Virus record (IMG/VR): IMGVR_UViG_2778261454_000003
Source: a virus
Lineage: Duplodnaviria; Heunggongvirae; Uroviricota; Caudoviricetes
Reading direction: 5' to 3' (one strand)
Length of the DNA stretch: 4,413 nucleotides
Shown piece after piece: positions 1 through 4,413 of this stretch. The notes beneath the pieces were generated by a model, which saw only the letters and a program-made list of their open reading frames with translations, did not search any database and had not been told where the DNA came from. How positions within the stretch are numbered: position 1 is the stretch's first letter; each line of letters starts with the position of its first letter. The translations under genes and the position numbers were made by a program.

Positions 1-40
1 CGCTTACCGCTCATGGGCACCTCTCTTTAAGCCATCTTAA

Positions 41-400
41 ATGACTCTGAGGTGTCTGTTAAACCCGTGGCGATTCAGTATGAGCATTATCAGTACTGCT
101 AAAGGTGCTGCAAATGGACAATTCCACGGCGGCATAGATGAGCTACCAGCAGGGTATGATAACAAATCATTCGTACTTAAAGCTGGTGAACGTGTAGTAC
201 AACCTGAAGCTAACAAGAAACTAACAGCATTTCTTGATAAACATGAAGGGGGTAGTAGTTCTGGTGATGTGACCATTAACGCACCTTTGATCATTCAAGG
301 TGATGTAGCTGGTGATGATAAGAAATTCAATGAAATGTTGAAGAAACATCAAAACAGTGTAGCACAGGCTTACAGAAGCTCTATTAAGCGTAATTCATAA
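41..400 (+). CDS. Lambda-type tail tape measure protein, C-terminal domain-like ORF (possible orphaned fragment; start uncertain, ATG 41 or ATG 80)
   Basis: Open frame from ATG 41 to TAA 398-400, followed at once by a hairpin terminator. The translation (Gly-rich stretch, then ELPAGYDNKSFVLKAGERVV ... DVTINAPLIIQGDV ... FNEMLKKHQNSVAQAY) resembles in pattern my recollection of the lambda gpH C-terminus (unverified, no search run). Position just upstream of gpM-like/gpL-like genes matches lambda H-M-L order. Hand-counted GC about 43% on one 60-nt stretch. No clear Shine-Dalgarno before either candidate ATG, and an in-frame TAA at 38-40 closes the frame upstream. Confidence 0.55.
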   Translation: MTLRCLLNPWRFSMSIISTAKGAANGQFHGGIDELPAGYDNKSFVLKAGERVVQPEANKKLTAFLDKHEGGSSSGDVTINAPLIIQGDVAGDDKKFNEMLKKHQNSVAQAYRSSIKRNS

Positions 401-428
401 GAAAGCCCGATTAGGGCTTTCTGTTTCT
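400..428. terminator. Bidirectional intrinsic (rho-independent) terminator hairpin between convergent genes
   Basis: Perfect inverted repeat GAAAGCCC (401-408) / GGGCTTTC (414-421) with 5-nt loop GATTA (409-413), extendable by an A400:T422 pair. On the + strand it is followed by the T-rich tract TGTTTCT (422-428). On the - strand it is followed by TTATGAATTA (complement of 391-400). It sits directly after the + ORF stop at 398-400 and overlaps the stop codon of the - strand ORF (411-413). Confidence 0.6.
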
Positions 429-1037
429 CATATATTCCTTTTTTATTTTATATACAACCTTACGCATTCTATTTGCTTTTATCTTTCTAAGTAATTCACT
501 GAAACTAAAAATTGTGCTAATCGCAATGAGGAAAGTGTACACAAAAAGATTAATTAGCTTTCCGCTTTCAAAGTCCCAGAAAGGTTTGAATATGAAAACC
601 CCAACAAATAGCGGAAGTAAAAAACATCCAATCAATGAACTAACTACAGCAACACTAAGAATGTCTCCTTTTGAACTTTTTTTGATTTTACCATTCTTTG
701 GATTGTAAGCATCTCGTAATCCTTTATAAATTTTCAGTTCTAAGTTGAATTTCTCCAACTGAGAATAAAAATTCTCAATTTGTTTAATAGTTGTAAATTT
801 TAAATTCGTTTTGAAGTTGAATTTTGCTATGTCATGTTCAGCTTGCTCTATTTTAGCTAATTTTTCATTGAAATATTGCTTTTCGCCAATGAATATGCCC
901 CATATTTTATTAGCGACTATAGCCATGCTTCCACTACGATAGACAATATAAAGTGTGACCACGACAATCATCACATTAAGTAGTATTGCGGTTATTGCTG
1001 GAAATGACTTTATAAAAAGCTCAAAAGAATCTTTCAT
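411..1037 (-). CDS. Hypothetical integral membrane protein (208 aa, predicted 3 TM helices, basic C-terminal tail); moron-like antisense gene, candidate superinfection-exclusion/defence protein
   Basis: A 627-nt open frame in very AT-rich DNA (hand-counted about 25-33% GC on three 60-nt stretches), where stop codons are frequent by chance, so coding is likely. Hydrophobic segments at residues 12-33 (FPAITAILLNVMIVVVTLYIVY, nt 939-1004), 126-150 (ILSVAVVSSLIGCFLLPLFVGVFIF, nt 588-662) and 162-179 (LINLFVYTFLIAISTIFSF, nt 501-554). A charged, heptad-like region lies between them (residues 52-110). The C-terminal tail (residues 184-207, nt 417-488) carries about 12 Lys/Arg in 24 residues. Opposite orientation and lower GC than the flanking tail genes. 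No recognisable Shine-Dalgarno before ATG 1035-1037. No family recognised. Confidence 0.7.
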   Translation of the reverse strand: MKDSFELFIKSFPAITAILLNVMIVVVTLYIVYRSGSMAIVANKIWGIFIGEKQYFNEKLAKIEQAEHDIAKFNFKTNLKFTTIKQIENFYSQLEKFNLELKIYKGLRDAYNPKNGKIKKSSKGDILSVAVVSSLIGCFLLPLFVGVFIFKPFWDFESGKLINLFVYTFLIAISTIFSFSELLRKIKANRMRKVVYKIKKEYMRNRKP

Positions 1038-1054
1038 GGATAAATACTCTAAAC

Positions 1055-1068
1055 AAGGAAGTCGAGGA
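1055..1068 (+). promoter_or_regulatory. Ribosome-binding site for the gpM-like gene
   Basis: AAGGAAG (1055-1061) and GAGGA (1064-1068) lie 4-11 nt upstream of ATG 1073. Confidence 0.5.
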
Positions 1069-1069
1069 C

Positions 1070-1098
1070 ATTATGGCATCTTTTTCAAATAATGTGAA
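1070..1098 (-). promoter_or_regulatory. Candidate sigma70-type promoter for the minus-strand membrane-protein gene
   Basis: Read on the - strand: -35 TTCACA (complement of 1093-1098), a 17-nt spacer, then -10 CATAAT (complement of 1070-1075) preceded by TG one base upstream (TGcCATAAT, extended -10-like). The predicted transcript start near 1062 gives a leader of about 25 nt before ATG 1037. Sequence pattern only; the -10 overlaps the start codon of the divergent gpM-like gene. Confidence 0.25.
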
Positions 1099-1630
1099 GG
1101 TTACAAACTTTCAAATTAAAAGTACTGAACCAATTTACTCTAATCAAACATGGTCAGGGCAACGTATCATGAGATCAACGGGTATTCAGTTCTACAATAT
1201 TCAGTTCACACTCAATTTCAATCCTTCAGCACTAACTGAAGTTAATAGCTTTTTAGCTCAGTACGCACAAGGTAAACCATTTACTTTCTCACTTGGTGTA
1301 GCTGGTATATATCATGGTACACAAACTGGCTCAGTTACCAGTACTGGATTAATTCAACCTGGAAATATGATTATCCCAACAAGTAGCAATACATTAGCTG
1401 TTGGTGAATGGATTCAATTCACTAATCATAACAAGCTATATCGAATTGTAGAGCGTGCTGGAACAAGTATTACTATCTTTCCCGCACTACAGAATACAGT
1501 ACAGGCAAGTGAAGTAATCAAATATAACAACCTCATGATAGAGGCGGTATTAGATCCTGATAATGATTACACAATGCCAGTAGGTAACATTATGAACATC
1601 ACACTAAAGGCTACAGAGAACATACAATAA
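1073..1630 (+). CDS. Minor tail protein, lambda gpM-like (185 aa, with a C-terminal extension relative to lambda gpM)
   Basis: ATG 1073 with a Shine-Dalgarno just upstream; stop TAA 1628-1630 overlaps the next start (TAATG). The N-terminal ~80 residues (WSGQRIMRSTGIQFYNIQFTLNFNPSALTEVNSFLAQYAQGKPFTF) resemble in pattern the remembered lambda gpM core (YSQR ... KTYSVTLSVPREEATVLESFLEEHGGWKSFLW). Synteny: lies between the tape-measure-like ORF and gpL/J-like genes. Hand-counted GC about 40%. Confidence 0.8.
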   Translation: MASFSNNVKVTNFQIKSTEPIYSNQTWSGQRIMRSTGIQFYNIQFTLNFNPSALTEVNSFLAQYAQGKPFTFSLGVAGIYHGTQTGSVTSTGLIQPGNMIIPTSSNTLAVGEWIQFTNHNKLYRIVERAGTSITIFPALQNTVQASEVIKYNNLMIEAVLDPDNDYTMPVGNIMNITLKATENIQ

Positions 1631-2253
1631 TGAATGCTAGTACATACACAAATGCTAATCTTCTCAAGTACTGGAAATTAGTTAGAGGAACTACCAAAAC
1701 ACAACTAAGCCTAATGGATATTATGAGTTTAGGCGTTTTCGTAACGTGTTTTGATGTACTACCAAAAGGTACAAATGGTTTTCACTGGACTGATTCACTA
1801 ATTGATATTCCTCTTGATGGTTATCAATATACAAGTTTTCCCGATATTATCAGTGGTTTACTACCTTCATACTCTGAACAAAAGGGTATTACGAATGATG
1901 CTATTAACTTCAAGATAAGTAATGTAAATGCTTCAGTACGTGCTCTTGCTTTGGGCGGGTTCCTTAAAGATGCTCAGATGAATATCAAGTTAGTTATCTT
2001 GAATCCATATGATAGTACTGTAATTGATTCAATGCTTATGTTTACTGGATTCATTGATTACATTCAAGCCGTAGCAGATCCAAATGCTAAAACCAATGAA
2101 ATGACTGTATATGTCAATTCTGTATATAAGAAACTTGATCGTCAACCAGCTCTAATAGCTGCTAATTCAGTATATCAATCTTATTACAAGGGTGATGAAT
2201 ACTTTTCATTACTTGGTCAGGTTAACCAAAATCAAAATTGGAAATACAAATAA
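1630..2253 (+). CDS. Putative minor tail protein, lambda gpL-like by position (207 aa)
   Basis: ATG 1630 overlaps the upstream stop (TAATG), indicating translational coupling; stop TAA 2251-2253. Assignment rests mainly on gene order (after gpM-like, before the small tail protein and J-like gene) and size. Sequence resemblance to lambda gpL is weak and from memory; the C-terminal Cys cluster of lambda gpL is not evident. Confidence 0.7.
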   Translation: MNASTYTNANLLKYWKLVRGTTKTQLSLMDIMSLGVFVTCFDVLPKGTNGFHWTDSLIDIPLDGYQYTSFPDIISGLLPSYSEQKGITNDAINFKISNVNASVRALALGGFLKDAQMNIKLVILNPYDSTVIDSMLMFTGFIDYIQAVADPNAKTNEMTVYVNSVYKKLDRQPALIAANSVYQSYYKGDEYFSLLGQVNQNQNWKYK

Positions 2254-2657
2254 TGAAAAATCTACATAACGAAATTATGAATATCATTCAAACAGCAATT
2301 GATAGCCCTTATCAGTTCGGAACTAATGATTGTAACATTATAGTACTCCGATTAATTGACTTAATTAACGGTACTACAACCCTATCAGATCGCCAATATA
2401 CGAGCGTTAAAGAGGGTATAGCGGGTTTAAACAAGGAAGGATGGAACCACACAGGGGAAATAGTTGAAGCCTATTGTAAGCCCGTACAACACGTTATAGA
2501 TGGTGATATCTGGCTAGATCCTGATAACCCTCTAATCATGGCAGTAGTCGTATCAGGTCGTGTACTTGGTGTTACTGCTAATCATGACGGTTTTGAACTT
2601 CAACCGAAGCCAACAAAAGGAACATATTATAGAGTAAGGAAACATATAGATGGGTAA
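2253..2657 (+). CDS. Small tail-tip protein (134 aa from ATG 2253; 139 aa if ATG 2238), possible papain-fold (NlpC/P60-like) peptidase, gpK-like by position
   Basis: ATG 2253 overlaps the upstream stop TAA 2251-2253 (same TAATG coupling as at 1630); the alternative ATG 2238 would overlap the upstream gene by 16 nt. Stop TAA 2655-2657. Contains a Cys in a G-x-x-D-C context (YQFGTNDCNIIV) and downstream His residues (WNHTGEIVEAY, QHVIDGD, ANHDGFEL), as expected for NlpC/P60 Cys-His catalytic residues. Motif-level evidence only; no JAB/MPN-like domain is apparent. Confidence 0.7.
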   Translation: MKNLHNEIMNIIQTAIDSPYQFGTNDCNIIVLRLIDLINGTTTLSDRQYTSVKEGIAGLNKEGWNHTGEIVEAYCKPVQHVIDGDIWLDPDNPLIMAVVVSGRVLGVTANHDGFELQPKPTKGTYYRVRKHIDG

Positions 2658-4308
2658 GAGTTTAGGCGGCTTTTTTGGAGCCATTATAACAGCGGTCGTA
2701 GTTGCTGCTGCGGTCTACTTTTCAGGAGGAACGGCATTAGCTGCGGTTGGTTGGGGTGCTGCGGCAGGGGCAGTAAGTTTAGTTGCTACATCTATGCTAG
2801 CTCAAGTAGGGGTAACGGGTTATGGGGATGTATCGGATAGTATAAGTAGGTCAGTTTCCCCAACTACCGGATTGCCAGTACTGTTTGGTGGCGATCTTCC
2901 TCATAAGAATGGTACTTCAGGCGGTTCATTTGTTCTAACTGGTAGTATTGTTAGTTGGTACAACGTACCTGATTCAGATTCACAGTACCTATTTTCTGAA
3001 CAAGCAGTAGCGTATGCGGGTACTGAAAAACATATTGAACAAATTTACATTGATAATGAAGCAGTACTATCAGCCCCAATTACGCAAGATGGAATAGTAC
3101 CGAAAACATCTATTTCTGGTAAATATGCCGATGTACTCCAATTGGAAGTACGTTTTGGTGGTGATTATACAAGTACTAAATCCCTAGCAACTCAATACGC
3201 TGGACCGAAATGGACTAATAAATTTCTTGGTAAAGGTGTTGTTAGTATCAGTACTGTTATCAAGAAAACTCAAAAATCACTTGAAAATAACATTCTCGTA
3301 AATGACCAATTCGCACTAACTGTAGAAATGAAAGGTCAACGTATCTTTGATTTTGTAGATGGTACTATTAAAGCTAGTAGTAATCCACCTTCGATTATAT
3401 ACGATTACTTAACCAATACTGTGTATGGTATGAGTATTGATCCTAGTCTTATCAATCAAGATACATTCGCAGAAACTGCGGCATATTGTGATGCTTTTGA
3501 AATGTACGCCAACGGGGCAATTAGTTATCAAAGTACATTTATGGATAACATTGAAAATATTTGTCAGAGTTTTGGCGGTATCATGTATGTACACGCGGGG
3601 CAGATATGCCTAACTACAGACCGTAAAACTGTATCTGTAGCGTCATTTAATGAGCGTAATATGGTTGGTGGTATACAGGTTAGTACTTCAGGTGTATCAG
3701 ATTATTTCAACGCCGTAGATTGTAAATTCAAAAACCCTCAATCAATCTACACAACGGATGTAGTACGTATTCCTTCAGATATTACCATTGATGAAGCAAT
3801 CCAACATGACGGGCAAGTTATAGCATTATCACGTGATTATACTTGGAGTTATGATCAAGAAGTCATAGCTAAAATGGCAAACATAGATGTACTAAAAGCA
3901 AAATATGCCCTACGTACTATCAGCTTTACTACAAGTGAAGGATGGGATTTAAAAGTATGGGATGCTATTGATGTTAGTAATGATGAACTTGCTATTTCAG
4001 GTAAATTTAAAGTACTGAATAAAGATGTTAGTACTGATCAAGAGAATATTGGCTACGTTACTATCACTGCGGTGGAGGCACCAGATCAGATGTATGATGG
4101 CGTTGATCCGGGTGTATGGTCGCCGGGTGGTGTGATTAGCTTCCCTCAGCTATCAGTACTTCCACCATCTAACCTACAGGCTGTTAAGAAAGGTAATACT
4201 ACTGCTGGTTCGGTTATTGATCTAACGTGGGATGCTTCACCAGATCCATACCTACGCGGTTATTATGTGTACTATAAACTTAATAGTTCTTTGATCCTAC
4301 CCACGTAA
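2650..4308 (+). CDS. Tail tip / host-specificity protein, lambda gpJ-like N-terminal region fused to a gpI-like Gly/Ala-rich hydrophobic N-terminal segment; ends prematurely within an FN3-like domain (552 aa)
   Basis: ATG 2650 with AAGGA (2636-2640) 9 nt upstream; overlaps the upstream stop (ATGGGTAA). Residues 1-90 (GGFFGAIITAVVVAAAVYFSGGTALAAVGWGAAAGAVSLVATSMLAQVGV ... GLPVLFGG) resemble the hydrophobic Gly/Ala-rich segment I recall in lambda tail assembly protein I. Residues about 240-330 (IIYDYLTNTVYGMSIDPS ... AAYCDAF ... ICQSFGGIMYVHAGQICLTTDR) resemble the remembered conserved J-family tail-tip domain (lambda J: WCLWDMLTHPRYGMG ... QYCDQ ... TLTFVQDR). Near the C-terminus YVTITAVEAP is followed by PPSNLQAVKKGNTTAGSVIDLTWDASPDPYLRGYYVYYK, an FN3-like beginning. 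Stop TAA 4306-4308. Lambda J is over 1100 aa, so this ORF looks truncated. Confidence 0.85.
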   Translation: MGKSLGGFFGAIITAVVVAAAVYFSGGTALAAVGWGAAAGAVSLVATSMLAQVGVTGYGDVSDSISRSVSPTTGLPVLFGGDLPHKNGTSGGSFVLTGSIVSWYNVPDSDSQYLFSEQAVAYAGTEKHIEQIYIDNEAVLSAPITQDGIVPKTSISGKYADVLQLEVRFGGDYTSTKSLATQYAGPKWTNKFLGKGVVSISTVIKKTQKSLENNILVNDQFALTVEMKGQRIFDFVDGTIKASSNPPSIIYDYLTNTVYGMSIDPSLINQDTFAETAAYCDAFEMYANGAISYQSTFMDNIENICQSFGGIMYVHAGQICLTTDRKTVSVASFNERNMVGGIQVSTSGVSDYFNAVDCKFKNPQSIYTTDVVRIPSDITIDEAIQHDGQVIALSRDYTWSYDQEVIAKMANIDVLKAKYALRTISFTTSEGWDLKVWDAIDVSNDELAISGKFKVLNKDVSTDQENIGYVTITAVEAPDQMYDGVDPGVWSPGGVISFPQLSVLPPSNLQAVKKGNTTAGSVIDLTWDASPDPYLRGYYVYYKLNSSLILPT

Positions 4309-4309
4309 T

Positions 4310-4413
4310 ATGGACACAGGCCTAAGCGAGGTTCTTGTTTTCAAATTGTTCCGGACTGAGGCCGCCACACCAACTGTGCCGCCGCCACCGATTGTAATCA
4401 CATTCGATATAAT
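4310..4413 (+). CDS. Possible start of a downstream ORF, or a frame-shifted continuation of the J-like gene (partial, runs off the window end)
   Basis: ATG at 4310-4312, one nt after the J-like stop. The +1 frame is open from 4295 to the window end (SYPRNMDTGLSEVLVFKLFRTEAATPTVPPPPIVITFDI...), including a Pro-rich linker-like motif. No Shine-Dalgarno. Hand-counted GC about 50% over 4309-4413. A minus-strand frame is also open across 4300-4413, so coding strand and reality are unresolved. Confidence 0.2.
   Translation, partial: MDTGLSEVLVFKLFRTEAATPTVPPPPIVITFDI

What the first reader, a model, noticed from the sequence alone, without database searches (positions are those of the whole stretch)
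1..400. Tape-measure C-terminal-like ORF is orphaned: stops in all three forward frames within the first 44 nt
The ORF at 41-400 resembles the C-terminal domain of lambda-type tape measure proteins, which are normally the last about 100 residues of a protein of 600-1000+ aa. Here the same frame has TAA at 38-40, and the other two + frames stop at 28-30 and 42-44, so no long upstream ORF can continue into it without a frameshift. Either the tape measure gene is disrupted (a decaying prophage), a recombination or deletion junction lies at about 1-40, or the domain is encoded as a stand-alone small protein. The first 40 nt are also richer in GC (20/40 by hand count) than the ORF.
Basis: partly seen in the sequence, partly recalled or inferred. 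Interest (0 to 1): 0.5.

Follow-up and report, generated by a model that had tools for sequence, protein, structure and literature searches.

The report
Tape-measure gene cut by insertion sequence
The small "orphan" ORF is the last 106 codons of a 732-codon phage tape-measure gene, cut off by the end of a mobile insertion sequence in a decaying E. coli prophage, which is an ordinary kind of gene disruption.

Summary
ORF 41-400 exists, and all three forward frames stop at 28-30, 38-40 and 42-44. The cause is neither an indel nor a stand-alone gene.

Bases 1-77 are the exact outer end of an IS3-family insertion sequence. It is 100% identical to E. coli copies and 96% identical to the element annotated ISEhe3 in Shigella phage SfIV. 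Bases 4292-4413 are the end of IS3 itself.

Between them, 78-4291 is 99.6% identical, without gaps, to an intact prophage contig (L014). There the same 106 codons end a 732-aa tape measure protein. In 64 of 71 related loci this segment ends an ORF of at least 690 aa.

The ATG at 41 and the first 12 codons of the reported ORF are IS sequence. The breakpoint is at 77/78, inside tape-measure codon 626.

The window is a whole 4,413-bp contig of an E. coli draft genome that broke at IS repeats. The tail-tip (J-like) gene at the other end is cut by IS3 with a 3-bp target duplication and continues on another contig of the same genome.

The protein is a tape measure C-terminus but not of lambda type. 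Whether the first 626 codons survive beyond the IS could not be determined. This is ordinary and of low interest.

The parts
1..77 (-). Outer 77 bp (left end, IRL side) of an IS3-family insertion sequence, ISEhe3-like. It holds the terminal inverted repeat ending ...GGCGATTCA at 77, a promoter-like site at 62->34 on the minus strand, and the start of orfA (ATG at 14-12 on the minus strand, MSGK...). It carries the three forward-frame stops and the ATG at 41.
   Evidence: The match is 100% over 1-77 and stops exactly at 77 in E. coli genomes. It is 96% identical to the 'ISEhe3 orfA' element of phage SfIV, whose 34-nt terminal inverted repeat ends at the corresponding base. The orfA start was translated and the promoter-like site was found.
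41..400 (+). Codons 1-12 are IS sequence, codon 13 spans the junction, and codons 14-119 are tape measure codons 627-732.
   Evidence: PGAP calls only 80-400 (106 aa, WP_244586348.1).
78..400 (+). 3' remnant of the tail length tape measure gene: part of codon 626, codons 627-732 and the stop.
   Evidence: The alignment to L014 is 99.62% identical, without gaps, and starts exactly at base 78, which corresponds to L014 9999 inside a 732-aa ORF at 8123-10321. PHROG tape-measure hits support the assignment.
400..422 (.). GC-rich hairpin followed by a T-run. It is a terminator-like site shared by the convergent tape-measure remnant and the DUF6216 gene.
411..1037 (-). Gene for a DUF6216 membrane protein (208 aa), sitting as cargo in a variable slot between the tape measure and distal tail protein genes.
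   Evidence: Pfam DUF6216, E 3e-20. The slot is variable across relatives.
1073..1630 (+). Distal tail protein (185 aa).
   Evidence: phrog_1302 'distal tail protein', E 3.5e-16.
1630..2253 (+). Tail protein (207 aa).
   Evidence: phrog_2048, E 7e-24.
2253..2657 (+). DUF6950 tail-module protein (134 aa).
   Evidence: Pfam DUF6950, E 1e-9. phrog_2134.
2650..4291 (+). First 547 codons of the central tail fibre / tail tip (J-like) gene, which is 1100 aa when intact. It is cut by IS3, and the called 552-aa ORF ends with 5 IS-encoded codons.
   Evidence: phrog_31 'central tail fiber J', E 1e-40. Intact relatives are 1100 aa. The L014 alignment ends at 4291.
4289..4291 (.). CTT, one copy of the 3-bp target site duplication made by the IS3 insertion.
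   Evidence: Contig NODD01000121.1 of the same genome (L081) reads IS3 left end, then CTT, then the continuation of J. The two contigs overlap on L014 at 14210-14212.
4292..4413 (-). Right end (IRR side) of IS3, with the last 29 codons and the stop of the transposase on the minus strand.
   Evidence: 100% identical to an annotated 'IS3-like element IS3 family transposase' copy. Translation was checked.

Best explanation
The window is a 4.2-kb piece of a siphovirus-type prophage tail module in an E. coli draft genome, bounded on both sides by insertion sequences. An IS3-family element (ISEhe3-like) has its left terminus at base 77, inside codon 626 of a 732-codon tape measure gene. Only the last 106 codons of that gene lie on this side of the IS. 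Read outward, the IS end happens to carry stops in all three frames and an ATG at 41, so an ORF finder reports a 119-aa 'orphan' that is an IS-phage chimera. The assembly broke at the IS because the IS is repeated, so the ORF looks more isolated than it may be in the chromosome. At the other end, IS3 proper transposed into the J-like tail-tip gene. A tape measure is needed to build a siphovirus tail (established knowledge), so with this gene and J both interrupted the prophage is inferred to be defective. Shown here: both IS termini, both breakpoints, full-length genes in relatives, and simple IS3 insertion at J. Inferred: that the prophage is non-functional and that the chimeric ORF is not a functional gene. 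Not determined: whether tape measure codons 1-626 lie just beyond the left IS (simple insertion) or were lost (IS-mediated deletion).
For: Three independent lines place the left breakpoint at 77/78. (1) E. coli IS copies match 1-77 at 100% and stop at 77. (2) The 99.62% identical, gap-free alignment to the intact prophage contig L014 begins at 78 and ends at 4291. (3) In phage SfIV the 96% identical element has 34-nt terminal inverted repeats whose last base corresponds to window base 77.

In L014 the segment is codons 627-732 of a 732-aa ORF. That ORF hits PHROG tape-measure families along its whole length (phrog_13674, E 1e-88) and sits between tail tube and chaperone genes and a distal tail protein gene. 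In 64 of 71 related loci the segment ends an ORF of at least 690 aa.

The same left junction occurs at 100% identity in contigs from two independent sequencing runs, L079 and L080, so it is not a misassembly.

The window is the entire contig NODD01000075.1 of GCA_002518125.1. At the right end, the IS3 terminus starts at 4292, and the J gene resumes on contig NODD01000121.1 of the same genome after a duplicated CTT. This is in the 3-5 bp range reported for IS3 elements (PMC10379815).
Against: The partner junction of the left IS (tape measure codons 1-626, a target duplication, then the other IS end) was not found. No annotated N-terminal fragment from this genome appeared in the protein clusters examined. 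No matching junction appeared in metagenome or viral contigs. A target duplication for the left IS is therefore untested, and a deletion or other IS-mediated rearrangement cannot be separated from simple insertion. In many E. coli genomes the same 77-nt IS end belongs to a truncated IS remnant, so the left element need not be complete here. PHROG has a 127-position family of unknown function (phrog_21688) that matches this segment best (E 2e-30), so some phage annotations do carry it as a small ORF.
Confidence: 0.93

Rival explanations
1. The C-terminal tape measure domain is encoded here as a genuine stand-alone small protein that is conserved and expressed in its own right.
For: The closest word-index protein hits are all short, 73-172 aa. 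phrog_21688 is a family of ~127-aa profile length that matches the segment. An 80-aa version sits in Citrobacter chromosomes.
Against: The short hits are contig-edge fragments (L005) or lie in decayed remnants next to transposase fragments (L003/L004). In 64 of 71 loci the segment is fused to an ORF of at least 690 aa. The nearest relative, 99.6% identical in DNA, has the full 732-aa gene. The ATG at 41 is IS sequence. No purine-rich ribosome-binding site precedes ATG 41 or ATG 80 (read), and no plus-strand promoter-like site lies in 1-120.
Confidence: 0.02
2. The stops come from a small indel, frameshift or sequencing error at about 25-45 in an otherwise continuous tape measure gene.
For: None beyond the closely spaced stops.
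Against: Bases 1-77 have no similarity to the tape measure gene of L014. Homology starts abruptly at 78, while 1-77 is 100% IS sequence.
Confidence: 0.005
3. The junction is an assembly chimera, with IS reads wrongly joined to a phage contig end, and the tape measure gene is intact in the real chromosome.
For: The window is a short contig of a short-read draft that ends in repeats on both sides.
Against: The identical junction appears in independent runs ERR7733892 and ERR11525534. The break falls at the exact last base of the IS inverted repeat. The right-hand junction has a matching partner contig with a 3-bp target duplication. All 10 contigs that carry the exact 185-aa neighbour protein are only 2-5 kb, which fits real IS flanks.
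Confidence: 0.02

Closest known systems
IS-interrupted genes of cryptic or defective prophages in E. coli and Shigella (IS3-family copy-out-paste-in insertion)
   Same: Exact IS termini abut phage coding sequence. A 3-bp target duplication is present at the IS3 site. The phage structural genes are split into fragments that annotators call as small hypothetical proteins. Draft contigs break at the IS copies.
   Different: Nothing essential differs. The target is an uncharacterised AT-rich prophage family rather than a lambdoid or P2-like one, and the left junction's partner side was not recovered.
Shigella phage SfIV, which carries an ISEhe3-annotated IS3-family element in its tail-fibre region
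   Same: The IS is 96% identical over the terminal 81 nt, with the same orfA start and the same terminal inverted repeat.
   Different: In SfIV the 1,228-bp element is complete and lies between genes of an otherwise complete phage genome. Here only 77 nt are visible, and they cut an essential tail gene.
Lambda gpH tape measure protein (Pfam TMP_2 plus Tape_meas_lam_C)
   Same: It has the same role and the same gene position: after the tail tube and chaperone genes and before the tail-tip genes.
   Different: No detectable sequence relationship exists. The intact 732-aa relative hits neither lambda Pfam model, and BLASTP gives E=0.12. The nearest isolated-phage matches are the C-termini of Vibrio phage tape measures at ~47% identity.

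Membership tests
Tail length tape measure protein (gene remnant) | Sequence homology to tape measure families, aligned to their C-terminal end | tested here: met
   phrog_13674 positions 665-753 of 764 (E 9e-22), phrog_339 positions 978-1108 of 1123, and phrog_2854 positions 739-824 of 855. tblastn hits fall on annotated tape measure genes of Vibrio, Hafnia, Escherichia and Pseudomonas phages.
Tail length tape measure protein (gene remnant) | In relatives, it is part of a long ORF lying between the tail tube and chaperone genes and the distal tail protein gene | tested here: met
   64 of 71 loci have an ORF of at least 690 aa ending in this segment. The gene order is tail tube (Phage_tail_3), 99 aa (chaperone PHROG), 119 aa, 732 aa, then the 185-aa distal tail protein.
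Tail length tape measure protein (gene remnant) | A complete, tail-length-determining ORF is present at this locus | tested here: not met
   Only codons 627-732 are present. All frames are closed upstream by IS sequence.
Lambda-type tape measure (Pfam PF06791 TMP_2 / PF09718 Tape_meas_lam_C) | Match to the lambda C-terminal domain model | tested here: not met
   No Pfam hit at E<=0.1 for the ORF or for the intact relative P0195, whereas lambda H hits both models. BLASTP against lambda H is not significant.
IS3-family insertion sequence, ISEhe3-like (left end, 1-77) | Near-identity to annotated IS copies, ending at the terminal inverted repeat (5'-TG...CA-3' ends) | tested here: met
   100% identity over 1-77 in about 700 E. 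coli records. The end is ...GATTCA. In SfIV the 34-nt inverted repeat is TGAATCGCCAC.../...GTGGCGATTCA and spans a 1,228-bp element carrying orfA and a transposase. The name ISEhe3 is taken from the SfIV annotation and was not checked against ISfinder.
IS3-family insertion sequence, ISEhe3-like (left end, 1-77) | Target site duplication flanking a complete element | not testable with these tools
   The rest of the IS and its far flank lie outside the contig. Searches for the partner junction found nothing.
IS3 (right end, 4292-4413) | Identity to IS3 up to its terminus | tested here: met
   The BLAST match is 123 nt (4291-4413) at 100%, of which 4292-4413 is IS3 sequence. It aligns to a 1,258-bp copy annotated 'IS3-like element IS3 family transposase' with a programmed frameshift. 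The C-terminal transposase codons read on the minus strand.
IS3 (right end, 4292-4413) | Short (3-5 bp) target site duplication showing simple transposition | tested here: met
   CTT is present on both sides. The window ends its phage homology at L014 14212, and contig L081 of the same genome starts at 14210 after the IS3 left end. The 3-5 bp range is from PMC10379815.
Stand-alone small protein (phrog_21688-like) | Own conserved start and independent gene in close relatives | tested here: not met
   Close relatives carry the segment inside a 732-aa ORF. The start codon at 41 is IS-derived.

The most novel reading that the evidence does not exclude
The least ordinary reading not excluded is that the IS-bounded 4.2-kb tail-tip block (tape measure C-terminus, DUF6216 membrane protein, distal tail protein, J N-terminus) is kept in this E. 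coli lineage because something in it is useful. Candidates are the DUF6216 cargo gene, or a tape measure C-terminal peptide expressed from the IS-provided ATG. The block would then not be simply decaying.
Probability: 0.03. Interest if true: 0.3.

Novelty: already known. Interest (0 to 1): 0.08.

Why it matters
It matters little biologically. Insertion sequences disrupting prophage structural genes is a textbook route of prophage decay, and contig breaks at IS copies are a routine property of short-read assemblies. It has practical value for annotation. The 106-aa and 552-aa 'hypothetical proteins' (WP_244586348.1, WP_244586349.1) are gene fragments and should be marked as pseudogenes. ORFs that start within a few dozen bases of a contig end should also be checked against IS termini before being read as novel small genes.

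Tried and rejected
(1) Lambda relationship. A Pfam scan of the ORF and of the intact relative, plus BLASTP against lambda H, showed no relationship.

(2) Solved structures. The 732-aa relative had no hit.

(3) NCBIfam and PADLOC. There were no hits for any protein tested.

(4) The interior 78-4291 in other collections. It has no nucleotide match in 5,426 complete E. coli genomes, 50,697 phage records at blastn sensitivity or PLSDB plasmids.

(5) Attempts to find the other side of the left IS all gave nothing.
- An exact look-up of the 119-aa chimeric ORF found it is not on record.
- Homologue searches with tape measure residues 1-626 and 477-626 found no fragment from this genome, and cluster listings showed none either.
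- Look-ups of P0241 and P0314 did not list this assembly among the 10 places shown.
- Junction patterns in metagenome and viral contigs had no match.

(6) Short homologues as evidence for a stand-alone gene. This was rejected after inspecting their contexts.

Full report
**Observation.** The ORF at 41-400 (+, 119 aa, ATG) is real. GC of bases 1-40 is 0.50 against 0.41 for the ORF. The true composition step is 1-77 (0.49), then 78-4291 (0.37), then 4292-4413 (0.49).

**What the two ends are.** A megablast of the whole window against 5,426 complete E. coli genomes matched only the two ends, both under features annotated as IS3-family transposases.
- Aligned to one such locus (L001), bases 4291-4413 are 100% identical to the end of a 1,258-bp copy annotated 'IS3-like element IS3 family transposase'. 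Bases 1-77 are 100% identical to the start of a different transposase gene.
- The right-hand IS begins at 4292 with TGATCCTACCC.... The minus strand of 4411-4322 encodes the last 29 residues and the stop of the IS3 transposase.
- The left-hand 77 nt occur in 1,764 of 5,426 E. coli genomes. About 700 records match at 99% or higher, and the matches shown cover 1-77 in full and stop at base 77.
- The left end is also 96% identical to an element of Shigella phage SfIV whose first ORF is annotated 'ISEhe3 orfA'. In SfIV that element is 1,228 bp long and has 34-nt imperfect terminal inverted repeats (TGAATCGCCAC... / ...GTGGCGATTCA). The last base of the repeat corresponds to window base 77.
- On the minus strand, ATG at 14-12 opens orfA (MSGK), and a promoter-like site lies at 62->34.

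So 1-77 is the outward-facing left end of an IS3-family element. The three forward stops and the ATG at 41 are simply what that end reads as on its antisense strand.

**What lies between.** Bases 78-4291 align without a gap at 99.62% identity to L014 9999-14212, a 36-kb IMG/VR contig. The alignment starts and ends exactly at the two IS termini.
- In L014 the segment homologous to 80-397 is the last 106 codons of a 732-aa ORF at 8123-10321. The break falls in codon 626.
- That ORF hits PHROG tape-measure families along its whole length (phrog_13674, E 1e-88, and eight further families annotated as tape measure).
- It follows a tail tube gene (Phage_tail_3), a 99-aa chaperone-like gene and a 119-aa gene. 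It precedes a distal tail protein gene.
- Across the 71 related loci from species-representative genomes and IMG/VR, 64 have an ORF of at least 690 aa ending in this segment. Six are shorter, and the contexts that were inspected are decayed remnants. One is cut by a contig end.

The window ORF itself matches the extreme C-termini of three tape-measure PHROGs. It is therefore the C-terminal 14% of a tape measure gene. The first 12 codons of the reported ORF are IS sequence.

**Not lambda-type.** Neither the ORF nor the intact 732-aa relative hits Pfam TMP_2 or Tape_meas_lam_C. Lambda H hits both at E 2e-69 and 2e-21. BLASTP of the segment against lambda H gives E=0.12, and the alignment is to the N-terminal region. 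The closest isolated-phage matches are Vibrio phage tape measure C-termini at about 47% identity.

**Source and reality of the junctions.** The window is the entire contig NODD01000075.1 of E. coli assembly GCA_002518125.1. PGAP as a 106-aa hypothetical protein.
- All ten contigs on record that carry the exact 185-aa neighbour protein are only 2-5 kb long.
- Contigs from independent runs carry the same left junction at 100% identity (L079 from ERR7733892, L080 from ERR11525534). L078 from ERR13951799 carries the same right junction.
- The junctions are therefore real and inherited in a lineage, not an assembly artefact.
- L079 and L080 each have an additional, different IS3 insertion, at window 2897/2898 and 2509/2510. 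IS3 has evidently been active in this lineage.

**The right-hand junction is a simple transposition.** A 173-aa member of the J-protein cluster comes from a 657-bp contig of the same assembly, NODD01000121.1. That contig reads IS3 left end, then CTT, then the J continuation. Its homology to L014 starts at 14210, while the window's ends at 14212, so CTT is duplicated. This lies within the 3-5 bp target duplications described for IS3 elements (PMC10379815). The contig ends in a second IS3 end in inverted orientation. The J-like gene is 1100 aa when intact and is split here into at least three pieces.

**What remains open.** I could not recover the sequence on the far side of the left IS. No N-terminal tape measure fragment from this genome appeared in the homologue lists or cluster listings. 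The exact chimeric ORF is not on record as a called gene. Neither junction pattern occurs in the metagenome or viral collections. Simple insertion, with codons 1-626 just beyond about 1.2 kb of IS, and IS-mediated deletion remain about equally plausible. In many E. coli genomes this 77-nt end belongs to a truncated IS remnant beside lambdoid int/xis genes, so the element need not be complete here.

**Mechanism.**
- Shown: an IS3-family terminus interrupts the tape measure gene at codon 626, and IS3 interrupts J at codon 547.
- Established knowledge: IS3-family elements move by copy-out-paste-in and leave short target duplications, and a tape measure protein is required for siphovirus tail assembly.
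- Inferred: the prophage cannot make tails and is decaying. The 119-aa ORF is a by-product and not a gene. No ribosome-binding motif precedes ATG 41 or ATG 80, and no plus-strand promoter-like site lies in 1-120.

**Verdict.** The tape measure gene is disrupted in a decaying prophage and there is a junction, but it lies at 77/78 and is an IS end. The domain is not lambda-type and is not a stand-alone gene. This is an ordinary, already-known phenomenon.

Noticed in passing
window 404-1072 (DUF6216 gene 411-1037, minus strand): The gap between the tape measure stop and the distal tail protein start is a variable cargo slot. 46 of 66 related loci have under 200 bp there, and 20 carry 500-900 bp inserts. 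A DUF6216 membrane protein gene fills the slot here and in 6 relatives, and some relatives carry a DUF726 gene instead. The gene has its own promoter-like site (1098->1070, 10 of 12 matches with an extended TG) and shares the hairpin at 400-422. It has no PADLOC hit, and its function is unknown.
   Followed up: partly
window 2509/2510, 2897/2898 and 4291/4292; L079, L080 and L081: Isolates of the same lineage carry different extra IS3 insertions in this 4-kb fragment. The same genome has a 657-bp contig of J bounded by two IS3 left ends. This points to a recent burst of IS3 transposition in this E. coli lineage.
   Followed up: partly
window 78-4291; L014 and L006-L076: The prophage family is AT-rich (36.6% GC, in E. 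coli and Enterobacter hosts) and its contigs are about 33-36 kb. It has a 631-aa prohead protease/major capsid fusion and a 1068-aa S74-peptidase tail fibre gene placed before the tail tube gene. It is widespread in Enterobacter, Klebsiella, Salmonella, Citrobacter, Pluralibacter and E. coli. It has no nucleotide match in 50,697 phage records, and J is only ~26% identical to the nearest isolates.
   Followed up: partly
L002-L004, L092-L101: Members of the family sit next to a Hydrolase_3 (ybhA-like) gene downstream of modABC. Citrobacter genomes keep only an 80-aa tape measure C-terminal remnant plus transposase fragments at that site, so independent decay of the same prophage family recurs.
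   Followed up: no
window 1-77; L102, L104: The 77-nt IS end occurs at a median of one copy in 1,764 of 5,426 complete E. coli genomes. It is often part of a truncated IS remnant beside int/xis of lambdoid prophages at bioA-ybhB, for example in phage ev099.
   Followed up: partly
window 2650-2850: The N-terminus of the J-like protein is a Gly/Ala-rich hydrophobic stretch that shows up as a local GC peak (0.49-0.54). It is conserved in the intact 1100-aa relatives.
   Followed up: no
window 1627-1630, 2250-2253 and 2650-2657: The tail genes overlap at ATGA start/stop junctions and by an 8-nt overlap, which is typical of translational coupling. The ORF listing TTG start at 2238 is probably wrong, and the ATG at 2253 is what gene callers use.
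   Followed up: no

What the first reader, a model, noticed from the sequence alone, without database searches (positions are those of the whole stretch)
1..4413. Whole segment looks like an excised piece of a tail module (tape-measure C-term to J N-term) between GC-richer edges
Taking the two boundary anomalies together, the lower-GC phage-like block spans roughly 41-4308 and is truncated at both ends relative to a complete lambda-type tail module, with about 50% GC sequence on both flanks. That pattern fits a prophage remnant, or a captured or domesticated tail-tip cassette, rather than an intact prophage. The flanks are only 40 and 105 nt, so this is tentative.
Basis: inference. Interest (0 to 1): 0.45.

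Follow-up and report, generated by a model that had tools for sequence, protein, structure and literature searches.

The report
Prophage tail genes split by insertion sequences
The window is one short-read contig from an E. coli prophage whose tail genes carry insertion-sequence copies; the "cut-out" look comes from the assembler stopping at those repeats, so the finding is ordinary.

Summary
A 36.6% GC phage tail block lies between about 49% GC edges. It runs from the tape-measure C-terminus through DUF6216, a Dit-like protein, a tail protein and DUF6950 to the J N-terminus. The block is 78-4291, not 41-4308.

The edges are insertion-sequence (IS) ends. Bases 1-77 are the left end of an ISEhe3-like IS3-family element. 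Bases 4292-4413 are the right end of classic IS3.

The window is a whole contig, NODD01000075.1, of the E. coli draft assembly GCA_002518125.1. Two other contigs of that assembly continue gene J. One (657 nt) holds J codons 548-715 between two IS3 ends. The other (6,255 nt) holds the J C-terminus and ten downstream prophage genes. The joins show exact 3-bp target duplications, CTT and GGT.

With the IS3 copies removed, J reads as an uninterrupted 1100 codons. The 10.8 kb is collinear with an intact prophage, with 37 substitutions and one 1-nt gap.

Intact relatives are 31-43% GC along their whole phage part, so the GC step marks IS against phage. This is an IS-interrupted, probably defective, prophage seen through assembly breaks. 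It is not an excised or domesticated cassette.

The left side could not be checked: the tape-measure N-terminus beyond the IS was not found. Interest is low.

The parts
1..77 (-). Left terminal end of an ISEhe3-like IS3-family insertion sequence. It holds the inverted repeat TGAATCGCCACGG... and the first codons of orfA, whose ATG is the reverse complement of 12-14. The element extends leftwards off the contig.
   Evidence: 100% matches over exactly 1-77 to transposase or mobile-element features in phage and E. coli records. 98.7% match to the end of a complete 1230-bp copy in L008, 5738-6967.
78..400 (+). 3' part of the tape-measure gene, codons 626-732 of 732, cut by the IS at 77/78. Bases 78-80 (GTA) would be the target duplication if the insertion is simple. 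The ORF finder's ATG at 41 is IS-derived.
   Evidence: PHROG tape-measure families phrog_13674 and phrog_339 match the C-terminal ends of their profiles. The stretch aligns to L012 from 3220 within the intact 732-aa gene at 1344-3542.
400..422 (.). G+C-rich hairpin between the convergent tape-measure and DUF6216 genes; terminator-like.
   Evidence: Consensus scan, 9-pair stem with 5 G-C pairs. This is a pattern match only.
411..1037 (-). DUF6216 membrane protein gene (208 aa) on the opposite strand. It is accessory cargo in a variable slot between the tape-measure and Dit genes.
   Evidence: Pfam DUF6216, E=3e-20. Present in L012, L018 and L009, absent in L013 and L014, and replaced by a DUF726 gene in L008. 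Promoter-like site at 1098-1070 on the minus strand. No PADLOC or NCBIfam hit.
1073..1630 (+). Distal tail protein (Dit)-like, 185 aa, intact.
   Evidence: phrog_1302, distal tail protein, E=3.5e-16. Same length as in intact relatives.
1630..2253 (+). Tail protein, 207 aa, intact.
   Evidence: phrog_2048, tail protein, E=7e-24. No Pfam hit.
2253..2657 (+). DUF6950 protein, 134 aa, intact. It occupies the position just upstream of J.
   Evidence: Pfam DUF6950, E=1e-9. phrog_2134.
2650..4291 (+). J-like tail tip (central fibre) gene, codons 1-547 of 1100, interrupted by IS3. Bases 4289-4291 (CTT) are one copy of the 3-bp target duplication. The apparent stop at 4306-4308 is IS3 sequence.
   Evidence: phrog_31, central tail fiber J, E=1.5e-40. 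The full-length 1100-aa protein P0028 is near-identical over residues 1-547. The continuation lies on contig NODD01000121.1 and starts with CTT.
4292..4413 (-). Right terminal end (IRR, TGATCCTACCCACG...) of classic IS3. The transposase is on the minus strand and the element extends rightwards off the contig.
   Evidence: 100% match to one end of an annotated 1258-bp IS3 copy, L016 1810-1931. Thousands of IS3 matches in E. coli genomes and plasmids. The same 122 nt, reverse-complemented, starts contig NODD01000069.1.

Best explanation
The window is a complete short-read contig from an Escherichia coli draft genome. It covers 4.2 kb of the tail-tip region of a low-GC, roughly 36-kb siphovirus-type prophage.

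An ISEhe3-like IS3-family element has transposed into the tape-measure gene at codon 626. A copy of IS3 has transposed into the J gene after codon 547. A second IS3, in the opposite orientation, sits 501 bp further into J. A third sits about 6 kb downstream near the prophage end.

These ISs are multi-copy repeats, so the assembler broke the prophage into separate contigs, each ending in IS sequence (77 nt at four of the six ends seen, 122 nt at the other two). That produces the appearance of a tail-module piece between GC-richer edges. The GC step is simply about 49% GC IS DNA against about 37% GC phage DNA.

Shown: the identity of both IS ends; the continuation of J and the downstream genes in the same assembly, with exact 3-bp target duplications; and collinearity with intact relatives.

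Inferred: the left IS is also a simple insertion. The prophage can no longer build tails, because the tape-measure gene and J are disrupted. The insertions are recent, because no other damage is visible.
For: - Source. The window equals contig NODD01000075.1 of GCA_002518125.1. Its proteins are named as E. coli.
- Left flank. Bases 1-77 match the end of an IS3-family element at 100% and match the end of a complete 1230-bp copy.
- Right flank. Bases 4292-4413 match one end of an annotated 1258-bp IS3 at 100%.
- Intact relatives. Window 78-4291 aligns without gaps at 99.57% to L012 (E. coli) and at 99.62% to a 36-kb IMG/VR viral contig. Both carry an intact 732-aa tape measure and a 1100-aa J.
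- Continuation of J, first join. Contig NODD01000121.1 of the same assembly is IS3-IRL (77 nt), then L012 7431-7933, then IS3-IRL (77 nt). It overlaps the window's last phage bases by CTT.
- Continuation of J, second join. Contig NODD01000069.1 starts with the same 122-nt IS3 end. It then runs from L012 7931, overlapping by GGT, to 13987, and ends in another IS3 end.
- Reconstruction. Joining the three contigs without the ISs gives 10,767 nt collinear with L012, with 37 substitutions and one 1-nt gap. J then reads as an uninterrupted 1100-aa ORF.
- Composition. In the relatives, 1-kb windows across the phage part are 31-43% GC.
- Reproducibility. Another sample's contig, L002, spans both window junctions at 99.95% identity. 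Further contigs from other samples each cover one junction at 99.6-100%.
Against: - The contig carrying the tape-measure N-terminus of this assembly was not found. An IS-associated deletion on the left therefore remains possible.
- There is a precedent for such a deletion. In Enterobacter roggenkampii (L008), an IS of the same family abuts a truncated tape-measure gene with unrelated sequence upstream.
- The physical linkage of the three contigs through single IS3 copies is inferred from matching ends and target duplications. It was not read directly.
Confidence: 0.9

Rival explanations
1. True prophage remnant on the left side. The ISEhe3-like element mediated a deletion that removed the tape-measure N-terminus and the head and packaging genes. 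What remains would be a one-sided remnant that starts at window base 78.
For: - The left partner contig was not found.
- A related locus in E. roggenkampii (L008) shows this kind of structure. There an IS of the same family is followed by a truncated tape measure, with unrelated genes upstream and J split into three ORFs.
Against: - Both IS3 junction pairs that could be checked in this genome are simple insertions with 3-bp duplications.
- The rest of the prophage shows no other decay.
- The failure to find the partner contig carries little weight. Only cluster representatives and named members could be listed, and the DNA collections that were scanned do not contain even the window's own junction.
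Confidence: 0.2
2. One reading: the block is an excised, captured or domesticated tail-tip cassette, for example a composite-transposon-like unit mobilised between two ISs or a retained functional tail-tip module.
For: The block is bracketed by IS ends. Four of its genes (DUF6216, Dit-like, the 207-aa tail protein, DUF6950) are intact.
Against: - The two flanking ISs are different elements, so they cannot act as a composite transposon.
- J continues across the IS3 with a 3-bp target duplication, and the downstream prophage genes follow in order in the same genome.
- A tail tip without a complete tape measure and J cannot assemble. This rests on established knowledge of siphovirus tail assembly.
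- The block differs from intact phage copies by only about 0.4%.
Confidence: 0.03
3. Assembly chimera: the IS ends were wrongly joined to phage sequence by the assembler.
For: The window is a short contig from a short-read draft. Its ends are repeat sequence 77 and 122 nt long.
Against: - A contig from another sample (L002) spans both junctions at 99.95% identity, and further independent assemblies, including gut metagenomes, each cover one junction.
- The junctions fall exactly at the IS termini, with target duplications matching across contigs.
Confidence: 0.02

Closest known systems
IS3 (classic 1258-bp E. coli insertion sequence) inserted in prophage genes
   Same: The terminal sequences are identical to an annotated IS3. 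The two end pieces map 1258 bp apart on a reference copy, and a 3-bp target duplication sits at each of the two checked insertions.
   Different: Nothing unusual. One point worth noting is the density: three IS3 copies and one other IS within about 11 kb of one prophage, including two inverted copies 501 bp apart in J.
ISEhe3-like IS3-family element
   Same: 77 nt match at 96% to the feature annotated ISEhe3 orfA in Shigella phage SfIV, and at 100% to unnamed transposase features in E. coli and phage records. The element has TGAATCGCCACGG terminal repeats and an orfA that starts MSGKRYPEEF.
   Different: Only the terminal 77 nt are in the window. The exact ISfinder name could not be determined with these tools.
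Lambda-type tail-tip module (gpH, M, L, K, I, J)
   Same: The gene order is tape measure, then small tail-tip proteins, then a large J-like protein with fibronectin type III and Phage_Tail_Tip domains.
   Different: No Pfam match to the lambda M, L, K or I families. Instead there is a Dit-like protein, a phrog_2048 protein and a DUF6950 protein. J carries its own hydrophobic N-terminus, and a reverse-strand accessory gene sits after the tape-measure gene.
Uncultured low-GC prophage family of the Enterobacter cloacae complex and E. coli (e.g. IMGVR_UViG_3300035364_000002; the prophage in L012 and L013)
   Same: 99.6% DNA identity over the block, with the same gene order. This family shows what the intact version looks like.
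   Different: Those copies have an uninterrupted tape-measure gene and J. The nearest isolated phages in GenBank share only about 26% (J) and 32% (capsid) amino-acid identity.

Membership tests
IS3 (IS3 family) | Terminal inverted repeats that begin TG and end CA and match the IS3 ends | tested here: met
   Window 4292-4413 is 100% identical to one end of an annotated IS3. The L011 and L017 end pieces are 100% identical to the other end.
IS3 (IS3 family) | 3-bp target-site duplication flanking a simple insertion | tested here: met
   CTT at window 4289-4291 and L011 78-80. GGT at L011 578-580 and L017 123-125. Each shows as a 3-nt overlap on L012. That IS3 makes 3-bp duplications is from established knowledge.
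IS3 (IS3 family) | Element of about 1.26 kb with orfA and orfB joined by a programmed frameshift | tested here: inconclusive
   The reference copy spans 1258 bp and is annotated with a programmed frameshift. The body of the copies in this genome lies outside all three contigs.
Lambda-type tail module | Tape-measure protein upstream of the tip genes | tested here: met
   PHROG tape-measure families match. The intact 732-aa homologue is seen in L012.
Lambda-type tail module | gpM, gpL, gpK and gpI homologues | tested here: not met
   The 185-aa and 207-aa proteins have no Pfam hit. The 134-aa protein matches only DUF6950. PHROGs instead assigns a distal tail protein and phrog_2048.
Lambda-type tail module | J-like central fibre / tip protein | tested here: met
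   phrog_31, E=1.5e-40. The full-length relative carries fn3 and PF09327 Phage_Tail_Tip.
Composite transposon | Two copies of the same IS bracketing the cargo | tested here: not met
   The left end is an ISEhe3-like element and the right end is IS3. The two end sequences are unrelated.
Prophage remnant (deleted) | Essential phage genes physically missing next to the block | tested here: inconclusive
   Right side not met: the rest of J and ten downstream genes are present. Left side not resolved.
Domesticated tail-derived system (tailocin-like) | A complete, uninterrupted set of tail genes retained under selection | tested here: not met
   Both the tape-measure gene and J are interrupted by ISs.

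The most novel reading that the evidence does not exclude
The clustering of four IS copies in and near the tail genes of one prophage might not be chance. It could reflect selection to disable virion production while keeping prophage cargo, such as the separately transcribed DUF6216 membrane protein. Alternatively it could reflect an IS3 target preference for this AT-rich phage DNA. In either case an IS-fixed lineage would persist in human-gut E. coli.
Probability: 0.06. Interest if true: 0.3.

Novelty: already known. Interest (0 to 1): 0.08.

Why it matters
The main value is as a caution. A short contig that ends in a few dozen bases of different composition can look like an excised or captured cassette. 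It may only be one fragment of a larger element that was broken at repeated insertion sequences during short-read assembly. Insertion sequences disrupting prophage genes is a well-known route of prophage inactivation. The underlying phage family has no close cultured relative, but it is already common in public genomes and in IMG/VR.

Tried and rejected
- Near-identity DNA searches of the whole window against 50,697 phage records, 5,426 complete E. coli genomes and 72,556 plasmids matched only the IS ends. The block is absent from those collections at that sensitivity.
- I looked for the tape-measure N-terminal contig of the same assembly. I searched proteins with codons 1-626 of the L012 gene and listed members of 11 of the returned clusters. 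Only full-length or unrelated-genome fragments appeared.
- The predicted partner junction, TCGTTGGGTATGAATCGCCACGG, was absent from JGI metagenomes and GTDB representative genomes. The window's own junction was absent from both too, so this result is uninformative.
- PADLOC and NCBIfam scans of the window's proteins gave nothing. A weak PADLOC hit for the downstream DUF3800 protein is not meaningful.
- A literature look-up for the size of the IS3 target duplication did not state it. That point rests on general knowledge plus the overlaps observed here.
- Three readings were considered and rejected: composite transposon (the two ISs differ), assembly chimera (the same junctions recur in independent assemblies), and a GC island inside a normal-GC prophage (the whole phage is low GC).
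Full report
**What is in the window**

Six ORFs fill the interior:
- 80-400 (+): matches only the C-terminal ends of the PHROG tape-measure profiles.
- 411-1037 (-): a DUF6216 protein.
- 1073-1630 (+): a distal-tail-protein (Dit) family member.
- 1630-2253 (+): a phrog_2048 tail protein.
- 2253-2657 (+): a DUF6950 protein.
- 2650-4308 (+): matches the central tail fibre J family.

GC is 36.6% for 78-4291, against 49.4% for 1-77 and 49.2% for 4292-4413 (profile). The compositional step is real.

**What the edges are**

A near-identity search against phage records matched only the two ends. Bases 1-77 (up to 1-81 in some records) hit features annotated as ISEhe3 orfA, transposase or mobile element. 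Bases 4292-4413 hit an unannotated stretch of phage phi467. In complete E. coli genomes and in plasmids the same two ends hit thousands of IS3-family copies, and nothing hit the interior.

The right piece is 100% identical to one end of an annotated IS3 whose two end pieces lie 1258 bp apart. The left piece is 98.7% identical to the end of a complete 1230-bp IS3-family element seen in a related locus. That element has TGAATCGCCACGG terminal repeats and an orfA that starts MSGKRYPEEF.

The phage block is therefore 78-4291. The ATG at 41 and the last five codons plus the stop of the "552-aa" ORF are IS sequence.

**Where the window comes from**

An exact-protein look-up showed that the window is the whole of contig NODD01000075.1 of NCBI assembly GCA_002518125.1. 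NCBI names its proteins as Escherichia coli. All 13 contigs that carry the 207-aa protein are 2-5 kb long. The six other loci returned are 99.6-100% identical to the window. L002, from another sample, spans both IS junctions, and four further loci cover one junction each. The junctions are therefore real and inherited, not an assembly error.

**What the intact version looks like**

The 90%-identity cluster of the J fragment contains many 1100-aa "phage tail tip fiber" proteins from Enterobacter cloacae-complex species and E. coli. The tape-measure cluster contains a 732-aa protein.

Their contigs show a complete prophage: large terminase, portal, protease-capsid fusion, a Peptidase_S74 fibre, major tail protein, chaperones, tape measure, Dit, the 207-aa protein, DUF6950, J, lysozyme and further genes, followed by chromosomal genes.

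Window 78-4291 aligns without gaps:
- at 99.57% to L012 3220-7433;
- at 99.62% to a 36-kb IMG/VR viral contig that has an intact 732-aa tape measure and 1100-aa J.

In these relatives, 1-kb windows across the phage part are 31-43% GC. Low GC is thus a property of the whole phage, not of a block within it.

**The decisive result: the rest of J is in the same genome**

Two cluster members had accession numbers adjacent to those of the window's proteins. Both turned out to lie on other contigs of GCA_002518125.1.

Contig NODD01000121.1 (657 nt) consists of 77 nt of the IS3 left end (reverse-complemented), then L012 7431-7933 (J codons 548-715), then 77 nt of the IS3 left end. Its first phage bases, CTT, repeat window 4289-4291. 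That is a 3-bp target duplication around one IS3 copy lying on the minus strand.

Contig NODD01000069.1 (6,255 nt) starts with the exact reverse complement of window 4292-4413. It continues from L012 7931, repeating GGT from the end of the 657-nt contig. It then runs through the J C-terminus and ten downstream prophage genes to L012 13987, where another IS3 left end begins.

Joining the three contigs without the ISs, and with one copy of each duplication, gives 10,767 nt collinear with L012. The differences are 37 substitutions and one single-base gap. J then reads as an uninterrupted 1100-codon ORF.

On the right side, therefore, nothing is missing. The gene is split by two simple IS3 insertions in inverted orientation.

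**Why the contig looks excised**

The flank lengths fit a short-read assembler that stops inside repeats:
- 77 nt at the window's left end;
- 77 nt at both ends of the 657-nt contig and at the right end of the 6,255-nt contig;
- an identical 122-nt IS3 piece shared by the window and the 6,255-nt contig.

The idea that 77 is the assembler's k-mer length is my inference.

**What remains open**

I could not find the contig carrying tape-measure codons 1-626 of this assembly. Scans for the predicted partner junction were uninformative, because even the window's own junction is absent from those collections.

An IS-associated deletion on the left therefore cannot be excluded. A related locus in Enterobacter roggenkampii is a real remnant of that kind. 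There an IS of the same family sits at a different tape-measure position, with unrelated sequence upstream and J split into three ORFs. Both checkable IS3 insertions in this genome are simple, and the prophage is otherwise undamaged. On that basis I put simple insertion at roughly 75-80%.

**Mechanism and consequence**

IS3-family elements transposed into the prophage, as the termini and target duplications show. A siphovirus needs both a complete tape measure and a complete tip protein to assemble tails (established knowledge). The prophage is therefore very probably defective; this is inferred. It is not a composite transposon, because the two ends belong to different ISs. It is not a domesticated tail device either, because the key tail genes are broken.

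**Comparison with known systems**

The tail module resembles the lambda type in order only. No Pfam family for gpM, gpL, gpK or gpI matches, and PHROGs instead assigns a Dit-like protein.

The nearest isolated phages share only about 26% (J) and 32% (capsid) amino-acid identity. Even so, the family is common as a prophage in Enterobacter, Klebsiella, Rahnella, Salmonella and E. coli, and it is present in IMG/VR.

**Verdict**

This is an ordinary, already-understood situation: an IS-interrupted prophage seen through the breaks of a short-read assembly. Interest is low.

Noticed in passing
window 411-1037 (-), with L012, L018, L009, L013, L014 and L008: The reverse-strand DUF6216 gene encodes a 208-aa protein; I read about three hydrophobic segments in its sequence by eye, with no prediction tool run. 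It sits in a variable slot between the tape-measure and Dit genes. It is present in some otherwise near-identical prophages, absent in others, and replaced by a DUF726 gene in E. roggenkampii. It has its own promoter-like site (1098-1070, minus strand) and a hairpin at 400-422. It looks like a prophage accessory gene (moron) of unknown function. No PADLOC match.
   Followed up: partly
L011 (NODD01000121.1) 1-657: Two IS3 copies in inverted orientation, both with their left ends facing inward, bracket only 501 bp of J (503 nt counting one extra copy of a target duplication). Recombination between them could invert that segment.
   Followed up: partly
L017 (NODD01000069.1) 6179-6255: A third IS3 copy lies at L012 position 13987, inside a 69-aa gene at the edge of the prophage. 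That makes four IS copies within about 11 kb of one prophage. Whether this exceeds chance depends on the genome's IS load, which I could not measure.
   Followed up: no
L008 5738-7540 (Enterobacter roggenkampii GCA_023152375.1): A relative of the same prophage is a real remnant. A 1230-bp IS of the same family sits at another tape-measure position in the opposite orientation, with unrelated genes upstream, and J is split into ORFs of 670, 202 and 176 aa.
   Followed up: partly
window 173-262 (L012 3315-3404): Ten of the window's 18 differences from L012 fall within 90 nt of the tape-measure 3' end. This suggests a small recombination patch rather than evenly spread mutation.
   Followed up: no
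window 2650-2830: The J-like protein begins with a glycine/alanine-rich hydrophobic stretch of about 55 residues. This is also the GC-richest part of the block (up to 51%). It may take the place of a separate lambda gpI-like protein, since no such gene is present.
   Followed up: no
(phage collection): The best isolated-phage match for both the J fragment (26% identity) and the capsid (32%) is Escherichia phage DCP80, a 141-kb record. This prophage family therefore has no close cultured representative, despite being widespread in Enterobacteriaceae genomes.
   Followed up: no

What the first reader, a model, noticed from the sequence alone, without database searches (positions are those of the whole stretch)
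411..1037. Antisense, AT-rich three-helix membrane protein gene inserted in the tail gene cluster (moron; candidate superinfection-exclusion or defence gene)
A 208-aa ORF runs opposite to all surrounding tail genes. Its hand-counted GC (about 25-33%) is clearly lower than the tail genes (about 37-43%). It has its own candidate promoter and shares a terminator with the upstream gene, which are the hallmarks of a horizontally acquired moron expressed independently of the late operon. The protein has an N-terminal TM helix, a charged heptad-like region of about 60 residues, two further TM helices and a very basic C-terminal tail. A membrane protein placed next to the tape measure gene recalls the HK97 gp15-type superinfection-exclusion moron (established example), but this protein is larger and I recognise no family. 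It could block DNA injection, act as an abortive-infection or membrane-disrupting effector, or be a toxin-like module.
Basis: partly seen in the sequence, partly recalled or inferred. Interest (0 to 1): 0.78.

Follow-up and report, generated by a model that had tools for sequence, protein, structure and literature searches.

The report
Swappable prophage membrane-protein gene (DUF6216)
An antisense gene wedged between two tail genes of an enterobacterial prophage encodes a three-helix inner-membrane protein of the uncharacterised DUF6216 family; it sits in a slot where related phages carry nothing or a different gene, so it is a genuine accessory "moron", probably protecting the lysogen against other phages, though that function is untested.

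Summary
The ORF at 411..1037 (minus strand, 208 aa) is real. It has three transmembrane helices and is under purifying selection (dN/dS about 0.07).

The window is a prophage tail fragment cut at both ends by IS3-family elements. Intact 36-kb prophages in Enterobacteriaceae carry the identical protein.

Among 31 related viral contigs, the junction between the tape measure (TMP) and distal tail (Dit) genes varies:
- 14 are empty (59-70 bp) and 2 hold 132 bp.
- 3 carry DUF6216.
- 8 carry an unrelated one-helix membrane protein.
- 3 carry a DUF726 hydrolase.
- 1 carries IS1.

All cargo is antisense. Every short-form DUF6216 whose neighbourhood could be read (down to 25% identity) sits in this slot. 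Near-identical phage backbones carry alleles only 43-68% identical, which indicates cassette exchange.

An antisense extended -10 promoter overlapping the Dit start codon tracks with cargo presence. The phage's own ATAAATA promoter-like motif is absent upstream of the gene.

The low-GC argument fails, because GC3 matches the neighbours. No homology to HK97 gp15, P22 SieA, TolQ/ExbB or PADLOC families was found.

Moron status is strongly supported. Superinfection exclusion is the leading but untested function.

The parts
1..77 (-). Terminal part of an IS3-family insertion sequence (annotated ISEhe3 orfA or IS3-family transposase in matching records). It truncates the tape measure gene.
   Evidence: 94.8-100% nucleotide matches to IS copies in phage and E. 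coli records. The boundary ...GGCGATTCA was seen in L065.
78..400 (+). 3' fragment of the tape measure protein (TMP) gene, about the last 106 codons. The ORF at 41..400 is a chimera that starts inside the IS.
   Evidence: PHROG tape measure families (phrog_13674 E 8.9e-22). 94-98% identical to the C-terminus of 732-806 aa TMPs in intact prophages.
400..422 (.). Bidirectional terminator hairpin AGAAAGCCC-GATTA-GGGCTTTCT between the convergent TMP and DUF6216 genes. One arm plus the loop encodes the protein's conserved C-terminal R-K-P-stop. It also marks one boundary of the exchangeable cassette.
   Evidence: Terminator scan. Folds at -15.6 and -14.2 kcal/mol with z -5.4 and -4.1. Conserved in DUF6216 loci and some one-helix-cargo loci, while empty slots carry a different GGGGC/GCCCC hairpin. 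Nucleotide identity between backbones recovers here.
411..1037 (-). DUF6216 short-form gene, 208 aa. Predicted inner-membrane protein: TM1 (12-33), cytoplasmic helical domain A (34-125), TM2-TM3 hairpin (126-180), basic cytoplasmic tail (181-208).
   Evidence: ORF. Pfam PF19723 E 3.4e-20, 72.9 bits. Hydropathy and charge. AlphaFold pLDDT 92.3. dN/dS 0.073. Identical protein in intact prophages.
1040..1046 (+). ATAAATA motif 33 nt upstream of the Dit start. This promoter-like element recurs in this phage lineage and marks the other boundary of the cargo slot.
   Evidence: Conserved in all relatives, whether the slot is occupied or empty. 30 of 33 occurrences in four divergent loci lie 15-80 nt upstream of a same-strand gene start, against 0.4-0.7 per locus expected. 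It is the only occurrence in the window.
1070..1098 (-). Candidate sigma-70 promoter for the DUF6216 gene: -35 TTCACA (1098-1093), 17-nt spacer, extended -10 TGc-CATAAT (1078-1070). The CAT is the complement of the Dit ATG. The predicted transcription start is near 1063.
   Evidence: Best promoter-like match in the window. TG + A2 + T6 is present in 12 of 12 DUF6216 loci (five different hexamers) and 6 of 6 one-helix-cargo loci, but in 0 of 14 loci without cargo.
1073..1630 (+). Distal tail protein (Dit), 185 aa
   Evidence: phrog_1302 distal tail protein E 3.5e-16. Weak match to the pb9 B domain.
1630..2253 (+). Tail protein, 207 aa. This is the most conserved gene of the cluster and was used to fetch relatives.
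   Evidence: phrog_2048 tail protein E 7.2e-24. 31 related loci.
2253..2657 (+). DUF6950 tail-associated protein, 134 aa
   Evidence: Pfam PF22262 E 1.1e-9. phrog_2134.
2650..4291 (+). N-terminal 547 codons of a J-like central tail fibre / tail tip protein, truncated by IS3
   Evidence: phrog_31 central tail fiber J E 1.2e-40. Full-length homologues are 1067-1100 aa with the Phage_Tail_Tip domain.
4292..4413 (-). Right end of IS3 (TGATCCTACCC...), inverted
   Evidence: 100% match over 4292-4413. Thousands of E. coli IS3 copies match.

Best explanation
The gene is an accessory 'moron' cassette of a temperate siphophage lineage of Enterobacteriaceae. It sits in a dedicated cargo slot at a natural transcription boundary, between the terminator hairpin that follows the tape measure gene and the ATAAATA promoter-like element that precedes the distal tail gene.

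It is transcribed antisense to the tail genes from its own host-type (sigma-70, extended -10) promoter, which overlaps the Dit start codon, and it ends at the shared hairpin. It can therefore be made from the repressed prophage, independently of the phage's structural-gene programme.

The product is a short-form DUF6216 protein, predicted to span the inner membrane three times. The N-terminus and a 10-residue loop face the periplasm. The conserved ~90-residue helical domain and the basic tail face the cytoplasm.

The most likely role is protection of the lysogen from other phages, acting at the inner membrane at or just after DNA entry. This would be superinfection exclusion, as with HK97 gp15 or P22 SieA. 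Divergent alleles would be exchanged between phage backbones because they differ in which invaders they exclude.

Shown: the gene, its family, its predicted topology, slot polymorphism, cassette exchange and purifying selection. Inferred: promoter use, expression in the lysogen, and the exclusion function.
For: - Real, selected gene: Pfam DUF6216 at 72.9 bits; dN/dS 0.073.
- Slot polymorphism: of 31 related viral contigs, 14 are empty, 2 hold 132 bp, 3 carry DUF6216, 8 carry a one-helix protein, 3 carry DUF726 and 1 carries IS1. All cargo is antisense. An E. coli chromosomal relative also has an empty slot.
- Tight association: every short-form DUF6216 whose neighbourhood could be read occupies this slot, from 98% down to 25% identity.
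- Cassette exchange: L006, L015 and L051 share 95-100% identical flanks (Dit dS 0.009-0.035), but their alleles are 43-68% identical with saturated dS. The identity drop coincides with the ORF.
- Independent expression signals: the antisense extended -10 is present in 12 of 12 DUF6216 loci and 6 of 6 one-helix-cargo loci, and in 0 of 14 loci without cargo. There is a stable bidirectional hairpin. The lineage's ATAAATA motif precedes Dit, the tail tube, the fibre gene and even the antisense lysozyme gene, but never DUF6216.
- Topology: three hydrophobic helices with a positive-inside charge pattern; model pLDDT 92.3; long-form relatives insert a Cys-x24-Cys domain where the short form has its 10-residue loop.
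- Analogy: P22 sieA is a 3-TM inner-membrane protein gene lying antisense and convergent right after the DNA-ejection genes (PMC10883804). HK97 gp15 is an inner-membrane moron next to the TMP gene that blocks DNA injection (PMC3594210).
- The lineage carries defence-type cargo elsewhere: a KAP NTPase at the prophage end matches PADLOC PDC-S20 at E 1e-78 to 1e-83.
- Long-form DUF6216 genes lie on plasmids beside an EexN entry-exclusion lipoprotein and AbiE modules.
Against: - There is no functional evidence of any kind: no expression data and no phenotype.
- There is no sequence or structural similarity to any known exclusion or defence protein. PADLOC returned none. SieA comparison gave E 14 and hhalign probability 0.4%. 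PDB and viral fold searches returned only generic helical hairpins.
- Almost all conserved residues are predicted to be cytoplasmic and periplasmic exposure is tiny. That is not what a blocker meeting an incoming tail in the periplasm would obviously need.
- Allele identity is not coupled to the resident TMP: TMP 3' ends are identical beside 43%-identical alleles.
- The promoter hexamers overlap Dit codons, so their conservation is partly forced by coding, and the loci are phylogenetically related.
- GC3 gives no sign of foreign origin.
- The long-form contexts are few and heterogeneous.
Confidence: 0.45

Rival explanations
1. It is an abortive-infection or other post-entry defence effector. 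The membrane protein would sense infection through its cytoplasmic domain and then depolarise or permeabilise the inner membrane via the TM2-TM3 hairpin, killing or arresting the cell before the invader matures.
For: - The context arguments are the same as for exclusion: moron slot, alternative cargo, cassette exchange.
- The conserved mass is cytoplasmic, which suits a sensor.
- Long-form relatives lie next to AbiE toxin-antitoxin modules on two unrelated plasmids and near a PIN-domain gene.
- A defence-type KAP NTPase is carried in the same prophages.
Against: There is no match to any PADLOC model, no recognisable pore-forming or enzymatic fold and no partner gene in the slot. AbiE adjacency on plasmids may be coincidental.
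Confidence: 0.2
2. It is a lysogenic-conversion or host-fitness membrane protein unrelated to phage defence, for example one that modulates an envelope, transport or stress function of the host.
For: - Morons have diverse roles (PMC3594210).
- DUF6216 long forms also occur as stand-alone genes among ordinary metabolic genes in Klebsiella pneumoniae.
- Nothing ties the protein to phage components.
Against: Deeply divergent alleles swapped between near-identical backbones, and replacement by unrelated membrane proteins at the same site, are more typical of conflict genes than of housekeeping-type benefits.
Confidence: 0.15
3. It serves the phage's own lytic cycle, for example lysis timing, exclusion of secondary adsorbers during lytic growth, or help with tail or TMP handling at the membrane.
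For: It lies inside the tail module beside the TMP gene. It is conserved under purifying selection.
Against: - It is absent from 16 of 31 relatives with otherwise conserved tail genes, and replaced by unrelated genes in 11.
- It is antisense to the tail genes.
- It lacks the ATAAATA motif that precedes the structural and lysis genes.
- A separate holin-like gene exists near the lysozyme gene.
Confidence: 0.07
4. It is a TolQ/ExbB/MotA-like stator subunit or a decoy of one, interfering with Tol- or Ton-dependent processes.
For: - It has the same size and topology as TolQ/ExbB: TM1, a large cytoplasmic helical loop, a TM2-TM3 hairpin and a cytoplasmic C-terminal helix.
- TolQ and ExbB chains dominated the non-significant top of a Foldseek list obtained with the first, lower-confidence model.
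Against: - Those matches had E above 1, probability at most 0.2 and TM-scores of 0.2-0.3.
- There is no Pfam MotA_ExbB hit and no profile match to any solved structure.
Confidence: 0.03

Closest known systems
Pfam DUF6216 (PF19723), canonical long form (260-305 aa), found in Pseudomonadota chromosomes and plasmids
   Same: They share the N-terminal module: TM1, the juxtamembrane R-x-G-S...W...G-x-K motif and the D-x-x-(K/R)-F-N helix (D69 and F73 are over 90% conserved across 90 sequences), then TM2. The score is well above the Pfam cutoff.
   Different: - The phage form matches only model positions 3-139 of 270.
- It lacks the ~80-residue domain with the conserved Cys-x24-Cys pair between TM2 and the last TM, which is replaced by a 10-residue loop.
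- It occurs only in one prophage slot, whereas long forms are stand-alone plasmid or chromosomal genes.
- No function is known for either form.
HK97 gp15 moron (YebO-related superinfection exclusion protein; Cumby et al. 2012, summarised in PMC3594210)
   Same: Both are morons inside the tail module next to the tape measure gene, encode an inner-membrane protein, and have bacterial non-phage homologues that share the N-terminal part but differ at the C-terminus.
   Different: - There is no sequence relationship: no YebO hit in Pfam.
- gp15 is a small protein lying upstream of the TMP gene. This one is 208 aa with three TM helices, downstream of the TMP gene and antisense.
- gp15's exclusion phenotype is demonstrated; this one's is not.
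P22 SieA (PMC10883804)
   Same: - Both are predicted three-TM inner-membrane proteins with a cytoplasmic segment between TM1 and TM2 and a cytoplasmic C-terminus.
- Both genes lie antisense and convergent directly after the genes for the proteins that conduct DNA across the envelope (P22 genes 7, 20 and 16; here the TMP gene), each with its own promoter.
- Both families have very divergent sequence types.
   Different: - There is no detectable homology: BLASTP E 14, hhalign probability 0.4%.
- SieA is 162-164 aa and comes from a podophage.
- The similarity between SieA's FxRYPxEAxxFNK motif and DUF6216's EHDxAKFNFK is superficial, and the motifs sit in different positions relative to the TM helices.
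Cargo or defence hotspots of temperate phages (the general moron concept, Juhala et al. 2000 as cited in PMC3594210)
   Same: A fixed inter-gene site holds alternative, unrelated cargo genes with their own expression signals, and is empty in some relatives.
   Different: - This hotspot lies between the TMP and Dit genes of a lineage with no close sequenced isolate. Only one distant hit (24% identity) was found in 50,697 phage records.
- The cargo is bounded by a terminator hairpin that also encodes the cargo's C-terminus, and by a lineage-specific ATAAATA element.

Membership tests
Pfam DUF6216 (PF19723) | Whole-protein score above the curated gathering threshold | tested here: met
   72.9 bits against a cutoff of 27.3, E 3.4e-20. 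NCBI also names the identical protein a DUF6216 family protein.
Pfam DUF6216 (PF19723) | Full-length architecture of the 270-position model (TM1, domain A, TM2, Cys-pair domain B, TM3) | tested here: not met
   Only model positions 3-139 align, to residues 6-141. Domain B with Cys-x24-Cys is present in long forms and replaced here by a 10-residue loop. This is a short-form architectural variant.
Pfam DUF6216 (PF19723) | Conserved family motifs in the shared module (R-x-G-S, W...G-x-K, D-x-x-K/R-F-N) | tested here: met
   R34, G36, S37, W46, G51, K53, D69 and F73-N74 are present. D69 and F73 are at least 90% conserved in the 90-sequence alignment.
Moron (accessory transcription unit in a phage genome) | Present in some and absent from other closely related phages at the same site | tested here: met
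   14 empty slots, 2 with 132 bp, 3 DUF6216, 8 one-helix protein, 3 DUF726 and 1 IS1 among 31 contigs.
Moron (accessory transcription unit in a phage genome) | Own terminator | tested here: met
   Hairpin at 400-422, stable on both strands. The hairpin type differs between cargo-bearing and empty slots.
Moron (accessory transcription unit in a phage genome) | Own promoter | tested here: inconclusive
   Best sigma-70-like site in the window. The extended -10 is present in 18 of 18 DUF6216 or one-helix-cargo loci and in 0 of 14 loci without cargo. However, it overlaps Dit codons, the loci are related, and there are no transcript data.
Moron (accessory transcription unit in a phage genome) | Base composition deviating from the surrounding genes | tested here: not met
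   GC is 30.6% against 36.6%, but GC3 is 29.2% against 23.6-30.8% for neighbours. Other phage genes have 29-31% GC.
Moron (accessory transcription unit in a phage genome) | Expressed from the repressed prophage | not testable with these tools
   Needs RNA-seq or 5'-RACE on a lysogen.
HK97 gp15 / YebO family | Sequence homology to YebO/gp15 | tested here: not met
   The Pfam scan at E up to 0.1 returned only DUF6216 and a sub-threshold TMEM18 match.
HK97 gp15 / YebO family | Blocks phage DNA injection when expressed | not testable with these tools
   Needs plating and DNA-entry assays.
P22 SieA family | Sequence or profile similarity to SieA | tested here: not met
   BLASTP E 14. hhalign probability 0.4%.
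P22 SieA family | Three-TM inner-membrane protein encoded antisense next to the DNA-delivery protein genes | tested here: met
   Predicted topology. Gene arrangement compared with P22. This shows resemblance in kind only, not membership.
MotA/TolQ/ExbB (PF01618) | Sequence-profile or significant structural match | tested here: not met
Known anti-phage defence families (PADLOC-DB v2) | Match to any defence-protein model | tested here: not met
   No family at E up to 0.1 for this protein or for the two alternative cargo proteins.

The most novel reading that the evidence does not exclude
DUF6216 would be a previously unrecognised family of inner-membrane DNA-entry exclusion proteins carried by mobile elements. 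The short form would be a swappable specificity cassette in a prophage tail-gene slot, blocking genome delivery by siphophages. The plasmid-borne long form, with an added periplasmic Cys-pair domain, would do a related job against phage or conjugative DNA entry; one copy sits next to an EexN entry-exclusion gene. The divergent alleles would encode different exclusion spectra, maintained by frequency-dependent selection.
Probability: 0.3. Interest if true: 0.7.

Novelty: new member of a known kind. Interest (0 to 1): 0.5.

Why it matters
If the function holds, an uncharacterised Pfam family would gain a role in phage exclusion, and the list of single-gene inner-membrane exclusion proteins (HK97 gp15, P22 SieA, T4 Imm) would gain a structurally distinct member. 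That member would come with a ready-made natural allele series (25-98% identity in one genomic slot) for mapping specificity.

Independently of function, the locus is a clean example of a cargo hotspot placed at a terminator/promoter boundary inside a tail operon. Three unrelated antisense cargo genes compete for the same site, and the shared terminator hairpin doubles as the cargo's last codons and as a recombination boundary. The two other cargo genes (a one-helix membrane protein and a DUF726 hydrolase) become candidate defence genes by association.

Practically, such prophage genes affect phage-therapy host range in E. coli, Enterobacter and Klebsiella.

Tried and rejected
- Homology to P22 SieA through the FNK-like motif. 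Rejected.
- Low GC as evidence of foreign origin. Rejected, because GC3 equals that of the neighbours.
- Nearby IS ends as a shared junction. The two IS ends of the window lie about 100 bp apart in some E. coli genomes, which might have meant a shared deletion junction. Rejected: the intervening DNA is unrelated.
- Searches that found nothing useful:
  - PHROGs, NCBIfam and PADLOC for the protein.
  - tblastn against 50,697 phage records.
  - The viral structure library.
  - Rfam and tRNA scans.
  - Literature on DUF6216, PF19723 and DUF726.
- Profile word-index search. It found no relatives beyond the nine close ones. The exhaustive HMMER search was needed to reach distant ones.
- Genome-wide pattern scan with the 90-sequence alignment.
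- AFDB50 fold search. Unavailable.
- Sigma-70 consensus scans in divergent loci. They did not consistently call a promoter. The direct tabulation of the extended -10 was more informative.
Full report
**What is in the window**

The 4413-bp window is a fragment of a prophage tail module cut at both ends by insertion sequences. Positions 1-77 are the end of an IS3-family element, and 4292-4413 are the inverted right end of IS3. Between them lie:
- the last ~106 codons of a tape measure protein (TMP) gene, ending at 400;
- the antisense ORF under study (411..1037, minus strand);
- a distal tail protein gene (Dit, 1073-1630);
- a 207-aa tail protein gene (1630-2253);
- a DUF6950 gene (2253-2657);
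- the first 547 codons of a J-like tail-tip gene (2650-4291).

The central 4.2 kb has no close nucleotide match in 50,697 phage records, in PLSDB plasmids or in 5,426 complete E. coli genomes. The identical 208-aa protein does occur in intact ~36-kb prophages in Enterobacteriaceae assemblies and in an IMG/VR contig. NCBI names it 'MULTISPECIES: DUF6216 family protein [Enterobacteriaceae]'.

**Checking the observation**

- Hydropathy gives three transmembrane helices at about 12-33, 126-150 and 161-180. A 75-residue charged helical region lies between the first two, and the C-terminal tail has 12 K/R in 28 residues.
- An AlphaFold model built on a 90-sequence alignment is confident (pLDDT 92.3, pTM 0.80). 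It shows helices 2-35, 39-49, 58-77, 84-96, 123-150 and 158-205.
- The hairpin at 400-422 is stable on both strands: -15.6 and -14.2 kcal/mol, z -5.4 and -4.1.
- The best sigma-70-like site in the window is antisense at 1098..1070.

The composition claim is only directionally right. GC is 30.6% against 33-40% for the neighbours, but GC3 is 29.2% against 23.6-30.8%. Several genes of the intact phage are equally AT-rich. The low GC follows from a Lys/Ile/Phe/Asn-rich membrane protein, not from foreign codon usage.

**Family**

Only model positions 3-139 of 270 align.

An exhaustive HMMER search of 1.84 billion representatives found 102 relatives. They fall into two forms:
- a few short forms of about 200-220 aa that align end to end;
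- about 90 long forms of 260-305 aa that share only TM1, the ~85-residue domain A and TM2.

Long forms add an ~80-residue domain with a conserved Cys-x24-Cys pair before the last TM helix. That pair suggests a periplasmic disulfide. It places domain A and the basic tail in the cytoplasm, in agreement with the positive-inside charge pattern. The short form replaces that domain with a 10-residue loop.

No paper in the searchable library discusses the function of DUF6216.

**The slot**

All nine close homologues (56-98% identity) lie at exactly the same place: antisense between the TMP and Dit genes of the same ~35-38 kb prophage type. So do the distant short forms P0010, P0011, P0015 and P0016, at 42%, 35%, 22% and 25% identity to the window protein.

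Relatives were then fetched through the conserved 207-aa tail protein, which gave 31 viral contigs. The TMP-Dit junction is variable:

| Slot content | Contigs |
|---|---|
| Empty (59-70 bp) | 14 |
| 132 bp | 2 |
| DUF6216 | 3 |
| Unrelated 190-aa protein with one N-terminal TM helix | 8 |
| 260-aa DUF726 alpha/beta-hydrolase-like protein | 3 |
| IS1 | 1 |

All three cargo genes are antisense. An annotated E. coli chromosomal relative also has an empty slot. This satisfies the defining feature of a moron.

**Cassette exchange**

Three loci (L006, L015, L051) have nearly identical flanks:
- Dit is 99% identical with dS 0.009-0.035.
- The 207-aa protein is 99-100% identical.
- TMP 3' ends are 95-100% identical at the nucleotide level.

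Their DUF6216 alleles are only 68%, 43% and 43% identical, with saturated synonymous divergence. Sliding-window identity collapses to 0.4-0.7 exactly over the ORF and recovers at the terminator hairpin and at the start codon.

These are therefore old, divergent alleles moved between backbones by recombination, not products of fast local divergence. Where dS is not saturated, dN/dS is 0.073. Conservation within the close set is concentrated in four stretches:
- the juxtamembrane stretch YxxYRSGS..ANKIWGxFIGEK;
- the E-x-x-EHDxAKFNF helix;
- GLRDxYxP;
- the TM2 and TM3 cores.

**Expression signals**

In every relative, occupied or empty, the TMP stop is followed by a GC-rich hairpin, and an ATAAATA element lies about 30-35 nt upstream of the Dit start. 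Cargo always sits between these two.

In four divergent loci, 30 of 33 ATAAATA occurrences lie 15-80 nt upstream of a same-strand gene start. Shuffled sequences give a mean of 0.4-0.7 and a maximum of 2-4 per locus. The motif precedes the fibre, tail tube, Dit, post-J, lysozyme and GIY-YIG genes. That includes the lysozyme gene, which is also antisense to the tail genes. It never precedes DUF6216.

From my own knowledge, TATAAATA is the phage T4 late-promoter consensus. I did not test whether this lineage uses a comparable sigma factor.

DUF6216 instead has an antisense extended -10 whose CAT is the complement of the Dit ATG (TGc-CATAAT at 1078-1070). The combination TG + A2 + T6 is distributed as follows:

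| Locus type | Loci with the full combination |
|---|---|
| DUF6216 (five different hexamers) | 12 of 12 |
| One-helix cargo | 6 of 6 |
| No cargo | 0 of 14 |
| DUF726 | 0 of 3 |

The DUF726 genes begin about 64 nt from the Dit start. I did not search that interval for a separate promoter.

The caveats are that the site overlaps Dit codons and that the loci are related. Consensus scans in divergent loci were inconsistent.

The hairpin arm AGAAAGCCC plus the loop TAA encodes the conserved C-terminal R-K-P-stop. The terminator, the cassette boundary and the last codons therefore coincide.

**Function**

No direct evidence exists. Searches for similarity gave the following:
- The protein and the two alternative cargo proteins match no PADLOC model.
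- An early hint of TolQ/ExbB similarity reduces to shared topology.
- P22 SieA is the best analogue in kind. It is a 162-164 aa, three-TM inner-membrane protein whose gene lies antisense and convergent right after the DNA-ejection genes (PMC10883804). There is no homology to it.
- HK97 gp15 is an inner-membrane moron beside the TMP gene that blocks DNA injection (PMC3594210). It is also unrelated in sequence.

Indirect support for a conflict role comes from four observations:
- Divergent alleles are swapped between near-identical backbones, and unrelated membrane proteins compete for the same site.
- The same prophages carry a KAP NTPase at a second variable site that matches the PADLOC candidate PDC-S20 at E 1e-78 to 1e-83.
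- Long-form DUF6216 genes sit in plasmid accessory regions, once beside an EexN entry-exclusion lipoprotein and twice beside AbiE modules.
- Other long-form contexts are unremarkable.

**Verdict**

- The feature is real, and the moron interpretation is strongly supported (about 0.9).
- The specific function is unproven. I rate inner-membrane superinfection exclusion as most likely (about 0.35-0.45). Abortive or other defence follows (about 0.2), then a non-defence host benefit (about 0.15) and a phage-cycle role (under 0.1).
- In kind, it is a new member of a known class: a prophage moron in a cargo hotspot, encoding a protein of a catalogued but uncharacterised family.
- Interest is moderate. 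The locus offers a natural allele series and two further candidate genes for experimental follow-up.

Noticed in passing
window 1-77 and 4292-4413: Both ends of the window are IS3-family insertion-sequence ends: an ISEhe3-like element on the left and IS3 itself, inverted, on the right. The tail fragment is therefore an IS-truncated prophage remnant. The ORF at 41..400 is a chimera whose first ~13 codons come from the IS.
   Followed up: yes
window 1040-1046; L002, L006, L052, L056 throughout: An ATAAATA motif lies 15-80 nt upstream of most structural and lysis gene starts in this phage lineage: 30 of 33 occurrences against fewer than 1 per locus expected. This includes the antisense lysozyme gene. 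It resembles the T4 late-promoter consensus TATAAATA (recalled from memory). Whether the phage encodes a matching sigma factor was not examined.
   Followed up: partly
L025 3422-3997, L029-L032 and L034-L036 about 4870-5442 (minus strand): Alternative cargo in the same slot: a 190-191 aa protein with a single N-terminal TM helix (WQAASVIVAMLLF...). It has no Pfam or PADLOC match, uses the same antisense extended -10 and, in some loci, the same AGAAAGCCC hairpin.
   Followed up: partly
L021 and L022 4592-5380, L039 4593-5375 (minus strand): A third cargo type in the same slot: a 260-262 aa DUF726 alpha/beta-hydrolase-like protein with a GHSLG motif (Pfam E 4e-12 to 7e-13). It has its own different hairpin, begins about 64 nt from the Dit start, and has no PADLOC match.
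   Followed up: partly
L033 about 4604-5444: In one relative the slot is occupied by an IS1 copy (InsA/InsB ORFs), with slot GC of 50%.
   Followed up: no
L037 5311-5444, L038 4152-4285: Two relatives have a 132-bp slot. It contains an extra inverted repeat (GTGACTACCTTA...TAAGGTAGTCAC) ahead of the usual hairpin and ATAAATA element. It may be a scar or a small regulatory element.
   Followed up: no
L066-L073 323-1435; L071 121-1398; L018 514-1803: There is a second variable cargo position at one end of the prophage. It holds a DUF3800 protein (370 aa), a KAP-family NTPase (425-429 aa) that strongly matches the PADLOC candidate defence family PDC-S20 (E 1e-78 to 1e-83; weaker matches to PifA and QatA), or other ORFs in L002 and L006.
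   Followed up: partly
window 411-422: The protein's conserved C-terminal Arg-Lys-Pro-stop is encoded by the terminator hairpin arm AGAAAGCCC and the loop TAA. The terminator, the last codons and the recombination boundary therefore coincide.
   Followed up: yes
L061 6987-7283 and 7884-8714; L013 6379-8783; L064 2846-5598: Long-form DUF6216 genes on plasmids lie next to an EexN entry-exclusion lipoprotein (Providencia sp. R33) and next to AbiEi/AbiEii modules (Robbsia andropogonis, Providencia alcalifaciens). Some Providencia copies are truncated.
   Followed up: partly
window 733-752 and 805-824: A 20-nt imperfect direct repeat (80% identity) 72 nt apart inside the ORF corresponds to two KFN(L/F) motifs 24 residues apart in the cytoplasmic helical domain. 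It is possibly a chance match.
   Followed up: no
L001 174-1016: The HAD-family hydrolase gene flanking the prophage in an assembly labelled Kosakonia cowanii has only 38% GC (GC3 28%), like the phage. It may belong to the mobile element and not to the host chromosome.
   Followed up: no
L001, L002, L006 about 14100-17330: This phage lineage places a 946-1068 aa Peptidase_S74 (intramolecular chaperone) fibre-like gene between the head and tail-tube genes. It also has a fused S78 protease-capsid gene, which is an unusual module order.
   Followed up: no

What the first reader, a model, noticed from the sequence alone, without database searches (positions are those of the whole stretch)
2650..2920. 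gpI-like Gly/Ala-rich hydrophobic segment fused to the N-terminus of the J-like protein
The first about 90 residues of the 552-aa protein are a Gly/Ala-rich hydrophobic stretch ending in GLPVLFGG. This resembles the C-terminal part of lambda tail assembly protein I as I remember it, yet here it is in the same polypeptide as the J-like domain and no separate gpI-like gene is present. If real, this is a gene-fusion variant of the lambda K-I-J arrangement, and the hydrophobic segment may act in tip assembly or membrane interaction during injection.
Basis: partly seen in the sequence, partly recalled or inferred. Interest (0 to 1): 0.4.

Follow-up and report, generated by a model that had tools for sequence, protein, structure and literature searches.

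The report
gpI-like plug segment on J-like protein
The first ~100 residues of this phage tail-tip (J-like) protein really are the counterpart of the C-terminal half of lambda tail protein I, joined to the hub protein in one chain. This joined layout is common and was already described, and the gene here is a prophage remnant cut by an insertion sequence.

Summary
Residues 1-56 of the ORF at 2650 are 43% Gly+Ala with a single charged residue. A Ser/Thr-rich linker follows (57-73), then the strand motif GLPVLFGG (74-81). Profiles built only from fused N-termini find lambda gpI as the best hit in the whole PDB, aligned to gpI residues ~96-208. An hhalign comparison gives 96.6% probability, with a score of 61.8 against 11-13 for shuffled controls. 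A virtual lambda gpI(96-223)+J chain aligns collinearly with the window protein.

Only the C-terminal half of gpI is present. The ubiquitin-like N-domain (Pfam Lambda_tail_I) is absent, and the upstream K-like gene (DUF6950) lacks the JAB domain.

The layout is not rare. In 78 of 80 related viral contigs, and in 52 of 58 long proteins from a 1.84-billion-protein library, the segment sits at the N-terminus of the J-like protein. Iyer et al. (2006) already reported gpI-J fusions next to JAB-less NlpC genes. The RcGTA and R4C "megatron" proteins carry an analogous N-terminal iris/penetration domain.

The likely role is to plug the tail-tip channel and then insert into the outer membrane. That role is inferred from lambda, not shown here. 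In this window the gene is truncated by IS3 at codon 547. This is a new member of a known kind, of low interest.

The parts
2650..2817 (+). Residues 1-56: two hydrophobic Gly/Ala/Val-rich segments (about 4-27 and 29-55), counterpart of gpI helices H1/H2
   Evidence: Composition and hydropathy. Aligned to gpI 96-~150 by hhalign and HMMER profiles. AF2 monomer pLDDT <50.
2818..2868 (+). Residues 57-73: polar Ser/Thr/Gly/Asp-rich linker, in the position of the gpI 'plug' and linker (gpI ~156-187)
   Evidence: Composition. Alignment columns. Function inferred from PMC11101478.
2869..2892 (+). Residues 74-81, GLPVLFGG: conserved beta-strand motif equal to gpI 188-VLPVLYGE-195 and T5 pb3 264-IPVVYG
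   Evidence: G80 invariant and Y/F79 nearly invariant. BLASTP of the phage DCP80 motif against gpI gives E 2e-5. pb3 match. AF2 strand 77-79.
2893..2958 (+). Residues 82-103: clade-specific ~9-residue insertion (DLPHKNGTSGG) plus a second strand, SFVLTGSIVSW
   Evidence: Alignment A1 shows the insertion only in the enterobacterial clade. AF2 strand 95-102.
2959..4291 (+). Residues 104-547: J / pb3 / megatron-type hub body and the start of an FN3 domain, cut short at 4291
   Evidence: phrog_31 'central tail fiber J' 1.2e-40. Foldseek: T5 pb3 3.5e-20, lambda gpJ 6.5e-18, T1, Chi, JBD30, RcGTA 6tba_8A 3.9e-11. Profile against the PDB.
4292..4413 (.). End of an IS3 element that truncates the J-like gene. 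Codons 548-552 and the stop codon are IS3 sequence.
   Evidence: 100% identical to IS3 ends in thousands of E. coli genomes. Sequence read.
2238..2657 (+). K-position gene: 139-aa DUF6950 protein with a conserved G-x-DC motif and no JAB domain. Its stop overlaps the J-like start.
   Evidence: Pfam DUF6950 1.1e-9. A relative in phage PMBT28 also hits NlpC/P60 weakly, E 0.0033. hhalign against lambda K is inconclusive.
1630..2253 (+). L-position gene: 207-aa hub-type tail protein
   Evidence: phrog_2048 7.2e-24. Syntenic genes in phages DCP80 and henriette hit PF09931, the baseplate hub N-terminal attachment domain. PGAP names relatives DUF2163.
1073..1630 (+). Distal tail protein (lambda gpM position)
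   Evidence: phrog_1302 'distal tail protein' 3.5e-16.
41..400 (+). C-terminal remnant of the tape measure protein
   Evidence: phrog_21688 and phrog_13674 (tape measure C-terminus). The upstream part is replaced by an IS3-family end.

Best explanation
Residues ~1-100 of the J-like protein are the homologue of the C-terminal half of lambda tail-tip protein gpI (the 'TAPI-C' part: two hydrophobic helices, a plug/linker and the LPVLYGE strand). Here that part is made as the N-terminus of the hub/central-fibre protein instead of as a separate polypeptide.

The gene sits in a four-gene tail-tip module: distal tail protein, hub, small NlpC/P60-like DUF6950 protein, and a large J/megatron-type protein. 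This is the same order as in RcGTA and roseophage R4C.

By analogy with the lambda structures (inferred, not shown here), three copies of the segment would lie inside the tip cone. The conserved strand (residues 74-81) would be zipped onto the J body. The linker and helices would close the channel under the C-terminus of the tape measure protein. After receptor binding the cone would open, and the freed hydrophobic helices would drop towards the outer membrane and probably insert into it.

This version lacks both the ubiquitin-like N-domain of gpI and the JAB domain of gpK. Its first residues align with the boundary between the ubiquitin-like domain and TAPI-C in gpI.

In this particular window the gene is not functional. 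IS3 cuts it at codon 547, and the whole 4.2-kb tail fragment lies between two IS3-family ends.
For: Homology (shown):
- hhalign probability 96.6%, E 5.9e-10, window 3-82 to gpI 97-196. Controls score 11-13, maximum 20.8, against 61.8.
- Window alone against gpI 96-223: Smith-Waterman z = 4.6, with 2 of 1000 shuffles reaching the score. Against Ubl-containing I-J fusions: z = 8.3, 0 of 1000.
- PDB-wide profile searches return gpI-type chains as the top hits: 8iyk_I E 0.0025 and 1.9e-5, plus Ur-lambda gpI, 25vf_9 and T1 9l9p_A.
- The same strand is found in T5 pb3 at 260-304, just after the plug-hairpin tip (residues 233-236) described in the T5 study (bioRxiv 10.1101/2022.09.20.507954).
- One 495-residue profile hits both the I and J chains of lambda and T1.
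- A virtual gpI(96-223)+J chain gives a single collinear alignment, score 108 against 79 for J alone.

Bridging forms:
- Proteins P0180, P0211, P0212 and P0236 (1155-2050 aa) carry a ubiquitin-like domain, then TAPI-C, then J. They align to gpI 58-214 at 98.1% probability.
- P0190 is an NlpC/P60 + I + J triple fusion.

The layout is general:
- 78 of 80 IMG/VR loci have the segment in the J ORF, and none has a ubiquitin-like domain nearby.
- 52 of 58 long library hits carry it at the N-terminus.
- The same synteny is seen in phages DCP80, henriette 12B8, PMBT28, Vibrio phage 1244, HTVC202P and R4C.

Function (from the literature): gpI residues 101-223 form helices H1/H2, a plug and beta-strands that augment gpJ. 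The plug opens on LamB binding, and H1/H2 are proposed to enter the outer membrane (PMC11101478, PMC10721106, PMC12617516).
Against: - No structural or experimental data exist for this protein.
- The AF2 monomer model gives residues 1-73 a pLDDT below 50, so neither the helices nor a lumen location is shown.
- A single-sequence BLASTP of the window against gpI is not significant (E 0.2), and Pfam and PHROGs give nothing for residues 1-100. The case rests on profiles and on intermediate sequences.
- The window clade has YGG/FGG plus a 9-residue insertion where gpI and most relatives have YGE-R-G, so details of the strand pairing may differ.
- Membrane insertion by gpI itself is a proposal in the cited papers, not a demonstrated fact.
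Confidence: 0.78

Rival explanations
1. The segment is homologous to the gpI C-half but acts only as an internal plug and assembly element. It holds the tape measure C-terminus, closes the tube and is simply expelled, without ever forming a membrane-inserted structure.
For: In the lambda structures only the plug and strand roles are actually seen. H1/H2 vanish from the open-state map, and membrane insertion is a hypothesis (PMC11101478). In many marine relatives the N-terminal extension is acidic and amphipathic rather than hydrophobic, with a KD19 maximum below 1.6 in 35 of 79 loci. A membrane-spanning role is therefore not universal. The T5 authors state that a pore-lining N-terminal helix 'cannot be a general feature' (bioRxiv 10.1101/2022.09.20.507954).
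Against: The window clade has two uncharged stretches of about 23-27 residues with a KD maximum of 2.18. That is typical of membrane segments and conserved across the clade. gpI has strongly predicted transmembrane helices, and cryo-ET shows intimate contact between tip and outer membrane (PMC12617516).
Confidence: 0.17
2. The N-terminal stretch is a generic signal peptide or membrane anchor, and its likeness to gpI is only shared Gly/Ala-rich composition.
For: BLASTP with composition adjustment is not significant (E 0.2). No Pfam or PHROG family matches residues 1-100. Low-complexity hydrophobic sequences often give spurious matches.
Against: Column shuffles that keep composition, including shuffles confined within the hydrophobic block, drop the hhalign score from 61.8 to 11-13. 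Among 177,635 PDB sequences the only hits at E below 0.1 are gpI-type proteins and T5 pb3, at the right positions. The non-hydrophobic LPV(L/I)YG strand also matches. Fusions that contain the ubiquitin-like domain link the two families. There is no lipobox or AxA cleavage site, and no Cys in residues 1-100 (sequence).
Confidence: 0.03
3. The apparent fusion is an artefact: a wrong start codon, a frameshift or sequencing error joining a small gene to J, or a chimera created by the flanking IS elements.
For: The window is bounded by IS3-family ends and the ORF's 3' end is IS3-derived. One related contig (L019) has the first 65 residues in a different frame from the J body.
Against: The same uninterrupted reading frame occurs in dozens of independent genomes and phages at 20-93% identity. 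A Shine-Dalgarno sequence and a stop/start overlap with the upstream gene are present. The IS3 junction is 1.6 kb downstream of the segment. L019 is a single frameshift in a close relative (about 60% identical to the window protein) whose two frames together read as one continuous fused N-terminus.
Confidence: 0.02

Closest known systems
Lambda gpI (tail tip assembly / 'insertion' protein; TAPI), C-terminal half, residues ~96-223 (PDB 8IYK, 8K35, 8XCG, 9E7M)
   Same: Homologous by profile tests. It has two hydrophobic Gly/Ala-rich helices, a polar linker/plug and the VLPVLYGE strand, in the same order and with similar spacing. It sits directly upstream of the J hub sequence, and the virtual fusion is collinear.
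   Different: gpI is a separate 223-aa protein with a ubiquitin-like N-domain (Pfam PF06805, residues 14-97). Here that domain is absent and the C-half is covalently joined to J. The window clade has FGG/YGG plus a 9-residue insertion instead of YGEMRVG.
TAPI-TAPJ fusions in prophages, described by Iyer, Burroughs and Aravind 2006 (PMC1779556)
   Same: [quoted passage not shown] Here too the K-position gene has no JAB domain. Fusions of this kind that contain the ubiquitin-like domain were recovered here (P0180, P0211, P0212, P0236).
   Different: Those fusions were found through the ubiquitin-like domain. The window protein has only TAPI-C, starting at the boundary between the ubiquitin-like domain and TAPI-C.
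Megatron protein (g15) of RcGTA and of roseophage R4C, with its N-terminal iris/penetration domain (PMC7296036, PMC10276861)
   Same: Same gene order: tape measure, distal tail protein, hub, small peptidase, large hub/fibre protein. Both have a hydrophobic Gly/Ala-rich N-terminus on the large protein. In RcGTA and R4C that segment closes the channel and is proposed to enter the outer membrane. The body folds match (Foldseek 6tba_8A, E 3.9e-11).
   Different: Sequence homology between the N-terminal segments could not be shown (R4C: HMM 2.8 bits, hhalign probability 0.2%). The RcGTA and R4C hub partner binds an Fe-S cluster, whereas the 207-aa hub here has a single Cys. Their iris domain is shorter (about 46 residues).
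T5 baseplate hub protein pb3 (plug within the HDII insertion; PDB 7ZHJ, 7ZQP)
   Same: Best structural match for the body (E 3.5e-20). Profile positions 78-471 align to pb3 264-716. The IPVVYG strand follows the pb3 plug, just as the LPVLFG strand follows the N-terminal segment here. The plug closes the tube and anchors in the outer membrane (bioRxiv 10.1101/2022.09.20.507954).
   Different: pb3 also contains the gpL-equivalent HDI in the same chain. Its plug refolds into a beta-hairpin and is not a pair of hydrophobic helices.

Membership tests
Lambda gpI / TAPI (Pfam Lambda_tail_I, PF06805) | Ubiquitin-like beta-grasp N-terminal domain (the only part the Pfam model covers: gpI 14-97) | tested here: not met
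   No PF06805 hit in any window protein. A ubiquitin-like-domain HMM and a full gpI HMM find no such domain in six-frame ORFs of the window or in 80 related loci. Positive control: lambda gpI gives 1.1e-28.
Lambda gpI / TAPI | TAPI-C: Gly-rich hydrophobic helices, plug/linker and the LPVLYGE strand | tested here: met
   hhalign 96.6% with shuffle controls. gpI is the top PDB hit for profiles that contain no gpI sequence. Pairwise z = 4.6.
Lambda gpI / TAPI | Separate gene between K and J | tested here: not met
   The K-like stop (2655-2657) overlaps the J-like start (2650). It is one continuous ORF and is conserved in relatives.
Lambda gpI / TAPI | Trimer inside the tip lumen, contacting the tape measure C-terminus and augmenting gpJ sheets | not testable with these tools
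   Only a monomer AF2 model was possible, and residues 1-73 have pLDDT below 50.
J / pb3 / megatron-type baseplate hub (HDII-HDIV) | Hub-domain fold and sequence family | tested here: met
   phrog_31 1.2e-40. Foldseek matches T5 pb3, lambda gpJ, T1, Chi, JBD30 and RcGTA. PDB profile hits. Pfam Phage-tail_3 is not reached by the window protein itself, but distant relatives pass it.
J / pb3 / megatron-type baseplate hub | C-terminal FN3 string, fibre and receptor-binding part | tested here: not met
   Truncated by IS3 at 4292. Intact relatives carry fn3 and Phage_Tail_Tip domains.
RcGTA/R4C megatron with iris/penetration domain | Gene order: distal tail protein, hub, small peptidase, large protein with a hydrophobic N-terminus | tested here: met
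   Syntenic genes in phages DCP80 and henriette hit PF09931, and PGAP names the E. coli prophage relatives DUF2163.
RcGTA/R4C megatron with iris/penetration domain | Sequence homology of the N-terminal domain | tested here: inconclusive
   R4C megatron residues 1-140 against the fused-N-terminus profile: 2.8 bits, hhalign probability 0.2%. The aligned positions are collinear but not significant. No RcGTA chain appears in the PDB profile searches.
RcGTA/R4C and lambda gpL-type hub partner | [quoted passage not shown] | tested here: not met
   The 207-aa protein has one Cys (translation).
TAPI-TAPJ fusion operons (Iyer et al. 2006) | gpI fused to J, next to a K homologue with the NlpC/P60 domain only (no JAB) | tested here: met
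   The fusion is shown above. The K-position protein is DUF6950 with no Prok-JAB hit, whereas lambda K has Prok-JAB + NlpC/P60. The link from DUF6950 to NlpC/P60 is only weakly supported (PMBT28 E 0.0033; hhalign against lambda K inconclusive).

The most novel reading that the evidence does not exclude
This lineage is a natural 'minimal' version of the lambda K-I-J system. It has lost, or never had, both the ubiquitin-like domain of gpI and the JAB peptidase of gpK. Its N-terminus (M1-G2-K3-S4) aligns with gpI G96-A97-K98-S99, the boundary where Iyer et al. predicted that JAB cleaves.

If that reading is right, the working form of lambda gpI in the virion is the TAPI-C fragment alone. The ubiquitin-like domain and JAB would then be an optional assembly checkpoint, and covalent linkage to J would simply fix the 3:3 stoichiometry.
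Probability: 0.35. Interest if true: 0.35.

Novelty: new member of a known kind. Interest (0 to 1): 0.18.

Why it matters
It links three descriptions that the papers read here do not equate with one another: the C-terminal half of lambda gpI, the T5 pb3 plug region, and the hydrophobic N-termini of many J/megatron-type proteins. It suggests they are the same plug-and-membrane module placed in different chains.

It also explains why annotation pipelines miss the segment. Pfam's Lambda_tail_I model covers only the ubiquitin-like domain.

For phage biology it adds one small point: the ubiquitin-like domain and the JAB domain are absent together here. It does not open a new question, and the gene in this window is an IS-disrupted remnant.

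Tried and rejected
- Pfam, PHROGs and NCBIfam on residues 1-100 or on the whole protein gave no gpI-related family. This is uninformative, because PF06805 models only gpI 14-97.
- Pairwise BLASTP of the window against gpI gave E 0.2. Only the phage DCP80 relative reached E 2e-5.
- phmmer of the whole protein against the PDB gave only weak pb3 hits.
- A third homologue search with an alignment added few new sequences.
- The AF2 monomer model is not informative for residues 1-73.
- Homology of the N-terminus to the R4C megatron iris domain is not significant.
- For DUF6950 against lambda K, hhalign gave probability 2.1%, and phmmer against the PDB gave nothing relevant.
- Rfam found nothing in the window, and PADLOC found nothing for the DUF6216 protein.
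- Megablast of the window against complete E. coli genomes matched only the IS ends. A distant-mode search was needed to find related prophages.
- A first regex-based extraction of N-terminal segments was faulty and was replaced by HMM coordinates.
- The signal-peptide or lipoprotein reading was rejected: there is no lipobox, no Cys, and a second hydrophobic segment follows the first.
Full report
**What is in the window.** The 4413-bp window holds a tail-tip module on the + strand:
- the C-terminal remnant of a tape measure protein (41-400)
- a distal tail protein (1073-1630, phrog_1302)
- a hub-type tail protein (1630-2253, phrog_2048)
- a 139-aa DUF6950 protein (2238-2657)
- a J-like ORF (2650-4308, phrog_31 'central tail fiber J', 1.2e-40)

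A reverse-strand DUF6216 membrane protein gene (411-1037) sits between the tape measure remnant and the distal tail protein gene. Both ends of the window are insertion-sequence DNA. Bases 4292-4413 are an IS3 end that is 100% identical in thousands of E. coli genomes. Bases 1-~94 are another IS3-family end. The J-like ORF is therefore cut at codon 547, and its last five codons are IS3 sequence. An intact relative in E. coli 14EC007 spans 3204 nt (about 1067 codons) and related viral ORFs are about 1070-1100 aa.

**Checking the observation.** Residues 1-56 are 18% Gly, 25% Ala and 16% Val, with K3 as the only charged residue. The Kyte-Doolittle maximum is 2.18, and G+A is 0.43 against 0.14 in the rest of the protein. 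Residues 57-73 are a polar Ser/Thr/Gly/Asp linker. Residues 74-81 read GLPVLFGG. The start has an AAGGA box, and the ATG overlaps the upstream stop codon. The segment is in frame with the J body in every relative with a complete N-terminus, from 93% down to about 20% identity. The only corrections concern the substructure of the '90 residues' and the artificial length of 552 aa.

**Is it related to gpI?** The easy tests fail. BLASTP of the window against gpI gives E 0.2, and Pfam and PHROGs find nothing. The Pfam miss means little, because Lambda_tail_I covers only gpI residues 14-97, the ubiquitin-like domain. Profile tests are clear:
1. hhalign of 17 fused N-termini against 99 gpI homologues gives probability 96.6% and E 5.9e-10, pairing window 3-82 with gpI 97-196. 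Reversing the gpI columns, or shuffling them (even within the hydrophobic block only), lowers the score from 61.8 to 11-13, with a maximum of 20.8.
2. An HMM of 12 fused N-termini, searched against all 177,635 distinct PDB sequences, returns only two hits: lambda gpI (E 0.0025, residues 96-208) and the T1 tail assembly protein.
3. A broader HMM of 39 diverse fused N-termini gives lambda gpI at 1.9e-5. It also finds Ur-lambda gpI, T5 and DT57C pb3 at 260-304 (IPVVYG...YAFAEGEIDGF), 25vf_9 and T1 9l9p_A.
4. A single 495-residue profile hits both the I chain and the J chain of lambda and of T1, and hits pb3 at 264-716.
5. A virtual chain of gpI(96-223)+J(1-800) aligns collinearly with the window family over positions 2-447. 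The score is 108, against 79 for J alone.
6. The window sequence alone against gpI 96-223 gives z = 4.6, with 2 of 1000 shuffles reaching the score.

**Bridging proteins.** Searching 1.84 billion representative proteins with the 12-sequence profile gave 97 hits. Four long proteins (P0180, P0211, P0212, P0236) have a beta-grasp-like domain in front of the same hydrophobic segment, followed by a J body. They align to gpI 58-214 at 98.1% probability. The window segment matches them with z = 8.3. P0190 is an NlpC/P60 + I + J triple fusion. So separate I, whole I fused to J, and the I C-half fused to J all exist.

**How common is the joined layout?** Of the other 96 library hits, 52 of the 58 long proteins (450 aa or more) carry the segment at the N-terminus. 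All 38 short ones carry it at the N-terminus and look like contig-truncated fragments. None is a lambda-type stand-alone gpI at that threshold. Among 80 related IMG/VR loci, 78 have the segment in the same ORF as the J body. One is cut by the contig end and one (L019) has a single frameshift. No ubiquitin-like domain occurs within 4 kb in any of them. Phages DCP80, henriette 12B8, PMBT28, Vibrio phage 1244 and R4C show the same tape measure, distal tail protein, hub, small protein, large protein order. Pelagibacter phage HTVC202P has the same fused large protein but no DUF6950-sized gene in front of it. The N-terminal extension varies. In many marine contigs it is acidic and amphipathic rather than G/A-hydrophobic.

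**The partner genes.** Lambda K has Prok-JAB + NlpC/P60. The window's K-position protein is DUF6950 only. A DUF6950 member in phage PMBT28 also touches NlpC/P60 (E 0.0033), but hhalign against lambda K is inconclusive. Syntenic genes in DCP80 and henriette hit PF09931, the RcGTA g13-type attachment domain, and PGAP calls them DUF2163 in E. coli prophages. The 207-aa hub protein here has one Cys, so it has no Fe-S cluster.

**Structure.** The AF2 model (23-sequence alignment, mean pLDDT 68, pTM 0.69) is confident for the body and below 50 for residues 1-73. Strands are predicted at 77-79 and 95-102. Foldseek places the body with T5 pb3 (3.5e-20), lambda gpJ, JBD30, Chi, T1, Sf11 and the RcGTA megatron (3.9e-11).

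**Mechanism.** In lambda, gpI residues 101-223 form two hydrophobic helices (H1, H2), a plug (159-175) and beta-strands that augment gpJ sheets. The trimer sits in the tip lumen under the tape measure C-terminus. On LamB binding the plug opens, and H1/H2 are proposed to enter the outer membrane (PMC11101478, PMC10721106, PMC12617516). The T5 pb3 plug does the same job from within the hub chain (bioRxiv 10.1101/2022.09.20.507954). The megatron N-terminal 'iris/penetration domain' of RcGTA and R4C closes the channel and is proposed to form an outer-membrane pore (PMC7296036, PMC10276861). I infer that the window segment works in the same way. The homology is shown here. The location and the membrane step are inferred.

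**Comparison with what is known.** Iyer, Burroughs and Aravind (2006, PMC1779556) defined TAPI as a ubiquitin-like domain, a Gly-rich linker and TAPI-C. [quoted passage not shown] They also proposed that JAB cleaves after the C-terminal Gly of the ubiquitin-like domain. The window protein fits that picture but lacks the ubiquitin-like domain altogether. Its first residues align with the boundary between that domain and TAPI-C. Homology of its N-terminus to the R4C megatron iris domain could not be shown, although composition, position and synteny agree.

**Verdict.** The feature is an ordinary, already described arrangement: a new member of a known kind. Here it lies in a prophage fragment broken by IS3 elements. 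The only mildly new angle is that the ubiquitin-like domain and JAB are absent together, and that the protein's N-terminus coincides with the predicted JAB cleavage site.

Noticed in passing
window 4292-4413: The inverted-repeat end of IS3 (TGATCCTACCCACGTAATATGGACACAGG...) interrupts the J-like gene after codon 547. The ORF's last five codons (LILPT) and its stop codon are IS3 sequence.
   Followed up: yes
window 1-~94: The end of a second IS3-family element replaces all but the last ~105 codons of the tape measure gene. The ATG at 41 lies inside IS-derived sequence. The window is thus a 4.2-kb tail fragment bracketed by IS elements, either a prophage remnant or a contig bounded by repeats.
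   Followed up: partly
window 411-1037 (- strand): An AT-rich (about 30% GC) gene for a 208-aa DUF6216 membrane protein is inserted, in reverse orientation, between the tape measure and distal tail protein genes. In relatives this junction is either tight (L012, L013, L015, L019), holds other DNA (L009, L011, L014), or holds a DUF6216 homologue (L010, L016). It looks like a moron insertion hot-spot. There is no PADLOC hit and the function is unknown.
   Followed up: partly
window 2238-2657: The DUF6950 protein has a conserved G-x-DC motif (N31-D32-C33) shared with relatives. It lines up with the catalytic GVTDC of the lambda gpK NlpC/P60 domain, but the profile comparison is not significant. 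A PMBT28 member hits NlpC/P60 at E 0.0033. It may be a divergent papain-like peptidase equivalent to RcGTA g14.
   Followed up: partly
window 1630-2253: The hub-type (gpL / GTA g13 position) protein has a single cysteine, so it cannot hold the four-Cys Fe-S cluster found in lambda gpL and in the RcGTA and R4C hubs.
   Followed up: no
window 2893-2925 (residues 82-92): The enterobacterial clade has a ~9-residue insertion (DLPHKNGTSGG) after the conserved YG, and Gly in place of the Glu/Arg of the usual YGE-R-G motif.
   Followed up: no
proteins P0180, P0211, P0212, P0236, P0190 (one search hits): Natural whole-gpI-J fusions (ubiquitin-like domain + TAPI-C + J, 1155-2050 aa) and one NlpC/P60 + gpI + J triple fusion (553 aa, possibly truncated) exist in public metagenomes.
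   Followed up: partly
loci L022, L041, L055, L075, L088 and others (IMG/VR): Many marine relatives carry a different N-terminal extension before the conserved YG strand. It is strongly acidic and amphipathic (for example MGWLSDFIRNPIQGTKDLVTDTLDLVEDVIDATVDLVGDVISWFVDIPELPD) rather than Gly/Ala-hydrophobic.
   Followed up: no
locus L019 4001-4207 / 4183-7578: In one close relative the first 65 residues are in a different frame from the J body. This is probably a sequencing or assembly frameshift rather than a true split gene.
   Followed up: partly

What the first reader, a model, noticed from the sequence alone, without database searches (positions are those of the whole stretch)
4140..4413. 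J-like tail-tip gene stops inside an FN3-like domain, followed by a composition shift and a +1-frame ORF
The J-like protein ends at 552 aa, just after the first strands of what reads as a fibronectin-III-like domain (PPSNL...LTWDASPDP...GYYVYYK). Lambda-type J proteins continue for several hundred more residues through the FN3 and receptor-binding domains. One nt after the stop, a +1-frame ORF (open from 4295, ATG 4310) runs to the window end and encodes a Pro-rich linker-like stretch. GC rises from about 37-40% to about 50% over the last 105 nt. This could be a mosaic junction where a foreign receptor-binding module was grafted on, a frameshift or pseudogenised J, or the edge of a deleted or defective prophage. 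A simple 1-nt indel seems unlikely because the +1-frame sequence does not look like the rest of an FN3 domain.
Basis: partly seen in the sequence, partly recalled or inferred. Interest (0 to 1): 0.6.

Follow-up and report, generated by a model that had tools for sequence, protein, structure and literature searches.

The report
IS3 insertion splits prophage tail-tip gene
The tail-tip gene stops early because a common E. coli jumping gene (insertion sequence IS3) landed in the middle of it, and the "new ORF" and GC jump after the stop are just the end of that IS3 copy, so this is an ordinary event.

Summary
ORF 2650-4308 (552 aa) ends inside an FN3 domain, a +-strand frame is open from 4295 (ATG 4310) to the window end, and GC rises from 36.6% to 49% over the last 122 nt.

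The cause is ordinary. Window 4292-4413 is 100% identical to the right-end terminus of E. coli IS3 (TGATCCTACCC...). The real coding strand there is the minus strand, which carries the 3' end of the IS3 transposase. The Pro-rich "+1 ORF" is its antisense.

Window 78-4291 aligns without gaps, at 99.6% identity, to an intact 36-kb phage contig (L008). There the J-like gene encodes 1100 aa, with FN3 at 505-590 and a J-type tip-fibre domain at the C-terminus. IS3 sits after codon 547. The last five codons (LILPT) and the stop come from IS3.

A 173-aa E. coli protein (P0029, WP_244586359.1) reads exactly as the IS3 left end + CTT + J codons 548-715. This indicates a simple insertion with a 3-bp target duplication.

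The other window end (1-77) is the terminus of a second IS3-family element, which cuts the tape-measure gene. The window is a whole draft contig that breaks in IS repeats.

"Pseudogenised J / defective prophage" is correct. Interest is low.

The parts
1..77 (-). Left-end terminus of a second IS3-family element (ISEhe3-like). It ends ...GGCGATTCA at position 77. The orfA start codon is on the minus strand at 14-12 (MSGKR...).
   Evidence: The 77-81 nt match transposase or 'ISEhe3 orfA' features in phage and E. coli records at 96-100% identity. A full 1229-bp copy, TGAATCGCC...GGCGATTCA, with orfA/orfB lies in L007 at 5738-6966.
78..400 (+). 3' fragment of the tape-measure gene (about the last 106 of 732 codons), cut by the left IS.
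   Evidence: It hits PHROG tape-measure C-termini. Collinearity with L008 starts exactly at window 78 = L008 7429, inside the 732-aa ORF 5553-7751.
400..422 (.). Hairpin terminator between the convergent tape-measure and DUF6216 genes.
   Evidence: A 9-bp stem followed by a T-run.
411..1037 (-). Opposite-strand cargo gene ('moron') encoding a DUF6216 membrane protein.
   Evidence: Pfam PF19723, 3.4e-20. It is present in intact phage L008 at 7762-8388. A DUF726-type gene takes its place in L007 (Pfam PF05277), and an ORF of matching size, strand and position sits there in L009.
1073..1630 (+). Distal tail protein gene.
   Evidence: phrog_1302, 3.5e-16.
1630..2253 (+). Tail protein gene (phrog_2048).
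2253..2657 (+). DUF6950 tail-module gene.
   Evidence: PF22262, 1.1e-9. The start follows the public gene call.
2650..4291 (+). Native 5' half of the J-like tail-tip / central-fibre gene: codons 1-547 plus 1 nt, out of 1100.
   Evidence: phrog_31 'central tail fiber J', 1.2e-40. It is 99.6% identical and gap-free against L008 up to 4291. Every homologue continues ...YYKLNSS-STWIYAG....
4289..4291 (.). CTT, the inferred 3-bp target-site duplication of the IS3 insertion.
   Evidence: Only the model 'IS3 left end + CTT + L008 sequence from 11643' reproduces P0029 (172/173 residues). Five other IS3 copies all carry 3-bp direct repeats.
4292..4413 (-). Right-end terminus of IS3 (TGATCCTACCCACG...). 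The transposase orfB 3' end is on the minus strand at 4413-4325, with its stop at 4324-4322. Bases 4292-4308 supply the J ORF's last codons, L(ttg)-I-L-P-T-stop.
   Evidence: 122/122 identity to IS3 copies in unrelated contexts, with the flanks diverging exactly at 4291|4292. The annotated IS3 transposase CDS lies under the match.
4310..4413 (+). It is an open frame but not a gene, being antisense to IS3 orfB.

Best explanation
A copy of the E. coli insertion sequence IS3 transposed into the J-like tail-tip gene of a low-GC siphovirus-type prophage, between nt 4291 and 4292. That is after codon 547 of 1100, in the middle of the FN3 domain. It duplicated the 3-bp target CTT.

The upstream half of J now reads into the IS3 right inverted repeat. 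It picks up five IS-encoded residues (LILPT) and stops at a TAA inside that repeat. The rest of J lies on the other side of the 1258-bp element. That rest comprises the remainder of FN3, further repeats and the J-type tip-fibre domain.

The GC rise and the open + frame after the stop are properties of IS3 itself. IS3 is 54% GC, and its transposase is coded on the minus strand here.

A second, different IS3-family element interrupts the tape-measure gene at 77|78. The prophage therefore has at least two essential tail genes broken and is defective.

The 4413-bp window is an entire short-read contig (NODD01000075.1). It ends where the assembler could not resolve these multicopy IS repeats.

**Shown:** the IS3 identity and exact boundary, the collinearity with an intact phage, and the 1100-aa intact length.
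**Inferred:** the target duplication and the persistence of the J 3' half (from protein P0029), and that the left IS is also an insertion rather than a deletion end.
For: - **IS3 identity.** Window 4292-4413 is 100% identical to IS3 ends in phage phi467 and in thousands of E. coli records whose annotation there is 'IS3-like element IS3 family transposase'.
- **Exact boundary.** In a multiple alignment, four unrelated contexts become identical exactly at TGATCC (4292) and differ upstream.
- **Coding strand.** The minus-strand translation of 4322-4411 is the transposase C-terminus ending in a stop.
- **Collinearity.** Window 78-4291 equals L008 7429-11642: 4214 nt, 16 mismatches, 0 gaps. The match stops exactly at both IS termini.
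- **Intact length.** In L008 the J ORF is 1100 aa, identical to P0028. The 90% cluster of the window protein holds many 1100-aa members from E. coli and Enterobacter.
- **Domains lost.** FN3 is at 505-590, and Phage_Tail_Tip / J central straight fibre homology is at about 840-1098.
- **Far side of IS3.** P0029 starts MLGKIT-STWIYAG.... The construct IS3 left end (TTGCTGGGTAAGATCA) + CTT + native sequence matches it at 172/173 residues. Duplications of 0, 1, 2, 4 or 5 bp fail.
- **IS3 habit.** IS3 copies in five other loci are 1258 bp with 3-bp direct repeats.
- **Independent data.** The same junction occurs in independent datasets: NCBI GCA_002518125.1, Logan ERR10686699 and ENA ERZ651927.
Against: - The window holds only 122 nt of IS3, so neither the full element nor the far junction is seen in DNA.
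- P0029 is known only as a protein from an E. coli 657-bp contig. I could not confirm that it comes from the same assembly as the window; the only hint is that the accession numbers are ten apart.
- P0029's contig is itself short, so J is broken again, or hits another repeat, about 500 bp further on.
- No complete E. coli genome in the collection carries this prophage at megablast level, so the full locus could not be inspected.
Confidence: 0.85

Rival explanations
1. IS3 marks a deletion or rearrangement end. IS3 is present at 4292, but the 3' half of J and whatever followed it were lost, for example by adjacent deletion or by recombination between IS3 copies. On this reading the window is the edge of a prophage remnant.
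For: - The far junction is not in the window.
- Both window ends are IS ends, and the fragment between them is only 4.2 kb.
- In the Enterobacter relative L007, the other IS type does sit at a real deletion joint. There a Nu1-like terminase fragment is fused to the IS, followed by a tape-measure fragment.
Against: P0029 reads precisely as the IS3 left end + CTT + J codons 548-715. That is the signature of a simple insertion with a target duplication, and it would not exist if the 3' half had been deleted in every carrier.
Confidence: 0.11
2. The 4291|4292 join is an assembly chimera created by the assembler, not by biology.
For: The contig is short and ends in multicopy repeats.
Against: - The same junction, base for base, is present in contigs from three independent sources built with different k-mer overhangs.
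- The join is exactly at the IS3 terminal TG.
Confidence: 0.02
3. One reading: a mosaic junction with a foreign receptor-binding module, or a frameshift or nonsense mutation.
For: - GC shifts and a new open frame follows the stop.
- Homologues in this family do look recombinogenic around this region. Many partial proteins end at residues 510-545 or 667-715.
Against: - The downstream sequence is IS3 at 100% identity, with the transposase on the opposite strand.
- The alignment to the intact gene has no indel up to 4291.
Confidence: 0.01

Closest known systems
IS3 of Escherichia coli (IS3 family; 1258 bp; OrfA/OrfAB made by programmed -1 frameshift)
   Same: - The 122 nt in the window are identical to annotated copies.
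- It has the terminal TG, and the right inverted repeat pairs with the left one.
- The orfB 3' end is on the minus strand.
- A 3-bp target duplication is inferred here and seen in five comparators.
   Different: Nothing differs in the part that is visible. Only the terminal 10% of the element lies inside the window.
Lambda gpJ-type tail-tip / central tail fibre proteins (phrog_31; Pfam Phage_Tail_Tip PF09327; PDB 9ze4 'Tip attachment protein J central straight fiber domain')
   Same: - It sits last in a tail module of tape measure, distal tail protein, tail protein and DUF6950.
- It matches the J profile.
- The intact homologue has FN3 plus a C-terminal J-type fibre domain.
   Different: - The window copy keeps only residues 1-547 and lacks all receptor-proximal domains.
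- The phage lineage is distant from cultured phages. The best INPHARED match is 29% aa identity.
- The N-terminal ~55 residues are a Gly/Ala-rich hydrophobic segment that does not match any Pfam model.
IS-disrupted cryptic prophages of E. coli / Shigella (general phenomenon; named from my own knowledge)
   Same: Essential tail genes are interrupted by multicopy IS elements, and draft contigs break at the IS copies.
   Different: This specific prophage is absent from the 5,426 complete E. coli genomes searched at megablast level.

Membership tests
IS3 (E. coli IS3 element) | Sequence identity to reference or annotated IS3 copies | tested here: met
   122/122 nt identical to copies annotated 'IS3-like element IS3 family transposase'.
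IS3 (E. coli IS3 element) | Terminal 5'-TG...CA-3' with imperfect terminal inverted repeats | tested here: met
   The window element starts TGATCCTACCC at 4292. In full copies this end pairs with the other end, TGATCTTACCC.
IS3 (E. coli IS3 element) | Transposase reading frame in the correct orientation relative to the end | tested here: met
   Minus strand 4411-4322 gives ...GGLSPEQFENKNLA*. This coincides with the 3' end of the annotated transposase CDS.
IS3 (E. coli IS3 element) | 3-bp target-site duplication at this insertion | tested here: met
   The test is indirect. P0029 matches the IS3 left end + CTT + native J at 172/173 residues, and other duplication lengths fail. Five other copies show 3-bp repeats. 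The far junction DNA was not seen.
IS3 (E. coli IS3 element) | Complete 1258-bp element with orfA/orfB and a -1 frameshift site | not testable with these tools
   The contig ends 122 nt into the element.
IS3 family, ISEhe3-like element (left window end) | TG...CA termini, orfA/orfB with a DDE (rve) domain | tested here: met
   Window 1-77 is 98.7% identical to the end of a 1229-bp element in L007, TGAATCGCC...GGCGATTCA, whose product hits HTH_Tnp_1 and rve. Only 77 nt of it lie in the window.
Lambda J-like tail-tip / central fibre protein | Profile similarity to the J core | tested here: met
   phrog_31, 1.2e-40, residues 223-545 against profile positions 494-911 of 1565.
Lambda J-like tail-tip / central fibre protein | C-terminal tip-fibre / receptor-proximal domain (PF09327) | tested here: not met
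   It is absent from the 552-aa window product and present at 927-1026 in the intact homologue P0028. The window copy is therefore a truncated pseudogene of a family member.
Lambda J-like tail-tip / central fibre protein | Position at the end of the tail-tip module, downstream of the tape measure | tested here: met
   The gene order in the window and in L008 agrees.

The most novel reading that the evidence does not exclude
The IS3 breakpoint lies in a stretch of the J gene (FN3 region, residues ~510-715) where many related E. coli, Salmonella and Enterobacter assemblies also break or diverge. IS3 flanks in other loci resemble this target (ATAGTTCTT|IS3 is identical in a pilV insertion). IS3 may therefore have a sequence-preferred target at a natural module joint of this tail-fibre family. 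IS copies there could then promote exchange or loss of the receptor-binding half, rather than this being a random hit.
Probability: 0.04. Interest if true: 0.3.

Novelty: already known. Interest (0 to 1): 0.07.

Why it matters
It matters mainly as a clean negative. An apparent 'mosaic junction plus novel ORF' turns out to be a textbook IS insertion at the end of a draft contig. The practical points for the scan are these.

- Windows that are whole short contigs often end in IS termini.
- A sudden GC shift, a TG-initiated terminus and an open antisense frame are the fingerprint of such an end.
- The prophage in this E. coli lineage is inactivated in at least two tail genes.
- The underlying phage lineage has no cultured close relative. 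It has 36.5% GC and lives in E. coli and Enterobacter. Its best INPHARED match to this tail-tip protein is 29% aa identity. It also carries a variable cargo slot between the tape-measure and distal-tail genes. That is mildly interesting but is not the finding.

Tried and rejected
- **Pfam on the 552-aa product:** no family at E<=0.1, so FN3 falls below detection once truncated. FN3 was confirmed only on the intact homologue.
- **Megablast of the window against INPHARED phages and complete E. coli genomes:** only the two IS ends match. No record holds the phage part.
- **The look-up of encoding contigs for P0029 and P0028:** The far IS3 junction could therefore not be read as DNA, and I modelled it instead.
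- **IS hotspot check:** I asked whether the many 'partial' homologues that end near residue 536 reflect IS insertions at a hotspot. L038 simply ends at its contig end with no IS3 match, so this is not supported.
- **Extended flank similarity:** some BLAST hits extend upstream of IS3 (4274-4283). The flanks are different AT-rich targets with partial similarity, and the hits were ranked by that similarity, so the sample is biased.
- **PADLOC on the DUF6216, DUF6950 and phrog_2048 proteins:** no defence-system hit.
- **ncbifam:** failed on a frameshifted transposase coordinate range and was not repeated.
- **Frameshift, mosaic graft and prophage-host boundary:** all rejected.

Full report
**1. 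The observation**

The window contains an ORF at 2650-4308 of 552 aa ending ...LTWDASPDPYLRGYYVYYKLNSSLILPT*. The stop TAA is at 4306-4308. An ATG follows at 4310, in a + frame that is open from 4295 to the window end and encodes MDTGLSEVLVFKLFRTEAATPTVPPPPIVITFDI. GC is 0.366 over 78-4291 and 0.492 over 4292-4413 (100-nt profile). The description is therefore accurate. The GC shift alone would not stand out, because one interior 100-nt window of the gene (4050-4149) also reaches 0.55.

**2. What the downstream sequence is**

Megablast against phage records matched only the two window ends. Bases 4292-4413 are 100% identical to a stretch of phage phi467. Bases 1-77/81 match features annotated as transposase or 'ISEhe3 orfA'. 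Against 5,426 complete E. coli genomes the same two ends matched in 4,005 genomes, under the annotation 'IS3-like element IS3 family transposase'. No genome matched the interior.

In two annotated loci (L002, L003) the match covers the 3' end of the IS3 transposase CDS, which lies on the minus strand relative to the window. I aligned the window end with IS3 copies from three unrelated contexts: a pilV shufflon gene, an autotransporter gene and phage phi467. All become identical exactly at TGATCCTACCC, window 4292, and are unrelated upstream. The minus-strand translation of 4322-4411 is YIECDYNRWRRHSWCGGLSPEQFENKNLA*, the transposase C-terminus.

Its Pro run (CCGCCGCCACCG) is the complement of the codons for ...RWRRH.... 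The GC rise is the step from a 36.5%-GC phage to IS3, which is 53.6% GC over the full element.

**3. What the J-like gene should look like**

The 552-aa product hits phrog_31 'central tail fiber J' at 1.2e-40, covering only profile positions 494-911 of 1565. Homologues from E. coli, Shigella, Salmonella and Enterobacter all continue past ...YYVYY(K/R)L(N/H)(S/G)(S/A) with STWTYAG..., complete the FN3 domain and run on for hundreds of residues. The window protein's own 90%-identity cluster contains many 1100-aa members, annotated 'phage tail tip fiber protein'.

One of these, P0028 from E. coli, is encoded at 100% identity on a 36-kb IMG/VR viral contig (L008). Window 78-4291 aligns to L008 7429-11642 over 4214 nt with 16 mismatches and no gaps. 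The alignment stops exactly at the two IS termini.

The L008 gene order is:
- tape measure, 732 aa
- DUF6216 gene, minus strand
- distal tail protein
- tail protein
- DUF6950
- J-like gene, 1100 aa

In P0028, Pfam fn3 covers 505-590 and Phage_Tail_Tip covers 927-1026. PDB sequence matches to J central straight fibre domains cover ~840-1098. The IS3 end begins after codon 547 plus 1 nt, in the middle of FN3. The last five codons of the window ORF (L-I-L-P-T) and its TAA are IS3 sequence.

**4. Insertion or deletion?**

IS3 copies in five comparator loci are 1258 bp and flanked by 3-bp direct repeats: CTT, CGT, TTT, GTT and CAT.

The same protein cluster contains a 173-aa E. coli protein, P0029 (WP_244586359.1, on a 657-bp contig). 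It starts MLGKITSTWIYAGSTG.... I built the predicted far junction as the last 16 nt of IS3 (TTGCTGGGTAAGATCA), plus a duplicated target, plus native L008 sequence from 11643. With the duplication CTT the translation matches P0029 at 172 of 173 residues. With 0, 1, 2, 4 or 5 duplicated bases it fails, matching 10-13 residues.

This is strong but indirect evidence for a simple IS3 insertion with target duplication CTT (window 4289-4291), with the J 3' half persisting beyond the element. I could not retrieve the DNA of that contig. I also could not prove that it belongs to the same assembly as the window.

**5. The rest of the window**

Bases 1-77 are the left terminus of a different IS3-family element, with the orfA start on the minus strand at 14-12. 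A full 1229-bp copy with orfA/orfB and an rve domain is present in an Enterobacter roggenkampii relative (L007 5738-6966). In the window this element cuts the tape-measure gene after about residue 625 of 732.

The window is the entire contig NODD01000075.1 of GCA_002518125.1. The same truncated product occurs on six 2-5 kb contigs, including a Logan contig (ERR10686699) and an ENA metagenome contig (ERZ651927). These carry the identical junction with shorter IS overhangs of 28 and 53 nt. The junction is therefore real and inherited in a lineage. The short contigs are what a short-read assembler produces between two multicopy IS elements.

**6. Mechanism and consequence**

The IS3-family transposition route is a copy-out/paste-in pathway through a circular intermediate. 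The OrfAB transposase that drives it is made by a -1 frameshift. I take this from established knowledge of the family. The 'programmed frameshift' flag does appear in the RefSeq annotations.

By this route IS3 inserted into J and duplicated CTT. The 5' half is now a 552-aa pseudogene product without the receptor-proximal domains. Together with the interrupted tape measure, this leaves the prophage unable to build tails. The loss of function is inferred, not tested.

**7. Comparison and novelty**

This is an already-known kind of event involving an already-known element at 100% identity. 'Pseudogenised J / defective prophage' is right.

The phage lineage has no close cultured relative. The best INPHARED tblastn hit is 28.9% identity over 94% of the protein. 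That is background, not the finding.

**8. Side observations**

These are listed under Noticed in passing. They are a variable cargo slot after the tape-measure gene, independent IS damage in the Enterobacter relative, flank similarity among IS3 insertions, and recurrent contig breaks in the J FN3 region of relatives.

Noticed in passing
window 404-1072 (ORF 411-1037, minus strand; hairpin 400-422): There is a variable cargo ('moron') slot between the tape-measure stop and the distal-tail-protein gene. The window, L008 and L038 carry a DUF6216 membrane protein there. L007 carries a 259-aa DUF726-type protein (Pfam PF05277) and L009 a 262-aa ORF at the same position and strand; the L009 product itself was not scanned against Pfam. 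The DUF6216 protein has no PADLOC defence hit. Function is unknown.
   Followed up: partly
window 1-77; L007 5738-6966: A second IS3-family element (ISEhe3-like, 1229 bp) truncates the tape-measure gene at 77|78. The same IS type independently damages the related prophage in Enterobacter roggenkampii (L007). There it joins a Nu1-like terminase fragment to a tape-measure fragment, which is a deletion. The J gene in L007 is split into pieces of 670, 202 and 176 aa.
   Followed up: partly
window 4283-4291 vs L002 2501-2509; L041: The 9 nt immediately upstream of IS3 (ATAGTTCTT, including the CTT duplication) are identical in an unrelated IS3 insertion in a pilV shufflon gene of E. coli HSP425. 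A pgrR insertion flank matches 11 of 15 nt. This may hint at an IS3 target preference. However, these hits were ranked by BLAST for exactly this similarity, so the sample is biased.
   Followed up: partly
homologues P0005, P0012, P0014, P0033, P0001, P0002; L038 8926: Many database homologues of this J-like protein are 'partial' and end at residues ~510-545 or ~667-715. L038 ends there at a plain contig end with no IS. This suggests the 3' half of the gene is repeated among co-resident prophages, or is a recombination joint, so that short-read assemblies break there.
   Followed up: partly
window 2650-2815 (J-like residues 1-55): The J-like protein starts with a long Gly/Ala-rich hydrophobic segment (MGKSLGGFFGAIITAVVVAAAVYFSGGTALAAVGWGAAAGAVSLVATSMLAQV). 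Some homologues (P0006, P0008, P0009) start only after residue ~125-155. The N-terminal ~130 residues may be a separate module, possibly resembling a tail assembly protein I. No Pfam hit.
   Followed up: no
window 78-4291; L008 whole locus: The prophage is 36.5% GC and is found in E. coli and Enterobacter, which I recall as roughly 50-55% GC hosts (not measured here). The E. roggenkampii relative L007 carries HNH and GIY-YIG homing-endonuclease-like genes; L008 was not scanned for them. Its closest cultured relative shares only 29% aa identity with this tail-tip protein. It is an uncultured temperate siphovirus lineage.
   Followed up: partly
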